Assembly (NCBI GenBank): GCA_965223545.1
Contig: OZ245006.1
Span: forward strand, 1,760,001-1,824,000
DNA from: Planctomycetota bacterium
Lineage (GTDB): Bacteria; Planctomycetota; UBA1135; UBA2386
DNA: 64,000 nt
Direction: 5' to 3'
Numbering within the stretch: the stretch's first letter is position 1; every line of letters begins with the position of its first letter. Below are positions 1-64,000 of the stretch, in pieces. A program made the translations under genes and the position numbers. The notes under the pieces were generated by a model. It was not told where the DNA came from. It did not search any database and saw nothing but the letters and a program-made list of their open reading frames with translations.

Positions 1-805
1 CGTCGGTGCGCGTATCCACGGCGGCGGAACCCGCCTGCTCCGGGCTGGTGTAGTAGGGCGTGCCGACGAAGGCGCCGTCGATCGTCAGACTGGCACGCCC
101 GCCATCGTCGTACAGGGCCTTGGCCAAGCCGAAGTCGATGATGACCGGCTGCGGCGGGTCACGGTCGTCGACGACGAGGATGTTCGTCGGTTTGAGGTCG
201 CGGTGCACGACACCTCTCTGGTGTGCGTGCGCCACGCCCGCGCACACGTCACAGAACAGCCGCAGCCGCTCGGAGACGCCGAGCCGGTGCTCGTCGCAGT
301 AACTCGTCAAGGGCGAGCCGCGAACTAACTCCATGACGAGGTAGGGGCGCCCGTCACCGGTCGTGCCGGCGTCGAGCATCGATGCAATCGAAGGATGCTG
401 CATGCGGGCCAAGGCCTGCTGCTCCATCGCGAAGCGCGCCACCGAACGCGGATCGCTGCACCGAACCTGGAGGACCTTGATCGCCACCTCCCGCTCCACC
501 GGCTGGCTCTGCCGCGCGCGATAGACGGCCCCGAACCCACCCCGGCCGAGCTCGTCCAGCACTGCGTAGGCATCGATGTCTGGCGGCGGACACGGGTCGG
601 CAAACGCCGCCACCAGCTCTTCTCCCTGCGCCAGTCTCGCCGCGAGCGACAGGATCCGCTCCCGGTGATCGGGGTGACGATCCAGAAGCTGCTCGACCGC
701 AACCGTGCGCTGGTCCGCCGGCGATCCGTACCAGGCCTCGTAGCACGCATTCTCGACCGGCTCGGGCAGGCCCTGCGGATGCCCTGGTCCGTCGTGGCTG
801 GACAT
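1..805 (-). CDS. Ser/Thr protein kinase, N-terminal part (runs off window start)
   Basis: Manual translation from ATG at 805: MSSHDG...LGRGGFGAVY...VAIKVL...HRDLKPTNILV...DFGLAK...GTPYYTSPEQ; absent from the ORF track because it has no stop in the window. Confidence 0.92.
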   Translation of the reverse strand, partial: MSSHDGPGHPQGLPEPVENACYEAWYGSPADQRTVAVEQLLDRHPDHRERILSLAARLAQGEELVAAFADPCPPPDIDAYAVLDELGRGGFGAVYRARQSQPVEREVAIKVLQVRCSDPRSVARFAMEQQALARMQHPSIASMLDAGTTGDGRPYLVMELVRGSPLTSYCDEHRLGVSERLRLFCDVCAGVAHAHQRGVVHRDLKPTNILVVDDRDPPQPVIIDFGLAKALYDDGGRASLTIDGAFVGTPYYTSPEQAGSAAVDTRTD

Positions 806-902
806 GCGGCTCCATTATGCCCTGCGTGCGGGGTTGCGGGCACGTTCCGCCGGTTTGAGGCGGCAGTGGCGCAGAGCGCGCTCACGTGCCAATCTTGGAG
901 TC

Positions 903-1622
903 GTGGCCGAGAGGAACCGGCAGGCTCTGGCAGAGCGCGTCGCACGCGCGGCAACGACCGCCCTCGAATCACAGGGCTCCGTCACCGCGATCGACGTGAT
1001 GCTCGGTCTTCGGTGGCTCAGCCCGAGCTGTCTCGTCGAATGGCGCACACGGCGACTGCCAGCCCTGCAGCACGCCATCCAGACCGACCCGAAACGGGTG
1101 CGCTTGGCGCTGCGGTTGTTTCGGGAATGGGCCCAACAAGCCGAGCTCGAGCCCGCGGAGGCCGACTACGTCGCCCGCACGCCAAACCGCGAGCGCTTGC
1201 AGTTCTCGCTGTCGGGCGCCGCCGCGCTGGAGGCTGCATGGCGGACCCAGTGGATTTCGCCCAGGCTCTCGACAGCCCAGCGCGGGCGGGTGCGAGCGAA
1301 TGCACAGAAGCCGCCGGAGTTGGTGGTCGTCATGGCGCTGCACCCCGACTGGGAATGCCATCACTGCGGTGGCAGCGGCGCGCTCCTGGTCATGGAGCCG
1401 CCCGGCCCAGCCTGCCTTCCCTGCGTCGGTCTCGATCACCTCGAGCTGCTGCCAGCTGGCGACGCGCTACTGACGCGCCGCGCCCGTGCCGCTAGCAAAC
1501 AGACCGCCGTCGTGGTGCGCTGGAGCAAGGCGCGCAAGCGCAACGAACGTGTCGGTTGCTTGGTCGAGCACGAGGCCCTCGCATCGGCGCGCGCGCGCAT
1601 CGAGCGCGAGTCGGCCCAGTGA
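903..1622 (+). CDS. Conserved hypothetical protein with CxxC...CxxC motif (resembles N-terminal part of DUF2293 proteins)
   Basis: GTG after GGAG; CHHCGG...CLPC followed by LPAGDALLTRRA...VVRWSKARKRNERVGCLVE. Confidence 0.7.
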   Translation: MAERNRQALAERVARAATTALESQGSVTAIDVMLGLRWLSPSCLVEWRTRRLPALQHAIQTDPKRVRLALRLFREWAQQAELEPAEADYVARTPNRERLQFSLSGAAALEAAWRTQWISPRLSTAQRGRVRANAQKPPELVVVMALHPDWECHHCGGSGALLVMEPPGPACLPCVGLDHLELLPAGDALLTRRARAASKQTAVVVRWSKARKRNERVGCLVEHEALASARARIERESAQ

Positions 1623-1653
1623 CGCGTCGTGATTCGCGGAGGGCCGGCGCCGT

Positions 1654-2226
1654 CTAGAAGACCAGCGAGTCGTCGCGCCGGACTCCATCACACGCGATCT
1701 CGAGAACCGCGAGCGCCTCGGCGATCTCTGCCGGCTCGGGCACCGCGCTTCCGCGCTTGATGTGCACGATGGTCTCCGCTCCGAAGAAGACATCCTGAAC
1801 ACTGGCGAAGCTCTTCATGAAAGCCGCACGGGCCTTCTTGGCGCTGGCCGCTCAAAGGGGCTTCGGCGTGCCGGCGACGAACGCCGCCAAAGGCCGCACG
1901 ATCTCGCGCCGTTCGAAGTGCCCGAACTTCAAGCCCTGCTCCTCCAGCGCGCTCCTCGCATCGTCTTCGGAGAGCGTCGCGCCCTCGTCGAGCACGAGGG
2001 TCGCGCGCACCCCACTCATCATCAACCGGTCGACTCCATCGAGACTTTCCATGGCCGCACGGGCCTTGGCGGTGGCGCCTCAACCGCCGCCGTCCGCCTC
2101 CACGATGTGCACGACGAGCTTTGGTCCGGGGGCCGAACCCTCGCGCACCGACGTCAGGATGGAAGTGTCACCGCACGCCGCGACGCCCAGAGCGGTGGCG
2201 AGCAGGATGGAGCTGTGAGTCTGCAT
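1654..2226 (-). CDS. Putative double-selenocysteine lipoprotein with two HMA-like repeats (190 aa; UGA at codons 49 and 125)
   Basis: ORFs 2080-2322 and 1852-2052 plus the downstream frame to TAG at 1654 are one frame broken only by TGA at 2080-2082 and 1852-1854; lipobox VAAC; both TGAs followed by AAGGCCCGTGCGGC hairpin. Confidence 0.78.
1819..1837 (-). promoter_or_regulatory. SECIS-like hairpin after second UGA
   Basis: mRNA GAAGGCC-CGUGC-GGCUUUC, 7-bp stem with one G-U pair; loop begins after a 21-nt spacer from UGA; G at loop position 2. Confidence 0.7.
2049..2069 (-). promoter_or_regulatory. SECIS-like hairpin after first UGA
   Basis: mRNA CCAAGGCC-CGUGC-GGCCAUGG with one A.A mismatch; same loop; 18-nt spacer from UGA. 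Confidence 0.7.
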
Positions 2227-2234
2227 GTCTCGCC

Positions 2235-2265
2235 AGATGTCGGCGAGCGGGCGGGCGATTGCAGA
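2235..2265 (-). promoter_or_regulatory. Putative ECF promoter for the selenoprotein gene (TCTGCAAT-N16-GACATCT)
   Basis: Minus strand TCTGCAAT cgcccgcccgctcgcc GACATCT, ending 8 nt before the ATG at 2226. Confidence 0.7.
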
Positions 2266-2293
2266 TCTCGAGAAATCCGAGGATCTCCCGGTT

Positions 2294-2324
2294 TCTGCAA
2301 TGTGGGAGCGCGGCCCTGACATCT
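2294..2324 (+). promoter_or_regulatory. Putative autoregulatory ECF promoter (TCTGCAAT-N16-GACATCT)
   Basis: TCTGCAAT gtgggagcgcggccct GACATCT, ending 16 nt before the sigma ATG; boxes and spacer length identical to the divergent copy. Confidence 0.7.
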
Positions 2325-2340
2325 ACGTCTGGCATCGCGG

Positions 2341-2917
2341 ATGTCCGACCACCCCGCGCAGACCCTGGACCTGGACGAGTTTGCCGCACGCTTCCAGCGC
2401 GCGGCACCGGCGCTGTGGTGCGTCGCGGCAGGGGTCCTCGGTTCGCCCGATGCCGCCGAGGACGTCGTGCAGGAAGCGGCGCTGCACGCGATGGCCAAGT
2501 TGCCGACATTCCGCGCGGACAGCGATTTCACCGCTTGGATGGCGCAGTTCGTCCGCTTCACGGCCCTCAACCAAGTGCGTCGCGTGGACCGCGAACCCAA
2601 ATCCCTCGGATCCAACCTGCCGGAGCCGGTCGCACCCAGAGCAACGTCCCCCCTCGTGTCGGAGGTCGGGGACATCCTGCCGGAGCAGACGGACCTCGAC
2701 GATCACGTGCTGCACGGGCTCAACGCCTTGCACGAGACACAACGCACGTGCCTTCTGTTGCGCACCCGTGCTCGATCTCCCCTACCGCGAGATCGGCGAG
2801 ATGCTCGACATGCCCGAAGGCACGGCGATGAGTCACGTGCACCGCGCGCGGCAGCAGCTCGTCGATCAGCTGAGGGGTGCAGCCGCGACGACCACCGAGG
2901 CGAGGAAGGCCCAATGA
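2341..2917 (+). pseudogene. ECF sigma-70 factor with a 1-nt insertion frameshift at 2765-2767 (real lesion or sequencing error)
   Basis: Region 2 (AAEDVVQEA...FTAWM) is in the frame of 2341; region 4 (VLDLPYREIGEMLDMPEGTAMSHVHRAR) is in another frame; removing one C from ACCCGTG restores RTVLDLPY. Confidence 0.88.
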
Positions 2918-3609
2918 ACCAAAGGGATCGGCACGACCTCCAACGCTGGCTCGACGGCACTTTCGAGGCCGAAGAACGCGCCGCCTTCGAGCGACGCATC
3001 GACGAGGACCCCGAACTTCGAGCCGAGCTGCAGGTGCACGAGCAGGTTGGCGAGTCGATCCGGCGCAGCCATTCGGTACCGGAGATCAACGCCCCAGCGC
3101 CGGCAGCGCCGGCAGCGCCACCGCGATGGCCGTTCTTCGTGGCGGGCGCGGCCAGTGCCGCCGCAGTCCTGCTCGTCTGGCTGCAGCCGTGGGCCAACCG
3201 CACCGAGCTGATGCGCATGGCGGTGGGTCGCAGTTGGCTCGCGGTCTGCGAACAACCCGACCCTCGCCCCGCCGAGCCCGCCTGCGCGTCCCCAGGCCAG
3301 GTCCCACAGTACGTCCAACCGCTCGCCCCCGAGCTCCCGTCCCCGCTGGTGTGGCGCGACGCCGAGGGCGTGCGCTTCGAGCGGGGCCTCGAGCCGCGCC
3401 CGCCGAACGGCCTGCGGGTACTCGCGCTTTCGGTGCTTCCGCAGACCGACGTGTTCTTGTTCGTCGTGCCCGCGGCCACCGACCCACGACCGGCGCTTCC
3501 GCCGGACACCGACTGGAACCTGTTCCGCAAGACCTGTGGCGCACTGGTGGTCTACGAGCTCACACCGCTCGAGAAGCCGCACGGCTTGCAGTGTTTGGCC
3601 GCGGGATGA
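2914..3609 (+). CDS. Transmembrane anti-sigma factor
   Basis: ATGA overlap with the sigma stop; LQRWLDGTFEAEERAAFERRIDEDPELRAEL anti-sigma-like N-terminus; one TM helix; extracytoplasmic domain with 4 Cys. Confidence 0.85.
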   Translation: MNQRDRHDLQRWLDGTFEAEERAAFERRIDEDPELRAELQVHEQVGESIRRSHSVPEINAPAPAAPAAPPRWPFFVAGAASAAAVLLVWLQPWANRTELMRMAVGRSWLAVCEQPDPRPAEPACASPGQVPQYVQPLAPELPSPLVWRDAEGVRFERGLEPRPPNGLRVLALSVLPQTDVFLFVVPAATDPRPALPPDTDWNLFRKTCGALVVYELTPLEKPHGLQCLAAG

Positions 3610-3667
3610 CCGCAGTCTCTGCCGACGCGCTACCGCCACTGCGGGCCGCCGATGTTACGCTTTCGTC

Positions 3668-4045
3668 ATGGCAGCGAAGAAGCGCGCGGCAAAGAAGACG
3701 CCGGCCAAGAAGGCCGCGAAGACCAGGACTCCCGACCGCATGACCACGGCCGAGCGCTTCGTCACCGGGCAGCACACGAAAGAGGATCTCGAGCCCGTTG
3801 CCGTGAAGTGCCCCGAGTGCGGACACAGGGGATTTCAGGCTGCCAAGGGTCGATTCGGGCCGGTCTGGCGCTGCCTGAACCGGCCGGCCTGCAAGCACTT
3901 CTTCGACGCGCGCCCGACCGGCAAGAAGTGCGGTTATGTGGTCAGGGGAAAGAAGTGTGGCGCCTTGATGGTCGAGGGAACGAAGACGATTCCCGACCGT
4001 TGCTCGCTGCGGTCGTGCCCCAATCGCAATCCACACCGGCTGTAG
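3668..4045 (+). CDS. Stand-alone topoisomerase-type C4 zinc-ribbon protein with Lys/Ala-rich N-terminus
   Basis: AAKKRAAKKTPAKKAAK; CPECG...GRFGPVWRCLNRPACKH; second KCG...CGALM...CSLRSC. Confidence 0.75.
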   Translation: MAAKKRAAKKTPAKKAAKTRTPDRMTTAERFVTGQHTKEDLEPVAVKCPECGHRGFQAAKGRFGPVWRCLNRPACKHFFDARPTGKKCGYVVRGKKCGALMVEGTKTIPDRCSLRSCPNRNPHRL

Positions 4046-4055
4046 TGGGTCCTCC

Positions 4056-5313
4056 GGCAACAAACTGCAGCCCTTCCGTGGGCCTGGCTAGCTGAGAGAC
4101 GCTGACCGAGACGTAACCGGAGCCCTCTTCCGAGTCACTGGAAGTGACGCAGGGCCAACTGCGCAAACGGTGCCCTTTTGGTCCCCCCCCGCGTTGTGTC
4201 CCGGAGGTCGCCGATGTTCGTTCCCCCGCGTTGCCCCAACTCAGCTTGCCCACACAACCGCAGCCCGCGGCCCGGCTTCTTCGTACGCCGTGGCTACTAC
4301 TACCCCAAGTGCCGCGCCCAAGGCGTGCCGCGCTTCCGCTGCCGCCATTGCCGGCAGGGCTTCTCGCGGCAGACGTTCCGCATGGATTACCGCGACCACA
4401 AGCCCGACCGCAACGCCTGGATCGTCATGTTGCTCTGCTCTGGCCTGGGCCTGCGACAGACCGCACGCCTGGCCGGGCTCACGGCGCGCAACACCGAGAT
4501 GAAGTTCCGCAAGATCGGTCGTCACGTCCGCCGCCTGAACAACAACTTACGGGGCGACCTCCCGGTCGGCTCGAGCTTGCAGTTCGACGAACTCGAGAGC
4601 TACGAGGGCCGCCGCAACACGCGGCCCCTGACGCTGCCTGTCCTGATCGAGCGCGGGAGCCGCTTCATCCTCGCAGCGCGGTCGGCCCCGATCCGCCCCG
4701 GTGGCCCCAAACCGGCTGCGCGCCGGCGAGCTATAGAGGCCGACGCGCGGCGGTTTGGCCGGCGGCCGTCGCGGTCGCGCGCGGCAACGCGCAATGCGCT
4801 GTGCCGGGGCGCGCGCGCTTGCACTCGGTTGACCACCGTGTTGCTCGAAACGGACGAGAAAACGACCTACTCAGGACTCGCGAGGGGCATTTTCGGCGCG
4901 CGGCTCGAGCACCAGCGAACACCAAGCACGCTGCCGCGCGAGACCTGGAATCCGCTGTTCGCGATCAACCATACCGAGGCAATGGCGCGCGACCTCAACG
5001 GTCGTCTGCGGCGCGAGTCCTGGCTGGTCAGCAAGAAGCGCTGTTTCCTCAACCTGCAGCTGCACATCTACACCGCGTACCGCAACTTCACGCGACCGCG
5101 CTTCAACTTCGACCGAGACACGCCGGCGATGCTGGTTGGCTGGCTGCCCCAGAAGTTGCGGCTGAACCAGGTGCTATCCTGGCGCCAGGACTGGGGCACG
5201 CGCAGCGGCCATCCGCTGGATCGAAACGCAAAACCGATCGAGAACTTCCTGAAGAGCTCTGCCTGACTTTCTTGCGGCCGTGCCGGACCACGGAAGGGCT
5301 GCAGTTCACAACC
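4056..5313 (+). mobile_element. IS1/IS1595-like insertion sequence, about 1.26 kb
   Basis: Terminal inverted repeats GG-N5-AACTGCAGCCCTTCCGTGG (19-bp perfect core at 4063-4081 and 5288-5306) enclosing one transposase-like ORF; no target duplication seen. Confidence 0.75.
4214..5266 (+). CDS. IS1-family-like transposase (Zn finger, HTH, catalytic domain)
   Basis: GGAGG RBS; CPNSAC...RFRCRHC; GLGLRQTARLAG HTH; QFDELE, ETDEK, INHTEAMARD...RLRR; TPAMLVG. Confidence 0.8.
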   Translation: MFVPPRCPNSACPHNRSPRPGFFVRRGYYYPKCRAQGVPRFRCRHCRQGFSRQTFRMDYRDHKPDRNAWIVMLLCSGLGLRQTARLAGLTARNTEMKFRKIGRHVRRLNNNLRGDLPVGSSLQFDELESYEGRRNTRPLTLPVLIERGSRFILAARSAPIRPGGPKPAARRRAIEADARRFGRRPSRSRAATRNALCRGARACTRLTTVLLETDEKTTYSGLARGIFGARLEHQRTPSTLPRETWNPLFAINHTEAMARDLNGRLRRESWLVSKKRCFLNLQLHIYTAYRNFTRPRFNFDRDTPAMLVGWLPQKLRLNQVLSWRQDWGTRSGHPLDRNAKPIENFLKSSA

Positions 5314-5588
5314 CGGAGCGGCGAAGGAGGCGAGAGGAAACCGAGCGGGTTTCTGCAGCTCGATCTCGACGAGTTGCACGAGTTCTCGGTCGAACACGAG
5401 TGCTTCAACGACACCGACACGCCATGGACCGACCTCCGGTTCCGACGCGACTCGACGTCCGCCCGCGTCAGGAAGCAGCCGGACCTGACGCGACCACCTA
5501 CGCCGTGCCGCGCCTTCTCGAAGCGCACGGCACGCCGAGCCAACCGATTTCCAGTGACGCCCGCCCGCGTTCGCGGGTGGGGCTAAGC

Positions 5589-6671
5589 ATGATCCACAAG
5601 CTCGCCTCTGTCGTGGCTCTCTGCGGCGGTCTCGCCGCGCAGGGAATCGTCTCTCCCAGCACGTTCGGGCCGGCCGAGGCCACGTCGTGGGCTTCGTTCG
5701 GCATCGGCGGCCAGAGCGCGCCGGCGGCGATGCTCGCCATCCACGGCGAGATGCAGGGTCGCCCGGCGACCATCACCGGGGTTTCGTTCCGGCGCGAGGG
5801 GCAGAACACCAGCAGCTACGGCGCGTTCACCATGGTGGTCAACGTCTGGGTGTCCACCGCGGCGACACCGCCCTCCGCGCCCTCGGCGACGTTCGCACAG
5901 AACCACGGCCCCGACAAGCAGCAGGTCGTGACCTTCGGCCTCGTGCAAGTGCCCGCCATGCCACCGCCAACCGCAATTCCGGCGCCCTTCGACCTGTCGA
6001 TTCCCTTCGACCAACCTCTCGCATGGACCGGCGGCGGGCCGCTGTGTCTGGAGATCCAGCTGGTGTCGAAGAGCACGACCCAGACGGTGCTGTTCGACTG
6101 GGTCAGCGACAACCCGCGCCTGAACCCCCGGCCCACGACGCTGCGCTACGGCAGCGGCTGCATCGCGACCGGCCAGACGGCCGCCGTGCGGCTGGACGGC
6201 GCGGGTACGGGCAGCTGGACGACCGGCGGCGTCAGTCTCACCTACACCGGCAGCCGGTTCCCGGCGAGCGCAATGGTCGGCTTGTTGATCGGTGGCAGCA
6301 ACGCACAGTTCGCGGGCCTCCCACTGCCGCTGGCGCTGCCGGGGACGGCGATCGCTCCGTCCGGCACCTGCTCCCTGCTCACCGACGCCCTGCTCGGGAT
6401 TCCCGCGGTCACCAACGGCTCCGGCCAGCTGAGCTTCAGCCTCGGCCTCGCCGCAACGCCGGCGTTCAACGGCCTATCGTTGTTCACGCAGGCCGTCACG
6501 CTCGACGCGACCGCGAACTCGTGGGGCGTGGTCTCGAGCAACGGCGTGCAGCATCAGGTGCTGGCGCCCTGGTCGAATTCGCTCGGCACGGTCTACGCCA
6601 CCAGCTCGTTCGGCCCGACTGGATCGGTGCGCGCGGACGAGGGGTTCGTCTGCCGTTTCGACGGGCCGTGA
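5589..6671 (+). CDS. Secreted hypothetical protein
   Basis: Signal peptide ending LAAQ; C-terminal YGSGC...QAVTLD...SSNG domain. Confidence 0.8.
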   Translation: MIHKLASVVALCGGLAAQGIVSPSTFGPAEATSWASFGIGGQSAPAAMLAIHGEMQGRPATITGVSFRREGQNTSSYGAFTMVVNVWVSTAATPPSAPSATFAQNHGPDKQQVVTFGLVQVPAMPPPTAIPAPFDLSIPFDQPLAWTGGGPLCLEIQLVSKSTTQTVLFDWVSDNPRLNPRPTTLRYGSGCIATGQTAAVRLDGAGTGSWTTGGVSLTYTGSRFPASAMVGLLIGGSNAQFAGLPLPLALPGTAIAPSGTCSLLTDALLGIPAVTNGSGQLSFSLGLAATPAFNGLSLFTQAVTLDATANSWGVVSSNGVQHQVLAPWSNSLGTVYATSSFGPTGSVRADEGFVCRFDGP

Positions 6672-6721
6672 GGCCGAGAGGGTCCAGGGCGAGTTCGGGG
6701 CCCCGACGCCCGGCGCAGCGC

Positions 6722-7384
6722 TTACAGCCGACTCACCATCTCGCTGATCGTGATCGGCACGAAGGGCGAGACGCAACCCTTCGACACCGGGTAGTCACGG
6801 TAGATCCCGAGCGCCTCGCCGATCGCGATGGCGCGCTCCCGGTGCTCCTCGTGGTAGATGCCGATGTTGGCCAGGCAAGTGTTCATCGTCCATTGGGCCT
6901 GGGGCGCAGCCTTCGGCATCTCCTTCTCGATTCGATCGAGCAGCGCACCGAGATCGAGCCCTTCCGGCTGCTTGGCCACCCGCTCGGAGGTCAGACCCCA
7001 GCCAGCACGCTTGGTCATCGCGTCCTTGGACTTCATCCACGGCTCGCGCACCGACTCCTTGGCCGGGTGCTTCTTGATGACGTAGGAAGCCAACCAATCC
7101 GCGACCCATTCGCAGGTGCCCTCCTTGACCATCCGGGCGAGCTGCTTCGCGTCGAGATCCGCGGGGCGCACGATCAGGATGGCGAGCATCTGCGCGTCGG
7201 CGTTGCCGGTCTCCCACAGCGAGAGGCCGAGGTCGTGGTCGATCTTGATCTCCTTCGCCAGCTTGCGGAGGTCGCCGGTCTTCACGCCGAATTGATTGTC
7301 GCCCGCACCACGCTTGGCGTTGAAAGCGCGCCGTTTCTCGTCACCCAGCTTCTCGAGCCGGGCCATGGCTTGCTTCGTGTCCAT
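6722..7384 (-). CDS. DNA alkylation repair protein (AlkD-like HEAT-repeat family)
   Basis: FGVKTGDLRKLAKEIKIDHDLGLSLWETGNADAQMLAILI; QWTMNTCLANIGI; YPVSKGCVSPF. Confidence 0.88.
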   Translation of the reverse strand: MDTKQAMARLEKLGDEKRRAFNAKRGAGDNQFGVKTGDLRKLAKEIKIDHDLGLSLWETGNADAQMLAILIVRPADLDAKQLARMVKEGTCEWVADWLASYVIKKHPAKESVREPWMKSKDAMTKRAGWGLTSERVAKQPEGLDLGALLDRIEKEMPKAAPQAQWTMNTCLANIGIYHEEHRERAIAIGEALGIYRDYPVSKGCVSPFVPITISEMVSRL

Positions 7385-7534
7385 GGCCCCGATGCTAAGG
7401 AGGATCGCTCCTCGACGGAGGCGGCGAACACGCAACAAGCCGCGGGCAGCCAAAAAACTTCCAACGCAGGTGGGGCAGGAGCGCCGCGAACCGACTCTCG
7501 GCGTTGTCCACGAACTCCAAGAGAGAACCTCTCC

Positions 7535-9472
7535 ATGACCACCGCCCACGCCCGAACCGGCGACCACCCTTCTTCCCTGCAGGCCCGTAGCGTGCCGTTG
7601 TTCTCGTTCCTCGCCCTCGCCGCACTCCTGTCCACGACCCCGGCCGCGCAGAACAGCGGCGTCGACTGGGCCCGCTATCTCGGCGGGCCCGGCAACGACT
7701 TGACCGGCTGGCTCCACGGAGTCCATACCATGCCGGGCGGCGACGTCCTGGTTTGCGGGGGAACCGACGGCGGCTTTCCCCTGGCACCACAGTCCGCGGG
7801 CTTGACGGACTCGGTCATCGTGCGCGTGTCCGCCGACGACGGCACGCTGCGCTGGGCGGTCACGCTCGGTGGCAGCGCCAACGACAGCGCACAGGGCCTG
7901 AACGGCGATCCGACGGGTCAGTGGATCTACGTGACAGGGCATACCGATTCGGCCGACTTTCCGGTCACCGCCAACGCCGCCCGGCAGGTCCACGCCGGTG
8001 CGACCGACATGTTTGCCGCCATCCTCGATGCCCAAACGGGGGCGTTGGTCTACGCGACCTTCCTCGGCGGCAGCGATATCGACTACGGCATCGATATCAC
8101 GCCCGACGGCAGTGGTGCTCGCGGTCGAGGATTCTGGCTGTCGGGGCAATCGCAATCCAAGGACTTCCCCGTCGGAGCAAGCGCCTACCAGTCGGCCCTG
8201 CGCGGGTTCAACGACATGGTGTTGGCACGCATCGACCCCGACACACCCGGCGCTGGCGCGATCAGCTATGCGACCTATCTCGGCGGTTCCAGCAGGGTCT
8301 GGAACCTGGGCGACTTGCACGTCGATTCCGCCGGCATCCTCACGACCTCGGCAGAGACCGAGTCCGCGGACTTTCCGACGACGTCCACGGCCTTCCAACC
8401 GGTTGCCAAGTTCACGGCGGGGTCCGGCTCCTCTGACGCGGTCATCATCAGGCTCGATCCCGGCCTGCCCCCCGCCCAGCAGCTGGTGTGGGGAACGTAC
8501 CTCGGGGGCAACGGCTTCGACAATGCGAATGCCCTGCACGTGACGGCCGCAGGCTTGGTCACAGTGGGTGGCTTCACCCGGTCCACCGACCTGCCGACGA
8601 CAGCGGGAGCCGTCCACAGCAACTATCGAGGGGGAATCGACGACGGCTACGTGGCGCAGCTCGACCCCGCGCAGACCGGCTCCAGTCAGCTTCAGTACCT
8701 GACCTACCTGGGTGGAAGCCGCACCGACGGTGTCAACGACCTGGTCGTCGACCAAGGCGGCATGATCACCATCTGCGGGAACGGCAACTCGCCGGACTTC
8801 GCGACGACGTCAGGCGCTTGGCTCCCCGCGGCGCCCGGACCGGGCACGACCGCCGCCTACGTTGCCAGGATCGATCCCGACGCCGTGCAGGGACGAATCC
8901 TGTACGCCACCTACGTCGGCGGAACACAGCGCGACACCCTGGGCACCAGCATCGCGCTCGACCCTCTCGGCGGCGTATATGCCGTCGGGCGAACACAAGC
9001 GCCGGATCTCCCGGTGACCGCCGGGCCATCGTTCGGGGGCGGTTGGGACTTCTGGATCGCGCGCCTGAACCAGTTGCCGGCGGGGGCCGCGCGCTGCGGC
9101 GACTCCACCCCTTCGTCGAAGGGACCGAGCTACATCGGTGTCAATCGGCAACCGGTGGCCGGCGACCCGGGCTTCTCGATCCTGGCGGGAGGTGCTCCGC
9201 ATTCGTCCGTGTGTCCGACGTTCGGGGCTCTGTTCTTCGGCGCCCCGAACTGTGGTGGCACGCAGGTCCCGCAAGGGCTGACCCTCCACCTCCAGACGTC
9301 GATGCCAATGTTGGCCGTCCCAACCAACCCGGTCGATGATCTGGTCGAGCTCAACCTCCCGCTCGCCTCAACATGGGGCGGCCTCGGCGTCGCGTGCCAG
9401 TTCGTGTGGTTCGAACCCTGCCCCGGCAACACCTTCAGCGCGACCAACGCGCTCCTCGTCACCGTGCAATAG
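7535..9472 (+). CDS. Secreted SBBP-repeat beta-propeller protein
   Basis: Repeated YATYLGGS..D / G.T.S.DFP.T motifs; signal peptide ending PAAQ. Confidence 0.88.
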   Translation: MTTAHARTGDHPSSLQARSVPLFSFLALAALLSTTPAAQNSGVDWARYLGGPGNDLTGWLHGVHTMPGGDVLVCGGTDGGFPLAPQSAGLTDSVIVRVSADDGTLRWAVTLGGSANDSAQGLNGDPTGQWIYVTGHTDSADFPVTANAARQVHAGATDMFAAILDAQTGALVYATFLGGSDIDYGIDITPDGSGARGRGFWLSGQSQSKDFPVGASAYQSALRGFNDMVLARIDPDTPGAGAISYATYLGGSSRVWNLGDLHVDSAGILTTSAETESADFPTTSTAFQPVAKFTAGSGSSDAVIIRLDPGLPPAQQLVWGTYLGGNGFDNANALHVTAAGLVTVGGFTRSTDLPTTAGAVHSNYRGGIDDGYVAQLDPAQTGSSQLQYLTYLGGSRTDGVNDLVVDQGGMITICGNGNSPDFATTSGAWLPAAPGPGTTAAYVARIDPDAVQGRILYATYVGGTQRDTLGTSIALDPLGGVYAVGRTQAPDLPVTAGPSFGGGWDFWIARLNQLPAGAARCGDSTPSSKGPSYIGVNRQPVAGDPGFSILAGGAPHSSVCPTFGALFFGAPNCGGTQVPQGLTLHLQTSMPMLAVPTNPVDDLVELNLPLASTWGGLGVACQFVWFEPCPGNTFSATNALLVTVQ

Positions 9473-9510
9473 CGCGCCCCGAGCGCAGATGGCCGGAACT
9501 CGAGATCACC

Positions 9511-10155
9511 TCAAGACCGCTCCTCGAGCGCAGCCAACAACCGCACGCCCGCACGCGTCAGAAGATGACGAACCGACTTCTCGCTCCGCCCCATGCGCTC
9601 GGCGATCTCGCGCCGGTGCAGCCCTACGAACCGCGAGAGGAGAAGGGCTTCGCGGTAGTCCGGTGGCAACGCGTCGACGGCTCGTTCGAGGCGGGCTGCC
9701 TGCTCGTTGCCCACGGCTTGCTCGCTGGGACTCGGCTCGAGGGCGCACAGGTTTGCGTAGAGTCGACTCGGTTCGCTGGCCTCGCTCTGACCGACCGCGT
9801 CGACGTGGACCTCTCGCGCGACGTCGCGCTTCTGCGCTCGGTGGAAGTTGCCCTTCTGTCGCACCTTGTTCATGGCTGCCGTGAACAGCCACGCCCGAAA
9901 CGAGCCCGCGCCGCGATACTCGAACCGCGGCAGGTCTTCGAGCACCTCGCGGCAGACCGACTGCACGACGTCGGAGCACGATTCCCTCACCCGAACCAGT
10001 GGGTCGAGCTGCAGCCGCACGAACGCGCGCACGTCGCTCAGGTGTTCGGCGATCAACTCGTCGATCGCGCCACTCTCGCCACACTGTGCGGCCGTGACGA
10101 GGGCTCTGGTCCGAGTCGCTGAGAGGCTCGCCGAGGATTCGGTACACTCGTCCAC
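9511..10155 (-). CDS. ECF sigma-70 factor (kinase-associated planctomycete type)
   Basis: RESCSDVVQSV, FRAWLF, PSPSEQA, LPPDYREALLL...EIAERMGRSEKSVRHLLTRA; start codon approximate. Confidence 0.9.
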   Translation of the reverse strand: MDECTESSASLSATRTRALVTAAQCGESGAIDELIAEHLSDVRAFVRLQLDPLVRVRESCSDVVQSVCREVLEDLPRFEYRGAGSFRAWLFTAAMNKVRQKGNFHRAQKRDVAREVHVDAVGQSEASEPSRLYANLCALEPSPSEQAVGNEQAARLERAVDALPPDYREALLLSRFVGLHRREIAERMGRSEKSVRHLLTRAGVRLLAALEERS

Positions 10156-10196
10156 CCACGCATAGCTATCGCGTCGAAGCGCAGGTGACAACCCGC

Positions 10197-13100
10197 ATGA
10201 ACCCAGCTGAACAGGATCCGGTGGATGCCCTGCTGGAACAGTGCTTGGACGAACCCGCCACCGACTGGAAGCGCCACATCGATGAGCTCTGCGCCGCGAA
10301 GCCCGAGGCCGCTGCCGAGCTTCGCCGCCGATTCGAGAAGCTGATCGCACTCGGGCTGGTGGATCCCGCAGCCCTCGATGACACAGCCAAGAGCCCGGAG
10401 CGCGTCGGCCACTTTCGGCTGGTGCGCGCGCTGGGCGGCGGCGGGATGGGAGTGGTCTACGAAGCCCACGACGAGAAGCTCGATCGTCGCGTCGCGTTGA
10501 AGCTGATCCGCGGCGACCACCTCTGGTTCCCCACGTCGAGGCGGCGTTTCTTTCGCGAGATGAACGCCGCCAGCCGGCTCGACCACCCGAACCTCTGCCC
10601 GATCTACGAGGCGGGCGAGATCGATGGTGTGCCCTACCTGGCGATGCGCTTCGTCGACGGCGAGACCCTGTCGGCTCGGCTTGCGCGGCGTCGGGGCGAA
10701 CCGCACGGGAGGCAACGAAGCGGGGTCCACTCGACCGGTGCCACGGACGCCGAAGACATCCGGCGCGTGGAGACGATCGCGCGCGCCCTGCACATGGTGC
10801 ACGAAGCGGGGCTCGTGCACCGTGACGTGAAGCCGAGCAACATCATGGTGGCCCGCAGCGGCGAGCCGGTGCTCGTCGACTTCGGTCTCGCCCGGGACGC
10901 GAACGCCGAGGCCGCTGCCCTGACGGTGTCCGGCGAGCGCCTCGGCACTCCCGCGTACATGGCGCCGGAACAGGTGACGGGCAACGGGAGCACCGACCGC
11001 AGGGCTGACGTCTATGCACTCGGCGCGACCCTGTACGAGTGCCTCACGCTGCGGACACCGTTCGGCACGCCCTCCCGCCACGTGCTCTACCAGAGAATCG
11101 CCAACGAGCCCGTCCCGAACCCGCGAAGATACAATCGCCGGATCGGCTCCGACCTGCGGGTCGTCATCGAGAAGGTGTTGGCGAAAGACCCCGCGGATCG
11201 CTTTGCCACCGCCGAGCTGTTCGCCGACGAGCTGGGCCGGATCCTCGACCACGAACCGATCCACAGCCGCCGTCCGTCCCTGTCGTTGCGCGCTCTGCGC
11301 TGGTGCCAACGCAATCGAGCGGCCGCCGGAATCCTCGCCGCGACAGCCCTCGGGCTGGTCGCATCGCTCGTGCTCCTGCGCGCCACGTTGCTTTCCGAGC
11401 AGCGCCTGCTGGCAATCGCCTTCCTGCAAACCGCGGACGAGGCGCAGCAGCGGAATCCCAAACTGGCATTCCGCTACGCGCGCCACGCGCTGCTCATGCA
11501 CGACGACCCTGAGATGCGGGTGATGGCGCGCGTCCAGGAATTGATGTTCGAGCTGCGAGAAAACACGGTGATCGACCGTCGCGCTTCGAACAAAGCCGAC
11601 TTCTCCCCGGACGGCCGGTCCTTGGTCGTCAGCGGCCCTGGGACACCGCCGATCCTGCTCCGGCGTCGCGCCGACGGTTGGCGTTCCATCGCGCTGGACA
11701 CGGACTGCCGCGGCGAGTTCAAGCGGGGCGCCGTCTGCCAGTTCACCCCGTCGGGCGACGAGTTCGCGATGCGCGGCCTGCTCTCGGGCAGGATCCACCG
11801 GTTTCGGGTGACCGACTCGGGGGCTCGGACGCTGCCGGTGCCGGTCCCCGAGGCCGCGCCTCCGCTCTTCGCCATCCGCTATGACGCCGACGCGAGCCGC
11901 GACCGGTTTCTGGCGGTGTACAGCGAGTGCACCGAACTGCGCTCGCGTCGGTCGGGTGAGTTGATCCGCCGATTCGACCAGCGCAGCGATCGTCCGAAGT
12001 GGATCGAATGGTTGGACGCCGCGTTTCTCCCGGGCGGCGAGATCGTCGCAGAGGACCGAGTTTGGAGTGCGGACGGGAGCGAGGTCATCGCGACCTTGTC
12101 CTCGCCGCACAAGATCGACCACGTTCTGGTGGCGCGGGACAACTTCGTCACCGGAAGCTACGACAACCGACTCCGCAGCTACGCGTTTGGCGGCGCACCG
12201 ATCGGCGAGCTGCTGTGCGAAGTCGAGGGCTCGGTGCCGTGGAGGGGTGACGACCTCGAAGTGTTCGCTGGCGGCAGTCGCATTCTGGCACGCGCGGGCC
12301 TCGGCCGGCCATCGCGTTTCTGGGTGCTCGACGCACGATCGCTGGAGATTCTCGAGCAGTACTCCGCCGGCGGCGACCCACACCACGTGCGCGTCTCGCC
12401 GGACGGCCGGCGCATCGCCATTGCGTCGGAGACCGGCGAGATTCGCATCCTGGACATCCACGGCACCCCGGTGGATTCGCTCCGCGGTCACGAGGAAGTC
12501 ATGGAAGTGACCTGGTCGCCACGCGGCGACGAGTTGGTCTCCGTCGGCGGCCACACCACCCGAATCTGGAGCTTCGCGATGAAGTCCGGAGTGCCGGGGC
12601 TCCGGGGCCTCGGCAATCCCGACATGACGATTTCGCCGTCGGGTCATGAGGTCATCGTCGTCTCGGATCGAGAGGGCGCCTTTCTGCTTGGCGACGCCTA
12701 CCGGCCGCTGCCCACCACCGCCACTCTACCGAGCGGGATCGCGGTGCCTCAGATTCGGCACGTCGACGAAGACTCCGTCGTAGTCGGTGGTGAGCACACC
12801 CTCGGGATGACCCACTGGACCATCGAGACGAACGCTCACGTCACGCTCCGGCTCCCACCGCAAACCGTCGCGGTCGGTCAATGCCCGCCGGTGCTTCTTG
12901 CCGACGGCACGATCGTCTTCGTCAACGAGATGCAGCGTGCTCACACCTGGCGCCCCGCCACGGACCAGACCCAGCAGATATCCAACGACTTCTGCACCGA
13001 TCTGGCGCTGTCTCCCGACGGAACGCGGATGGCTCTTTGCGGCGAGGGTGGGGTGCGCATTCGCTCGACCATCGACTGGAGTCTCCAGCAGCGCATCGGA

Positions 13101-13535
13101 ACCGAGGGTGGGGTCATCCTGTGCGCCCGCTGGTCGCGGGATGGCCGCTTCTTGCTGATCGGCGCACTGGACAAGAACGCCTACCTGTACGACACGCAAT
13201 GGCCGGATCGAGCTCCCGTCCGGTTTCCCGGCCATCAGGGACGCGTCTGCAGCGTTGCCTTCGGCCACGACCACGCCACCGTCGCCGCGGCGTCGACGGA
13301 CGGCACGATTCGAGTCTGGAGCCGCGACCCCGATCCCCGCCCCATCTTGCACCTGCGTCACGAGGGCGTCCGCCGCATCGCGTTCACCCGAGCGGGCCGC
13401 CTGGTCAGCGCCGGCTCGGACGGCACCGTCCGGTGGTGGTGTACGGAGGCCGATTCGCTGCGGAACGTGGTCGCTGCCATCGACCTGCCGGGGCTGACGC
13501 GAGACGAGATCACGCGGGTGACCGCTCGGCAATGA
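10197..13535 (+). CDS. Ser/Thr protein kinase with TM helix and WD40 repeats
   Basis: GGGGMGVVY, VALK, HRDVKPSN, DFGLA, GTPAYMAPEQ; GH...DGTIRVW repeats. Confidence 0.95.
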   Translation: MNPAEQDPVDALLEQCLDEPATDWKRHIDELCAAKPEAAAELRRRFEKLIALGLVDPAALDDTAKSPERVGHFRLVRALGGGGMGVVYEAHDEKLDRRVALKLIRGDHLWFPTSRRRFFREMNAASRLDHPNLCPIYEAGEIDGVPYLAMRFVDGETLSARLARRRGEPHGRQRSGVHSTGATDAEDIRRVETIARALHMVHEAGLVHRDVKPSNIMVARSGEPVLVDFGLARDANAEAAALTVSGERLGTPAYMAPEQVTGNGSTDRRADVYALGATLYECLTLRTPFGTPSRHVLYQRIANEPVPNPRRYNRRIGSDLRVVIEKVLAKDPADRFATAELFADELGRILDHEPIHSRRPSLSLRALRWCQRNRAAAGILAATALGLVASLVLLRATLLSEQRLLAIAFLQTADEAQQRNPKLAFRYARHALLMHDDPEMRVMARVQELMFELRENTVIDRRASNKADFSPDGRSLVVSGPGTPPILLRRRADGWRSIALDTDCRGEFKRGAVCQFTPSGDEFAMRGLLSGRIHRFRVTDSGARTLPVPVPEAAPPLFAIRYDADASRDRFLAVYSECTELRSRRSGELIRRFDQRSDRPKWIEWLDAAFLPGGEIVAEDRVWSADGSEVIATLSSPHKIDHVLVARDNFVTGSYDNRLRSYAFGGAPIGELLCEVEGSVPWRGDDLEVFAGGSRILARAGLGRPSRFWVLDARSLEILEQYSAGGDPHHVRVSPDGRRIAIASETGEIRILDIHGTPVDSLRGHEEVMEVTWSPRGDELVSVGGHTTRIWSFAMKSGVPGLRGLGNPDMTISPSGHEVIVVSDREGAFLLGDAYRPLPTTATLPSGIAVPQIRHVDEDSVVVGGEHTLGMTHWTIETNAHVTLRLPPQTVAVGQCPPVLLADGTIVFVNEMQRAHTWRPATDQTQQISNDFCTDLALSPDGTRMALCGEGGVRIRSTIDWSLQQRIGTEGGVILCARWSRDGRFLLIGALDKNAYLYDTQWPDRAPVRFPGHQGRVCSVAFGHDHATVAAASTDGTIRVWSRDPDPRPILHLRHEGVRRIAFTRAGRLVSAGSDGTVRWWCTEADSLRNVVAAIDLPGLTRDEITRVTARQ

Positions 13536-13538
13536 CGC

Positions 13539-14132
13539 TCAGTCTTGGCCGCTCTCAGCTGTCGCCGACTGGGCGGTTTCGACCGTCCCCCGAGGCTGCT
13601 GCGGCAGCGCCGTCATGGTCGTCCCCTGCCCACCAGCCAGCGGCGAGAAGTGCGCTGAGCGGACGACCCAAGCATCGTCTTCCTTGACGAGCACTTCGGT
13701 GACCCGCGTGCAGTATCGCGTCACCGCACTGCTGCCGGCCGGCTCCATCACTCCCTCACTGTAGTAGTGGGCGACGACGGCCTTCCCCTCGACCAAGGTC
13801 GTGACGTGAATGTGCTTCGGCTGCAAGCTGAACTGCTTGAAGCGCATCTGCGGCATGCCGCGATGCACCTCGTTCAGCAATCCTCCGCTCGACCAGAACT
13901 CCATCGCGCCGCGGCGCGAGATGTGCGATGCGTCGGTAGTCTTGTCGCGACGGACACGCGCGCTTCGCTCCATGATCAGCTGCTCGATCTCCGCTTGCGC
14001 GGGATCATCGCTCGGGGTCACGGTCGCGGTCGAAGGCGTCGGAAGCGGCGCCGTGGCCGCCGTCGGTAGCAGCGGCTGGATCCCGACGCAAACCGCGGTG
14101 AAGAGAGAAACGGCGAGGACTGGGTTGAGCAC
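13539..14132 (-). CDS. Secreted NTF2/SnoaL-like (DUF4440-like) protein
   Basis: AGGAG RBS before GTG; signal-like N-terminus; TRVTEVLVKEDDAWVVRSAHFS. Confidence 0.75.
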   Translation of the reverse strand: MLNPVLAVSLFTAVCVGIQPLLPTAATAPLPTPSTATVTPSDDPAQAEIEQLIMERSARVRRDKTTDASHISRRGAMEFWSSGGLLNEVHRGMPQMRFKQFSLQPKHIHVTTLVEGKAVVAHYYSEGVMEPAGSSAVTRYCTRVTEVLVKEDDAWVVRSAHFSPLAGGQGTTMTALPQQPRGTVETAQSATAESGQD

Positions 14133-14299
14133 TGAGGGTCTCCTGTTTGGCTGTGTCGGGCGGCGACATGCCGCTCGAGGACCCTTCGGCACGGGCCACC
14201 GGGTCCAGTCGCTGTGGCGCGAACTCGCCCTCGACTGAGTCAGGAATCCCCAGAAAAAGAGCCGCGAATTCGTGAGTCGATCGCCGTGGCCTTCCGCCA

Positions 14300-14860
14300 C
14301 TACTGTCGCAGACGCCGCTGCAGCCAGGCCCGCGCGAACGCGAGATCCCTGCCCACGGTGCTGCGCGAGATCTCGAGATGCTCCGCGATCTGATCTCCCG
14401 ACATCCCACCGAAGAAACGCAGCTCGACGATGCGCGCGTGGCGCTCGTCGAACGCCGCGAGTTCGCTCAGCGCTTCGTCGAGCGCGGCAATGTCGACCGC
14501 TCCGCCGCCCTGATCGTCGACGAGTGCGCGCACCGTCACCCGCTCACCCTTGTCTGCCCCCCCGCGCTTTTCCGCACTCGCGGCGCGCGCGTAGTCGACG
14601 AGCACACGCCTCATCGTAACTGCCGCAGCGTCGAGAAAGTGCAGGTGGCCCTGCGCGCCGGCCTTCTCCGCGTCGACCAGTCGCAAGAACGCCTCGTGGA
14701 CGAGCGCCGTCGGTTGCAGGGTGTGCGAACCGCGCTCACGACGCATCATTCGATTCGCCATCGCGTGCAGCTCGCCGTACAACGCCCCCATCAGCTTGGC
14801 GCTGGCACGCTCGCCAGCGCCCAGCTGGCTGAGGATCGAGTTGAAGTCGTGGGTCGTCAC
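14300..14860 (-). CDS. ECF sigma factor, TIGR02999-type (phosphorylation-activated class)
   Basis: LYGELHAMA...HTLQPTALVHEAFLRL...MRRVLVDYAR...KRGG...IVELRFFGG...ARAWL. Confidence 0.93.
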   Translation of the reverse strand: MTTHDFNSILSQLGAGERASAKLMGALYGELHAMANRMMRRERGSHTLQPTALVHEAFLRLVDAEKAGAQGHLHFLDAAAVTMRRVLVDYARAASAEKRGGADKGERVTVRALVDDQGGGAVDIAALDEALSELAAFDERHARIVELRFFGGMSGDQIAEHLEISRSTVGRDLAFARAWLQRRLRQ

Positions 14861-14906
14861 GCCGAATCGACGATACTTCGGACTCGCCCCTGGTGCCTGG
14901 TAGAAC

Positions 14907-17900
14907 ATGGACCCGAAACGGTTTGCTCGACTCCGCGAGGTCTTCGCCGAAGCGCGTGAGATGCCGGTCGAACGTCGCGCGGGCTTCCTCGACGCGGCCT
15001 GTGGCGACGATGCGGAGCTGCGCGAAGAAGCCGAGGGGCTCCTCGCCGAGGATGCTCGCCAAACCGGAAACGCCGTCGACCGAGCGCTTGCCGACGACGC
15101 GGTGTTCACGCCGGCCCCGAGTACGCGGCCCACTCAGATCGGTCGCTACCGGATCCTCGGGATTTGCGGCTCCGGCGGCATGGGCACTGTCTACGAGGCG
15201 GAGCAAGACTCCCCGCAGCGACGCGTAGCGCTGAAGGTTCTCCAATCGGAGACGCCGCTGCCGGACCTACTGAGTCGCTTCCGGCGCGAGGCGGAAATCC
15301 TGGCTCGGCTGCATCACCCGTGCATCGCACAGATCTTCGACGCCGGCGAGTTCGATCACGACGGAGTGAGCCGACCGTATCTCGCGATGGAGTTCGTCGA
15401 CGGCTCGCCGCTGCTCTCCTTTGCGGCGCGGCACCGGCTCGATGTGCGCGCGCGCATCGAGATCTTCCTGCGCATCTGCGACGCGATCCAGTACGCGCAC
15501 AGCCAGGGGATCGTGCACCGCGACCTCAAGCCGGACAACATCTTCGTCGTCGAGTCGAGCAGTGGGAGCGCGGCGACGACGTCGCCGATAGGACAGCCGA
15601 AAGTGCTCGACTTCGGCGTCGCGCGCTTCGCCGATGCGGACCGGAAGATGACCATCGCGACGGGCGCGGGCCAGCTGCTCGGCTCGGTTCCGTACATGAG
15701 CCCGGAGCAAGCGGTCGGCAGCGAGCGCGTCGGCACGCTGAGTGATCTGTATTCGCTCGGCGTCGTGCTGTTCGAGCTACTGACCGGACGGCTGCCCTAT
15801 TCGGTGCGCAACCGCCCACTCGCGGACGCGCTGTACGCGATTCGCTACGACGAGCCGAGCCGCCTCGGCAACGTCGTACCCCAATTGCGCGGCGATCTCG
15901 AGACGATCGTCGGCAAGACGATCGAGAAGGATCCGGACCGACGCTACCCGACGGTCTCGGCTCTCGCCGAAGACCTGCGGCACTACCAACAGAACAAACC
16001 CATCGCGGCACGCGCGCCGAGCACGTGGTATCAGCTGCGCAAGTTCACGCAGCGAAACCGCGCGTTGGTGGGTGGCACGGTCGCGACCATACTCGCCATC
16101 GTCACCGGCGCCGTCTTCGCCCTGATGTTCGCACTCCGCGCCAACGACAACCAGCTGCGCTCCGAGCGCGAGGCCTACCGCGCCAACATCGGTTCGGCCT
16201 CGGCCCTGCTCGAGTCGGACCCTGCGCACGCCGCCCGCGTCCTCGACGGGGTCGCCGAAGCACAACGGGGCTGGGAGTGGGCCTACCTGTCGTCGGCTCA
16301 GTCCGCGCTGCTGCTCGAGTTCGGCAGTGTCGTCGGACCGCGACGTCGCGAAGAAGTTGGCGACTTCCACAGCGCCTCGAAGCCCGACTTCGCACTGCTC
16401 GCCGAGCGCGGTCAGGTCATCGCTCCGGTGTCCGCGCATGAGTTCTGCGTGTGGGACGTGTGGACCGGCACGGTCGCGCGAACCTTGACGGCACCTGCCG
16501 CGATCCAGCGGTTCGACGCGTCGCATGATGGCAGCCTGCTCGCCGCAGCGCTCGACGACGGCCGCGTCGTCGTGACCGACCTACGTTCCGACGAAGCACG
16601 CTGGCAGACTTGGATCGAAGGAAGAGGTGAAGCGATCACCGGGATCCGCGTCGAACGTCGCGGTCGATGCCTGGCGTTCGAGGCAGCCGGTCGGCTGCAC
16701 TTCGGCCGCCCGGGCGCCTGGCACGAGGTCGATGTCGGACCCCGCACCTTCCACACACCGCCTCTTTTCGACTTCAGCCCCGACGGGACACATCTGGGCG
16801 CACTTGCGGGACCCATGCGCTTCTTCGAGGTCGCCTCCGGCCAGCCGGTCGGACCGACGATCGAGTCGGACCAGGGCCACTGGGCCATCGCGTTCGCGCC
16901 CGACGGCAAACGCGTCGCGGCCGGCCAGTATCGGCGCGAGATCCGTCTGTTCGATCCGCAGACCGGCGATTACGACGTCGAGTTGCTCGGACACAACGTC
17001 AGCGTGACCGGGGTCGCCTTCAGCGATGACGGCAGCCGCCTCGTGTCGAGGAGTCTCGACGAGACGATCCGCGTCTGGGATCTCCAGCGCGCCGAGCAGA
17101 TCGGAGTCTTCGACGCGCCCGGCACGACCGCCGTCGACTTCGTCGACGCAAACCACATCCTCTCGCTGACCGGCGGGAGGCTGCGACTCTGGACGCTGGA
17201 CGCCCGTCGCTGCCGCGAGCTCGTCGGCCACAGCGGGCACATCTACAACGTCGTGTTCTCCGGCAGCGGACGTCTGCTCGCGAGCACTGCACCATGGGCC
17301 GACATCTGTGTCTGGGATCCGCTTCGCGCGCGTCCGCTGCGCACGGCGCCGGCCGAGCGCCGTCACGTGATCGCCTTCGACCGTGAGGGCTCACACCTGC
17401 TCACCGCGTGGTTCCACTGGGCCGGCAACTACGTGACCGGAGCACCGTGGCTTGTCGAAGGGGCCGCGCAGGCATGGAAACCGACCCGGTTCGGAATCGA
17501 GATGGCCGCTCGGAACGAGTCTGTCTTGGTCGTTGACGGCGCGGATCTGGCGTTCAAAGCAAGTGGCTTGATCGCCATGCGCACGGTGCACGGGCCGAAT
17601 ACGCGCGTCTTCTGTGACGGCATGCACATCGAGCCGAACCGCACGATTCCAGCACCCGATCTCGGCCCGTATCCGAGTTTGCGGATCGGTGGAATGCACC
17701 CCTATCAGTTTGGCGGCGCGGTCGTGGAGCTCCTCGTGTTCGACGGCGCGCTGTCCGAGCGATCCTCTGCCGATCTCGACACCTATCTCGCCGAGCGCCG
17801 CGCAGGCGGCACCGGCGTACTCCCAGATCTCTCCAACGAAGGCGCCCGCCTGTTCGCCCACTTCCGTGCCAGTGCCGACACCATCGCCTGCGACGAGGAG

Positions 17901-18854
17901 CGGCGAGTATCCCGCTGGCAAGCCTGCAACGATCCAACGCTCGCACTGATCGCTCACGGCAGCACCAGACACGCCATTCGCCTGGCGCAGGCGACTGCGG
18001 ACCTGCCGCCCCATGTGCAGTTCAATAGCGGCTACGGGACAATGCGCTGGCTCGAGATGCCGGCACCGCAACTCGCCGGCAAGCGGGAATTGACTGTGCT
18101 ATGGCTCGGTTCATTCAGTCCCGCGCACCGCGGGACTGCATACGGAATCGCCACCTTGTCCCTGCCCTATGCGGGTTCGGATCGCGATGAACGCATCGAG
18201 AAGCCGAGTAACGTCCTCGCGTTCAGTCGCGACCACAGATTCGTGGCCGACAGCGGCTCCGATGAAACCCCGGGCCGGGTCCGGCTGCGCGACGCGAACA
18301 GCGGATACTGCATCGCCGAGTTCCAGGGCAGGTATCGCGGGATCGCGTTCCACCCCGACTCCCAGCGCATCGCCTGCGGCACCGAGGACGGCGGGATCAG
18401 TATCTTCGAAGTACCATCCGGTCGACCACTCGGACACATCGAGTCGGCGCACCACAGCGCGTGCTTGGACGTCGCGTTCTCCCCCGACGGCTCGCGCCTC
18501 GCGAGCGCCGGCAACGACAACCGCCTCCGACTCTGGGACGCCGAGACGCTCGAGCCGCTGCTCGAGTTTCCCGGGCATCGCAGCTACGTGCACAGCGTCG
18601 CGTGGAGCCCGGACGGCACGATGCTCGCGTCAGGGTCCGGTGATCGCGTCGTGCGAGTCTGGGACTCGGTGCCGCGAGAACGGCGTTACCGCCAGTGGTT
18701 GGAGACCCGGGAGCTCGATGTCGAGGTGAGCGCCGAGGTGCGCGCGTGGCACGCGGACGATCCCGAGGGAGTGCTGCCGCGGATTCGCGAGCGATGGGGA
18801 GCCGACGATCGGCGGAGGCTCGCGGCGTTTCGCGTGCTGGCTGGGCTACGCTAG
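14907..18854 (+). CDS. Ser/Thr protein kinase with WD40 repeats and an inserted LamG-like segment
   Basis: GSGGMGTVY, HRDLKPDN, DFGVA, YMSPEQ; TM helix; GWEWAYL; many WD repeats. Confidence 0.95.
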   Translation: MDPKRFARLREVFAEAREMPVERRAGFLDAACGDDAELREEAEGLLAEDARQTGNAVDRALADDAVFTPAPSTRPTQIGRYRILGICGSGGMGTVYEAEQDSPQRRVALKVLQSETPLPDLLSRFRREAEILARLHHPCIAQIFDAGEFDHDGVSRPYLAMEFVDGSPLLSFAARHRLDVRARIEIFLRICDAIQYAHSQGIVHRDLKPDNIFVVESSSGSAATTSPIGQPKVLDFGVARFADADRKMTIATGAGQLLGSVPYMSPEQAVGSERVGTLSDLYSLGVVLFELLTGRLPYSVRNRPLADALYAIRYDEPSRLGNVVPQLRGDLETIVGKTIEKDPDRRYPTVSALAEDLRHYQQNKPIAARAPSTWYQLRKFTQRNRALVGGTVATILAIVTGAVFALMFALRANDNQLRSEREAYRANIGSASALLESDPAHAARVLDGVAEAQRGWEWAYLSSAQSALLLEFGSVVGPRRREEVGDFHSASKPDFALLAERGQVIAPVSAHEFCVWDVWTGTVARTLTAPAAIQRFDASHDGSLLAAALDDGRVVVTDLRSDEARWQTWIEGRGEAITGIRVERRGRCLAFEAAGRLHFGRPGAWHEVDVGPRTFHTPPLFDFSPDGTHLGALAGPMRFFEVASGQPVGPTIESDQGHWAIAFAPDGKRVAAGQYRREIRLFDPQTGDYDVELLGHNVSVTGVAFSDDGSRLVSRSLDETIRVWDLQRAEQIGVFDAPGTTAVDFVDANHILSLTGGRLRLWTLDARRCRELVGHSGHIYNVVFSGSGRLLASTAPWADICVWDPLRARPLRTAPAERRHVIAFDREGSHLLTAWFHWAGNYVTGAPWLVEGAAQAWKPTRFGIEMAARNESVLVVDGADLAFKASGLIAMRTVHGPNTRVFCDGMHIEPNRTIPAPDLGPYPSLRIGGMHPYQFGGAVVELLVFDGALSERSSADLDTYLAERRAGGTGVLPDLSNEGARLFAHFRASADTIACDEERRVSRWQACNDPTLALIAHGSTRHAIRLAQATADLPPHVQFNSGYGTMRWLEMPAPQLAGKRELTVLWLGSFSPAHRGTAYGIATLSLPYAGSDRDERIEKPSNVLAFSRDHRFVADSGSDETPGRVRLRDANSGYCIAEFQGRYRGIAFHPDSQRIACGTEDGGISIFEVPSGRPLGHIESAHHSACLDVAFSPDGSRLASAGNDNRLRLWDAETLEPLLEFPGHRSYVHSVAWSPDGTMLASGSGDRVVRVWDSVPRERRYRQWLETRELDVEVSAEVRAWHADDPEGVLPRIRERWGADDRRRLAAFRVLAGLR

Positions 18855-18942
18855 TTGGCGAGGCCAACGCCGAGGTCGCGTCGTCACTCTGCCGCACCGG
18901 AAGACGTGGCAAAAGGCCACCGGGGCTACGTGACCGCCGACA

Positions 18943-20577
18943 TCAGCGCGAACGACAGAAACAGGACGCCGCAATGGTCACGGTGGCTTTCGACCATGCC
19001 GTCTCGAAGTCGGCGCGAACTGCCGCTGCTTCTTCCTTGGCACCGCGTCTATCCAAGCACTCTGCGAGGCCGTGCAACGACCACGCGTTGCCCGGGTATC
19101 GTTGCAAGTCGTCTCGATAGCACTGCTCCGCCTCGGCGACGTGACCTTCCTGCAGGAGCAGGGCGCCGAGAGCGTGGCGCGTCGGCATCATCCACGGGTT
19201 GGGTTCCGTGTAGCGCAACGCGGACTCTGCGGAGACTGCGGCGCGCAGTGATCTGAATGCCGCCTTCGAGTCTCCATGCTTGAACGAGGTCTCTCCCGCG
19301 AGCATGTGGCGAGCGACTTCCAGGACATCGCGGGCCGGTACGACGTGAATGTGCTGCGTCTCGGGGACCTTCGCCGCCTGAGCTTCGAACGCTGAAGCCT
19401 CGGTTCTCGCCTCGGTGATTCGTCCCGTGTTGGCGAAGGCAATGCCTCGTGCGTAGTGCCAGATCGCAACTGCATAGGGCTGATCGCGACGCGGACGTGG
19501 ACTGCGCAAGATCTCTTGCCACTCGCCGAAGCGCAGGTAGACGTGGAGATTGGTCGTCAGCCAATCCGCGTAGTTCGGATCGCCCCGCAGTGCCCCGGGG
19601 AAGTCTGCCAGCAGCTCGTCGTACTGCGCCAGCGCGTCCTCGTAGCGGCCCTGGAACATCGCCGACCAGATCATGAAGTGGTGGTTGTGAAGGTGATAGC
19701 TGTGGTAGATCCCGGTGGACTCGGACGTGCCGGTCCTCGCGAAGTACTGTCGGTCGAGCCGGGCCGCCTCGGCGTTCACTCGTACCGAGTCGTCGTAGCG
19801 CCCGGTGCGCATGTAGATGTGCGAGGGCATGTGCACCATGTGGCCCACACCGGGCATGAGGCCACCGAGACGGTCGGCCGCCGCCTCGGCCCTCTCGGGC
19901 TCGTGCGAGGCCTCCATGGTGTGGATGTAGAGGTGGTTGGCACCGGGGTGATGGGGGTCGACATCGAGAACCCGCTCGAGAACGGCGATGACCTCTAGCG
20001 TGTCGTGCTTGGGCGTCCCATCGACATGCCACTGATCCCAGGGGTTCAGGTTGAGCAACGAATCGGCATACAAGAAGCCGACCTCGGTGTGGTCAGGGTA
20101 CTTGCGCCAGAGGCGTCTCATGGCCTCGGCGTAGGCCGAGTTGAGTGACGTTCGAGTCTCCGGACGGGGCCATGCGAATCGCGTCGACAGGGCAGCGATC
20201 AGGTCGCGCTCGAGCTGGGTCGCCTGCGGCGCAAGCGCTCGAGCGCGCTCCAGTGCCTGGAACGCACGCTTGCTGTAGTCAGCTCCTTCGTCCCAGAGAT
20301 TGAAGTTGGGTCCGAGAGCGTACGCTTCACCCCAGCGCGCCATGGCACAGTTTGGATCGATGACTGCTGCGGCTCCGAATGCCCTCGCCGCTTCGTCATG
20401 GTTGAAGCCGTGGCACAGAGCAAGCCCCTGGTTGAAGTAGCGCTGTGCCACAGGATCTTGCGTACTGACCTTCAACTCGTACGCGCCCATCCCGTCGAAC
20501 AGCGGGACGTCGCCATGCGTAGAAGGCGCCGCGCAGGAGCCGAGATAGAGGAGGAGTAGCGGGATGCGGTTCTTCAT
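18943..20577 (-). CDS. TPR-containing lipoprotein
   Basis: Lipobox LGSC; AQRYFNQGL..CHGFNHDEA; HPGANHLYIH; GHMVHMPSHIY; C-terminal SCFC. Confidence 0.88.
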   Translation of the reverse strand: MKNRIPLLLLYLGSCAAPSTHGDVPLFDGMGAYELKVSTQDPVAQRYFNQGLALCHGFNHDEAARAFGAAAVIDPNCAMARWGEAYALGPNFNLWDEGADYSKRAFQALERARALAPQATQLERDLIAALSTRFAWPRPETRTSLNSAYAEAMRRLWRKYPDHTEVGFLYADSLLNLNPWDQWHVDGTPKHDTLEVIAVLERVLDVDPHHPGANHLYIHTMEASHEPERAEAAADRLGGLMPGVGHMVHMPSHIYMRTGRYDDSVRVNAEAARLDRQYFARTGTSESTGIYHSYHLHNHHFMIWSAMFQGRYEDALAQYDELLADFPGALRGDPNYADWLTTNLHVYLRFGEWQEILRSPRPRRDQPYAVAIWHYARGIAFANTGRITEARTEASAFEAQAAKVPETQHIHVVPARDVLEVARHMLAGETSFKHGDSKAAFRSLRAAVSAESALRYTEPNPWMMPTRHALGALLLQEGHVAEAEQCYRDDLQRYPGNAWSLHGLAECLDRRGAKEEAAAVRADFETAWSKATVTIAASCFCRSR

Positions 20578-20673
20578 GTCGTGTTCGTCGCGCCCGTCGC
20601 CCAACCCTCAGGCGACGATCGGCCGACATGAAGTTGCCGCGCGCTTCTCGGTTCGCGTCCGAGTTCGAAGAAT

Positions 20674-20767
20674 CTCAGCGCGGCCGGGGCCGCAACCAAA
20701 CACGGAGCATTCCGCGACCCGAGCGTCGGTCGCGGGTCCCGCGGTCGCCGGCGGCCGCGCTGAGCCC
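20674..20767. repeat. Palindromic intergenic repeat, copy 1
   Basis: CTCAGCGCGGCC-NNN-GCCGCAACC ... GGCCGCGCTGAGCCC; second copy at 30026. Confidence 0.7.
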
Positions 20768-20834
20768 AGAGGCACTGCCTCTCCGACCCTCCGACGCCGC
20801 GGCGCCGTTGCCAGGGCAGCGGCGTCGCCTCAGG

Positions 20835-22280
20835 TCAGCCGTCCGCTGGCAGGATGTTCTGGTTGACCCTGAAGAAGTTGTCGGGGTCCCAAGCGGCTTT
20901 GACTCGCCTCAGGCGCTCGTAGTTGTCGACGCCGAGTGAAGCGCGCACCAGCTGCTCTCCTTCCTCGCCGAGTCCGGGGAAGTTGAGATAGGCGCCACCA
21001 CTGCCCGAGAAGGCGTGCATCTCCTGCCAGAGCTCCCGCGTCCAGCTGATGCAGGTCTCGTCCTTGGCCTGGTCCTGCCACCCGGTGTCCAAACTGAACA
21101 AGTACTTCGCGGATCGGTTGCCCAACGCGGTCTCGTGCTCCGCGACTTCCGAGGCCGCGCCATCGAGGTGCCAGATCGCTACCAGGGCCCAGGGATCGGG
21201 TCGGGCGACCGCACGTTCGGCGATGAAGTCCAGAACCTCGTCATCGAAGCGGTCGAGATAAATGGACTTCCAGTAGTTGCGCCGCTCGCCTGGCTGAAAG
21301 AACGGGTCGAGTATCTGCTGCGACTCACACCACGTCATCGGCGCGGTGATGTCGAGGATCGGCTCGTGGAGGTTGCGCAATGGAGCGAGCAACTCGAGCC
21401 CCTCGGCCACGGGGCCCGTCCAGCATCCGCCGATCATGCAGACGGGCTGGTTGCGGGCTTCGGCGGGAAAGGAGTCGGCGTCCGGGATCGTCCACAGATT
21501 GAAGTTGGAAGCCAGTTCTGGTGGCGACTCCTGCATGAAGTCGCGCCATGCCGCCAGGACAGATCGCGCCTTCTCGATCGGATAGGCGATCCCGACGAGC
21601 ACGACCTCTGGGCCCACGGGGTAGAGCTCGAACTCGAACCCGGTCACCACACCGAAGTTGCCGCCGCCTCCGCGCAGCCCCCAGTAGAGATCCTCGTTCT
21701 GGTCCGGAGAGGCGCGCACGACTCGACCGTCCGCGGTCACGACTTCGAAAGTCCTGACGGCGTCGCAGGCCAACCCGAAGCGCCGCCTCAGCCAGCCGTA
21801 GCCTCCACACAGGGTGAGCCCAGCGACTCCGGTTTGCGAAACGACGCCGAGAGGGGCCGCGAGCCCATGGACCTGCGTTTCGCGATCGACGTCTCCCAAC
21901 GTGCAGCCACCGCTGACCCATGCGCGTCGCCGCGCTGGGTCGACGACCACGTTGCGGAAGCGAGAAAGATCGATGACGAGCCCCTGATCCACGAGAGCGT
22001 TGCCGGCGACGTTGTGCCCCCCACCGCGGATCGCCGTGCGCATTCCATGCCGCCGACCGAACTCCACAGCGCGGATCACGTCCGCGACGCCGGTCACCTG
22101 CACGACCACGGTGGGTCGGACGTCGATCGCCCCGTTCCATATCACCCGAGCCGCGTCGTATCCGGGATCCGTTTGGGTGAGGCATGCTCCCCTGTGCGAG
22201 GTTCGCAGATTCTGCAGGTCGATGGGTGCCAGCTCATGCTCGGCGCCCCCATGGTCGCGAAAGGTCAGCTCGTTGCTCAT
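20835..22280 (-). CDS. FAD-linked oxidoreductase (VAO/berberine-bridge-like family)
   Basis: IRGGGHNVAG, GVAGLTLCGG, WGLRGGGGNFGVVT, AYLNF, KAAWDPDNFFRVNQNI. Confidence 0.93.
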   Translation of the reverse strand: MSNELTFRDHGGAEHELAPIDLQNLRTSHRGACLTQTDPGYDAARVIWNGAIDVRPTVVVQVTGVADVIRAVEFGRRHGMRTAIRGGGHNVAGNALVDQGLVIDLSRFRNVVVDPARRRAWVSGGCTLGDVDRETQVHGLAAPLGVVSQTGVAGLTLCGGYGWLRRRFGLACDAVRTFEVVTADGRVVRASPDQNEDLYWGLRGGGGNFGVVTGFEFELYPVGPEVVLVGIAYPIEKARSVLAAWRDFMQESPPELASNFNLWTIPDADSFPAEARNQPVCMIGGCWTGPVAEGLELLAPLRNLHEPILDITAPMTWCESQQILDPFFQPGERRNYWKSIYLDRFDDEVLDFIAERAVARPDPWALVAIWHLDGAASEVAEHETALGNRSAKYLFSLDTGWQDQAKDETCISWTRELWQEMHAFSGSGGAYLNFPGLGEEGEQLVRASLGVDNYERLRRVKAAWDPDNFFRVNQNILPADG

Positions 22281-24394
22281 GGAATGTCGGGTGTCCGCCT
22301 GTCGTCCTCGAGGCCCGCATCGAGCAGGTCCTGGATCAGCTTGCTTCTGACGGCCGGATCCTCGTACGGCTGGGACTCGGCGAAGGCCTCGAGCGAGAAG
22401 TTCGGTTTGAGGCGCCTGATCTCGGCGGTGGCCTGCGCCCCGTCTTTCGTGCGTCCCGTCGATCCACACACGGCGGCCAACACGATGTACGCATCGATGC
22501 TCTCTGCATCGAGTTCGAGGGCGCGCTTGGCCGCTGCCACGGCGTTGTCCATCTGCCCGGTCAGGTAGTAGCTCGTTGCCAGGACCGCTGGGAACAGATG
22601 CGGGGTGAACGGCGAGAGCCGATAGGACATCGCGGCGAACTCGATGCCACGCTGGGGATCGCCGGTGTAGTTGTAGATGTTCCCGAGCAGCGCGTAGATC
22701 CATGGACAACCCGAGCGCCGGGTCAACGCGACCTCCGCCGCTCCGCGCGCAGCCGCGTGCTCGCCACGACGCACGAGCAGGGTGGCACGCAGCATGTAGG
22801 CGAGGCCGCCGGGATCGCCGCGCTCGATCGCCGATGCCGCATACTCGTCGGCCCGGCTCATGGTGCCGGCCAAGTCCTCGGCGAGGCCGTTGATCGTCTC
22901 CGTGTAGTAGGACCAGCCCTGGTGAGTCGGCACCAACCAGGTCCCCGGCTCGATCTCCTCGGCCTCGGCGAGCAGTCGCCTCGCGCGGACCAGGTCGTCT
23001 CTGCGCGGCGAGAACACCAACGGGATCGCCTGGTAGTACAGTTCGCGCGCCCTACGGTCGCGGAACTCGTTCGCCATCACCACGCTGGCTTCGCCGTGTA
23101 GAAGGTTGACGTCGAGCGCGGCCAGAATCTTGGCGTTGACCTCATCCTGCAGTGCGAACAGCTCATCGATGTCGCGGTCGTACCGTTCTGCCCAGACCGG
23201 TTGACCGGTCTCGGCCTCCAGGAGCTGAACGGTCAGACGGACTCGATCGCCGGCGCGGCGCACCGCCCCTTCGAGGATGTGGCGAACACGCAGTTCGGCG
23301 CCGATCGACCGCGGATCTGCCGTGCGGCCGCGGTAGGTCGCCATGGTCGGTGACGCGACCAGGAACAGACCCGACAGCTTGACGAGCTCTGCATGCAGAT
23401 CGAACCAGAGACCGTCGGCGAGGTGCTGATCGTCCGCTTGCCCGCTGAGACTCGCGAACGGGAGGATCGCCACCGATGGCCTCGACGGCAGCGGCATGTC
23501 CACGAGGGGCTCCTGCGGCGCATCCCTCAACGTGTACTCGTGGACTCCTGTCGGGAGGGCGGCAGCATCCTCGGGAGAGTCGAGCTCACGCAGCAGCTGG
23601 CTGATGCTCGGGTAGCGGTCGTCGGGGTCCTTGGGCAGGCATCGACACAGGATGTGCTCGATGATCGGTGCCTCTTCGACCGCGGCGCCTGTGGGAGGGT
23701 GCGGATTGTCGTTCAGAATCGCCGCCATGACCTCCGCAGAGGCTTCGCCTGCGAACGGGCGCCGCCCGGTCGCCATCTCGTAGAGGACGATGCCGAGAGA
23801 GAAGATGTCCGACCGCGCATCGACGGGCCGCCCCTTGAGCTGCTCGGGAGACATGTACGGGATCGTGCCGACAGCGACACCAGACCTGGTGACGCAGCGT
23901 GACGCCTCCGCATCGCCCTCTTCTTGTTTCAGTCTGGCGAGGCCGAAGTCGACCAGCTTCACCTTGCCCGCCGGAGTGACCATGATGTTCGCGGGCTTGA
24001 GGTCCCTGTGGATGACGCCCTTGGCGTGGGCTGCGGCCAGGCCCTCCGCGATGGCTCTGGTGAAGTCCAGCCACTTCTTCGCGGTCATTCCACCCCGTGG
24101 AATGTGCCCGTCCAGCGACCGGCCTTCGACCAAGCCCATGGTCAGGAACTGGCGCCCGTCGTGCTCATCCACCGAGTGCACAGCCACGATGTTCGGATGG
24201 TCGAGGGCCGCGAGCGCCTTGGCCTCCCGCTGAAAGCGATGGAGCAGCTCCGCGTCACTCGCGGTGCTCTCGGGCATCACCTTGAGCGCCACGAGGCGAT
24301 CCAACTTGGTGTCGCGCGCGCGGTAGACCTCGCCCATCGCGCCCTTGCCAAGAGGCTCTTGAATCTCATAGTGAGCCACGCGGGAGCCGATCAC
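22277..24394 (-). CDS. Ser/Thr protein kinase with TolB-like and TPR C-terminus
   Basis: LGKGAMGEVY, HRDLKPAN, DFGLA, GTIPYMSPEQ; PSVAILPF...EGAVRRAGDRVRLTVQL...WAERYDR. Confidence 0.93.
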   Translation of the reverse strand: MIGSRVAHYEIQEPLGKGAMGEVYRARDTKLDRLVALKVMPESTASDAELLHRFQREAKALAALDHPNIVAVHSVDEHDGRQFLTMGLVEGRSLDGHIPRGGMTAKKWLDFTRAIAEGLAAAHAKGVIHRDLKPANIMVTPAGKVKLVDFGLARLKQEEGDAEASRCVTRSGVAVGTIPYMSPEQLKGRPVDARSDIFSLGIVLYEMATGRRPFAGEASAEVMAAILNDNPHPPTGAAVEEAPIIEHILCRCLPKDPDDRYPSISQLLRELDSPEDAAALPTGVHEYTLRDAPQEPLVDMPLPSRPSVAILPFASLSGQADDQHLADGLWFDLHAELVKLSGLFLVASPTMATYRGRTADPRSIGAELRVRHILEGAVRRAGDRVRLTVQLLEAETGQPVWAERYDRDIDELFALQDEVNAKILAALDVNLLHGEASVVMANEFRDRRARELYYQAIPLVFSPRRDDLVRARRLLAEAEEIEPGTWLVPTHQGWSYYTETINGLAEDLAGTMSRADEYAASAIERGDPGGLAYMLRATLLVRRGEHAAARGAAEVALTRRSGCPWIYALLGNIYNYTGDPQRGIEFAAMSYRLSPFTPHLFPAVLATSYYLTGQMDNAVAAAKRALELDAESIDAYIVLAAVCGSTGRTKDGAQATAEIRRLKPNFSLEAFAESQPYEDPAVRSKLIQDLLDAGLEDDRRTPDIP

Positions 24395-24578
24395 GATCGG
24401 TTCCCTCCGCGGGTGAAGCAGAAGGTAGACAGAGTCATCGAAGGCGGGGGCATTTGGCTGGCCGGACACACGGGAGTTGCCGACAGCGCGCATTCTCGCA
24501 CCCAATCTCGAAAACTGGCGATCCGACGGCGATTTTGACCCGCGGCACCCGGCTCCCGAGCTGTCGGATCGGCTGTGA

Positions 24579-25250
24579 CTACTCGAGTAGGCCCATCAGA
24601 CGGTGACACTCGGCGTCGATGTGCGCACCGGCGCATCGCTCGGCCAGGCCCACGGTCTGGCGGAGTGCAGATCGAAACTCGCGCTTGGCCTTGGCCTGCT
24701 CGAGGTGCAGCTCGTGACCGTCGGACTGCCAGAATCGAGCGATCTCCCGGATCGACTTCCCGTTCTCCGCGCGCTCCCGAAGCAGCTCGACTCGCCGCAG
24801 CGCGGCCTCGCCTTGAATCCGAGCGCGCTGCTCCATCGTCGCCATGGCTTCGCGCACGATGGCTCGCGCGTATTCTCGGTCGAAGAGGCGCGAGAGACCC
24901 GACTCATCGGATGCCAAGTCATCGACGTGGCCGAGCTGGATCCTGGCCGTTCTCCGTGCCCGAGTCCGTTCCCAGTGGAGTGCGACGTTTCGCGAGACGC
25001 CGAAGAGGAAAGCGCGAAAGCCAGTGGTGATCCCGTCAGCGCGCTCCAGCGCACCTCCGTTGCGCAGGCACGCCACGAACACCTCTTGGATGGCGTCGTC
25101 GATGTCCTCCGCCATGGGCGTCCCTTTCCACCTCGCTGTCAGGATGGCACGGACAGCCGGCAGGTAGCGCCGGCCGAACTCCTCACGCTGCGCGTCGTCG
25201 CCGTCGGCGGCCGCGCGGATCAGGGTCCAACAGGTCTCCGCGGAAGGCAC
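24579..25250 (-). CDS. ECF sigma-70 factor (ETCWT-type N-terminus)
   Basis: ETCWTLIRAAADGD, DIDDAIQEVF, FRAFLFGVSRN, FDREYA, SIREIA; start approximate. Confidence 0.85.
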   Translation of the reverse strand: MPSAETCWTLIRAAADGDDAQREEFGRRYLPAVRAILTARWKGTPMAEDIDDAIQEVFVACLRNGGALERADGITTGFRAFLFGVSRNVALHWERTRARRTARIQLGHVDDLASDESGLSRLFDREYARAIVREAMATMEQRARIQGEAALRRVELLRERAENGKSIREIARFWQSDGHELHLEQAKAKREFRSALRQTVGLAERCAGAHIDAECHRLMGLLE

Positions 25251-25559
25251 GGAGCGGAGTGTAGCAGGGTTGCGGGGCTGGCCCGGGGACCGAGAAGGGA
25301 CCGAGGAACGCCTGCCGTCGAGGCCGGGAGCCCCTGCTCTCTCGGCGATCTTCGTCCCCGCGGAAATCATTTGCGTAGGAAGCTCCTCGCTCGCCGTGGC
25401 CTCGAGAGTTCTCTTGCACCGGAAATGCTCCAAGACCATCCTAAGTAGATGCGATCTCTGATCTAACGACATCTGGACCGACTTTGGTCTCCCGCGACCC
25501 AGATGATTTGCATTGAAAATATCGGGGGGCGAAGCGCTAGCATGTGGATCCAGGCGCCG

Positions 25560-25843
25560 ACGCACCGCGCAGTGCATTTCAGCAGTGCGACGATGACCGG
25601 CTTCCTCAACGGCTCGAGAAGCGCGGCTTCGTCGAGCGCCCCCGAAGAGAGACGGACCGACGCACGGTAGTGCTGTCGGGCACCGAGATCGGGAACGAGG
25701 CGCTCGCACGTGCTCCATCCCTGTTGCGGGACCGGTCCCGCCAAGAGCGGGCCGACCTGGAGACGTGGGAGCAAATGATGATGCAGCCGCAGCAGCCGAT
25801 CGACCCCCGCGCACACGTCGACCCGACGACCCCTCCCGCCTGA
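25560..25843 (+). pseudogene. Degenerate MarR-family regulator (EctR/CosR-like) remnant
   Basis: VHFSSATMTGFL, then frameshift near 25608 to RLEKRGFVER.R.ETDRRTV...APSLLRDR...LETWEQ; 5' part missing. Confidence 0.65.
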
Positions 25844-25879
25844 ACTGACCACCGAACGCCGGCTGACCAAATCAACACC

Positions 25880-27541
25880 ATGGTTCCCTCGACGACCGAG
25901 CATCAGCTCGACGAAGCGACCTCTGCCCGACTCGAACGTATCTGGAAGAAGGCCTACGCCGCCTCCACTCGCGACGACTTGCTCCGTCTCTACGAGGAAT
26001 GGGCAGAGACGTACGACGAAGACCACCAAGCGATCGGTTTCTTCGGCCATCGAACCGCCTCTCGCGCGCTGGCGAAGTACACCCCGTTCGCCGAGGTAGC
26101 CAGCGTCCTCGATGCAGGCTGCGGAACGGGGGCCGCGGGCGAAGCGCTTTGGCCGCACGGCTTTCGCAACCTCACCGGAGTCGACCTGTCCAAGGAGATG
26201 CTGGCGCGGGCCAAGGACAAGGGCATCTACCGGCACCTCGCTCAGGCCGACCTCGGGCAGCCCCTGGATCCGTTCCCGTGCAACCACTTCGACGCGGCCG
26301 TCTTGGTCGGGGTGTTCTCCTTCGGCCAGGCTCCGGCGCACACCCTCGACGAGATCGTTCGGCTGGTGAAGCCCGGAGGGGTCATCACCTTCACGATGCG
26401 CGTCGACTTCTTCGAACAGGACGCGATGTCCGTGCGCAGCAAGATGGAGGAGCTGGACCAGGCTCACGCGTGGAAGCTCCTCGAGATCACCGAGCCGGAG
26501 CAGTACCTGCCGAAGAAGGACCCTCGGGCCTTGTTTCGGGTCTGGTGCTATCGGGTCCTGGAGACGAAGACTCCGCCGGTGGACGAGGCCTTTGCCGCGG
26601 CGGTGCGCGAGGCCTTCATGGCGAATTCTCCAGTCAAGCGCATCGACCACGCATTCATCTGGAACTCGGTCGGCTCGCGCTTGTACGACCGCTACACCGA
26701 GTGCCCGGACTACTACCTGACCGACGCGGAAGTCGAGATCCTCGCGGAGAACGCGGCGGAGATCCTCGACGATGGGCGGCTGCTCGTCGAGCTCGGATGC
26801 GGCTCGGCAAAGAAGATCTCGCGCCTGCTCGACGCCGCGGTCGCCGATGGCTCGGGAGCGGGCTTCACCTACACGCCCGTCGATGTGTCGCAGGGTGCTC
26901 TCGACGCCACCAAAGCCGAGATCGATGCCCGATTCGAAGGCCGCGTGGACGTTGCGCCCCGGTGCGGCCGCTTCGACGAAGTGCTCGCCAGCGTCCCCGT
27001 TCAGCAAGACAAGCTGATCGTGTTCTTCGGCGGTTCCATCGGCAATCTCGAGACCCCCGAGGAGACGGTCACGTTCCTCGAGAGCATCCGCGACCGGATG
27101 ACGACCGCCGACCGATTCGTGGTCGGCATCGATCTACACAAGGACGACGAGGTGTTTCGCGCCGCCTACGAGGCCGGCCCGCGCAATCGCTCGTTCTTCC
27201 TCAACATGATTCGCCGGATCAACCGCGAGCTCGGCGCGAACTTCGACCTGGCAGCCTTCCGTCAACGCTCTCCGTACGAGGCGGACCCTCCGTTCCGCGG
27301 CCTCGAGACTCGTTGCGTCCAGCTTCGCCTGGCCACCGAGCGGCCACAGGATGTATACATTTCTTCGATGCACATGGAGGTGCACCTCGACGAGGGCGAC
27401 TCGGTGCAAGTCGGGACGTCGCGAAAGTTCCGGGTCGAGGACATCGAGCGCCTCGGAGCGCTCGCGGGCCTCGAGCTGAAGCGGCAGTGGTTCGACAGCA
27501 GGCGCTTCTTCTCGCTCAACGAGTTCGTTCGCAACGCCTGA
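25880..27541 (+). CDS. Fusion of a class I SAM methyltransferase and an EgtD-like (Methyltransf_33) domain
   Basis: N-domain YEEWAETYD...VLDAGCGTG...GVDLSKEML; C-domain GSRLY...DYYLTDAEVEIL...LVELGCGSAKK...PVDVS...GGSIGNL...GIDLHKD...RINRELGANFD...SRKF. Confidence 0.9.
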   Translation: MVPSTTEHQLDEATSARLERIWKKAYAASTRDDLLRLYEEWAETYDEDHQAIGFFGHRTASRALAKYTPFAEVASVLDAGCGTGAAGEALWPHGFRNLTGVDLSKEMLARAKDKGIYRHLAQADLGQPLDPFPCNHFDAAVLVGVFSFGQAPAHTLDEIVRLVKPGGVITFTMRVDFFEQDAMSVRSKMEELDQAHAWKLLEITEPEQYLPKKDPRALFRVWCYRVLETKTPPVDEAFAAAVREAFMANSPVKRIDHAFIWNSVGSRLYDRYTECPDYYLTDAEVEILAENAAEILDDGRLLVELGCGSAKKISRLLDAAVADGSGAGFTYTPVDVSQGALDATKAEIDARFEGRVDVAPRCGRFDEVLASVPVQQDKLIVFFGGSIGNLETPEETVTFLESIRDRMTTADRFVVGIDLHKDDEVFRAAYEAGPRNRSFFLNMIRRINRELGANFDLAAFRQRSPYEADPPFRGLETRCVQLRLATERPQDVYISSMHMEVHLDEGDSVQVGTSRKFRVEDIERLGALAGLELKRQWFDSRRFFSLNEFVRNA

Positions 27542-27630
27542 TCTGGAGGCCAGGCCATGCCAGACTGGACACACCGGAGTCGCCAGATCGAGGACGCCTG
27601 CCGAGAACCCCAGCCGCACCCCGTGTCGTC

Positions 27631-28383
27631 GTGATCGAGTTTCGCGGAGTCAGCAAGCTCTTTCCGGACTCGCGCGGCGGCCAGATCACCGCGGTGTGTG
27701 ACCTGGATCTCGTCGTGCGGGATGGCGAGACGCACTGCCTCATCGGCACCAGCGGCTGCGGCAAGACGACGACGCTGCGCATGGTGAACCGCCTCGAGGA
27801 GCCGACATCCGGCAGACTCCTGGTCGGCGGCGACGATACGACCGGACTCGACGTCTATGAGCTGCGCCGCAGGATCGGCTACGTCATCCAGACCGGCGGT
27901 CTGTTCCCGCACATGACCGTCGCCAAGAACGTCGGCATCATGTGCGAGCTGTCCGGTTGGGCCGCCGAGGACACCGAGAGACGCGTGACCGAGCTGCTCC
28001 GCCTCGTGAATCTCCCGGCGGACGAGTTCGCCACGCGCTATCCGGGCGAGCTGTCCGGTGGTCAGCGCCAGCGCGTCGGTGTCGCACGCGCGCTCGCACT
28101 CGACCCCGACTACGTGCTCATGGACGAGCCGTTCGGTGCGCTCGACCCGATCACGCGGGCCCAGCTTCACGACGAGCTCAAGCCGCTCATCGCGCAGCAG
28201 CACAAGACCGTGCTCCTCGTGACGCACGATCTCGGCGAGGCCTTCAAGCTCGCTGACCGGGTCTCGATCATGGATCGGGGCACGCTGATCCAGACCGGCA
28301 CGGAGGCGGAGCTCACTGCCAATCCCGCGAACGCCTTCGTCGCCGATTTCCTCGCCAGCCACGTTGTCGGGGGAACTCGTTGA
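27631..28383 (+). CDS. Osmoprotectant (OpuA/ProV/OsmV-type) ABC transporter ATP-binding subunit
   Basis: GTSGCGKTT, RRRIGYVIQ, YPGELSGGQRQRVGVARAL, LMDEPFGALDPITR. Confidence 0.93.
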   Translation: MIEFRGVSKLFPDSRGGQITAVCDLDLVVRDGETHCLIGTSGCGKTTTLRMVNRLEEPTSGRLLVGGDDTTGLDVYELRRRIGYVIQTGGLFPHMTVAKNVGIMCELSGWAAEDTERRVTELLRLVNLPADEFATRYPGELSGGQRQRVGVARALALDPDYVLMDEPFGALDPITRAQLHDELKPLIAQQHKTVLLVTHDLGEAFKLADRVSIMDRGTLIQTGTEAELTANPANAFVADFLASHVVGGTR

Positions 28384-29975
28384 TCAGCTTGGCAAGGTTG
28401 CTGTGCACCGGCCTCGCCGCGCTGTCGCTGGCGCTCAGTGCGAATGGCCAGACGGCCAAGATCGTCGTCGGCGCGAAGAACTTCACCGAGTCGGGCATCC
28501 TCGCCGAGCTCATGGCCCAGATGCTCGAGGCTCACACGGACCTGACGGTGGAACGGCGCATCAACCTCGGCGGAACGATGATCTGCTGGGGTGCGCTGCG
28601 CGAGGGCGAGATCGACATCTACGCGGATTACACCGGCACGGGCTGGGCCATCGTCTTGAAAGAGCCGGGCAAGATCACCGACCCCTTGCGCACGTTCTTC
28701 CACGTCCAGCAGCGCTACCTGGAGGAATACCAGATCCACTGGCTCAAGCCGTTCGGGCTGAACAACACCTACGCGCTCGCCATGGCGGAGACCAAGGCGG
28801 CAGAGCTCGGTATCGAGCGCATCTCGGACCTGCGATCGCACCAGAGCAAGATCCGCTCCGGCTTCAGCATCGAGTTCGGCAACCGCGAAGACGGCTATCC
28901 CGGACTGTCCAGGGCCTACGGGCTCGACCTGAAGCCGGCAACGCTGGAGCACGGTCTGGCATACCAGGCCATCCAGTCCGGCTCGATCGACCTGATGGAC
29001 GCCTACAGCACCGACGGCAAGCTACTGCGCTTCAGGCTTCGCGTGCTCGAGGACGACCGCGAGTTCTTCCCACCGTACAACGCCGCGCCGCTCGTGCGTG
29101 CGGACACGCTGAGAGCACATCCCGAGATCGGGCGCGTCCTTTCTCGGCTGGCGTTCCGCGTGCCGGACCACAAGGCGCAGGCGCTGAACTACGTCGTCGA
29201 GGCCAAGGGGGAGCAGCTCTCGGCTGCGGCCCGGGCTTTCCTCGAAATGGAAGAGCTGGTCGAGGGCGAGCGGGAAGATGCCAGGTCTGCCCGCGCTGCG
29301 CTCGTCGAAGTGCTGGCAGAGCGCCCCGAGCCCGGGGAGTCAACAGCGTCCAGGGCGGTCCAGACTGGCAAGCTGCTGCGTCTCCTGCTCGAGCACCTCG
29401 CCTTGACTCTCGTCTCGGTGCTGCTGGCCGCGCTCTTGGCAGTTCCCCTCGGCATCATGATCACGAAGCGGACGCGCCTGCGCCAAATAGCGCTCGGTGC
29501 TGCCGGGGTGGTGCAGACGATCCCGAGCCTCGCGCTCTTGGCGTTCATGATCCCGCTGTTCGGTCTCGACGTGAAAGCGGCGATCGCCGCGCTGTTCCTC
29601 TACGCGATCCTGCCGATCCTCAGGAACACCTACACCGGCATCACGGAGGTCGATCCGGACCTTGTCGATGCCGCGCGCGGCATGGGCATGCGCCCGAGCC
29701 AGATCCTGACTCGAGTGCAGCTCCCGCTCGCGATGCGCACGATCATGGCTGGAATCCGCACGTCGACGGTGATCAGCATCGGCGTCGCGACCCTGGCCGC
29801 GTTCATCGGTGCCGGGGGCCTCGGCGAACCAATCGTCGAAGGCCTCTACCTGAACGACACGACCCTGATCCTGGCAGGTGCCGTGCCCGCAGCACTGCTC
29901 GCGGTTGTCGCCGACGTCGGCCTGGGTCGCCTCGAGCTCGTGTTGCAGCCACGCACGCAAAGCGCACCCACGTAA
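28380..29975 (+). CDS. Betaine-type ABC transporter: substrate-binding domain fused to permease
   Basis: GAKNFTES, GLNNTYAL, DAYSTDG, FFPPYNA; QTIPSLALL, DAARGMGM, GAGGLG. Confidence 0.92.
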   Translation: MISLARLLCTGLAALSLALSANGQTAKIVVGAKNFTESGILAELMAQMLEAHTDLTVERRINLGGTMICWGALREGEIDIYADYTGTGWAIVLKEPGKITDPLRTFFHVQQRYLEEYQIHWLKPFGLNNTYALAMAETKAAELGIERISDLRSHQSKIRSGFSIEFGNREDGYPGLSRAYGLDLKPATLEHGLAYQAIQSGSIDLMDAYSTDGKLLRFRLRVLEDDREFFPPYNAAPLVRADTLRAHPEIGRVLSRLAFRVPDHKAQALNYVVEAKGEQLSAAARAFLEMEELVEGEREDARSARAALVEVLAERPEPGESTASRAVQTGKLLRLLLEHLALTLVSVLLAALLAVPLGIMITKRTRLRQIALGAAGVVQTIPSLALLAFMIPLFGLDVKAAIAALFLYAILPILRNTYTGITEVDPDLVDAARGMGMRPSQILTRVQLPLAMRTIMAGIRTSTVISIGVATLAAFIGAGGLGEPIVEGLYLNDTTLILAGAVPAALLAVVADVGLGRLELVLQPRTQSAPT

Positions 29976-30025
29976 CGAGGCACGCAGAAGCGCGGTAGCG
30001 CGTGGAGCTCCGGTGATGCGATGGA

Positions 30026-30116
30026 CTCAGCGCGGCCACAGCCGCAACCGAACTCGGATGCCGCTCTCGCCGGAGCAGCTTGAAAGGCCAGACACATCCG
30101 CCGCCGCGCTGAGCCC
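30026..30116. repeat. Palindromic intergenic repeat, copy 2
   Basis: CTCAGCGCGGCC-ACA-GCCGCAACC ... GCCGCGCTGAGCCC; same orientation and similar length as copy 1. Confidence 0.7.
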
Positions 30117-30226
30117 GTTTGCCGACGACGAGGCGCGGCGCCAGGCCGGGGTCAAGGTGCTCGCTCGCAGCACCTGACGAGAAAGCGTGGTGCACGGGCG
30201 GCCGGAACGACGCCTAGGAGTTCGAA

Positions 30227-31501
30227 ATGACGATTCCCTTCGCCGTGCGACGGGTGGTCGCTGCAGTTGCGTTCACCCCCGCGTTGCTGAGCCAAGAACC
30301 GCCGGCCGCGCGCAAGCAAGAGAACGAGGCCGCACACGAGCGGATCCACATCGGACACCGCCGCGAACTGCAGTCCGAGATCCTCGGCGAGACCAGGAAG
30401 CTCATGATCTCGCTACCGCACGGCTACGAAGAGAGCGAGCAGCAGTACGGCATCGTGTACTTGCTCGATGGCGGCTGGTTGTTCGCCACGGCGGTCGCGG
30501 CGGTGCGGCACAACGCGCAAGTGCACATACCGCTGATCGTCGTCGGCATCGAGAACACGGATCGCACCCGAGATCTGTCGCCGCCCGCTACCAAGAGCTG
30601 TGGCACAGAGGCGATGTTCGAGACCGCCGGGGGAGCGGCGGACTTCCGTCATTTCCTCGTCGAGGACCTGCGACCGTTCCTTCGCGAGAACTACCGCACG
30701 ACGGACCTCAGCATCTTGATCGGCCATTCGCTCGGCGGCTTGTTCGTGTTCGACACGCTCGTGCACCAGCCCGATTCGTTCTCGGCGTACTTCTGCATGA
30801 GCCCGAGTCTGTGGTGGGATGACGAGGCGCTCGTCGAGCAGCTCGAAGACCTCGAGTCGGACCATCCGATGTTCGGCCCGTTCGCGCACTTTTCGGTCGG
30901 TGACGAGGGCGGCACGATGAACCTTCCGCTCGAGCGGGTGGTCTGGCACTACAAGGACCGCGCGCCGAGCGACTGCCGCTGGCACGTGGCCCGCTTTCCC
31001 GGCATGGACCACTGTCCGGTCGCGAGTCCGTCGCTCTACGACGGGTTGATGGCGTTCTTCGAGCCGCTCCGTATGGTCTTCGAAGATTCGGCGATCACGT
31101 CGTTTGCCGAGCTGCAAGCGCGCTACGACCAACTGGAGAAGGAGTACGGTACCGAGCTGAAGCCGACCGGCGATGTGATCGCGCGAACCGCACTGCGCAT
31201 CGCGAGGAACGGGCAAGTGGAGAATGCGCTCGCGTTTCTCGATGCCGCGAAAGCACTCGGCACGAATCCGACTGAGCTCGCCTTGACGCGCGGGGGCGTC
31301 CTGGCCCATGCCGGTCGCTTCGACGAAGCGATCCGTTGTTTGGAGGCCGCGGCCGAGAAGCAGAAAGAGGAGGGAGACTTCTTCGCCAGCCTGATCAAGG
31401 GCGCGATCCAGGAAGTGAAAAAGCAGCAGGCCGAGAAACAGCAGGCCGAGAAGAAGCCGGAGACGGACTCCCGATCGGCGGACGGGAGAAAGTGGCCGTA
31501 G
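30227..31501 (+). CDS. Secreted alpha/beta hydrolase (IroE/BesA-like esterase) with C-terminal TPR
   Basis: VYLLDG, DRTRDLSP, GHSLGG, SPSLWWD. Confidence 0.9.
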   Translation: MTIPFAVRRVVAAVAFTPALLSQEPPAARKQENEAAHERIHIGHRRELQSEILGETRKLMISLPHGYEESEQQYGIVYLLDGGWLFATAVAAVRHNAQVHIPLIVVGIENTDRTRDLSPPATKSCGTEAMFETAGGAADFRHFLVEDLRPFLRENYRTTDLSILIGHSLGGLFVFDTLVHQPDSFSAYFCMSPSLWWDDEALVEQLEDLESDHPMFGPFAHFSVGDEGGTMNLPLERVVWHYKDRAPSDCRWHVARFPGMDHCPVASPSLYDGLMAFFEPLRMVFEDSAITSFAELQARYDQLEKEYGTELKPTGDVIARTALRIARNGQVENALAFLDAAKALGTNPTELALTRGGVLAHAGRFDEAIRCLEAAAEKQKEEGDFFASLIKGAIQEVKKQQAEKQQAEKKPETDSRSADGRKWP

Positions 31502-31503
31502 CG

Positions 31504-31860
31504 ATGCGGCGTCCGCATGCCACGTCGAACTGGTCTCGTCCCGGGCTTCCCATGTCCCTCACCCTGCTCGGGGTGCTGGTCGACACCGCACCGTTTGCGG
31601 CGCAGCAACGAGCACAAGGGGCGATTCGCCGTCGCAATTCCGACCGTGAGGGCTGTAGGGAGCCGCCCGCCGACGTTCCACCACCTCCAGCGAACTGGCA
31701 AGCGCCGTTCGCGGCGATGGCGGAGTCCGGCGAGCTGATCTGGCGCACGATCGACGAGCTGCACCGAGCGGTTCAGGAGTTCCTCGGCCCGGTGCTCGAG
31801 GAGGGCGAGACTGGTGTCGTCTGGAGTCCGGCGGAATGGCGCTGGGGCGGAGGAATGTAA
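31504..31860 (+). pseudogene. C-terminal remnant of an AbiEii-like nucleotidyltransferase
   Basis: PPPPANWQAPF...WRTIDELHRAVQEFLGPVL...WSPAEWRW; catalytic N-terminus absent. Confidence 0.55.
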
Positions 31861-31864
31861 GATA

Positions 31865-32010
31865 TCCGCCCTCCCCCATGAGACCTGCTGGACGATGCCG
31901 CGCGCCGCTTCCGCGGGAGACGCGGGGGCAAGTCGGTCGCACGCAGCCATACCACGCCAACCTCGGCCACCGTTGCTCCGACAACGGACTCGCAGACACC
32001 ACTGCCGCGA
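31865..32010 (+). pseudogene. 5' remnant of an ETCWT-type ECF sigma factor
   Basis: ETCWTMPRAASAGDAGA resembles ETCWTLIRAAADGDDAQ at 25250; then frameshifted LGHRCSDNGLAD. Confidence 0.6.
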
Positions 32011-32022
32011 CCGACCGCCTGA

Positions 32023-34365
32023 TCAACGGCGCGCGCGACCAGCCTTCAGCTCACCGAGCACTCTGCGTAGCGCCTTGCAGTAAGCGGCCTCGCGGCTAAA
32101 CAGGCTCCGGAGCTTCCGCAACTGCAGCACGAAAGGTCGCCCCTGACGCAGCGTCGTGTGCGAAACCGGTAGTTCGTGCATTTCAAGCACACCGTGGATG
32201 TGTCTGCGCCGTTCCTTGTTGAGCGACCAGTCGAGCCCTTGCTTTGACGATCGGAGGAAGCGCACCAACTCGGCGCAGTCGCCACAGGTGCAGCCGAGCG
32301 GGTGCTCGATGGACCAGTCGTTCGGGTCGCGGGCTGGTTTCGACAGGACCTCCCCGAGCTCGTCGACGACACCGCCATAGAGTGCGGTCTCGACGAGGAG
32401 CGCGCGGAGCTCCGGCGCCTGAGCGATGCCCTGACGAATCACGGCCAGGCGGAGCAGCATCGGGAAGCCAGGCTCTTGTGTAGCAAGGCTGTCCGTCGCG
32501 GTCGCGAGAAGCTCGTGGTCACGGAGGCGCGCAGCGGCGGCAAGCACCTGCGCCACGTTCCCGGCTTCGCTCGCAAACGCCGTGAGGTCGAGCCAGGCGG
32601 TTCGCCGTTCGCGCGCGGCGATGCAGCGCTCGTGGGCCCTGGCGATCTCGCGGTCGAGCAGCCACGCCGCCAGCCCCGGCCCCGCCGGCTCCCCGCCCGC
32701 GCAGAGTTCCTCGCAGACATCGGCGAGCCATGGAAGCCACTCCGGCGAGCCCCGCCACCCCTCGCGCTCGGTCCAAGCCGCGAACAAGGTCCCGGCCCAA
32801 TCCTCGCCGTGCGTGCCGACCAGCCGGGCCAGCGCACGGCGCACGGCCGCGGTGCCGAGACGTTCCATGCCGACCGGACGAACGAAGTCGGCGGCCAGCT
32901 CGGAGTCTTCGAGCCTCTCCGCGACCTTCATCAGCTTGGCGAACAAGCGCGGCTTCTCGTCGCGCAATGCATGGCTGGTCCAACTCGGCACGAGGGTCCT
33001 GACTTTCGCCTCGAGCTCCGCCGTGGCGCTCCGCGGATGCGCCGCCAGCGTGTCGACGGCCCAGGTCGGCGAGGCCTTCGCGTGCAACAAGAACGCCTTC
33101 TGCCGTGGCCACATCACCAGCGCCGCCCGGTGGTACCACCGCTCCTCGGTGTTGCCGTAGTTGCCCTGATAGCCCTCGTACTGGCTCTCGAACGGGTCCA
33201 TGTCCTTCGACGGCAGGGTGAAGCAGAGTTCTGTTGCATCGACGCGGCTGTGCGCAGACTTCTCGATCTCGCCATCGCGGTCGATCCAGTGGTGCAGCTC
33301 GATGCTGTCGTCGATCAGGTCTTCGAGCGTATGCTCGCCGCCTTCGACTTCTCGATACTCGCGTCCCCAGTAGCCGACTGGCTCGAACTCGGGCGAGCAG
33401 TCCCAGACCTCATGGACGTCGGCCAGCGTGAGGAAGCACTCGCAGTCGAGCTGATCCGCCACCTGGCACAACGCGCTGATGCGCACCCGATCCGCGCCCT
33501 TGAGCCGACCCCACGAGAGACTGCGCTTGCTGTACTCGTGATCGAGAAGGTAGACGAGGCGCTCGGGTGGCTGCGCTGCCTGGCTCGACCAACTCTTCTC
33601 GACCGGCGTCTCGAAATGCGCGCGCACGTGGGCCGCGAGCGTCTCGACGGCGGTCTTGCGTACGGCTGGCAACGCAACCCCACGCGACTCCCTGAGGTGC
33701 AGGTGGTAGGTCAGCACAACGCGGTGGCCACTCTTCAACGGCGCGATCTCGTGTCGACAGTCAGCGTAGAACGCGATGAGCGAGAGCTCACTCGCCTGGC
33801 TCTTCAAGCGGTGCAGGCTCTTGCTCTCGCCCTTGTGCTCGACGCGCAGGGTGCCGCCCGTGTATCGCGACGGGAGCACGACGAGCAAGGTGCCCACCAT
33901 GGCGTCGTCCCGCTCCGAGTCCTGGTGGCTCTTGAAGAACTGCCCGCGCTCGTAGAGCAGCATCTTGTCGAACACGGGTTCGAGGACACACCCCTCGGGC
34001 AAGCCGAGTTCGCGTCGAACCCTGTCGAGTTCGGCTGCGAGCGTCGCCTTCCAACCGCGCGCGGCGATCTTGACCCGGCTCTTTGCGATCTCCCAGGTGT
34101 TGCGCACGGCGCTGTCGTGGAGCGTCTGGTCCTGCCAGCCAAATGGCGCCGGGCGGGCCACCCGGCGCAGTTCTTCGGCCTGCGCCGCCGTGACCGGTAG
34201 ACGCAGCTTGCCGACGCCGCGGACCTCGATGCTCAGATCGGTTGCCGGCGCGCTGCCTCGGGTGACGAAGCTCCCCGAGCCTCCGGATCCGAGTCGAGCA
34301 AGCTGTTCGGAGACGAGGTCGAGCGAAGCAGCGGAAAACGCAGGGCCAGGATCTCCAAAATTCAT
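32023..34365 (-). CDS. Large 2OG-Fe(II) oxygenase domain protein
   Basis: KMLLYERGQFFKSHQDSE (HxD) ... FYADCRHEIAPLKSGHRVVLTY (H, R); YEGYQGNYGN..ERWYHRAA. Confidence 0.88.
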   Translation of the reverse strand: MNFGDPGPAFSAASLDLVSEQLARLGSGGSGSFVTRGSAPATDLSIEVRGVGKLRLPVTAAQAEELRRVARPAPFGWQDQTLHDSAVRNTWEIAKSRVKIAARGWKATLAAELDRVRRELGLPEGCVLEPVFDKMLLYERGQFFKSHQDSERDDAMVGTLLVVLPSRYTGGTLRVEHKGESKSLHRLKSQASELSLIAFYADCRHEIAPLKSGHRVVLTYHLHLRESRGVALPAVRKTAVETLAAHVRAHFETPVEKSWSSQAAQPPERLVYLLDHEYSKRSLSWGRLKGADRVRISALCQVADQLDCECFLTLADVHEVWDCSPEFEPVGYWGREYREVEGGEHTLEDLIDDSIELHHWIDRDGEIEKSAHSRVDATELCFTLPSKDMDPFESQYEGYQGNYGNTEERWYHRAALVMWPRQKAFLLHAKASPTWAVDTLAAHPRSATAELEAKVRTLVPSWTSHALRDEKPRLFAKLMKVAERLEDSELAADFVRPVGMERLGTAAVRRALARLVGTHGEDWAGTLFAAWTEREGWRGSPEWLPWLADVCEELCAGGEPAGPGLAAWLLDREIARAHERCIAARERRTAWLDLTAFASEAGNVAQVLAAAARLRDHELLATATDSLATQEPGFPMLLRLAVIRQGIAQAPELRALLVETALYGGVVDELGEVLSKPARDPNDWSIEHPLGCTCGDCAELVRFLRSSKQGLDWSLNKERRRHIHGVLEMHELPVSHTTLRQGRPFVLQLRKLRSLFSREAAYCKALRRVLGELKAGRARR

Positions 34366-34375
34366 CGCGAGCCGA

Positions 34376-34666
34376 TCAGCCTTCCTCCGGGTCCATCCCC
34401 GGCATCGGCCGGACATGGATCGGTCGCGGCATCCGTGCTCGGATGGCCTCATCCCGTCTGCGCTCGCGATCGTCCCTGGCCGTCTCAGCGCTCGCCAAGG
34501 CCGCGGCGCGTGCTTCGGGGCGCACACTTCGAATCACCAGAGCGCCGTCTTCGATCTCGACCTCGACAACCTGAGTCCCGGTCTCGGCGACCCCGATCTT
34601 CGACATCAAACTGCGGTCGAAGATGATCCGCGAGCCCAATCCAACTTGATCTACGAGCACGTACAT
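34376..34666 (-). CDS. AbrB/MazE-like DNA-binding protein
   Basis: GAGGTG RBS; QVGLGSRIIFDRSLMSKIG...VEVEIEDGALVIRSV. Confidence 0.6.
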   Translation of the reverse strand: MYVLVDQVGLGSRIIFDRSLMSKIGVAETGTQVVEVEIEDGALVIRSVRPEARAAALASAETARDDRERRRDEAIRARMPRPIHVRPMPGMDPEEG

Positions 34667-34783
34667 GAACACCTCGTGGTCCGAGTCCAGCCCGGGTGAC
34701 ACCCAGCATGGCGTCGGCCGAACCGAAGACCAACCTCGCCGCGATTCTTTGTCCTGGCACCCCCGCACCCACGACTCGTCCAA

Positions 34784-35287
34784 TCAGAGCAGATCGCCCG
34801 ACGGGTCTGCGAAGCGCAGTGAGAACTGCCAGCCCTCGTGCATCGACGCGAGCCTCTCGATGTCCTCCAAGGTGAGAGGACTGCCGTCGACGACGAACAC
34901 GATTCCGCCGGCCTCTTCCGACCAGCCAATGTGTCCGGCGAGACCGTCGTGAAGCATGGTCAGATCGGCGCCCTGCGCCGGCGACACGAGGTGTCGCGTG
35001 GCCAGGGCACGGCGCATCTTGTTGCGGAGTTCGCCGAGCGCGAGGTAGGGGCAGGTGCTGTCGAACGCGCTGAACTCGTAGCCATTCTCGTTCTCGGATT
35101 CCTCCTGGGCGCGCAGCGAGAACCCGAGCCCCACGCGGTGCAGCTCGATCGTGAAGCGGCGCGGTGTTCCGGAATGGTCGTGGACGGTCTCGACGATCGG
35201 GAAGTCCTGGTCGGGGTCATCCGAGGGCTCGTCGCGACCCTCGGAAAAGAAGCGGCCGTTGAACCTCTTGCTCTGGAAGGGGGTCAC
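34784..35287 (-). CDS. Conserved hypothetical protein (DUF7713-like C-terminus)
   Basis: GYEFS...KMRRALATRHL...GHIGW...VVDG..LT......MHEGWQFSLRF; start approximate. Confidence 0.65.
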   Translation of the reverse strand: MTPFQSKRFNGRFFSEGRDEPSDDPDQDFPIVETVHDHSGTPRRFTIELHRVGLGFSLRAQEESENENGYEFSAFDSTCPYLALGELRNKMRRALATRHLVSPAQGADLTMLHDGLAGHIGWSEEAGGIVFVVDGSPLTLEDIERLASMHEGWQFSLRFADPSGDLL

Positions 35288-35398
35288 ATCGACCCGTTTC
35301 GGGATCAGGCGGATCGCGGCCCTTAGACGTGACCGCAGATTGTAACTGTTCCGGCAACCACGTCTGCAAACGCTCGAGTCGTTCGCCACGATGCGGCC

Positions 35399-35728
35399 AT
35401 GTCGAAGCGAGCAAGTCGTCGCCGTGAGATCCGGCAGGTTCTCGCGCTCCGCGAGCAGGAAGGGTTTTCGCTGCGTGCGCTCTCGGAGCGGTTCGGTATC
35501 CCGATCGGGACGCTGAGTTGGTGGTCGCATCGGTTGCGATCGGAGGAGAGCACTGGGTTCGCGGAGGTCCGAGTCGTCGATCGCGATGGTCGGGGCCGGA
35601 CGAGTAACGACGAGGGCGAGAGCTCGAGCCTTGTGCGGCTCAGGTTCCCGGCGGGCGTCGTCGCGGAGTTCGAGGGCGCGATTGCTCAAGACATCGCGTA
35701 CCGCTTGCTGGACTCTGTGGCCGACTGA
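35399..35728 (+). CDS. tnpA: IS66 accessory protein TnpA
   Basis: HTH (SLRALSERFGIPIGTLSWW), FAEVRV, first ORF after IRL. Confidence 0.85.
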   Translation: MSKRASRRREIRQVLALREQEGFSLRALSERFGIPIGTLSWWSHRLRSEESTGFAEVRVVDRDGRGRTSNDEGESSSLVRLRFPAGVVAEFEGAIAQDIAYRLLDSVAD

Positions 35729-36141
35729 TGCTGGCCTTCCCAGCGGGCGTGCGCGTGTACGTCGCCAACGAGCCAACCGACATGAGGAAGTCGTTCGACG
35801 GGCTGAGCGCGATCGTCCAGCACAGCTTTCATCGGGATCCGTTCGATGGCGACGTCTTCGCGTTCTTCAACCGGCGTCGCGATCGCGTGAAGATCTTGTT
35901 CTGGGATCGCAACGGTTTCTGGATCTCGATGAAGCGACTCGAGCGCGGCACGTTTGACAGTTGGCGTCCCAAGAGCGGCGACGCCACACATGTCGAAGTC
36001 GAGCGCGCACAGCTCGTGATGTTGCTCGAAGGGATTGATCTGAAATCCGCCAAGTTTCGTCGGCATTACTCGCGCTCTGTTCGTATCAATGGTCGCGATG
36101 GGCGGTCGCAAGCAAACGGTCAACGTCGACGCACTGGATGA
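35728..36141 (+). CDS. tnpB: IS66 accessory protein TnpB
   Basis: PTDMRKSFDGL...FNRRRDRVKILFWD.NG...KRLERGTF. Confidence 0.95.
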   Translation: MLAFPAGVRVYVANEPTDMRKSFDGLSAIVQHSFHRDPFDGDVFAFFNRRRDRVKILFWDRNGFWISMKRLERGTFDSWRPKSGDATHVEVERAQLVMLLEGIDLKSAKFRRHYSRSVRINGRDGRSQANGQRRRTG

Positions 36142-37711
36142 GGCGCAGCTACGTGCCTTGATCCCGGATCTGCTCACGCAGATCTCGTCGCTGAAGTCGC
36201 AGATGTCCGACCTTCAGCGCATGCTGTTCGGTCGCCGCTCGGAGAAGAGCCGCTACATCGACCCGCGACAGCTGCTGCCGTTCGCGCAAGAGGCTGTAGA
36301 GGAAGCGGGAGCCGACGCCAAGGCGGCCGAAGAAGAGGCCGAAGAGATCACCGTCCCCGAGCACAAGCGCAAGCGCACCAAGCGACGCAAGGACTTCCCA
36401 GAGCATCTTCCGCGGCAACGCTCCGTATTCACGATCGAGGGCGAGGACCTGCTGTGCCCTTGCTGCGGCAACGGCCGTCGGGAGTTCGGCGAAGAGGTCT
36501 CGCAGGAGCTCGAGCGCATCGAGCTCTCGTTCGTCCACCAGATCGTGAGGAAGAAGTACTCCTGCGCGACCTGTCAGGGCTACGTCGTCGTCGCCGCGGG
36601 CCCCACCCGAGTCCTCGACAAAAGCATCCTCGGCCCCGGCTTCCTTGCGCAGATCATCTTCGACCGCTTTGCCAACCACATGCCGTACGCGCGGTTGGAG
36701 AAGAAGTACGCAGCCGAGGGGCTCAGCCTGTCGCGTAGCGTCCTATGCACTTCGGCGATGCGCTGTGCCGAGCTCCTGAAGCCCGTGTTCGATGCCCATG
36801 TCGAGCAAGTTCTCGAGAGCCTCGACACCTCCGTCCTGCAGGTGGACGACACCTACGGCAACCAGCGCAACGGCCGAAACCCCGGACAGAAAAAGATCCA
36901 CGTGTGGGCGTGGCGCGATCAACACGCCGGGGTTTTCTACACCGCTACGGACTCACGCAATCGCGGCAGCCCCAAAGAGGTCTTGGGCGACCGCGGTGGT
37001 CGGTTGCAGTGCGATGGCCATGACTGCTACAGCGATCTCGATCCAACCAGCATCGCGCGCATCGGATGCTGGGCACACCTTCGTCGCTACTTCGTGAATG
37101 CGCGGAAGCTCGGCGACTCGACCACGGAGAAGGCTCTGGGCTGGATCGGCAAGCTGTTCGCGATCGAGAGCGTCGCCAAGAAGGGCAAAGATGGTCGACC
37201 CTTCACGGATGACGAGCTGGTCGAGGTCCGTCAGCGCGACTCTCGCCCGATTGCGAACGCGCTCAAGGCTTGGCTCGAGCAGATGCACATCGACCAGCCG
37301 AGCCTCCCGAAGGGGCCGCTCATGGAGGGAGTTCGCTACGGGCTCAACCAGTGGCCTGCTCTCGAGCGCTTCCTGACCGATGGCCGCATCCGCGAGATCT
37401 CGAACAACGGTTGCGAGCGTGCTCTGCGTGCAGTCGTGATCGGCAAGAAGAACTGGCTCTTCTTCGGATCCGAGGACGGCACCCAAGCTTCACTCATCCT
37501 CTTGAGTCTCGTCCAGTCGTGTCGAGAGCATGGCATCAGCCCGCTGCTCTACCTGCGGGATGTGCTTCACGCGATCTCGACCACTCCTGCCTCCCAGGTC
37601 GGTCAGCTGACTCCGCGTGGCTGGATGCTGGGACGGCAACGGCGTGCCCAGATCGCCAAAGCCGACAACGCGATCGACAACATCGTGCGTCAGTTGTTCG
37701 TGGGCTCGTAG
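36089..37711 (+). CDS. tnpC: IS66 transposase TnpC
   Basis: FGRRSEK, CPCCG, QVDDT, LQCDG, GCWAHLRRYF, SNNGCERALR, GKKNWLF. Confidence 0.96.
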   Translation: MVAMGGRKQTVNVDALDEAQLRALIPDLLTQISSLKSQMSDLQRMLFGRRSEKSRYIDPRQLLPFAQEAVEEAGADAKAAEEEAEEITVPEHKRKRTKRRKDFPEHLPRQRSVFTIEGEDLLCPCCGNGRREFGEEVSQELERIELSFVHQIVRKKYSCATCQGYVVVAAGPTRVLDKSILGPGFLAQIIFDRFANHMPYARLEKKYAAEGLSLSRSVLCTSAMRCAELLKPVFDAHVEQVLESLDTSVLQVDDTYGNQRNGRNPGQKKIHVWAWRDQHAGVFYTATDSRNRGSPKEVLGDRGGRLQCDGHDCYSDLDPTSIARIGCWAHLRRYFVNARKLGDSTTEKALGWIGKLFAIESVAKKGKDGRPFTDDELVEVRQRDSRPIANALKAWLEQMHIDQPSLPKGPLMEGVRYGLNQWPALERFLTDGRIREISNNGCERALRAVVIGKKNWLFFGSEDGTQASLILLSLVQSCREHGISPLLYLRDVLHAISTTPASQVGQLTPRGWMLGRQRRAQIAKADNAIDNIVRQLFVGS

Positions 37712-37832
37712 CCCAGCCAGCTACGGACGGTCACCGTCGTGGCCGGCGCCGGTGCCGACACCCGGTGGCCGAAGTTTCTGTTCATGCGCCGGTTCGGCGC
37801 GGCGCGAAGAACGTGCGTGCCGGAACAGTTAC

Positions 37833-38063
37833 CGACTGCACCACTTCCGGTTGGTCACGACCGAACCGTTTCCGATAGAGGTGCTCGAGGTATTCCGGCA
37901 GCGGTGCCTTCCAGGGTTGCTGATCGTGGTTGTCCAGCTTCCCGAGGTTCTTTGGACTCAGGCCCAGCTCGCGAGCCATCTGCACGTGGGCATGCGATAG
38001 CCGGTGGCGCTTGCGGGCGGCGATCCAGTCGCGGGCCTTCTGGGGGAGCGGTCGGTTGGTCAT
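37833..38063 (-). pseudogene. N-terminal part of a small conserved protein split by IS66 and inversion
   Basis: MTNRP...HRLSHAHVQMARELGLSP...WKAPLPEYLEHLYRKRFG..PEVVQS; continues at 52691-52788 on +. Confidence 0.88.
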
Positions 38064-39263
38064 GTGCGTCGTGTGGAGTGAGCGGCTGGCGATCGTACGG
38101 GTGGATCGGCGACGGCCTGGAGTGATGACCAGATGAACGGGTTCTGCGCGGGAGGAGGCGCCAAATCAAGTGCTGGCGCGTAGTTCGGGCCATGCCAGTC
38201 GGTTCGGCCGCGACGGCAGGAGTTTTCCTGACCCGTGGCAGCGCGGCGCCCTCCGTCACCCCCTCCAACGTCGAAGGTCGTCGCGCGGAAGAGCTGCGCG
38301 CAGTTGCACGCGGACCGCTCTCAGAGTTGCTGCGAGCGCAGATCGGCTTTGTTACGGTCGTGCTCGACACGATGCCCCCGGATCCTGCGGTGTGGATGGG
38401 GATCGCCCGGTTGGCAGACGCCGCTGCGCAGGACGTGCGAGGGTCCATCGTACGTTGCCACAGCATCTGGCTAGGCTTGCGCGCCACGACGCCGCTCCCG
38501 ATTACATGCTGCCGTGGTTGGCGCGTGTTGAGGTGAGGTAGCCGTGCAGAGTGGCGGGACAATCACCGTCAGCACCGAGACCGTCGCGGAAGGTGGAGAA
38601 GTGCAGGTCGAGTACTCCGGCACAGGAAACGTTCAGTATCGAGTCAACGACGGGGAGTGGCAGGACCTACCTACCCCACCGCTTATTATTGCAAGTGTAG
38701 GCTTGCGTCCGTCGGACGTAAGCCCGGACTTGCTCACCTGCAAGCGGCCCGGATTGGAGAGAAGGCAGAACCAAACAGGAGGCCATTATGGCACATCCAA
38801 CACAACGACAGCAACCCAGAGTGCAGCAGCTATGTCAGCGCAAGCAGCTGGCGCCGCAACACGACTACTATTGGAAGGAGACGCTACTATCGCGCCCAAC
38901 TTCCGGCGTGATAATCAGCGTTAAGCGCCGTGTCAGTCGCCGAGTTCCGCGTACGGTCTCGGTCGCGCCTTCTTTCGGCGCGGCACTGTGCCTGATTGCA
39001 TTCGCTGCGGCGGGCTCTCTGCTCCTGCAAGAAGTGCTGCAACAGCTCAAGTAGGCTGCTGTTCCGTGGGGAGGTTCAGAGCGCTCCCCTCTCTCTTGGT
39101 TCGTCTCGTGAGAGGCGACCTCGCGTTCGGGCGGGGCCGACCTTGCTCGTCTGAGGCGGCCCGCGACACCTCGGAAATTATTGCCGAACAGACTTGCCTT
39201 TCGGCGCCCCCTGAGGTACAGGGTCGTGGCCCCCCAGGTTAGCTATGCCCAATAGGAGGCATC

Positions 39264-40778
39264 ATGCCCCGAAAGCGTGACGTCGCGTTTCTGGTTGTTG
39301 TTTCTGCCGCAGCAGGTTCTATTTCGTCGGATTTCAGACGTGGCCCCACGGCGAATTTGTTCGCCACCGATATCCGCACCAGCACAATCGTAGTCAGCGC
39401 CTCTAACTCCAAGAACTCTCTGGAATCCGATTTCCAGTGCCCACCGCCTCCGGCGGACTCCGCCCCGCAGGTCGCTGCTGCAATCAAGGCGCTTGCAACG
39501 GTCGGAGGTGCGGGAACTAACACCGGACGCATCGTGTTTCTCGACGGCGACTATCAGTTTAACTCGACGGTAGACATTCGCCTGGACAACCCTGGCGGAA
39601 CACCTCCAGCGAATGAGGTTTGGGGATTCGCGGGAGAACTCACGCTAGAGGGGCAGTCCGTGCCTGCTGATCTTGATTTTAGCAACAGTGCACCGGCGGG
39701 GCTCCGCCTCGGCTCCACAGTGTTCAGCCTTGGTGCCGATGTCCCCATGTTCAAGTTTCACGCTCCGGATGATCCTGGCGGCAAGCCTCCAAAAGATCTG
39801 CACAACCGGATTAACCGAGTGGCCCTAAAAGGGCTCACGTTCCTTGGGGGGCGTAGGGACGCGAAAGTTCTACACTTCATAAATTGTGCAAAAGTGGAAA
39901 TCGATGACTGCGGGTTCGTGGAGTGTGCTCCAGCCATTTACAATGAGGATGGCTGGGATTTCCAGACCACTCGTTGTGGCTTCGGGGACTGCGGGGACAG
40001 CACCACTACCAACGGCCAGTTTCATAGGGCGGCTGTCGTTGGTATCGGTACGTCGCCTGACCGGCCCGGAGTAGCTTATTGGAGAATAAGCGAGTGTACA
40101 TGGCAGAATAGACTCGGTCCCGGCATTTTTTCTTCTAGGCTGAACGTAAGCCAGCAGCAGCTGCCACCGGGTTCGATTTACCTAGTGAACAGCAAGTTCG
40201 AGGATTTCGGGGTTGGCGCGGACGCGTGGCCTTGCTTCGTTGGCGAAGTTTCTCACGGGAGAATAGCGGGAAACCGGTTCTTCTTTGCCAAAAACGTCGG
40301 GGGATCCTCTCCGGAATTGGGTACTCTAGTTTACCTGAATTCGGGGTCAAGGTTCTGTCAAATCCAAGACAACCAGTTCTTGGAACCAGGGGATGACTCG
40401 ACACCTACAACGCCAGCCACAGTTACGACCCACCCTGCCCTGAGCATTGGTGGTTCCGACCATGTGATCACGGGTAATTTCTTCAAGACCAAGTACCCAG
40501 CAACAGCGGTGGTCCCATTTATTGAGCTACGAAGCAGTGCTAGTGGTGCTGTTGTTTTCAACAATATGGCGACTGACAACGATGGGGTTGGAACGAGGAG
40601 GTACAGGAATTTGATAACACAGCTGCCCAATGGGGCTGGACAAGACATGACGATTCTGGACCTCCAAGCGGAGGACGCAATCGTCTCCAGTGGACCCGAG
40701 CTCTTGCTTGATGGCTGGCTGGCGGTGAGGCTCCGTGCCTCTGGCGGCGACAAGCGGTTTATCCCACTTTACAAGTAG
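39264..40778 (+). CDS. Pectin-lyase-like right-handed beta-helix protein
   Basis: GGAGG RBS; IVVSASNS...QVAAAIKAL...GRIVFLDGDY; repeated I.GN.F / I.DN.F rungs; AT-richer codon usage. Confidence 0.75.
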   Translation: MPRKRDVAFLVVVSAAAGSISSDFRRGPTANLFATDIRTSTIVVSASNSKNSLESDFQCPPPPADSAPQVAAAIKALATVGGAGTNTGRIVFLDGDYQFNSTVDIRLDNPGGTPPANEVWGFAGELTLEGQSVPADLDFSNSAPAGLRLGSTVFSLGADVPMFKFHAPDDPGGKPPKDLHNRINRVALKGLTFLGGRRDAKVLHFINCAKVEIDDCGFVECAPAIYNEDGWDFQTTRCGFGDCGDSTTTNGQFHRAAVVGIGTSPDRPGVAYWRISECTWQNRLGPGIFSSRLNVSQQQLPPGSIYLVNSKFEDFGVGADAWPCFVGEVSHGRIAGNRFFFAKNVGGSSPELGTLVYLNSGSRFCQIQDNQFLEPGDDSTPTTPATVTTHPALSIGGSDHVITGNFFKTKYPATAVVPFIELRSSASGAVVFNNMATDNDGVGTRRYRNLITQLPNGAGQDMTILDLQAEDAIVSSGPELLLDGWLAVRLRASGGDKRFIPLYK

Positions 40779-40782
40779 AGCG

Positions 40783-41856
40783 ATGTCTGGCCAACTCCCT
40801 TCATGGGGCGTCGATTCTGTTCCTGACGACGATCCCCGCCTCTCGGAGTTTTCTACCGAAGCTCTCTGCGGTGAACTCATCGCACGGCTTTCCAGCAAGG
40901 AGGTTACGAGTGGTGTATCATGGGAGCTGAAACCCTTCATCGATACAGCAGCGGCGCTCTTAGAGAGACCGACAAACAGACTCTCTCCTCGTCGAATTGG
41001 TCGAGATTTCCGAGGAACGTACAAAGCCCTGGGGGACAGCGGCTATTCTCTAAGTGGGAGGACAGTTCTTGACCTGGGGTGTGGGTCCTGGAACCCCGGT
41101 GGCCTGTCAATGCTGCACATTATGTTGGGGGCGACGCGTGCGTATGCTGTGGATACTAGTCGTCCAAAACACGAGCCTCGGGCAGCGCGAGCGCTAGCGG
41201 ATTTGATCGCCGCGATGCTGCTGCACCCGACATCGGTTGTGGGTGGGTACGCCATAAGCCGGTTTGAGGTTTTGCAGAACCTCCGTAGCTTTGGTGTGGA
41301 CAGGCTTGCCCAAGGGGATGTTGCTGGAATCGATGGGGAAAAGCTGTGCTGGAGATGTGCTGATGCCGCGGACCTACCGATACGTGATGGTGAGGTGGAC
41401 TTGGCGGTGTCGCACGCGTTCTTGGAGCATGTGCTTGAGCCTGACAGTGTGGTTGGAGAGTTGTCGCGAGTGACTTCTGCGGGTGGGTTTGGTGTTCACT
41501 TGGTCGACGCTACGGATCACAGGCGATACCAGGACAGGAATGTACACCCATTGGATTACTTGTCTCATGAGGCTTCTAATGCCGCAGGAGATGTTACCGA
41601 TTTGCCAGGCAAGCCCTGGCGAGTGCGTCAGAATCGCGTACGTCCACGTGAGTGGATAACGAAGTTCGAGTCTGGCGGGTTCACGGTAACCAGATACGAG
41701 CCGAAAGAGGTGATCAACGTCGACGACGAATTCAGGCGGAAGCTCGTGTCGCCGTATTGCGATATGGCATCCTCCGACCTTGGGGAAATCATTGCGCGGA
41801 TCACGGTGAAAAAAAATAAGGCGGGAAACTCGAGGGCCAACAGTGAGTATGGCTAG
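40783..41856 (+). CDS. Class I SAM-dependent methyltransferase
   Basis: VLDLGCGS, DAADLPIRDGEVDLAVSHAFLEHV, GVHLVDATDHR, QNRVRP. Confidence 0.85.
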   Translation: MSGQLPSWGVDSVPDDDPRLSEFSTEALCGELIARLSSKEVTSGVSWELKPFIDTAAALLERPTNRLSPRRIGRDFRGTYKALGDSGYSLSGRTVLDLGCGSWNPGGLSMLHIMLGATRAYAVDTSRPKHEPRAARALADLIAAMLLHPTSVVGGYAISRFEVLQNLRSFGVDRLAQGDVAGIDGEKLCWRCADAADLPIRDGEVDLAVSHAFLEHVLEPDSVVGELSRVTSAGGFGVHLVDATDHRRYQDRNVHPLDYLSHEASNAAGDVTDLPGKPWRVRQNRVRPREWITKFESGGFTVTRYEPKEVINVDDEFRRKLVSPYCDMASSDLGEIIARITVKKNKAGNSRANSEYG

Positions 41857-42084
41857 CCAGAGGCCGGGTCCGGTGATTGGGCCCAAGAAGTTTCTCGGAC
41901 ATCCGGGAACCGGTTGTAGGCGCTGCGGGAGCCGGGCAGGCCGCTGCCTCTCAGCCGGTCGTGGGACGACCGCGTGAGGAACCATAACCAGCTCAGCTTG
42001 ACCGATTTGAAACCAGAGGCATGCCGATGGCCGCTCGTGGCGCGCGCTCGGCTACCGCTCCAACCGCCAGAGTCCCGCGGAGCC

Positions 42085-42536
42085 ACATTGTTTGGAGACA
42101 CTCCGAGCTCCTTGGCGAGCTTCCGTGAGCTCCAGTGCGTACAACCTCGCGGTTTCTCGTGCAGTGTGACGTCCACGATCCGCTCGACGTCGGCGTCGGT
42201 CACCGTGCGCGGACGCCCGACGCGGGGCTCGTCCAAGAGGCCGTCGAGTCGTTGCTCAACGAAGCGCTTGCGCCACTTGCCGACCATTGCCTGGCTGACA
42301 CCAAGTTCTTCCGCAACATGCTGGTTCTCCGCACCCGTGGCACATCGCAGAACGATCTTCGCCCGAATCGCGGATGCCGCACTACCAGACCGACGCCGTA
42401 CGAGGCGCTGCAGCACGCCCCGTTCGTCGTCCGTGAGCTTCAGAACCGCCTTCGGTCTACCCATCGCGCCCATGCGAACAGATACGGAACGACCGCTGTG
42501 AAACTAATCACCCGAACTTTTGGCTCGACCCACTAG
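42085..42536 (-). pseudogene. Truncated IS630-family element (left end and HTH part of transposase)
   Basis: RAKIVL...VGKWRKRF....LDGLLDEPRVGRPR...THWSSRKLA; no DDE domain; terminus at CTAG 42533-42536. Confidence 0.85.
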
Positions 42537-42541
42537 GTGAC

Positions 42542-42743
42542 TCAGTAGGGAATTCTGTGTGACGCGCTCTGCTTTGTGGAGCGGGCGGTCTTGATGTAGC
42601 CCTCGGTGGTCTTGAGCTGCTTGTGCCCAAGCAGCAAGCAGCTTCTGATTGTCCTTGGTTGGAACCCCAGCCTCATCGAGTTGGGTTGCGGGTTGCGGTC
42701 GTCGCCCGGAGTGAATGGGGGGGTGTACTGTAAGCGTTGCAGC
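42542..42743 (-). pseudogene. Tyrosine recombinase/integrase C-terminal relic
   Basis: Removing two 7-bp tandem duplications gives HSLRATTATQLDEAGVPTKDNQKLLGHKQLKTTEGYIK...stop (HxLR, LLGH and catalytic Y motifs). Confidence 0.82.
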
Positions 42744-42800
42744 GTAAGCGTCCGGTGAAGGCATCTCGAAAGCCGCTGGCGGATCGGCAGGATGCGGCGG

Positions 42801-43136
42801 ATGACGAAGAGAATCCCCGTGTGGGCTCGAGCGGAGATGCGCGAGCTACTTCAAGAGCTGGACACCTCAGGCGTGACGGTCGCCGAGTTCGCGCGCCGGC
42901 GTGGCGTCAACGCAAACCGCATCTACTGGGCAAGGCGGCAAGCCCGAGCTGCGGCGGCGCCTACGTCCGCGCCGGCGGTGTCGGACTTCGGTGAGCTGGT
43001 GGTCGCCGCAGACCCGTCTCCGCGACGAGCAGCGGCCATTGAGTTGCGGGTGCCGTCGGGCGCGGTTGTCGATGTGCAGCGCGACTTCGACGAAGCGACG
43101 CTCCGACGGCTGCTCGGAGTCCTGCTGCCATGCTGA
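42801..43136 (+). CDS. tnpA: IS66 accessory protein TnpA
   Basis: SGVTVAEFARRRGV...IYW...FGELVV...DFDEATLRRLL. Confidence 0.85.
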   Translation: MTKRIPVWARAEMRELLQELDTSGVTVAEFARRRGVNANRIYWARRQARAAAAPTSAPAVSDFGELVVAADPSPRRAAAIELRVPSGAVVDVQRDFDEATLRRLLGVLLPC

Positions 43137-43510
43137 GCTTTCCTCCCTCGCCGCAAGTCAAGATCTTCGTTTGCCGGAAGCCGGTGGACATGAGGAAGAG
43201 CTTCAGCGGTCTGTCCGGTGCGGTCATCGACGTGGTCGACCACGACCCGCAATCTGGTCACCTCTTCCTCTTCTTCAACAAGCGCCGGACCATGATGAAG
43301 GCACTGGTGTGGGAGCCGTCTGGTTACTGGGTGCTGGCGAAGCGACTGACGAGCGGCCGCTTTCAGGTCTTCGATCGCTCGGCTGAGAACAACAGCCGAT
43401 TCGAGATTGCGAGTAGCGATCTCGCGCTCTTGTTGGACGGCATCGACCTCCGTGGCGCGCGACGCAGAGAAGTTCGCGATCAGGTGCTGCAACGACTGGC
43501 CGCGACTTGA
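43130..43510 (+). CDS. tnpB: IS66 accessory protein TnpB
   Basis: PVDMRKSFSGL...SGHLFLFFNKRR...KRLTSGRF...LLDGIDL. Confidence 0.95.
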   Translation: MLSFPPSPQVKIFVCRKPVDMRKSFSGLSGAVIDVVDHDPQSGHLFLFFNKRRTMMKALVWEPSGYWVLAKRLTSGRFQVFDRSAENNSRFEIASSDLALLLDGIDLRGARRREVRDQVLQRLAAT

Positions 43511-43540
43511 TCCGTCTCCGGTTTGTGTTAATCAGAGGGA

Positions 43541-45094
43541 GTGACGCCGCTCACGGACCTCGACGAAGCCAACTCGACGATCGTCAAGCTGCGCGCCGAG
43601 ATCGAGCGCCTTCGCGGGCAGCTCGAACTGATGAAGCAGCGCACGTTCGGACGGCGCCGCGAGCACATCAATCCGAACCAACTGCTGCTGTTCGAGGCCG
43701 GCGTCGCGCAGCTCGAAGAGCTGCAGAAGCAGGCGCAGGAAGCGGAGCAGTCGAGCGAACTCGCGAAGCCTGACCCGAAGAAGAAGCGGAAGCGCGGTCA
43801 CGGTCGCGGTCAGTTCGCCGAGCACCTGGATCGGCATGTCGTCGAGGTCGACGTGCCGGAAGCGGAGCGCTGCTGCCCCGAGTGCGGCGAAGCCATGCAC
43901 TGCATCGGGACTGACGTCACCGAGCGTGGCCACATCATCCCAGCGCGGTTGGTCGTGAAGCGCTACGTGCGCAACAAGTACGCGTGCCCGCACGGGCACA
44001 GGATGAAGATGGCGTCGATGCCTGCCGGCGTCGTCGAGAAGGCGAAGTACGAGCCCTCCGTCTACGCGCATCTCGTCACAGCGAAGTACGGCGACCACCT
44101 GCCGCTGAACCGCCTGCAGGGGATCTTCCGCCGCTTCGGGGCGCACGTCCCGAAGCAGACCATGTGGGACATGCTGGCGCGCTTCGACGAGATCGCGGCG
44201 CGTCCGATCCTGGCCGAGATGCGGCGCCAGCTGCTTCAAGAAGATGTTCTTCAAGCCGACGAGACCCCGATCAGGGTGCGACTGGAAGGCCAGAAGGGCA
44301 CCCGGCGCGGTGTGCTCTGGGCCTGGCGGAGCGCTCGCGGCAGCCCCAACGAGATGGTCGTGGCCGACTTCAGGGACAATCGATCCGCGAAGGGGCCCAA
44401 CGCTTTTCTCGGCGCGTGGTCCGGGACCTTGTTGACCGATGGCTACGACGGTGTGAACCCGAAAGCGCAGCAGAACGCGATCACGCGGGCTGGGTGCTGG
44501 GCGCACGCCCGTCGGAAGTTTCGGGATGCGCTCACTGCTGGTGCATCACGGGCTGGTTTGGCGCTGCGACCGATCCAGAGGCTTTTCTGGATCGAGCGCG
44601 CCGTACTGTCCCGAGCGAAGGACCGGAACCTGACCCGTGAAGCCCTCATCGAACTGCGTGAGACCGTTCGCAGCCGCAGATCCAAAGCGGTGCTCCACCG
44701 CCTCTACGAGATCGTGTTCAGCCTCCAAGAGGACCCGGCGACCGCGGGCAACGAGCTGCTTCGCAAGGCGGTGAGCTACGCCATCCGGCAGCGGAACCCG
44801 TTGCTCGCGCACCTCGACGACGGCCGGCTGCCGATCCACAACAACGACACCGAGCGTGACCTGCGCCACGTCGTGACCGGCCGGAAGAACTGGATGACGC
44901 TCGCCAGCGAGAAGGGTGGCAACGTGGCAGCTCGCCTCTACTCGATCGTGCTCAGCTGCAAGCTGGCGAAGGTCAACGTCGAGCGCTACCTCGAGGACGT
45001 CCTGGTCGCCGTCGCCACCACGCCGTCGTCGCGCATCGCCGAACTCACGCCCTGGGGATGGGCGAAGGCACGCGCTGCCGGCCAGTCCTGCTGA
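43541..45094 (+). CDS. tnpC: IS66 transposase TnpC
   Basis: KYGDHLPLNR, LQADETP, LLTDGY, GCWAHARRKF, HNNDTERDLR, GRKNW. Confidence 0.96.
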   Translation: MTPLTDLDEANSTIVKLRAEIERLRGQLELMKQRTFGRRREHINPNQLLLFEAGVAQLEELQKQAQEAEQSSELAKPDPKKKRKRGHGRGQFAEHLDRHVVEVDVPEAERCCPECGEAMHCIGTDVTERGHIIPARLVVKRYVRNKYACPHGHRMKMASMPAGVVEKAKYEPSVYAHLVTAKYGDHLPLNRLQGIFRRFGAHVPKQTMWDMLARFDEIAARPILAEMRRQLLQEDVLQADETPIRVRLEGQKGTRRGVLWAWRSARGSPNEMVVADFRDNRSAKGPNAFLGAWSGTLLTDGYDGVNPKAQQNAITRAGCWAHARRKFRDALTAGASRAGLALRPIQRLFWIERAVLSRAKDRNLTREALIELRETVRSRRSKAVLHRLYEIVFSLQEDPATAGNELLRKAVSYAIRQRNPLLAHLDDGRLPIHNNDTERDLRHVVTGRKNWMTLASEKGGNVAARLYSIVLSCKLAKVNVERYLEDVLVAVATTPSSRIAELTPWGWAKARAAGQSC

Positions 45095-45290
45095 GACGCG
45101 TCGGCGGTCGCTTTTCAACCGCTGGCCGCCATGGCGTCACCGGACGCTTACGTTGCAGCGTTGCGTCGTCCGGTTCTCCTACGGGCCATGGGTTGGGAGG
45201 TTCAGAGTTCAGAGCACTGGCGCGCAGGGTGGAGTGGCGACTTCGAATGTTCGAATGGGATAGATTTACCTACAGATACAGGTAGTCGAA

Positions 45291-45911
45291 GTGAAGTCTA
45301 TCCACGACATCCGCGAGTCCCACCAGCAGGCGGTCGAGATCTTCCGGCGCCATGGCGGCGTCCTGCGCACCATGCAGGCGGTCCGCCTCGGCGTGCACCC
45401 GCGGACGCTGTACACGATGCGGGACAACGGCACCCTCGAGCAGCTCTCCCGCGGGCTCTACCGACTGGCCGACCTGCCACCGCTCGGCACCCCGGACCTG
45501 GTGGCGGTCGCCAAGCGCGTCCCCTCCGGTGTCATTTGCCTGATTTCGGCGCTGTCGCTTCACGAACTGACGACGGAGATCCCTCACGAGATCTACGTCG
45601 CCATCGCGCGCGGCGCCGAGACGCCGCGACTCGAACACCCCCCGCTTCGAGTGTTCCGCTTCAGCGGGGCGGCCCTCTCCGAAGGGGTTGAGATGCACGA
45701 CGTGGACGGGTGCGAGGTTCGGGTCTACAGCGCCGCGAAGACGATCGCGGACTGCTTCAAGTTCCGCAACAAGCTCGGCATCGACCTCGCGCTCCAGGGA
45801 CTCAAGCGATACCTGGCAGGCAGGAAGAGCAGCGTCGACGAACTGATGCGGTTCGCTCGCGTGTGCCGGGTCGAGACCGTCATGCGACCCTATGTGGAGG
45901 CGCTCCTCTGA
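45291..45911 (+). CDS. abiEi: Type IV TA antitoxin, AbiEi family
   Basis: HGGVLR...LSRGLYRL, VICLISALSLHELTTEIP, KTIADCFKFRNKLG, MRPYVEAL. Confidence 0.92.
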   Translation: MKSIHDIRESHQQAVEIFRRHGGVLRTMQAVRLGVHPRTLYTMRDNGTLEQLSRGLYRLADLPPLGTPDLVAVAKRVPSGVICLISALSLHELTTEIPHEIYVAIARGAETPRLEHPPLRVFRFSGAALSEGVEMHDVDGCEVRVYSAAKTIADCFKFRNKLGIDLALQGLKRYLAGRKSSVDELMRFARVCRVETVMRPYVEALL

Positions 45912-46837
45912 TGGGTCGCGACATCACGAACGTCGCGGCATCCGTGCGGCAGCGACTCTTGAACATCGCGCGCTCGTCGAATCGGCCCTTCAACGAAGTC
46001 CTCCAGCACTTCGCCATGGAGCGGTTCCTCTACCGGCTCGCCGCGTCGCCACACAGCGGTCGTTTCGTGCTCAAGGGAGCGCTGATGATGATGGTCTGGC
46101 AGGTGCCGGTTTCGCGTCCGACGATGGACATCGATCTCCTGGCTCAGATCGACAACGAGATCGACGTGCTGACGTCGGTAGCGCGCGACGTCTGCGGGCA
46201 GCAAGTCGAACCCGATGGGATGTCGTTCGATGCCGCCAGTGTCGAGGGCCCGAGGATTGCGGAGGACGCGGAGTACGAAGGCGTGCGCGTTCGATTCCGC
46301 GGCACGCTTGGCACGGCGCGTGTATCCATGCAACTCGACATTGGTTTCGGCGACGCGGTGATCCCCGGTCCGGTGCTCTCCGACTACCCGACGATCCTCG
46401 ATCTTCCCGCGCCTCGTGTGCGCGGCTACAAGCGCGAGAGCGTTGTCGCCGAGAAGTTCCACGCCATGGTCAAGCGCGGGCTCCTCAACAGCAGGATGCG
46501 CGACTATTTCGATCTCTGGCTGCTGTCGCGGCAGTTCGAGTTCGACGAAGCCACGCTTGCCGAGGCGATCCAGGAGACCTTCGCTCGTCGGGCGACTGTC
46601 GTTCCGACCGAGCCGGTTGCGCTGACCGGCGAGTTTGCCTCGGACGCGCAGAAGCGAGCGCAGTGGAAGGCGTTCTTGCGCAAGATCCGCCTCGCGGAGG
46701 CGCCGAGCGATCTGCATGAGGTCGTCGAGCGGCTGGCTGCGTTCCTGAGGCCGGTGCTGGCCGCGATCGTGAGAGGTTCAGGCTTCGGTGCGCGATGGTC
46801 ACCGTCGAGGCTCTGGGCGCAGTCGACCCCGAAGTAG
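45911..46837 (+). CDS. abiEii: Type IV TA toxin, AbiEii nucleotidyltransferase
   Basis: AASVRQRLLN, ERFLYRL, FVLKGA, RPTMDIDLL, DIGFGD, AEKFHAM, NSRMRDYFD. Confidence 0.93.
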   Translation: MGRDITNVAASVRQRLLNIARSSNRPFNEVLQHFAMERFLYRLAASPHSGRFVLKGALMMMVWQVPVSRPTMDIDLLAQIDNEIDVLTSVARDVCGQQVEPDGMSFDAASVEGPRIAEDAEYEGVRVRFRGTLGTARVSMQLDIGFGDAVIPGPVLSDYPTILDLPAPRVRGYKRESVVAEKFHAMVKRGLLNSRMRDYFDLWLLSRQFEFDEATLAEAIQETFARRATVVPTEPVALTGEFASDAQKRAQWKAFLRKIRLAEAPSDLHEVVERLAAFLRPVLAAIVRGSGFGARWSPSRLWAQSTPK

Positions 46838-46854
46838 GAGCACGGGGTTGGGCG

Positions 46855-49350
46855 ATGGTGTCCGAGCGCGAGCGAATCGAAGAAGAGCTCAGGCGGGAAG
46901 AGGCTCGGCTCGCGGACTTGTCTCGTGAGCAGGAGCAGGTTCGCGCGAGGGTCGAGCACCTGCGGCAAAAGCTGGCGGATTCCCGAGGTTCGTCGTCGGA
47001 CGAGGAGACCGGGAAGCGCAAACCGCCCGCCGGTCCCAGCACTCCGGCGGAGAAGATTGCGCTGTTCCGTCGCCTGTTCCGCGGGCGTGGAGACGTGTTC
47101 CCGCGACTCTGGATCAACAGCAGGAGCGGCAAGCGGGGCTACTCGCCGGCGTGTTCCAACGACTGGGTCCGGGGCATCTGCGAAAAGCCGAAGGTGAAGT
47201 GCGGAGAATGCCCGGACCAAGCGTTCGTGTCGGTCGACGACCAGGTCATTCGCGACCATCTGCAGGGTCGCCATGTCGTTGGCGTCTACCCGCTTCTCGA
47301 GGACGAGACCTGCTGGTTCCTCGCGGTCGACTTCGACAAGAGCGAATGGCAGGAAGATGTCGCTGCCTTCGTCGAGACCTGCTCGCGACTCGAGCTGCCG
47401 GTCGCGGTCGAGCGATCACGGTCGGGCAACGGGGCGCATGTGTGGTTCTTCTTCGATGCGCCTCTGCCCGCGGTCACGGCAAGGCAGGTCGCCAGCCACG
47501 TCATCACGGAGACAATGGAGCGGCGCCCCGAGCTGGAGCTGGCATCGTACGACCGGTTGTTTCCCAACCAGGACACAATGCCGCGCGGTGGCTTCGGAAA
47601 CCTGATCGCGCTGCCGTTGCAGCACGAGGCCCGGCAAGTGGGCAACACCGTCTTCGTCGACGATCGCTTGCGACCGATCGCCGACCAGTGGGCATTCCTA
47701 GCGTCGTATCCGAGGATACCTGTGGCGCGCATGTTCGAGCTTGCCCAAGAAGCCAGCGAGTGCGGCAGGGTCGTGGGCGCATGCGTCTCGGAACCGGGCG
47801 ATGCGATCGATCTCGAGCCGTGGCTGCGCTCGCCGTCGCGAGCTGCGCAGAGTCCGAAGCTGGACGTTCCGCTTCCGAGTTCGGTCCACGCGGTGCTCGC
47901 CCAGCAGGTCTTCGTGGAGACGAGAGAGCTGCCGTCGCCGTTCCTCAATCGCATCCTGCGGCTTGCGACGTTCTCGAACCCCGAGTTCTACCAGAAGCAG
48001 GCGATGCGACTGTCGACCGCGCGGACGCCCAGGCTGATCGGATGCGCAGAACGGACGATTGCGCACATAGGGCTTCCACGTGGATGCTACTCCGCGCTGG
48101 CGGAGTTGCTGCGCCAGCACGACGTCGAGCTCGTGGTCGAAGACAAGCGGTTCGACGGAGCCCCACTGGTGGTCGAGTTCGGTGGTGCGTTGACTCCGGT
48201 GCAGCAGCGAGCAGCGCACGATCTCCTGGGGCACGAGATCGGGGTGTTCGTGGCGCCACCCGGCTCGGGGAAGACCGTTGTTGGCGCTCACGCCATCGCC
48301 GCGCGCGGGCGAAGTACCCTCGTTCTCGTCCACCGCAGCCAACTCCTCGATCAGTGGCGAAATCAGCTCGCGGCGTTTCTCGGGGTCGATCTCCGCGAGA
48401 TCGGTCAGGTGGGATCCGGCAAGCGCAAGGTCACCGGCACTTTGGATGTGGCGATGATCCAGAGTCTCGTGCGGCGAGACGAGGTCGATCCGATGGTCGC
48501 GGAGTACGGGCACGTTGTCGTCGATGAATGCCACCACGTTTCCGCCGTGTCCTTCGAGCGGGTCCTACGTGGGGTCCGCGCTCGGTACGTCCTCGGGCTG
48601 ACGGCGACCCCGCGTCGCAGGGACGGGCACCATCCGATCGTCGAGTTCCAGCTCGGTCCGGTGCGGCATGCAGTCGATCCGAAGCGTCAGGCGGCTCGCC
48701 GAGCGTTTGAGCATCGCCTCGTCGTTCGGGCCACGACCTTCCGGCTCGAGGAGGATACGACCCGTCCGAAGATCCAGGACGTCTATCGGCGCCTTGCTCT
48801 GGACGCCGACCGCAATCGGATGATCGTCGACGACATCATCACGGCGCTGGAAGCTGGCAGGTCGCCGATCGTGCTCACCGAGCGACGCGATCACCTGGAG
48901 TATCTCGTGGGTCAACTGAGCGGTGTCGCCCGCAACCTCATCGTGCTTCGGGGCGGCATGGGGTCGAAGCAGCGGCGAGAGCTTCGCCAGAAGATGGCGG
49001 CCATCCCGAGAAGTGAAGAACGGCTGCTGATCGCGACCGGCAGGTTCGTCGGCGAAGGCTTCGATGATGCTCGTCTCGACACGCTGTTCTTGACCATGCC
49101 GGTGTCATGGCGCGGAACCCTCGTGCAGTACGCCGGCAGGCTGCATCGAATGCACTCCGACAAGGCTGAAGTGGCTGTGTTCGACTACGTGGACGGCGCC
49201 GTCCCGATGCTGGCCCGCATGTTCGAGCGACGTGCGGCTGGGTACCGGGCGATGGGGTATGCACAGACGGACGATTGGCCGGCGGAGAGCGCGGTCCGAG
49301 AGGAGCCCGTGGTGGAGTTGGAGGACCGGTCGGAACCTGACCCCCTCTGA
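46855..49350 (+). CDS. Archaeo-eukaryotic primase (TOTE-conflict type) fused to an SF2 DEAD/DEAH helicase
   Basis: LFRGRGDVF, GYSPACSNDW..GICEK...CGEC, FLAVDFD, ERSRSGNGAHVW, GFGNLIALPLQ; APPGSGKT, VDECHH, GLTATP.RRDG, GEGFD, QYAGRLHR. Confidence 0.92.
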   Translation: MVSERERIEEELRREEARLADLSREQEQVRARVEHLRQKLADSRGSSSDEETGKRKPPAGPSTPAEKIALFRRLFRGRGDVFPRLWINSRSGKRGYSPACSNDWVRGICEKPKVKCGECPDQAFVSVDDQVIRDHLQGRHVVGVYPLLEDETCWFLAVDFDKSEWQEDVAAFVETCSRLELPVAVERSRSGNGAHVWFFFDAPLPAVTARQVASHVITETMERRPELELASYDRLFPNQDTMPRGGFGNLIALPLQHEARQVGNTVFVDDRLRPIADQWAFLASYPRIPVARMFELAQEASECGRVVGACVSEPGDAIDLEPWLRSPSRAAQSPKLDVPLPSSVHAVLAQQVFVETRELPSPFLNRILRLATFSNPEFYQKQAMRLSTARTPRLIGCAERTIAHIGLPRGCYSALAELLRQHDVELVVEDKRFDGAPLVVEFGGALTPVQQRAAHDLLGHEIGVFVAPPGSGKTVVGAHAIAARGRSTLVLVHRSQLLDQWRNQLAAFLGVDLREIGQVGSGKRKVTGTLDVAMIQSLVRRDEVDPMVAEYGHVVVDECHHVSAVSFERVLRGVRARYVLGLTATPRRRDGHHPIVEFQLGPVRHAVDPKRQAARRAFEHRLVVRATTFRLEEDTTRPKIQDVYRRLALDADRNRMIVDDIITALEAGRSPIVLTERRDHLEYLVGQLSGVARNLIVLRGGMGSKQRRELRQKMAAIPRSEERLLIATGRFVGEGFDDARLDTLFLTMPVSWRGTLVQYAGRLHRMHSDKAEVAVFDYVDGAVPMLARMFERRAAGYRAMGYAQTDDWPAESAVREEPVVELEDRSEPDPL

Positions 49351-49499
49351 CCCCGTTTCAACTGAGATTCGCGAGACCGTTGAGACTGTCGAGACACCCA
49401 CTAAACTGCTGAGAGGGCGTCTCGCGCGTCTCGAGCCCGAATACGGGTTCCACGTAGGAGCCTCCAGTCGGGGTAGGATGCAGGGGGTCGGAGGTGCAG

Positions 49500-49760
49500 A
49501 TCCTCTTAGGTGCACGCTCTTGTCGACGGCGCGAGTTTCGAACCGGCGTTCGACGTTACGCACCAAGCCGCAGAGCAGCGCCCGAAAGTCGTCGCGTCCT
49601 GATCCGCCTTGTTCAATACGCCGCCCGGCTTCATGCGTCCGAAGAACACTTCCCGCAGCGCGTCATCGATCGGGTCCGCGGTCTGCGAGTCCGTTGTCGG
49701 ACCAACGGTGGCCGAGGCTCGTCGTACGACGTCGCCCAAGCGCAACGGCAGATCCGACCC
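49500..49760 (-). pseudogene. Internal/3' remnant of an ETCWT-type ECF sigma factor
   Basis: Frameshifted pieces LGHRWSDNGLAD / IDDALREVFFGRMKPGGVLNKAD / DFRALLCGLVRNV parallel IDDAIQEVF...GGALERAD...FRAFLFGVSRNV of the 24579-25250 sigma. Confidence 0.65.
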
Positions 49761-49789
49761 CGCTGCCGGTCGCGATGAGCGCGAACGTC

Positions 49790-49966
49790 CTGTTCGAAGA
49801 CCTTTTGATCGATGGTCACGAAGACGTCGAACTTCGCATCGGCGGGTCCCATCAGCTCACCGCTGGTCTTTCCGGCCCAGCCCGCATCGGGAACGGTCTG
49901 TGCGTCGATTCCCGTGAGCGCCGCCGCAAGCCGGCGCGGCAGGCACTCATCGATCAGGACGCGCAT
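49790..49966 (-). pseudogene. Truncated DUF5615 PIN-like toxin
   Basis: MRVLIDECLPRRL...TV...GWAGK..GEL....FDVFVTIDQ, then similarity is lost. Confidence 0.75.
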
Positions 49967-50160
49967 CGCTCACCAACACATCGCGGGCCAACTCCAAGCA
50001 CGGCGATGGCCTGGTCTCGCGAGACCGTCGGGAAGTCGTCGAGGCGTTGACCTCCCTCGAGGTAGTCGAGCAGAGTCTGGACCGGCACGCGCGTGCCCCG
50101 GAACACGGGCGTGCCCCCGAGGATTTCTGGTGAGCGGTCGATGCACTCGGTCGACGACAT
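49947..50160 (-). pseudogene. DUF433 antitoxin, degenerate
   Basis: PEILGGTPVFRGTRVPVQTLLDYLEGG; frameshift before LELARDVL. Confidence 0.8.
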
Positions 50161-50320
50161 ACCGTCATTCTACCACGGCTCGTCGGTGCCGAATCTGCGG
50201 TAACTGTTCCGGCACGCACGTTCTTCGCGCCGCGCCGAACCGGCGCATGAACAGAAACTTCGGCCACCGGGTGTCGGCACCGGCGCCGGCCACGACGGTG
50301 ACCGTCCGTAGCTGGCTGGG

Positions 50321-51943
50321 CTACGAGCCCACGAACAACTGACGCACGATGTTGTCGATCGCGTTGTCGGCTTTGGCGATCTGGGCACGCCGTTGCCGTC
50401 CCAGCATCCAGCCACGCGGAGTCAGCTGACCGACCTGGGAGGCAGGAGTGGTCGAGATCGCGTGAAGCACATCCCGCAGGTAGAGCAGCGGGCTGATGCC
50501 TTGCTCTCGACACGACTGGACGAGACTCAAGAGGATGAGTGAAGCTTGGGTGCCGTCCTCGGATCCGAAGAAGAGCCAGTTCTTCTTGCCGATCACGACT
50601 GCACGCAGAGCACGCTCGCAACCGTTGTTCGAGATCTCGCGGATGCGGCCATCGGTCAGGAAGCGCTCGAGAGCAGGCCACTGGTTGAGCCCGTAGCGAA
50701 CTCCCTCCATGAGCGGCCCCTTCGGGAGGCTCGGCTGGTCGATGTGCATCTGCTCGAGCCAAGCCTTGAGCGCGTTCGCAATCGGGCGAGAGTCGCGCTG
50801 ACGGACCTCGACCAGCTCGTCATCCGTGAAGGGTCGACCATCTTTGCCCTTCTTGGCGACGCTCTCGATCGCGAACAGCTTGCCGATCCAGCCCAGAGCC
50901 TTCTCCGTGGTCGAGTCGCCGAGCTTCCGCGCATTCACGAAGTAGCGACGAAGGTGTGCCCAGCATCCGATGCGCGCGATGCTGGTTGGATCGAGATCGC
51001 TGTAGCAGTCATGGCCATCGCACTGCAACCGACCACCGCGGTCGCCCAAGACCTCTTTGGGGCTGCCGCGATTGCGTGAGTCCGTAGCGGTGTAGAAAAC
51101 CCCGGCGTGTTGATCGCGCCACGCCCACACGTGGATCTTTTTCTGTCCGGGGTTTCGGCCGTTGCGCTGGTTGCCGTAGGTGTCGTCCACCTGCAGGACG
51201 GAGGTGTCGAGGCTCTCGAGAACTTGCTCGACATGGGCATCGAACACGGGCTTCAGGAGCTCGGCACAGCGCATCGCCGAAGTGCATAGGACGCTACGCG
51301 ACAGGCTGAGCCCCTCGGCTGCGTACTTCTTCTCCAACCGCGCGTACGGCATGTGGTTGGCAAAGCGGTCGAAGATGATCTGCGCAAGGAAGCCGGGGCC
51401 GAGGATGCTTTTGTCGAGGACTCGGGTGGGGCCCGCGGCGACGACGACGTAGCCCTGACAGGTCGCGCAGGAGTACTTCTTCCTCACGATCTGGTGGACG
51501 AACGAGAGCTCGATGCGCTCGAGCTCCTGCGAGACCTCTTCGCCGAACTCCCGACGGCCGTTGCCGCAGCAAGGGCACAGCAGGTCCTCGCCCTCGATCG
51601 TGAATACGGAGCGTTGCCGCGGAAGATGCTCTGGGAAGTCCTTGCGTCGCTTGGTGCGCTTGCGCTTGTGCTCGGGGACGGTGATCTCTTCGGCCTCTTC
51701 TTCGGCCGCCTTGGCGTCGGCTCCCGCTTCCTCTACAGCCTCTTGCGCGAACGGCAGCAGCTGTCGCGGGTCGATGTAGCGGCTCTTCTCCGAGCGGCGA
51801 CCGAACAGCATGCGCTGAAGGTCGGACATCTGCGACTTCAGCGACGAGATCTGCGTGAGCAGATCCGGGATCAAGGCACGTAGCTGCGCCTCATCCAGTG
51901 CGTCGACGTTGACCGTTTGCTTGCGACCGCCCATCGCGACCAT
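50321..51943 (-). CDS. tnpC: IS66 transposase TnpC
   Basis: Near-identical to 36089-37711. Confidence 0.96.
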   Translation of the reverse strand: MVAMGGRKQTVNVDALDEAQLRALIPDLLTQISSLKSQMSDLQRMLFGRRSEKSRYIDPRQLLPFAQEAVEEAGADAKAAEEEAEEITVPEHKRKRTKRRKDFPEHLPRQRSVFTIEGEDLLCPCCGNGRREFGEEVSQELERIELSFVHQIVRKKYSCATCQGYVVVAAGPTRVLDKSILGPGFLAQIIFDRFANHMPYARLEKKYAAEGLSLSRSVLCTSAMRCAELLKPVFDAHVEQVLESLDTSVLQVDDTYGNQRNGRNPGQKKIHVWAWRDQHAGVFYTATDSRNRGSPKEVLGDRGGRLQCDGHDCYSDLDPTSIARIGCWAHLRRYFVNARKLGDSTTEKALGWIGKLFAIESVAKKGKDGRPFTDDELVEVRQRDSRPIANALKAWLEQMHIDQPSLPKGPLMEGVRYGLNQWPALERFLTDGRIREISNNGCERALRAVVIGKKNWLFFGSEDGTQASLILLSLVQSCREQGISPLLYLRDVLHAISTTPASQVGQLTPRGWMLGRQRRAQIAKADNAIDNIVRQLFVGS

Positions 51944-52304
51944 TGATACGAACAGAGCGCGAGTAATGCCGACGAAACTTGGCGGATTTCAGATCAATCC
52001 CTTCGAGCAACATCACGAGCTGTGCGCGCTCGACTTCGACATGTGTGGCGTCGCCGCTCTTGGGACGCCAACTGTCAAACGTGCCGCGCTCGAGTCGCTT
52101 CATCGAGATCCAGAAACCGTTGCGATCCCAGAACAAGATCTTCACGCGATCGCGACGCCGGTTGAAGAACGCGAAGACGTCGCCATCGAACGGATCCCGA
52201 TGAAAGCTGTGCTGGACGATCGCGCTCAGCCCGTCGAACGACTTCCTCATGTCGGTTGGCTCGTTGGCGACGTACACGCGCACGCCCGCTGGGAAGGCCA
52301 GCAT
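51891..52304 (-). CDS. tnpB: IS66 accessory protein TnpB
   Basis: Identical translation to 35728-36141. Confidence 0.95.
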   Translation of the reverse strand: MLAFPAGVRVYVANEPTDMRKSFDGLSAIVQHSFHRDPFDGDVFAFFNRRRDRVKILFWDRNGFWISMKRLERGTFDSWRPKSGDATHVEVERAQLVMLLEGIDLKSAKFRRHYSRSVRINGRDGRSQANGQRRRTG

Positions 52305-52633
52305 CAGTCGGCCACAGAGTCCAGCAAGCGGTACGCGATGTCTTGAGCAATCGCGCCCTCGAACTCCGCGACGACGCCCGCCGGGAACCTGAGCCGCACA
52401 AGGCTCGAGCTCTCGCCCTCGTCGTTACTCGTCCGGCCCCGACCATCGCGATCGACGACTCGGACCTCCGCGAACCCAGTGCTCTCCTCCGATCGCAACC
52501 GATGCGACCACCAACTCAGCGTCCCGATCGGGATACCGAACCGCTCCGAGAGCGCACGCAGCGAAAACCCTTCCTGCTCGCGGAGCGCGAGAACCTGCCG
52601 GATCTCACGGCGACGACTTGCTCGCTTCGACAT
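52304..52633 (-). CDS. tnpA: IS66 accessory protein TnpA
   Basis: Identical translation to 35399-35728. Confidence 0.85.
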   Translation of the reverse strand: MSKRASRRREIRQVLALREQEGFSLRALSERFGIPIGTLSWWSHRLRSEESTGFAEVRVVDRDGRGRTSNDEGESSSLVRLRFPAGVVAEFEGAIAQDIAYRLLDSVAD

Positions 52634-52690
52634 GGCCGCATCGTGGCGAACGACTCGAGCGTTTGCAGACGTGGTTGCCGGAACAGTTAC

Positions 52691-52788
52691 TGCAGTCGAT
52701 CGAGGAGCAAACGCGCGCCCAGCAAGACAAGCAGCAGCGCCGCAAGGAAGCCAAGCGGCGCGCGCGTCGCCTCGGCGCCGACTCCTGA
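52691..52788 (+). pseudogene. C-terminal part of the gene split at 37833
   Basis: Reads (V)QSIEEQTRAQQDKQQRRKEAKRRARRLGADS-stop, in frame with PEVVQS through the TGCAGTCG duplication. Confidence 0.85.
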
Positions 52789-52843
52789 CTCCGCCGTCTG
52801 CTTTCGTTGCGAGGCGAACAACGCGCAGCAAGTCGCGCCGCCG

Positions 52844-54040
52844 CTACCGCCCCGACGCCAACTCCACCCGCCGCAACACCTCAACCCCCCGCACCTCCAA
52901 CCGCACGTCCTGCCCCCCGTGCAGCTGCAACCCGAGGTGCCCGCGGCTGCGCCCCGCATCCCCGCGCAACTCCGCAGTCCGCACCCCATTGAGGTGCACC
53001 GTCACGCGCCCCCCGCGCGCCGAAACCGTCATCGTGTTCCACTCCCCCGCGCGAAACCCACTCTCGGCCGGCGGCCGCTGCAACCACTGCCGTCCACCGG
53101 TCTCGTACAACCCACCCGTGTGCTTGGCCGGGTCGGCGTCGATCTCGGCCTGGAGGCCGTGCACCATCACACTCGCCTCGACCGGTTCGCAACGGAAGTA
53201 GAAGCCGCTGTTACCGCTAAGGCAGCGGAACTGGAGGCGGGCGGTGAAGTCGCCATACATCGCTTCGCTCTGCAGGATGCCGTGGCTCGGGTCGGATGCC
53301 TCTTGTTCGCCGATCAGGATGCCGTCTTCGAAGCGCCAAGTGCCGCCGCCGCGAAGCTGCCAGCCGGCGAGGGTTTCGTCGAGCACCGGCTGCCACTGGT
53401 GGTGGCCGAGGTCTTTGATGCGCAGGCCGCGCCAGCGGACGTGGCGGCCGACTTTGTCGGCGTCTTTGCCGACGCCGTGCACCTGTAAGGCGATGAAGCC
53501 GGTGAGGTCTTCGCTGTCGACCAGATCGGCGGCGGGGACGCCGTTGACCCAGGTGCGGATGTGGTCGCCGATGCACAGGACGCGGTAGTGGTTCCAGCCT
53601 TCGACGTCGAAGGCTTGGCGCGCTTCGTCCTGGCCGTCGAGATCGTCGAGCCAGCCGCGGCGGGCCTCGTCGTAGATGCCGCCCGACCAGGCGCGATCGG
53701 AGGGGTCGATCTCGACTTGCAGGCCGTAGACGCGCTTCTTCTCGGGCCGCACGTGGCTGCGGATCTGCACGCCACTGTTGATGCGGGGGTCGACCTGCAG
53801 CTCGAGCTCGAGTTCGAAGTCGCCGTACTCGCGCTCGGTGCACAAGAACGTATTGGGGGACGACGGCACGGTGGTGCCGGTGACGACATCGCCGTCGCGC
53901 TCGTAGGTCGCCTTGCCGCCGACGATGCGCAGGCCCTCGAGACCGTCACCCGGTAGCAGGGGCCGCCACTGTGGCTGCGCAGCTGCCGCACTCGCTACCG
54001 CCAACGCAACCGACGCCGCGAGCCCAAGGGCGCCGCGCAT
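52844..54040 (-). CDS. Secreted tandem DUF1080 (3-keto-disaccharide hydrolase-like) protein
   Basis: Two repeats of YGDF.L...NSG...Q.EID...GG.Y.....W...WN...NGV...G...LQ.HG. Confidence 0.92.
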   Translation of the reverse strand: MRGALGLAASVALAVASAAAAQPQWRPLLPGDGLEGLRIVGGKATYERDGDVVTGTTVPSSPNTFLCTEREYGDFELELELQVDPRINSGVQIRSHVRPEKKRVYGLQVEIDPSDRAWSGGIYDEARRGWLDDLDGQDEARQAFDVEGWNHYRVLCIGDHIRTWVNGVPAADLVDSEDLTGFIALQVHGVGKDADKVGRHVRWRGLRIKDLGHHQWQPVLDETLAGWQLRGGGTWRFEDGILIGEQEASDPSHGILQSEAMYGDFTARLQFRCLSGNSGFYFRCEPVEASVMVHGLQAEIDADPAKHTGGLYETGGRQWLQRPPAESGFRAGEWNTMTVSARGGRVTVHLNGVRTAELRGDAGRSRGHLGLQLHGGQDVRLEVRGVEVLRRVELASGR

Positions 54041-55470
54041 CAGCTGACCTGCGGGAAGGTGAACGGGCCGCGTCCCGGCCGCCACGCGAGCGCATTGGCG
54101 GCGTCGGCGTGCTCGCCTTCGAACTGCTCGCCTTGCGCGTCGAACGACAACCGCGGCCCCAGCGTGTAGTCGGTCGAGCCGGCGTCGACGCCGTTCTGCA
54201 CGAGGTGGTCGCGGAAGCGGCGGAAGGACTCGTTGCCCGGCTCGCAGTCGCCGAACGGCGTCTCCGCGTCGGCGAGCGGCCGCGCTTCGCCGAGCTGGTG
54301 CGAGACGTTGGCCATGTGGCACAGCGCCGACGACAGGTGGCCCTCGGCGATCTCGGCGGTGAGCACCGAGGCGTCGTTGGCGAGGGCTGCGTCGACGAAG
54401 TTCTGGAAGTGATCGCCGCCGCCGGTGAACGTTTTGATCGGTTTGCCGTCGTGGTCGAACGCCACCACCTTGCCGTAGCTGGCACTGACCAGATAGCCGT
54501 GCTCGCAGTGGAACACCACGCCGATGCCGGTGTCGCGGTAGCCGCGCGTGTTGAGGCCGCGCACCTCGAAGATCAGCTGCTGGTCGCCGCGCTCGAACAG
54601 CGCGACCTGCGTGTTCGGGGTGTTGCCGTCGTCGTCGTAGCCGAAGCGGCCGCCGACGCTGCGCACGTTGTCCGGCAGCTCGGCCCAAGCCAGCCCCCAG
54701 CGCGCGATGTCCATCTGGTGCACGCCCTGATTGCCGATGTCGCCATTGCCGGTGTTGAACACCCAATGCCAGTCGTAGTGCACCTCCTTGCGCCGCAAGG
54801 GCTCGAGCCGCGCCGGGCCGGTCCACAGGTCGTAGTCCAGCGTCTCCGGCGGCACCTGCGGCCCGTCGACCTTGCCGATGGTCTCACGCCGCTTGTAGCA
54901 CAGTGCCCGCGCGACCTGCACGCGGCCGAGTCCGCCCTCGCGCAGCCAGGTGATGGCGTCGTGGGTCGCCTTCATCGAGCGCGCCTGGGTGCCGTGCTGG
55001 CAGACGCGGCCGCTGCGGCGTGCTGCCTCGACCACCTTGCGCCCCTCGATCACGTCGTGGCTGACCGGCTTCTCGACGTAGACGTGCTTGCCGGCGTCCA
55101 GCGCCCACACCGCCGCCAACGCGTGCCAGTGATTGGGCGTGGCGATCGACACCGCATCGATGGTGTCGTCCTCCATCACCGCGCGCAGGTCCTTGACGTA
55201 GCGCGCGTCGGGCGCCGCCTGCATCGCCAGCTCGATCACGCCCTCGTCGGGATCGCAGATCACCGCGACTTCGGCGTCGGGGCTCTTCTTGTAGGCACCG
55301 ACATGACCGCGACCACGGCCGCGCACGCCGAGCACCGCGACCCGCAGCGGGTCTCTCCGCGGGCGACGGCGCTGTGCGTCGTCCGACGGCTGCACCAGCG
55401 GCACCGGCAGCGCCACGGCGGCGGCCAGCAGGCTGTCTTCCAAGAACTCGCGGCGGTTGCGTTTGTGCAT
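54040..55470 (-). CDS. Tat-exported Gfo/Idh/MocA oxidoreductase
   Basis: NRREFL; GVRGRG; IATPNHWH; GKHVYVEKP; GDIGNQGVHQMDIARW. Confidence 0.93.
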   Translation of the reverse strand: MHKRNRREFLEDSLLAAAVALPVPLVQPSDDAQRRRPRRDPLRVAVLGVRGRGRGHVGAYKKSPDAEVAVICDPDEGVIELAMQAAPDARYVKDLRAVMEDDTIDAVSIATPNHWHALAAVWALDAGKHVYVEKPVSHDVIEGRKVVEAARRSGRVCQHGTQARSMKATHDAITWLREGGLGRVQVARALCYKRRETIGKVDGPQVPPETLDYDLWTGPARLEPLRRKEVHYDWHWVFNTGNGDIGNQGVHQMDIARWGLAWAELPDNVRSVGGRFGYDDDGNTPNTQVALFERGDQQLIFEVRGLNTRGYRDTGIGVVFHCEHGYLVSASYGKVVAFDHDGKPIKTFTGGGDHFQNFVDAALANDASVLTAEIAEGHLSSALCHMANVSHQLGEARPLADAETPFGDCEPGNESFRRFRDHLVQNGVDAGSTDYTLGPRLSFDAQGEQFEGEHADAANALAWRPGRGPFTFPQVS

Positions 55471-55503
55471 GATTCCTCTTCTTACGAGCAGCGGCCTTGC
55501 CTG

Positions 55504-56328
55504 CTATCGACCGGCGCCGGGCGGCGACCGGAGAACGCGAAAGCCCAAGTGATCGCCGTCCGGCACCCACCATACGCCAGGTGGCACGTTGGGGTCGTCG
55601 AGCACCCAATCCGGCTCGAACGCCAACCGCGCGGTCGGCGTCACCAATGCGGCCTCATCCGACCACGAGCCGCCGCGCAACACCGCGCGATCGGGCTGGC
55701 TCGGGTCGAACGGGCCGGCGCAGTACTCCCACAGGTTGCCGAGCATGTCGTGCAGGCCGAAGCGGTTGGCGGCCTTGCCGCCGACCTCGTGCGTCATCTC
55801 GTCGCTGTTGGCCTCGTACCACGCGGCCGCGTCGAGCCCCCCAGCACCCGAGTCGGCGCAAGCGAGCTCCCACTCGGCCTCGGTCGGCAGCCGATACGAC
55901 GCGCCGGTGTTGGCCGACAGCCACTCGCAGTAGCGGCGCGCGGCCTGCCAACTCATGCCGACCGCCGGCCGCCGGCCGGTGCCCCAGTAGCGATCGTACG
56001 GAGTGACGTCATCGAGTGGCTTGGACGGCCGCGCGACCGCGTCCACCGGCGGCGACAGGCCGAGCGCGCCGTCGAAGTCGCAGTAGGACAAGTATTCATC
56101 CCAGGTGACTTCGGTGCGACCGATCCAGAAGCCGCCCGGCTCGACCCAGACCATGTCGAACGCGATCTCGGTGCCGCGGATGGTCTCGGTGTAGCTCGCC
56201 GGCGCGGCGGCGGCGGAGGCATCCTCGGGCACGCCATCGCCGGCGGCCTCGCACGCGAACAGCACGGCCAACGCCAGAGCAGAGATCGGTGCCGCGAGAG
56301 CAGAGGGAGACGCGCGCCGCATCAGCAT
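55504..56328 (-). CDS. FGE-sulfatase (SUMF1-like) domain lipoprotein
   Basis: TEVTWDEY, YRLPTEAEWELAC, NRFGLHDMLGNLWEY, VLRGGSW, GFRV. Confidence 0.9.
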   Translation of the reverse strand: MLMRRASPSALAAPISALALAVLFACEAAGDGVPEDASAAAAPASYTETIRGTEIAFDMVWVEPGGFWIGRTEVTWDEYLSYCDFDGALGLSPPVDAVARPSKPLDDVTPYDRYWGTGRRPAVGMSWQAARRYCEWLSANTGASYRLPTEAEWELACADSGAGGLDAAAWYEANSDEMTHEVGGKAANRFGLHDMLGNLWEYCAGPFDPSQPDRAVLRGGSWSDEAALVTPTARLAFEPDWVLDDPNVPPGVWWVPDGDHLGFRVLRSPPGAGR

Positions 56329-56390
56329 GGTCGCGGCCCACTGTAGGCGGCCACGCCGCCGGGCGCACGCACTGACAAGCGAAGCAGCCC

Positions 56391-57962
56391 CTACCAGCCG
56401 GACGCCCGCCCCAACCGCTCCGGGCGCTCGTCGGCCTGCGCCACCTGATGACCGATCCAGTACGCCAGCCGCGCGACGCGCTCCATCTTGTCGCCGTCGA
56501 GCTTGTCGGCGTGGTCGGTGACCTGGTGGTAGTCCTCGTGCTCGCCACAGCAGAAGAACACCACCGGCACGCCGCGCTTGGCGAAGTTGAAGTGGTCGCT
56601 GCGCGTGTAGTACTTGTCGCCGTTGGTGAAGCTCAGGTCGAAGTGCGAAGCCAACACCGCCGCATCCTTGACGATCGTCGAGAACATCGAGTGCCGGTAG
56701 CTCGGCGTCACCGTGATCTCGTCCGCGCCCGACTCGGGGCCGACGCGGCCGATCATGTCGATGTTGACGTCGGCGACGATCGACGGCAGCGGCCAAGTCG
56801 GGTTCTCGGCAAACCACTGCGAGCCCCACAGCCCGAGCTCCTCGCCGGACACCGCGAGGAAGAGGATCGACCGCCGCGGGCGATTGGCCGCGGTGGTGTA
56901 GGCCTCGGCGATCTCGAGCAGCCCGGCCGTGCCGGACGCGTTGTCGTCGGCGCCGTTGAACACTTCGCCGTCATAGCGCGTGCCGACGTGGTCCATGTGC
57001 GCGGAGTAGACCACGGCTTCGGCGGCGAGCTCGGGATCGCTGCCGCGCAGCACGGCGACGACGTTCTCGGCTTTGGCGTCCTGCTCGACGGTGACCGCCA
57101 CGGACAGACCACCCGCACACGAAGCGCCGACCGCGGCGGCATCCACCGGATCCTCGACCCCCAACGCCTCCAACAGGGTTGCCGACAGCCGCGCCGACAA
57201 GAAGCACTGCGGGACCGACACCCTCCAGGCGTTGGCCATCTCGCCCATGCCCTGATCGTCGCCGAACGACACCAGCGGCTTGCCCGGCGACAGGCCGAAG
57301 TAGTTCATCGCGGTGGGAATGCACTGGTCGTCGTCGATGCAGTAGACGATCGCCACCGCACCGGCCTTGGCGGCGCGCCGCGCCAGCCCGCGCGCGCGGC
57401 CGAACGTGCGCAGCGACGCACCGAAGACCTCCTCGATCTTGGTGGTGCGCAGCTTCGGCGCCCGCAGCGTCGCCACCGCGATCTTGCCGGTCAGCTCGGG
57501 CAGCGGCTCGCGGGCGGAGACGAAGACCCAGCCCTCACCCTCGACCGGATCCATCGACGTCGACGGCAGCACGCCGAAGCCGGCGCCGTAGCGCTGCTCG
57601 CCGATCCGCAGCGCCGCACCGGACAGACTGGTGCGCTCGATCGGGTAGTGCTGGAAATAGCTGCGCGCGCCGTCCTCGCCGGCGTCCTCTCGTGGATCAC
57701 CCATCGGCTCGAGGCCGAGCTGCTCGAACCGGGCCGCGATGTAGCGCGCGGCCTCGACCTGGCCGGAAGTGCCGGTCAGCCGACCGCCGAACGCGTCCGA
57801 CGACAAATGCTCCGCGTGCGCCAGGAGCCCCACCCGATCGATCGCCTCCATGCCGTCGGGCGGCGTGGCGGCAGCCGGCGGCGCCTGGGCCACTGCCACT
57901 GCCGCCGCGGCGACCACCGACGAAGAGAACCGAACCAACGCCACCGCCGAGAATCGATGCAT
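56391..57962 (-). CDS. M28 family metallopeptidase
   Basis: SAHMDH, NGADDNASGTA, SGEELGLWGS, NIDMIGR, RSDH, DYHQVTD. Confidence 0.93.
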   Translation of the reverse strand: MHRFSAVALVRFSSSVVAAAAVAVAQAPPAAATPPDGMEAIDRVGLLAHAEHLSSDAFGGRLTGTSGQVEAARYIAARFEQLGLEPMGDPREDAGEDGARSYFQHYPIERTSLSGAALRIGEQRYGAGFGVLPSTSMDPVEGEGWVFVSAREPLPELTGKIAVATLRAPKLRTTKIEEVFGASLRTFGRARGLARRAAKAGAVAIVYCIDDDQCIPTAMNYFGLSPGKPLVSFGDDQGMGEMANAWRVSVPQCFLSARLSATLLEALGVEDPVDAAAVGASCAGGLSVAVTVEQDAKAENVVAVLRGSDPELAAEAVVYSAHMDHVGTRYDGEVFNGADDNASGTAGLLEIAEAYTTAANRPRRSILFLAVSGEELGLWGSQWFAENPTWPLPSIVADVNIDMIGRVGPESGADEITVTPSYRHSMFSTIVKDAAVLASHFDLSFTNGDKYYTRSDHFNFAKRGVPVVFFCCGEHEDYHQVTDHADKLDGDKMERVARLAYWIGHQVAQADERPERLGRASGW

Positions 57963-58067
57963 GCCACAACCTCCGCGGCGCAACGCCGCGCTGGCCCCAA
58001 ACGTAGCCGTCGCCGGGCCCCACCTGTCAATACGCCGGCTGGCCGCGCCGCGTGAGTGGCGTTTACC

Positions 58068-59735
58068 ATGGCCCGCGTGCAACCGACGTCCGTGGAGCTT
58101 CTCCGCCGCGCGCTGCTCAGCCGCCGCGCGGTGCTCGGCGGGGCCCTGGCAGCCGGCGCCGCCGGTGTCTTGCCGCGAACGCGGCGCGACCCGGCCGCCG
58201 ATCTGGCCGCGACGACGCGGCTGCTGGGCCTCGAATTCCTCGACGAAGAACGCGGCCAGGCCGAGTCCCGACTGACCGCGCTGCGCGACAGCTATCACGC
58301 GCTGCGCGCGGCGCCGCTCGACCGACAGACCCCGCCGGCGCTGCGCTTCGATCCGTCGGCCCCGCCACCGGCGGCCGCGCCGATGCCGCAGTGGACCCCG
58401 CCGCCCGCACCGCGCATCGAGAGCGCGCTCGACCTCGCGTTCGCCAGCGTCGAGGAGCTCGGCGCGCTGTTGCGCAGCGGCGCGACCAGCTCGCGAGCGC
58501 TGACCGAGCTCGCGCTCGAGCGGCTCGAGACGCACGACGCAACCCTGCACTGCGTCGTGACCCTGCTGCGCGAGCAGGCGCTCGCCGAAGCCGAGCGCGC
58601 CGATGCCGAGATCGCCCGCGGCGAGTGGCGCGGGCCGCTGCACGGCATTCCCTACGGGGCGAAGGACCTCCTCGCCGCCCGCGGCGCACCGACCACGTTC
58701 GGCGCAGCGCCGTTTCGCGACCAAGTCATCGACGCCGACGCCGCGGTGATCGAGAAGCTGCGCGATGCCGGCGCGGTGCTGGTGGCCAAGCTGTCGCTCG
58801 GCGCGCTGGCGATGGGCGATCTGTGGTACGGCGGCCGCACGCGCAACCCGTGGCGTCCCGAGCAGGGATCGAGCGGCTCGTCGGCGGGTTCCGCCGCCGC
58901 CGTCGCCGCCGGCCTGGTGCCGTTCGCGATCGGCTCCGAGACGCTGGGCTCGATCGTGTCGCCGTGCACGCGCTGCGGCGCCACCGGCCTGCGCCCGACC
59001 TTCGGCGCGGTCAGCCGTGCCGGCGCCATGCCGCTGTCGTGGACGATGGACAAGCTCGGCCCGATCGCCCGCACCGCCGCCGACTGCGCGCTGGTGTACG
59101 ACGCGATGCGCGGCGCCGACCCGCGCGACCCCGACAGCCGCGATACCGCGTTCGACTGGCAGCCGCGGCGGTCGCTCGACGGCCTGCGCATCGGCGTGCT
59201 CGGCCAAGAACAATGGCGCGAGGCACCCGAGGCCGCGTTTCTCGACACCCTTGGCAAAGCCGGCGCGAGACCGGTCGAAGTGCAGCTGCCCGACGCGCCG
59301 CTGCGCGACATGCTGGTGATCCTGCACGCGGAGGCGTCGGCCGCGTTCGAGCGCCTGGTGCGAGAGGGCGGCGTCCGCGGGCTCACCGGGCAGCGGGATC
59401 GTGATTGGCCCAATCAAATGCGCACGGCGCGCACCATCCCAGCGGTCGAGTACCTGACGGCGCAACGGTTGCGGAGCGACGTGATCGCCGGCACCCACCG
59501 CGCCCTCGACGCAGTCGACGTGTGGTTGGCGCCGACCTTCGGCAACGCCGCCTTGACGCTCAGCAACCTCACCGGGCATCCCTGCATGGTGATGCCGTTG
59601 GCCGCGCGGGACGACGGCCGCCCTTTGTCGATCACGGTGCTCGGCCGGATGTGGGGCGAGGCGGCGATCACGACCGTCGCCGAGCATTGGCAAGCCCATT
59701 CCGAGTGGCACCGGCGACGCCCGCCGCTCGACTGA
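58068..59735 (+). CDS. Amidase signature family protein (Tat-like signal)
   Basis: SRRAVL; GPLHGIPYGAKD; GSSGSSAGS; IGSETLGSIVSP; GLRPTFG. Confidence 0.93.
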   Translation: MARVQPTSVELLRRALLSRRAVLGGALAAGAAGVLPRTRRDPAADLAATTRLLGLEFLDEERGQAESRLTALRDSYHALRAAPLDRQTPPALRFDPSAPPPAAAPMPQWTPPPAPRIESALDLAFASVEELGALLRSGATSSRALTELALERLETHDATLHCVVTLLREQALAEAERADAEIARGEWRGPLHGIPYGAKDLLAARGAPTTFGAAPFRDQVIDADAAVIEKLRDAGAVLVAKLSLGALAMGDLWYGGRTRNPWRPEQGSSGSSAGSAAAVAAGLVPFAIGSETLGSIVSPCTRCGATGLRPTFGAVSRAGAMPLSWTMDKLGPIARTAADCALVYDAMRGADPRDPDSRDTAFDWQPRRSLDGLRIGVLGQEQWREAPEAAFLDTLGKAGARPVEVQLPDAPLRDMLVILHAEASAAFERLVREGGVRGLTGQRDRDWPNQMRTARTIPAVEYLTAQRLRSDVIAGTHRALDAVDVWLAPTFGNAALTLSNLTGHPCMVMPLAARDDGRPLSITVLGRMWGEAAITTVAEHWQAHSEWHRRRPPLD

Positions 59736-59768
59736 CCTCGGAGCCGCCCGGTGCGTGGTGCAGGTGTC

Positions 59769-60050
59769 ATGGTCCCCTTGGCGTTCATTGCCGCGTGCGA
59801 GAAACCCCTCGCAACGACCGCCAACGAGGTGGAGGACGTCGAGGCCGAGGTCAGGGTAGCTGCCATGGACGAGACCGGGTTCTGGCAGATGATCGCGAAT
59901 GCCAACGGGACGGCGGGGCGCGATGCCGACGCCAAAATGCGGACGCTCGAGGCCGAGCTGAAGAAGCTCACGTCTTCATCGCTCCGCAACTTCACCCGGT
60001 CACCGCCGAGCGCGGTGCGAGTATCCTGCCGGCCCGCTCCAAACCCATGA
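59769..60050 (+). pseudogene. Possible truncated DUF4240-like protein
   Basis: MDETGFWQMIANA...LEAELKKL...LRNF resembles the DUF4240 N-terminus, then stops. Confidence 0.4.
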
Positions 60051-61306
60051 TCCACGCTATCCTCCCGCCGTTCGTTCTTCCCGCGCTGGCCGCCACCTTG
60101 GCCGGCGATTGGCCGCAGTACCACGGTGCGCACGGCGACCGCGCCAGCGCCGAATCGATCGCGCTCACCGAGTGGCAGGACGGCGGACCACCGCGTGCAT
60201 GGCGGGTGGCAACCCCGGGCGGCTTCAGCTCGTTCAGCGTCCTCGGCGACCGGGCCTTCACCCTCATCACGCGCGACGGCGTGGAGACCGTGCTGGCGCT
60301 GGCGACCGCCGACGGCAGCGAGCTGTGGGCGCAGGCGCTGTCGACCGCCGAGTACGACCGCGGCGGCAACGCCGGCACCGAGGAGAACAGCGGCGGCGAC
60401 GGACCGCGCTCGACGCCGAGCATCGACCAAGACCGCGTCTACGTGTTCGACGCCAACCTCGTGCTGCACTGCCTGGATGCCGGCACCGGCGAGTCTCGCT
60501 GGAAGCACGATCTGATCGCCGACCACGAGGGGCGCAACGTGCGCTGGCAGAACGCGGCCTCACCGCTGGTGGACGGTGAGCTCGTTTTCGTCGCCGGTGG
60601 CGGGGAGGGCAAGTCGCTGATGGCGTTCGACAAGCGCGACGGCACGCTCGCCTGGGCCAAGGGCAACGAGACCATCACCCACGCCACGCCGATCGCGGCG
60701 ACGATCCACGGCCAACGCCAAGTGATCTTCTACGTCCACTCCGGCCTGATTGCGGTCGAGCCCACGTCGGGCACCGAGCTGTGGCGGCTGAAGTACCCCT
60801 TCCGCATCTCCAGCGCGGCCTCGCCCGTCGTGTGGCAGGACGTCGTCTACCTCTCTGCCGGCTACGGCGTCGGCGCCGGCGCCTATCGCATCGTGCGCGG
60901 CGACGACGGCTTCTCGACCGAGCTGCTGTGGCGCCAGCGCAACAAGCTGATGAACCACTGGAGCACGCCGGTCTGCATCGACGGCTACCTCTACGGCATG
61001 TTCAGCTTCAAGAAGTACGGCGAGGGGCCGCTGGCCTGCGTCGACATCCGCACCGGCGAGACGCGCTGGTCGGAGCCGGGCTTCGGGCCGGGCAACGCGA
61101 TCGCCGCCGCAAACGCGCTGGTGGCACTGGCCGATGACGGCCGCGTCGTGCTGGCCGAGCCCACGCCGGAGGGCTATCGCCCGCTCGCCGAGGCCGACGT
61201 CCTCGACGGCAAGTGCTGGAGCACACCAGTGCTGGCCGACGGCCAACTCTACGTGCGCTCGACCACCGAGGCGGTGCGCCTCGACCTCGGCACCAGCACC
61301 CGATGA
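60047..61306 (+). CDS. PQQ-like (BamB-type) beta-propeller protein
   Basis: GDWPQYHG, GPRSTP, CLDAGTGESRW, AASP, CWSTPVLADGQLYVR. Confidence 0.92.
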   Translation: MIHAILPPFVLPALAATLAGDWPQYHGAHGDRASAESIALTEWQDGGPPRAWRVATPGGFSSFSVLGDRAFTLITRDGVETVLALATADGSELWAQALSTAEYDRGGNAGTEENSGGDGPRSTPSIDQDRVYVFDANLVLHCLDAGTGESRWKHDLIADHEGRNVRWQNAASPLVDGELVFVAGGGEGKSLMAFDKRDGTLAWAKGNETITHATPIAATIHGQRQVIFYVHSGLIAVEPTSGTELWRLKYPFRISSAASPVVWQDVVYLSAGYGVGAGAYRIVRGDDGFSTELLWRQRNKLMNHWSTPVCIDGYLYGMFSFKKYGEGPLACVDIRTGETRWSEPGFGPGNAIAAANALVALADDGRVVLAEPTPEGYRPLAEADVLDGKCWSTPVLADGQLYVRSTTEAVRLDLGTSTR

Positions 61307-62220
61307 GGCCCGGACTCGCCGCCATCGCCGCCACCGCCGCCGTGCTGATCGGAACGAGCTGCGCGCACGCGCCGCGGCCGGGCACGCCACTGGTGCGGCG
61401 CGGCGATGAGATCGTCATCGGTGGTCAGCTGTTCCACACCGGCGCGCAGGTCGTGCTGTGGAACGACCCGGGAGGTCTCGACGGCTACCGCCCCACCGGC
61501 GTCGCGCAGGAGGCCAGCGCCACGGGGCGCGGCGTGCGCGCACGGCTGCCCAAGGCGCGGGATCACGCGGCCCTCGGCCAAGTGGTCCGCACGCTGATCG
61601 TGGACTCGGGCGCGAGTGGCAGTGCGCGGGCCGCGTTCGCCGCGCAGCAGCACACGCACGCCACCGCGCACTTCATCGTCGACGTCGATGGAGTGGTCTA
61701 CCAGACGCTGGACATTGCCGATTGCGCCGCGCGCGGCAGTCGCGGTGACCCGACCGCCGTGGTGGTGCATCTCGCGCACACCGGCATCTACGCGACTGCG
61801 AGCCACGCCGCGCTGGCCAATTGGTACGCGCGCGACGCGCGCGGTCCCGTGCTGCGCTGGCCGAGTGGAACCGGCGACTGGGGGGTGCGCACCCCCGGCT
61901 TCACCGCGCGGCCGGCGCGGGCGGCGTTGTTGGCCGGCACGCTGCACGGCCGCACGCACCACCAGTACGACTTCACCGACGAGCAGTACGAGGCGCTCGC
62001 CACGCTGAGCGCGGCGCTGATGGCGGTGCTGCCGGCGATCGAGGCGCGCGTTCCGACCGACGCCGACGGCACGGTCGTCGATACGAGCCTGCCCGCCGAC
62101 CAGCGCGGCGCGCTCCGCGGGTTGGCCGCTGCCCACCACCTCGACGCCGCCGCACTCGGCCCCGGACCCGGCTCTGACTGGTCCAGGCTGCTCGCCGGCA
62201 TTCGCCGCCTGCGGAGATGA
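61303..62220 (+). CDS. Amidase_2/AmpD-like lipoprotein, catalytic residues apparently lost
   Basis: Lipobox GTSC; AHFIVDVDGVVYQTLD; FTDEQYEALATL; GPGPGSDW. Confidence 0.75.
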   Translation: MRPGLAAIAATAAVLIGTSCAHAPRPGTPLVRRGDEIVIGGQLFHTGAQVVLWNDPGGLDGYRPTGVAQEASATGRGVRARLPKARDHAALGQVVRTLIVDSGASGSARAAFAAQQHTHATAHFIVDVDGVVYQTLDIADCAARGSRGDPTAVVVHLAHTGIYATASHAALANWYARDARGPVLRWPSGTGDWGVRTPGFTARPARAALLAGTLHGRTHHQYDFTDEQYEALATLSAALMAVLPAIEARVPTDADGTVVDTSLPADQRGALRGLAAAHHLDAAALGPGPGSDWSRLLAGIRRLRR

Positions 62221-64000
62221 ACGAGCGGACCGCACTCGGCCGCAGAGCGATCCGCACCGGCGCAGCCCTACTGGTCGCGGGTGCCGTGGCAGCGATCTGG
62301 CTCTTGCCACCGCACGCCGAAGTCGGCACACCCGATGCCACCGTCGGGGGCTGGCGCATTCGCCTGTACTCGGTCGCAGCACCGGTCGACGCCATCTACG
62401 AGCTGGTGCAGGACCAGACTCCCAACCGCGAGCTCAGCACTGCGGATGCGACCATCCCAACCGCCGCGCTCGCCGATCTCGGCGGCGCGCTCCACGTCGA
62501 GGCCGAGGCACTGCTGCGCGTCGAAGCGGCGGGTCAGCACGGGTTCGAGCTACGCGCGCCCGGGCCGGCCGCCCTGCAGATCGGCGAGCGCACGGTGCTG
62601 GCCAAAGCCGGTGGCTCCCCCACCGCGCGCGGCAGCGCCTATCTGGCCGCCGGCGACCATCCGCTGCGGCTGCGCACCGCCGTCGACGCCGCACCGTCCG
62701 CCGCGCTGCGCCTGCTCTGGCGCAAGCCCGGCCGCGCGGAGCTGGTGACGATCCCGGCGGATGCGCTGCGCCGGTTTGTCGGCGCAACTCCCGTGGTGTC
62801 GCCCGGCATCAAACGGCTGCGGCGGGACGTGTGCGCGTTTCGAGCGGGTGACGGCCTTCCGCTCGACGGCGTGCATCCCGGCTGGACGGTGGAGGACATC
62901 CGCCCCGAAGGCTTCGAGCCGGCCGTCGGGGCGATGGCCTTCCTGCCCGACGGCCGACTCGGCGTGGCCACGTTCGCGCCGAAGAACGACACCGAGATGC
63001 GCGGCGCGGATGGGGTTCTCTGGGCGCTGCGGGTCGACGAAGGCGGCGGCGACGAGGCTGTGCTCGCGCGCGTCGCCGAGGGGTTGCACGATCCGATGGG
63101 GCTGTGCGTGGTCGGCGAGCGCGTGTTCGTCGCCGAGGCCGAGGCGATCACCGAGCTGCGCGACGACGACGGCGACGGCAGCTACGAGGGGCGCCGGCGC
63201 CTCGCCGGCGGCTGGACCAGCGACAACTACCACCAGTTCACCTGCGGCCTGCGGCACCGCAACGGCAAGCTCTACACTGCGCTCTCTACCGCGCTGTACC
63301 TCGCGCCGCTGCGCGAGCGCCTCGGCATGCCACCCGGGCGCTTCGACCAGGGGCCCAACCCTCCGCTGCGCGGCAGCGTGCTGGAGATCGATCTTCTGAC
63401 CGGCGCGGTCCAGCCGATCGCCGGCGGGCTGCGCACTCCCAACGGGATCGGTTGGAGCGCCGGCGGCGCGCTGTTGGTCGCCGACAACCAGGGCAATTGG
63501 GTGCCGACGAGCAAGGTCGTCCACATCCGTGCCGGCCACTTCTACGGCTTCGAAGCAGACACCCGGACGCAGACCGCGACCTATCCCGACGGCGGCGCGC
63601 CGACGCCGTTCCAGGACCGGCCCTGCACGCCGCCGGCCGTCTGGTTGCCGCACAACGAAGTGTGCAATTCGCCGGGTGACATGGTGCCGATCCGCGACCC
63701 GTTCTACGAAGACCAGCTGCTGCTGGCCGAGCTGACCCTCGGCGGCATCCGGCGGTTGCAGCTCGAGGAGGTCGACGGCGTGCTGCAGGGCGCGGTGTTC
63801 CGCTTCAGCCAGGGGCTCGAGGCCGGCGTGCACCGGCTCTGCTGGGGGCCGGACGGCGCGCTCTACGCCGGCATGGTCGGCGAGCGCGGCAATTGGTCGT
63901 GGCGCGGCACGAGGTTCGGGTTGCAGCGGCTCGTGCCCAACGGCCACCGCGTGTTCGAGATGCACTCGATCCACGCCCGTGCCGACGGATTCGCGCTGCG
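62217..64000 (+). CDS. PA14-like plus sorbosone-dehydrogenase-like beta-propeller protein (runs off window end)
   Basis: Manual translation from ATG at 62217 (ATGA overlap): TM helix, LRLLWRKPG, GVHPGW, MAFLPDGRL, GGLRTPNGIG, DNQGNWVPTSK, LQGAVFRFSQGLEAG. Confidence 0.88.
   Translation, partial: MNERTALGRRAIRTGAALLVAGAVAAIWLLPPHAEVGTPDATVGGWRIRLYSVAAPVDAIYELVQDQTPNRELSTADATIPTAALADLGGALHVEAEALLRVEAAGQHGFELRAPGPAALQIGERTVLAKAGGSPTARGSAYLAAGDHPLRLRTAVDAAPSAALRLLWRKPGRAELVTIPADALRRFVGATPVVSPGIKRLRRDVCAFRAGDGLPLDGVHPGWTVEDIRPEGFEPAVGAMAFLPDGRLGVATFAPKNDTEMRGADGVLWALRVDEGGGDEAVLARVAEGLHDPMGLCVVGERVFVAEAEAITELRDDDGDGSYEGRRRLAGGWTSDNYHQFTCGLRHRNGKLYTALSTALYLAPLRERLGMPPGRFDQGPNPPLRGSVLEIDLLTGAVQPIAGGLRTPNGIGWSAGGALLVADNQGNWVPTSKVVHIRAGHFYGFEADTRTQTATYPDGGAPTPFQDRPCTPPAVWLPHNEVCNSPGDMVPIRDPFYEDQLLLAELTLGGIRRLQLEEVDGVLQGAVFRFSQGLEAGVHRLCWGPDGALYAGMVGERGNWSWRGTRFGLQRLVPNGHRVFEMHSIHARADGFAL

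Follow-up and report, generated by a model that had tools for sequence, protein, structure and literature searches.

A probable, uncatalogued double-selenocysteine protein of the HMA kind in Planctomycetota, with a predicted ECF promoter link

Introduction

A reading frame on the minus strand of the 64,000-nucleotide stretch of planctomycete DNA analysed here (the window) contains two in-frame TGA codons, which raises the question of whether these are stops that break up a gene or selenocysteine (Sec) codons within a single gene, and what the product of such a gene would do. An initial annotation of this DNA had proposed a selenoprotein made as an exported lipoprotein with two HMA-like repeats, which would bind metal or act in redox chemistry. 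Read-through of UGA by SelB at a SECIS element is an established route in bacteria according to the portion of PMC13188914 used here, and Haft and Gwadz, in the part of their work relied on, link CC and CU motifs to heavy-metal contact.

Results

A single reading frame with two TGA codons

The gene lies at 1654–2226 (minus strand) and, judged by its frame, homologues and coding score, is predicted to encode a tandem-HMA exported protein of 190 residues with two Sec codons. As initially annotated, a single frame, here of 190 codons, runs from ATG at 2226 to TAG at 1654, with TGA at codons 49 and 125 as its sole interruptions, a reading confirmed by the sequence and by coding score. The hexamer log-odds of the three segments separated by the TGA codons, from a model trained on the genome, are 0.31, 0.37 and 0.33 in this frame, the only one that appears coding in all three segments; the other five frames score negative. 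GC3 of the segments is 0.82–0.85.

Positions 1400–3700 of the window are identical, with no letter or gap difference, in four public assemblies; these come from one study (two samples) and may themselves be the source of the DNA, so they exclude a one-off assembly error and nothing beyond. The gene has no paralogue in the host genome, and no sigma-70 promoter or terminator consensus was found at positions 1500–2500. Within its clade the window copy is the most divergent of 15 members, with 14 of 77 conserved columns broken, and for this reason it may be under relaxed selection. Two other open reading frames on the plus strand were noted: a convergent 272-codon gene (804–1622) that contains CxxC motifs and matches nothing in Pfam or NCBIfam, and a 362-codon frame (4178–5266) with paired Cys motifs that looks like an IS transposase by eye.

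Distribution of the family and conservation of the UGA columns

With the window protein as query, matches were obtained in 6 of 91 genomes of its taxonomic family, five of them with two TGA codons. A five-row profile matched 128 of the 339 genomes of the class, which places the gene far beyond chance. Among the matches at E≤1e-20 (n=109, counted by hand), 106 contain exactly two TGA codons, one contains one, one contains three, and one contains two TGA codons plus a TAG. A 55-row profile matched 46 of 401 genomes of the phylum, with ordinary HMA proteins among the weakest matches. A single-protein search of GTDB contigs gave no match. A pattern built on DNA only (UGA plus hairpin) retrieved 53 GTDB loci, 50 of which belong to this tandem-HMA family. 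Most of the 50 are from Planctomycetota, among them Engelhardtia mirabilis Pla133 (L134), and L100 comes from an Akkermansiaceae genome; the remaining three of the 53 (L103, L120, L128) were rejected as chance matches. No member of the family was found in 300 other genomes searched in the phylum of the Akkermansiaceae genome. A further candidate without stops, L013 (E 0.006), was judged unrelated and set aside.

We compared 74 distinct full-length homologous genes (loci L008–L134 and L169, most of the profile covered, E≤1e-18), a set from which incomplete copies, copies with frameshifts and a relative with three domains and one Sec were excluded. UGA stands at both sites in 73 of them, and one (L036) has TGA followed by TGC. 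The initial annotation had named aligned TGA/TGY columns in homologues as a check: in the alignment of 55 members, both columns hold TGA or Cys in every row, and conservation spans both TGA codons. The natural Cys forms are L036 and P0008, the latter with Cys at both sites. In a midpoint-rooted tree, single-ligand forms are separated by a 100/99 branch from five rows that keep CxxC, and the rows of L036 and P0008 group together as sisters inside the Sec forms, which suggests a reversion from Sec to Cys.

Some relatives show other arrangements. L066–L072 and L079 have three domains, of which the first contains the only Sec, and share a conserved D-C-K motif and an E-P-C motif at the C-terminus; one of these relatives, L068/L141, has the ECF promoter motif. 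L062–L065 are tandem HMA selenoproteins in which the second Cys is kept. L014, L077 and L078 have an extra Sec-free HMA-like domain at the N-terminus, and L077 is present as two tandem copies.

The suggestion that gene callers fragment the gene was borne out in the protein library, where 93 of 145 profile matches are no longer than 90 aa and 90 of these 93 are bounded by the UGA columns: 71 span the stretch from one stop to the other, 16 follow the second stop and 3 precede the first. The remaining 3 of the 93 are of other kinds. In 14 database proteins, Trp stands at both UGA columns. One 90% cluster contains a 183-aa Trp form, on contigs of about 0.7–1.3 kb, beside 38-aa and 66-aa pieces that end exactly before the Trp positions; for this reason, the simplest account of Trp in these forms is that gene callers translated TGA. 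Gene callers switch genetic code on short contigs.

Predicted SECIS hairpins and selenium machinery

Each UGA is followed by a predicted SECIS hairpin on the minus strand, recognised by a stem rule and by covariation. Hairpin 1 (2049–2069, −10.9 kcal/mol) places a 5-nt loop 18 nt past UGA 1, and hairpin 2 (1816–1840, −10.5 kcal/mol) a 5-nt loop 21 nt past UGA 2. Both satisfy every criterion of the bSECISearch consensus as summarised in the consulted part of PMC13188914 (loop of 3–9 nt with G then G/U first, spacing of 16–37 nt, energy below −7.5 kcal/mol). Nothing essential differs from this consensus; the lineage prefers a 5-nt loop, which is also found behind other candidate Sec codons of the host.

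A hairpin whose stem has 4 bp or more and whose pentaloop reads N-G-U lies behind 109 of 110 sites compared with 1.8% of all genomic TGAs, and when G-G loops are also allowed, behind 147 of 147 sites compared with 4.2%, under a rule formulated after inspection of the sequences and among members that are related to each other. Stem covariation was assessed on a set of 80 distinct hairpin sequences from which one was omitted, so that 79 were used, a mis-anchored row among them: 91.6% of cells are paired, none of 500 shuffles reaches the score, slid controls give 29–51%, and two-sided changes occur in six of seven stem pairs. The Arg codon of the loop is CGT in 104 of 104 cases versus 28 of 354 Arg codons elsewhere; this near-invariant Arg is probably imposed by the RNA, as His takes its place at site 2 of the Cys/Cys homologue P0008. 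Folding energies of 53-nt windows were no better than those of shuffles (z −0.17 and −0.50). The altered loop at the Cys site of L036 was considered as a control for SECIS decay and dropped as weak, because TGA site L018 shows the same loop change and the published consensus permits it.

All four sel genes that the initial annotation named as a check are present in the host genome above curated cut-offs, namely selA, selB, selD and a tRNA-Sec with a UCA anticodon (selC), which is the sole tRNA with this anticodon there; the host SelD gene itself has an in-frame TGA. selA occurs in 316 of the 339 class genomes, so its co-occurrence with the family is consistent but not discriminating within the class. 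It also occurs in all four named-record genomes, including L134 and L100.

A scan of the host genome for TGA plus hairpin in coding context returned 26 candidates, most of which resemble known selenoproteins by eye. It found site 2 of the gene and missed site 1, whose unbroken stem has only 4 bp. About 18 of the 26 appear plausible by eye (G000:C1), with FdhA-, MsrA-, AhpD-, Prx-, Trx- and DUF3179-like proteins among them. Candidates without assignment, also counted among these, lie at G000:C1 492917, 2993927, 6151628, 3622532 and 3116011, and a second, single-domain HMA-like lipoprotein with U-G-G-C lies at 6727831 (+).

Two predicted HMA domains with probable single selenocysteines

The predicted structure, with U modelled as C, has a pLDDT of 95 and a pTM of 0.88 and comprises two beta-alpha-beta-beta-alpha-beta units. 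HMA domain 1 covers about residues 36–110 (1897–2121, minus strand; model, fold search and half-to-half alignment) and HMA domain 2 about residues 112–186 (1669–1893, minus strand; model, profile and fold search). The two halves of the protein align with each other (probability 98). The closest folds are the metal domains of ATP7B, ZntA, CCS and Ccc2 (Z 8.6–9.1, rmsd 2.0–2.9, 68–71 residues), and the family profile, which contained three CxxC-keeping rows, matches CopA metal domains at E 2e-8. At E≤0.01, 16 of 55 members match PF00403 individually, 13 of them outside the three CxxC-keeping rows. The window protein itself has no match to PF00403 at the Pfam gathering score and no significant Pfam or NCBIfam match, and the ESM Atlas returned only leads below 0.9, in HMA clusters. 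The search for a solved structure that covers the two domains jointly gave no match (best TM 0.39; other matches cover one domain each), an absence that carries no weight. Model, fold search and CopA match together uphold the two repeats of the initial annotation, and we regard an HMA fold as practically certain.

In both units the ligand loop precedes helix 1. Sec49 (UGA 1, 2080–2082, minus strand) is placed in the metal loop of domain 1 by frame, alignment and model, and Sec125 (UGA 2, 1852–1854, minus strand) in that of domain 2 by frame, alignment and profile. The proposal that each UGA occupies the first-Cys place of CxxC is supported: the second U aligns to the first Cys of the CopA motif, and both lie in metal loops of the model. 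The accompanying proposal of Thr or Ser in place of the second Cys holds at site 2, a G-x-T-U-x-x-T loop (Thr in 45 and Ser in 3 of 55 members), but not at site 1, a glycine-rich loop without a second ligand where Ala, Ser or Gly is usual and the Thr at +3 of the window copy is unique among the 55. The two-ligand CxxC site is thus missing at both sites of the window protein, the second Cys being kept only in a separate outlying group, and 23 of 55 members have no other Cys at all.

A lipoprotein signal peptide with a lipobox ending at Cys18, as initially claimed, was identified by sequence and pattern test at 2173–2226 (minus strand), so the window protein is predicted to be exported and here lipid-anchored. 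By our own heuristics, a hydrophobic N-terminus occurs in 70 of the 74 homologues and a lipobox pattern in 33; export is therefore predicted to be general, but the lipid anchor is not.

A predicted ECF promoter and a divergent sigma/anti-sigma pair

A motif and matrix search predicts an ECF promoter, TGCAA[GT]-N16-GACAT, at 2237–2263 (minus strand). It ends 10 nt ahead of the ATG, and the mRNA is therefore predicted to be nearly leaderless. The same motif faces the opposite way at 2296–2322 (plus strand), 18 nt ahead of a divergent ECF sigma factor gene (2341–2917, plus strand), which points to autoregulation of the sigma factor. A putative membrane anti-sigma factor with a Cys-containing outer domain follows (2914–3609, plus strand); its orthologue L162 has a weak NCBIfam anti-sigma match, and the window copy has no Pfam match. 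The tandem-HMA gene is accordingly predicted to bear the self-promoter of this pair.

The sigma gene carries a +1 frameshift (one extra C near 2765–2767) that puts region 4 out of frame and is the same in the four assemblies of one study; the shifted frame continues into the anti-sigma gene as an apparent 422-codon ORF. The only other sigma copy in the host genome is a decayed remnant, a 5' end with an intact promoter motif at G000:C1:4627347–4627700 (+). Outer domains of the anti-sigma factors are rich in Cys, with CC pairs in six of seven printed, and the window copy has four single Cys.

The motif lies 8–10 nt ahead of the family gene start in five genomes of five genera and ahead of 16 of 20 orthologues of the window sigma gene. 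A matrix built from sigma-gene sites alone ranks the decayed sigma copy, the tandem-HMA gene and the sigma gene as the top three sites of the whole 8.1-Mb genome. The strict motif precedes just 5 of the 74 genes of the family, or 8 of 73 when the matrix is used, so ECF control is not general in the family. Across 25 genomes the motif occurs 104 times versus 28 for the reversed pattern; these genomes were chosen for having the sigma factor or the motif, and about one site in each is owed to that selection.

Of 104 sites inspected in the loci retrieved, 54 have a plausible gene start behind them: 17 sigma genes, 4 members of the tandem-HMA family, 4 YHS-like CU lipoproteins with a SECIS-like hairpin, one more CU protein, which accounts for two sites, and proteins with CGC motifs (5 MauE-like, 2 DUF1573). 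The rest are diverse, and some of them are surely chance. CC-type motifs, besides CU and CGC, also occur in products of genes behind the motif. The exported YHS-like lipoproteins (L230:1542–2210, L231:1537–2121, L238:1535–2128 and L256:912–1490) contain C-U-x-P-C with the hairpin 20 nt downstream, and the two that were scanned have no NCBIfam match. The further CU protein (L216:583–1491, minus strand) is an exported protein of 303 residues with a SECIS-like hairpin and no Pfam or NCBIfam match. No metalloregulator-like box common to the upstream regions was found, and the main text of the ECF classification paper, as far as it was available, does not give the letters of the promoter motif.

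Gene neighbourhoods

Genes flanking the family vary and, for the single-ligand members, are not metal-related (126 flanking ORFs at 66 loci). The only metal pointers among them are a YbjQ-type gene at L112 and the surroundings of L064, of the CxxC-type subfamily, which lies between an ArsR regulator and CusA/CzcA efflux genes; the copies of L064 and L065 both belong to that cluster. The family gene is a single copy, mobile between neighbourhoods and without an operon partner, and no conserved reductase partner was found near it.

Discussion

Our findings indicate that the gene very probably encodes a selenoprotein in which both UGA codons specify Sec. Each of the refuting conditions named in the initial annotation was checked, and none was found. 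The ribosome would read each UGA through SelB acting on the in-frame SECIS hairpin, and each Sec would occupy the first-Cys place of an HMA CxxC loop whose second Cys is gone, two steps that the sequence supports well. In the host and a few relatives, the gene would be transcribed from the promoter of the ECF pair. The product may then serve in the periplasm to trap or carry soft, thiophilic metal ions of the Cu(I)/Ag(I)/Hg(II) type, with the selenolate as a strong metal ligand. Each domain would be a half site, as it lacks the second Cys, and could be completed by the Sec of the other domain, by a second molecule or by a partner protein. Soft metals are bound more tightly by selenolate than by thiolate, a CxxC pair becomes oxidised in the periplasm, and a single metal ion can be bridged by an HMA dimer.

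Taken as a whole, a real, exported two-HMA selenoprotein that traps or carries soft metals and is here linked to an ECF pair is the best overall explanation and, in our judgement, moderately probable. For metal binding as the main role, taken separately, the balance tips only slightly in favour. We favour periplasmic soft-metal binding over redox catalysis on account of the metal-chaperone fold and ligand position, the CxxC sister copy in a CusA/CzcA cluster, and the CU and CGC motifs of genes linked to the promoter motif.

More tentatively, and on balance unlikely in its entirety, the two domains could face each other so that their lone Sec residues rebuild the CxxC pair in the form of a Se-metal-Se site or a diselenide. 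In that case Planctomycetota would have a selenium-based stress system for soft metals in the periplasm, with this protein at its core, switched on by the ECF factor, with a Cys-rich anti-sigma factor that senses metal and with co-regulated, uncatalogued exported selenoproteins such as the YHS-like CU lipoproteins.

The same selenoprotein could instead have a periplasmic redox role, an alternative that we consider unlikely but deserving of serious attention, in which a Sec at the helix N-terminus would act as a monothiol-type nucleophile or enter a diselenide cycle for peroxide reduction or disulfide exchange. The loss of the second metal-binding Cys, with Thr or Ser at +3 in 48 of 55 site-2 loops, agrees with such a role, as do the missing metal-gene context of the single-ligand family, the promoter motif shared with MauE-like CGC proteins, and the mostly Trx-, Prx-, AhpD- and MsrA-like appearance of the other host candidates. 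In PMC13188914, the entries considered in Table 1 also list U-x-x-T as typical of redox selenoproteins, and the part of the review used here regards most uncharacterised selenoproteins as probably redox proteins. Set against this are the fold and loop position, which are those of metal chaperones and not of thioredoxins, the 23 members without another Cys to resolve a selenenic intermediate, and the lack of a conserved reductase partner nearby.

Improbable, in our estimate, is a role as a periplasmic selenium carrier or store, or as a docking module whose Sec bonds partners reversibly. Such a role would suit a mobile single-copy gene without an operon partner and the rarity of Cys forms (one TGA/TGC gene among 74, and P0008), but two Sec per 18 kDa make a poor store, and the ability of Sec to revert to Cys in L036 and P0008 fits chalcogen chemistry better than selenium storage. 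That UGA is instead a true stop (in a pseudogene or between three small genes) or a Trp codon is very improbable: the 14 Trp-bearing database proteins, the divergence of the window copy and its broken sigma factor speak for it, but the shared cluster marks Trp as most simply a misread TGA, UGA serves as the terminal stop in many family members, the only UCA tRNA is tRNA-Sec, and the frame and both hairpins are maintained among members just 15–20% identical.

The family adds a large hidden group to the bacterial selenoproteome, with some 110 strong matches among the 339 genomes of a single class, and reaches other Planctomycetota families and at least one Akkermansiaceae genome; in public protein sets it is present as fragments or with misread Trp. 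A doubled exported HMA protein with a single Sec per domain and no partner Cys offers a natural case in which to ask what selenium gains over sulfur as a metal ligand where the surroundings are oxidising, and a cultured carrier, Engelhardtia mirabilis Pla133 (L134), makes such a test feasible. Through the shared ECF promoter, the signal that induces the gene becomes accessible to study, and more selenoproteins that lack annotation come into view.

We describe this protein as a variant of the HMA kind with two selenocysteines that the catalogue does not list, well supported as real, with a predicted function and with a link to an ECF promoter that is predicted here for the first time. None of the 119 prokaryotic selenoprotein families in the consulted content of the 2026 catalogue (PMC13188914 Table 1) has this design; an entry in BSepDB or RefSeq is possible. 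No description of the family was found in the literature, including the accessible parts of PMC13326102, PMC12013277, bioRxiv 2022.07.06.499078 and PMC7826278, and a search on Sec-substituted Atx1 sites found no paper. The nearest entries in the catalogue, within the same content, are NF041115, the UxxC P-type ATPase, a mercuric transport protein and MbdU.

MbdU (NF045648, CU x2) shares with the family two Sec and a proposed metal-binding role, according to the Table 1 entry used, but has CU motifs where the family has a lone U, and it is not among the 25 families listed as matches to the 55 members. NF041115 (UxxU_metal_bind) is likewise an HMA-type domain with Sec in the metal loop and two Sec per protein; however, both lie in one U-x-x-U loop of a 74-position model, whereas the family has a signal peptide and two domains that each contain a single Sec. 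Weak matches to NF041115 (E≤0.01) were obtained for 25 of 55 members, the best scoring 71.9 bits where the cut-off is 95; no match was obtained with the window protein, and neither a U-x-x-U loop nor a score of at least 95 bits was found. In the P-type ATPase selenoprotein (UxxC, TIGR01525) and the MerT/CopZ fusion (NF045683), Sec replaces Cys in a heavy-metal motif as in the family, but these are membrane transporters that keep the second Cys, whereas the family is soluble, exported and without it; NF045683 is matched only by three CxxC-retaining outliers, far below the cut-off.

The family differs from MerP, CopZ and CopA in having no CxxC pair, in using Sec for Cys and in lying outside mer/cop operons. 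It is not encoded with metal transport or regulator genes as the CopZ/MerP metallochaperones are, except for the CxxC-type copy L064, and its two-domain arrangement cannot be superimposed on the domain pairs of CopA or ATP7B (rmsd 12–17 Å, TM≤0.35). With MerP, CopZ/Atx1 and the tandem domains of CopA/ATP7B (PF00403), it shares the fold, the loop position and the G-x-T-C pattern at site 2, and MerP is periplasmic, as is predicted for the family protein.

Follow-up and report, generated by a model that had tools for sequence, protein, structure and literature searches.

An ECF sigma factor gene, an anti-sigma factor gene, and, divergent from both, a lipoprotein gene with two in-frame TGA codons lie side by side in a 64,000-nucleotide stretch of Planctomycetota DNA (the window), taken from a genome of 8.1 Mb in two contigs. 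The locus raises the question of whether a stress sigma factor governs a selenoprotein here and, if so, in answer to which signal. A sequence-only reading had seen a three-gene module in divergent arrangement. The arrangement is confirmed, with a 114-nt gap between the lipoprotein and sigma genes that holds both promoter motifs, and all three genes are real; the sigma gene, however, is not intact, since it carries a frameshift that had been overlooked. The genes, with two sites that matter below, are as follows.

1654..2226, minus strand: lipoprotein gene (190 aa), two HMA-fold domains with one selenocysteine (Sec, U) per domain; the frame is open when TGA is read as U
2341..2917, plus strand: ECF sigma factor gene, with a +1 frameshift between regions 2 and 4
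2765..2767, plus strand: CCC run with one extra C, from DNA alignment against genomes G015, G030, and G028
2914..3609, plus strand: anti-sigma factor gene (231 aa), overlapping the sigma stop codon through ATGA
3283..3285, plus strand: codon of Cys124, the only family-wide ectodomain Cys of the anti-sigma factor, invariant in alignments A2 and A8

Whether the lipoprotein gene is a selenoprotein gene depends on the following elements, all within its reading frame.

2173..2226, minus strand: predicted signal peptide and lipobox (Cys18), read from sequence
2080..2082, minus strand: TGA for Sec49 (GGG-U49-GAT), an invariant column in alignment A1, the TGA being kept in homologues
2051..2067, minus strand: SECIS-like hairpin 1, loop CGUGC, 18 nt after UGA, from folding, CGT bias, and covariation
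1852..1854, minus strand: TGA for Sec125 (KPL-U125-AAS), the second TGA being kept in most strong homologues
1819..1837, minus strand: SECIS-like hairpin 2, loop CGUGC, 21 nt after UGA, from folding, CGT bias, and covariation

Of the 339 genomes of the class, 127 match a seven-sequence profile of the lipoprotein family (E up to 0.001; the count includes the genome studied here), as do 33 of a sample of 251 genomes across the phylum (E up to 1e-6); two TGAs are carried by most of the strong matches in both scans. A few weak matches among the class genomes lack a TGA and are probably HMA domains of the ordinary kind. In 114 TGA contexts, picked by filter from 70 fetched loci, the Arg codon 7 to 9 codons past the TGA, which starts the hairpin loop, is CGT in 101 cases; elsewhere in these genes CGT accounts for 38 of 325 Arg codons. 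The hairpins also covary: across 76 of 85 distinct aligned segments (nine were dropped for a mis-picked register or TGA), 94.9% of cells are paired and five of six pairs show two-sided changes, above 500 of 500 shuffles and all slid controls. The bacterial SECIS consensus in PMC13188914 places the hairpin 16 to 37 nt from the UGA with a G in the first two loop positions; both hairpins match it, with spacings of 18 and 21 nt and the loop G second. The genome encodes tRNA-Sec, and SelA, SelB, and SelD each score over their cut-offs.

Public databases truncate this family at the TGA. A single-protein database search with the lipoprotein returns one match, a chimeric one, because homologues are annotated in pieces; none of 73 database homologues (first 80 residues) has Cys at the Sec position, which corresponds to the first Cys of distant HMA domains, and the 17 of them listed all start past the TGA. 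That both codons are true stops, in a pseudogene or split gene from which no selenoprotein is made, might be suspected because the window protein falls below the Pfam HMA and NF041115 thresholds. The same two codon positions nevertheless recur in dozens of genomes, coding is conserved on either side of them, and the covarying hairpins are accompanied by a complete Sec machinery, so that true stops appear scarcely credible. The gene is accordingly predicted to encode a two-Sec selenoprotein, as had been claimed, and this is strongly supported by the conserved TGAs, the hairpins, and the presence of SelA, SelB, SelD, and tRNA-Sec; with it, a large family of exported selenoproteins comes into view.

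The AF2 model of the lipoprotein (pLDDT 87) consists of two ferredoxin-like folds. Foldseek places the tandem HMA region of CopA first, and the best 12 matches of a wide structural search are all HMA domains (Z 7.8 to 8.6, RMSD 1.9 to 3.1, 63 to 75 residues); CCS, Atx1/CopZ, and Ccc2 domains are among the structural matches. A lipobox-like motif is found in 26 of 27 chosen close two-Sec homologues. By sequence profile the kinship is fainter: PF00403 does not match the window lipoprotein, although it matches five of seven aligned family members (E up to 1; best 5.2e-8), and the window lipoprotein is not among the matches of NF041115 (UxxU motif, 95-bit score) at E up to 10, with one homologue at E 0.0015. 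The metal loops differ as well. Neither Sec is followed by a second Cys; the CxxC two-ligand loop is absent, the window loops reading U-G-A-T and U-A-A-S, and a Cys lies within four residues after Sec in five of the 114 contexts. Homologues L122 and L151 retain U-x-x-C or U-x-x-x-C loops. Because the Sec loops have no second HMA Cys, the usual two-ligand site is impossible within one domain. The modeled lipoprotein adopts the HMA fold yet lacks the usual metal site, and its domains would be an instance of HMA domains that keep one ligand only, selenium.

The sigma gene contains Sigma70_r2 in the first frame (E 3.9e-12) and Sigma70_r4_2 in the second (E 1.2e-8); regions 2 and 4 are thus not in one polypeptide, owing to the extra C at 2765-2767. 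Orthologous sigmas are continuous (189 to 191 aa), and the G015 orthologue has both regions in one polypeptide (TIGR02937, 71.2 bits against a cut-off of 42.9). The open frame 2341-3609 encodes instead a 422-aa fusion of sigma region 2 and the anti-sigma factor, without region 4, joined through the ATGA overlap. Programmed frameshifting was considered and rejected, as there is no slippery site and the orthologues are continuous. A second sigma of this group is absent from the genome (the next best scores 80 bits against 195), and a second copy of the locus is deleted down to the promoter, 57 sigma codons, and the anti-sigma tail.

Could the extra base be a sequencing or assembly error, leaving the circuit live in this strain whichever signal it senses? 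The assembly has two contigs and the site is a homopolymer; both promoters, the anti-sigma gene, and both SECIS elements are intact; and an Ala at the normally invariant P-loop Asp position of EF-Tu hints at occasional errors. Against this, the same base is found in contigs of two samples: those from runs X3 and X4 cover 1600-3700 throughout and show neither differences nor gaps (word depth 32.5 and 9.4), although both samples come from one study, may be the source of the assembly, and could share a systematic error, and runs X5 and X6 have no coverage of the site. Furthermore, 131 of the 138 ECF-like ORFs of the genome are whole, the sigma described here being the only adjacent split pair, and the deleted second copy shows that the system turns over in this lineage. 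An error therefore seems unlikely, if not negligible, and the frameshift is probably genuine. With a sigma that has no region 4, the circuit is probably silent in this strain, and the earlier picture of a working circuit is not supported for it; as read from the orthologous loci, the circuit is probably intact in G015 and in metagenome locus L154, with the copy here inactive.

These two relatives also bear on how the three genes came together. The sequence-only reading had proposed a gene-neighborhood analysis of orthologous sigma/anti-sigma pairs, on the view that the module would fall if the HMA-like gene never occurred beside them. It does occur: the full module, namely a two-TGA HMA gene adjoining the orthologous pair with both promoters present, was found in G015 and in L154, the latter from a metagenome scan that gave 27 loci, many of which were short. 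A single sigma clade (99/89 support) unites the window with G015 and L154, and the sister pairs of G028, G030, and G009 have no Sec-HMA gene beside them. The cis arrangement is, on the sequences compared, one lineage-restricted event and not a widespread system. Among the ORFs listed in the window, G015, and L154, there is no adjacent metal pump or mer/cop gene, and among the neighbors of the sigma in the same three loci, there is no CnrX-like sensor or efflux operon.

The intergenic gap contains three predicted elements.

2236..2263, minus strand: predicted ECF promoter for the lipoprotein gene, with -35 TGCAAT and -10 GACATC, 9 nt upstream of the start codon; third-highest PWM score in the genome (18.6 bits); kept in G015 and L154
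2258..2301, no strand: imperfect inverted repeat with 21-nt arms (76%), linking the back-to-back -35 elements
2296..2323, plus strand: predicted promoter by which the ECF sigma would control its own operon; PWM rank 1, 25.7 bits

The promoter motif that the genes were said to share stands up to counting: the window has two copies of TGCA-N18-GACATC, one per strand, where 0.15 would be expected, and 0 of 100 shuffles reach two. Genome-wide, this simple pattern is not enriched (8 found, 22.5 expected), and therefore only PWM rank and position are informative. Across the sigma group, [CG]TGCA[CA]G-N16-GACAT precedes the operon, and the PWM was built from the 44 such sites, none of them from this genome and two from G015; the motif of the sigma operon lies at an equal distance in G015, G028, G030, and L154. 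The top three sites in the genome are the sigma promoter (25.7 bits), a remnant copy of the sigma promoter (24.7), and the promoter of the lipoprotein gene (18.6), followed at 17.3 bits by a site without a plausible gene. Because divergent copies of TGCA-N18-GACAT rank first and third genome-wide, the lipoprotein is most likely the target of this ECF. The promoter evidence thus backs its description as the output, and a predicted regulon made up of the sigma operon and the lipoprotein agrees with the circuit having been called self-contained. The inverted repeat would fit an inverted duplication of the promoter.

Over 70 Sec-HMA loci, the motif was found ahead of the gene in 6 of the 26 whose genomes have this anti-sigma and in 0 of the 44 whose genomes lack it, or, for lipobox forms only, in 6 of 9 and 0 of 27, counts that overstate independence because the genomes are kin. 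In the remaining 64 of the 70 loci, the motif was not found before the gene. Four of the six motif-bearing loci have no sigma nearby, so that control in trans seems older than physical linkage. A looser motif pattern adds G156, a genome without an anti-sigma match.

The anti-sigma factor comprises an N-terminal anti-sigma domain (about residues 1 to 53), one membrane helix, and an ectodomain (about residues 95 to 231). NCBIfam anti-sigma families match it below cut-off, but an N-terminal helical domain, a single membrane helix, and a gene at +1 are the hallmarks of a class I anti-sigma factor. In the AF2 model (pLDDT 85.5), the N terminus resembles RsiW (Z 6.5; a modest match, with an RMSD of 6.0 over 67 aligned residues), MucA (4.8), and RseA (4.6), and the ectodomain is weakly similar to the C-terminal domain of RseB/MucB (Z 6.2 to 6.4). 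A profile of the anti-sigma has matches in 68 of the 339 genomes of the class and in 1,068 cluster representatives; a first scan of genome contigs with the anti-sigma gave no match. A phylum search with a distant anti-sigma profile returned mostly N-terminal anti-sigma domains of a generic kind, and the counts given here leave it aside.

The four Cys motifs reported earlier (AVCEQ, PACAS, KTCGA, and LQCLA) all lie in the ectodomain. To call the protein Cys-rich was nonetheless an overstatement: Cys124 alone is conserved family-wide, being present in 146 of 150 homologues and the sole ectodomain Cys in 48 of 107 distant ones, and C208 and C112 are almost private, which leaves a four-Cys sensor unsupported. 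The anti-sigma-type protein P0022 of L154 retains all four Cys.

Clues to the signal come from what the sigma group usually accompanies. We examined 51 anti-sigma loci, of which 49 include the sigma, and a single rule sorts these 49 into 31 with an exported peptide of 9 to 28 Cys directly upstream of the sigma, 3 with a Sec-HMA gene, and 15 with neither; by eye, 2 of these 15 show Cys-rich peptides. The metallothionein-like peptides sit behind the same TGCA...GACAT motif, have no NCBIfam family (seven tested), and are paired with anti-sigmas that carry extra ectodomain Cys. For a metallothionein-like gene in the genome studied here, a crude rule gave 31 candidates, none with a signal peptide and a CC-P pattern by eye. 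Since the same promoter drives a metallothionein-like peptide in 31 of 49 loci, envelope stress by soft metals is pointed to, which lends independent support to the metal-stress idea of the sequence-only reading. In some loci this promoter precedes genes of another kind (in G009 a radical SAM gene, in G170 a vWA-like gene), and the sigma group is therefore not purely metal-linked. We infer the soft-metal signal from these partner genes.

Taken together, these observations suggest the following scheme, which we hold to be slightly more probable than not. An autoregulated pair of an ECF sigma and a class I anti-sigma, from an unnamed Planctomycetota group, would have captured an exported selenoprotein as its one local target. 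The sigma, by its motif, is predicted to recognise TGCA(A/C)-N17-GACAT before its own operon and before the lipoprotein gene. A thiophilic metal in the periplasm (Cu+, Ag+, Hg2+, or similar) may act on the ectodomain via Cys124 and free the sigma, which would then induce itself and the lipoprotein. SelB would read both UGAs through the SECIS hairpins, a step that has strong support, to give a putative membrane-anchored two-HMA protein in which one selenolate per domain replaces the first Cys of the CxxC loop. The two selenolates, singly or paired across two domains or two molecules, could capture and sequester soft metals in the envelope, a job that the exported metallothionein-like peptide behind the same promoter may do in sister clades. 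Such a circuit would be intact in relatives and probably silent here, and its response would depend on selenium supply.

The same parts can be read as a response to thiol or oxidative stress of the envelope, with Cys124 as a redox switch and the single-Sec domains as periplasmic scavengers of peroxide or disulfides on an HMA scaffold. Redox sensing would suit an ectodomain with a lone invariant Cys, a single Sec without a second ligand recalls redox selenoproteins, and ECF16 members answer heavy-metal or oxidative stress through periplasmic Cys (PMC7826278). The fold, however, is HMA and not thioredoxin, a resolving Cys is absent, no reductant or Dsb partner lies nearby, and the dominant partner of the group is a CC-rich peptide resembling a metal sponge; a redox circuit is thus a minority reading, unlikely but with some substance. 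The delivery of metal, rather than its capture, is suggested by the CCS, Atx1/CopZ, and Ccc2 domains among the structural matches and by a family that is common without this sigma, as a housekeeping protein would be: the lipoprotein might serve as a chaperone (for example, carrying copper to envelope enzymes) under an ECF that answers metal shortage or cofactor demand instead of toxicity. None of the three module loci has a client gene linked to it, and the metallothionein-like outputs of sister clades fit sequestration, which makes a delivery role rather improbable.

HMA domains transfer metals between proteins, and the lipoprotein shares a compartment with the ectodomain of an anti-sigma that, in this clade, has few Cys. 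With the genes adjacent in three sequences, it might therefore be an RseB- or CnrX-like co-sensor that binds the ectodomain or hands metal to Cys124, and sensing itself would then be selenium-dependent. Such a co-sensor, which the sequence-only reading had also entertained, finds no support in the distribution of the genes: the closest sister pairs (G028, G030, and G009) and most other anti-sigma loci have no such gene beside them, most family members occur without this anti-sigma and have no sigma adjacent, and the lipoprotein is transcribed separately, from a promoter of the target type. We regard it as quite doubtful. A broader proposal would join sensing to protection. In it, an undescribed Planctomycetota ECF group would sense soft metals via one invariant periplasmic Cys and have an exchangeable output slot, filled by the metallothionein-like peptide in most lineages and by the selenium tandem-HMA lipoprotein in others, where the single-selenolate domains would also relay metal to the anti-sigma, so that sensing and protection both need selenium; taken as a whole, this is speculative and not likely. 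The reading that we prefer remains a soft-metal circuit with Cys124 as sensor and the selenoprotein as sequestering output.

Among described systems, SigF-NrsF (ECF16) with the copper-binding bufferins of Caulobacter, which protects against copper (PMC11626156), is similar in having an ECF sigma, a membrane anti-sigma with periplasmic Cys, and a sigma-controlled, exported, Cys-based metal-binding output (PMC11626156, PMC7826278). There, however, the anti-sigma NrsF belongs to DUF1109 and has six helices and two Cys, the promoter reads GTAACC-CGTA, and bufferins need modification by MNIO/DUF2063, whereas the window has a one-helix class I anti-sigma with one invariant Cys (DUF1109 does not match any of 13 anti-sigma members), the motif TGCA-N18-GACAT, and, across its group, an output that is a selenoprotein or an unmodified-looking CC-rich peptide. 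CnrYXH/ECF291 and ECF281/ECF290 (former ECF20) likewise pair a heavy-metal-linked ECF with a membrane anti-sigma, and their loci encode a third envelope protein (PMC7826278); in contrast to them, the window has no CnrX-like heavy-metal resistance protein at +2 and no efflux operon, and its third gene is divergent and encodes an HMA fold with Sec. The ECF218 subgroups s28/s33/s41, compared by promoter and description, resemble the window in a predicted promoter TGCAAG (-35)/CGACA (-10) and a one-helix anti-sigma at +1, but are described as Actinobacteria only, with no link to metals or selenoproteins in the passages of PMC7826278 that cover them.

On the side of the output, Table 1 of PMC13188914 lists HMA-type selenoproteins with UxxU, UxxC, and C/SxxU motifs among 119 families. 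The NF041115 UxxU protein, the P-type ATPase UxxC (TIGR01525), the MerT-type C/SxxU (PF02411), and the NF045683 MerT/CopZ fusion share with the window protein a Sec in the HMA metal loop; the latter differs in its tandem domains with one Sec each, the missing second Cys or Sec, the lipid anchor, and scores below the family cut-offs, and a tandem single-Sec HMA lipoprotein has no entry among the 119 families of that table. In the literature as far as it was accessible, no selenoprotein under an ECF/anti-sigma pair was found, and compilations of selenoproteins or ECFs may already list the family or the group. If the proposed circuit is true, a selenoprotein is placed under a dedicated stress sigma factor, and a defined promoter, a defined residue for sensing, and a Cys peptide and a Sec protein as outputs that can replace each other make the benefit of Sec in metal binding directly testable. 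Chaperones of the MerP/CopZ/Atx1 type are controlled by MerR/CueR/CsoR. The lipoprotein shares their fold and first-ligand position, and it is predicted to be exported like MerP, but it has Sec in place of the first Cys, has lost the second Cys, carries its domains in tandem, and would be under ECF control.

In the window, the divergent module of Sec-HMA lipoprotein, ECF sigma and anti-sigma genes is flanked by the following ORFs:

804-1622, plus strand: 272-aa ORF with two CxxC motifs
3668-4045, plus strand: small ORF with a Lys/Ala-rich N terminus and topoisomerase-type zinc-ribbon motifs (matches weak only)
4178-5266, plus strand: IS1-like transposase (NF033558, E 4.9e-7, below the cut-off)

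The 272-aa ORF is convergent to the lipoprotein gene and matched nothing in Pfam or NCBIfam, and the transposase lies 570 nt downstream of the module. A second copy of the sigma/anti-sigma locus survives outside the window only as a remnant (G000:C1:4627349-4627650); its promoter is near-identical to that of the sigma operon, sigma codons 1 to 57 are fused to the final portion of the anti-sigma gene, and an unrelated ORF comes next.

In related loci, two further kinds of gene accompany the sigma/anti-sigma pair:

L019:556-828, L020:577-846, L027:2631-2852 and about 30 similar loci: metallothionein-like peptide genes
L181:4871-6334 and L084 from about 2230 (oriented): HemN-like radical SAM gene, positioned after the anti-sigma gene

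The peptides, encoded by the first gene of the ECF operon and predicted from their sequences to be exported, carry 9 to 28 Cys and CC-P repeats; the family is unnamed, and the seven members compared with NCBIfam gave no match. The radical SAM gene follows the anti-sigma gene in the related genomes G028 and G009, in the latter with a separate copy of the ECF promoter, and has only distant matches in the window's genome.

One residue of EF-Tu in that genome is also notable:

G000:C1:889915-891150 (L003), minus strand: EF-Tu

Ala occupies the P-loop position at which Asp is normally invariant; the substitution is possibly an assembly error.

Two other Sec-HMA lipoproteins were recognized by sequence in the same genome:

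G000:C1 about 6555500-6556250 (L228 from 1330), plus strand: three-TGA lipoprotein
G000:C1 about 6727800 (L233 near 1518), plus strand: small lipoprotein with one U-x-x-C HMA domain

The three TGAs of the former are distributed over a U-x-x-U HMA domain and a subsequent thioredoxin-like U-x-x-C domain, and its gene is convergent with one of MerT/MerP type, whose HMA domain has a CxxC motif. In the family of the module's lipoprotein, a phylum-level homologue (L220) holds two TGA codons side by side in its second loop, and a subfamily (L038, L047, L048, L056 and similar loci) combines one Sec and three HMA-like domains with two conserved Cys, its members being the database entries "hypothetical protein" and "copper chaperone" (truncated).
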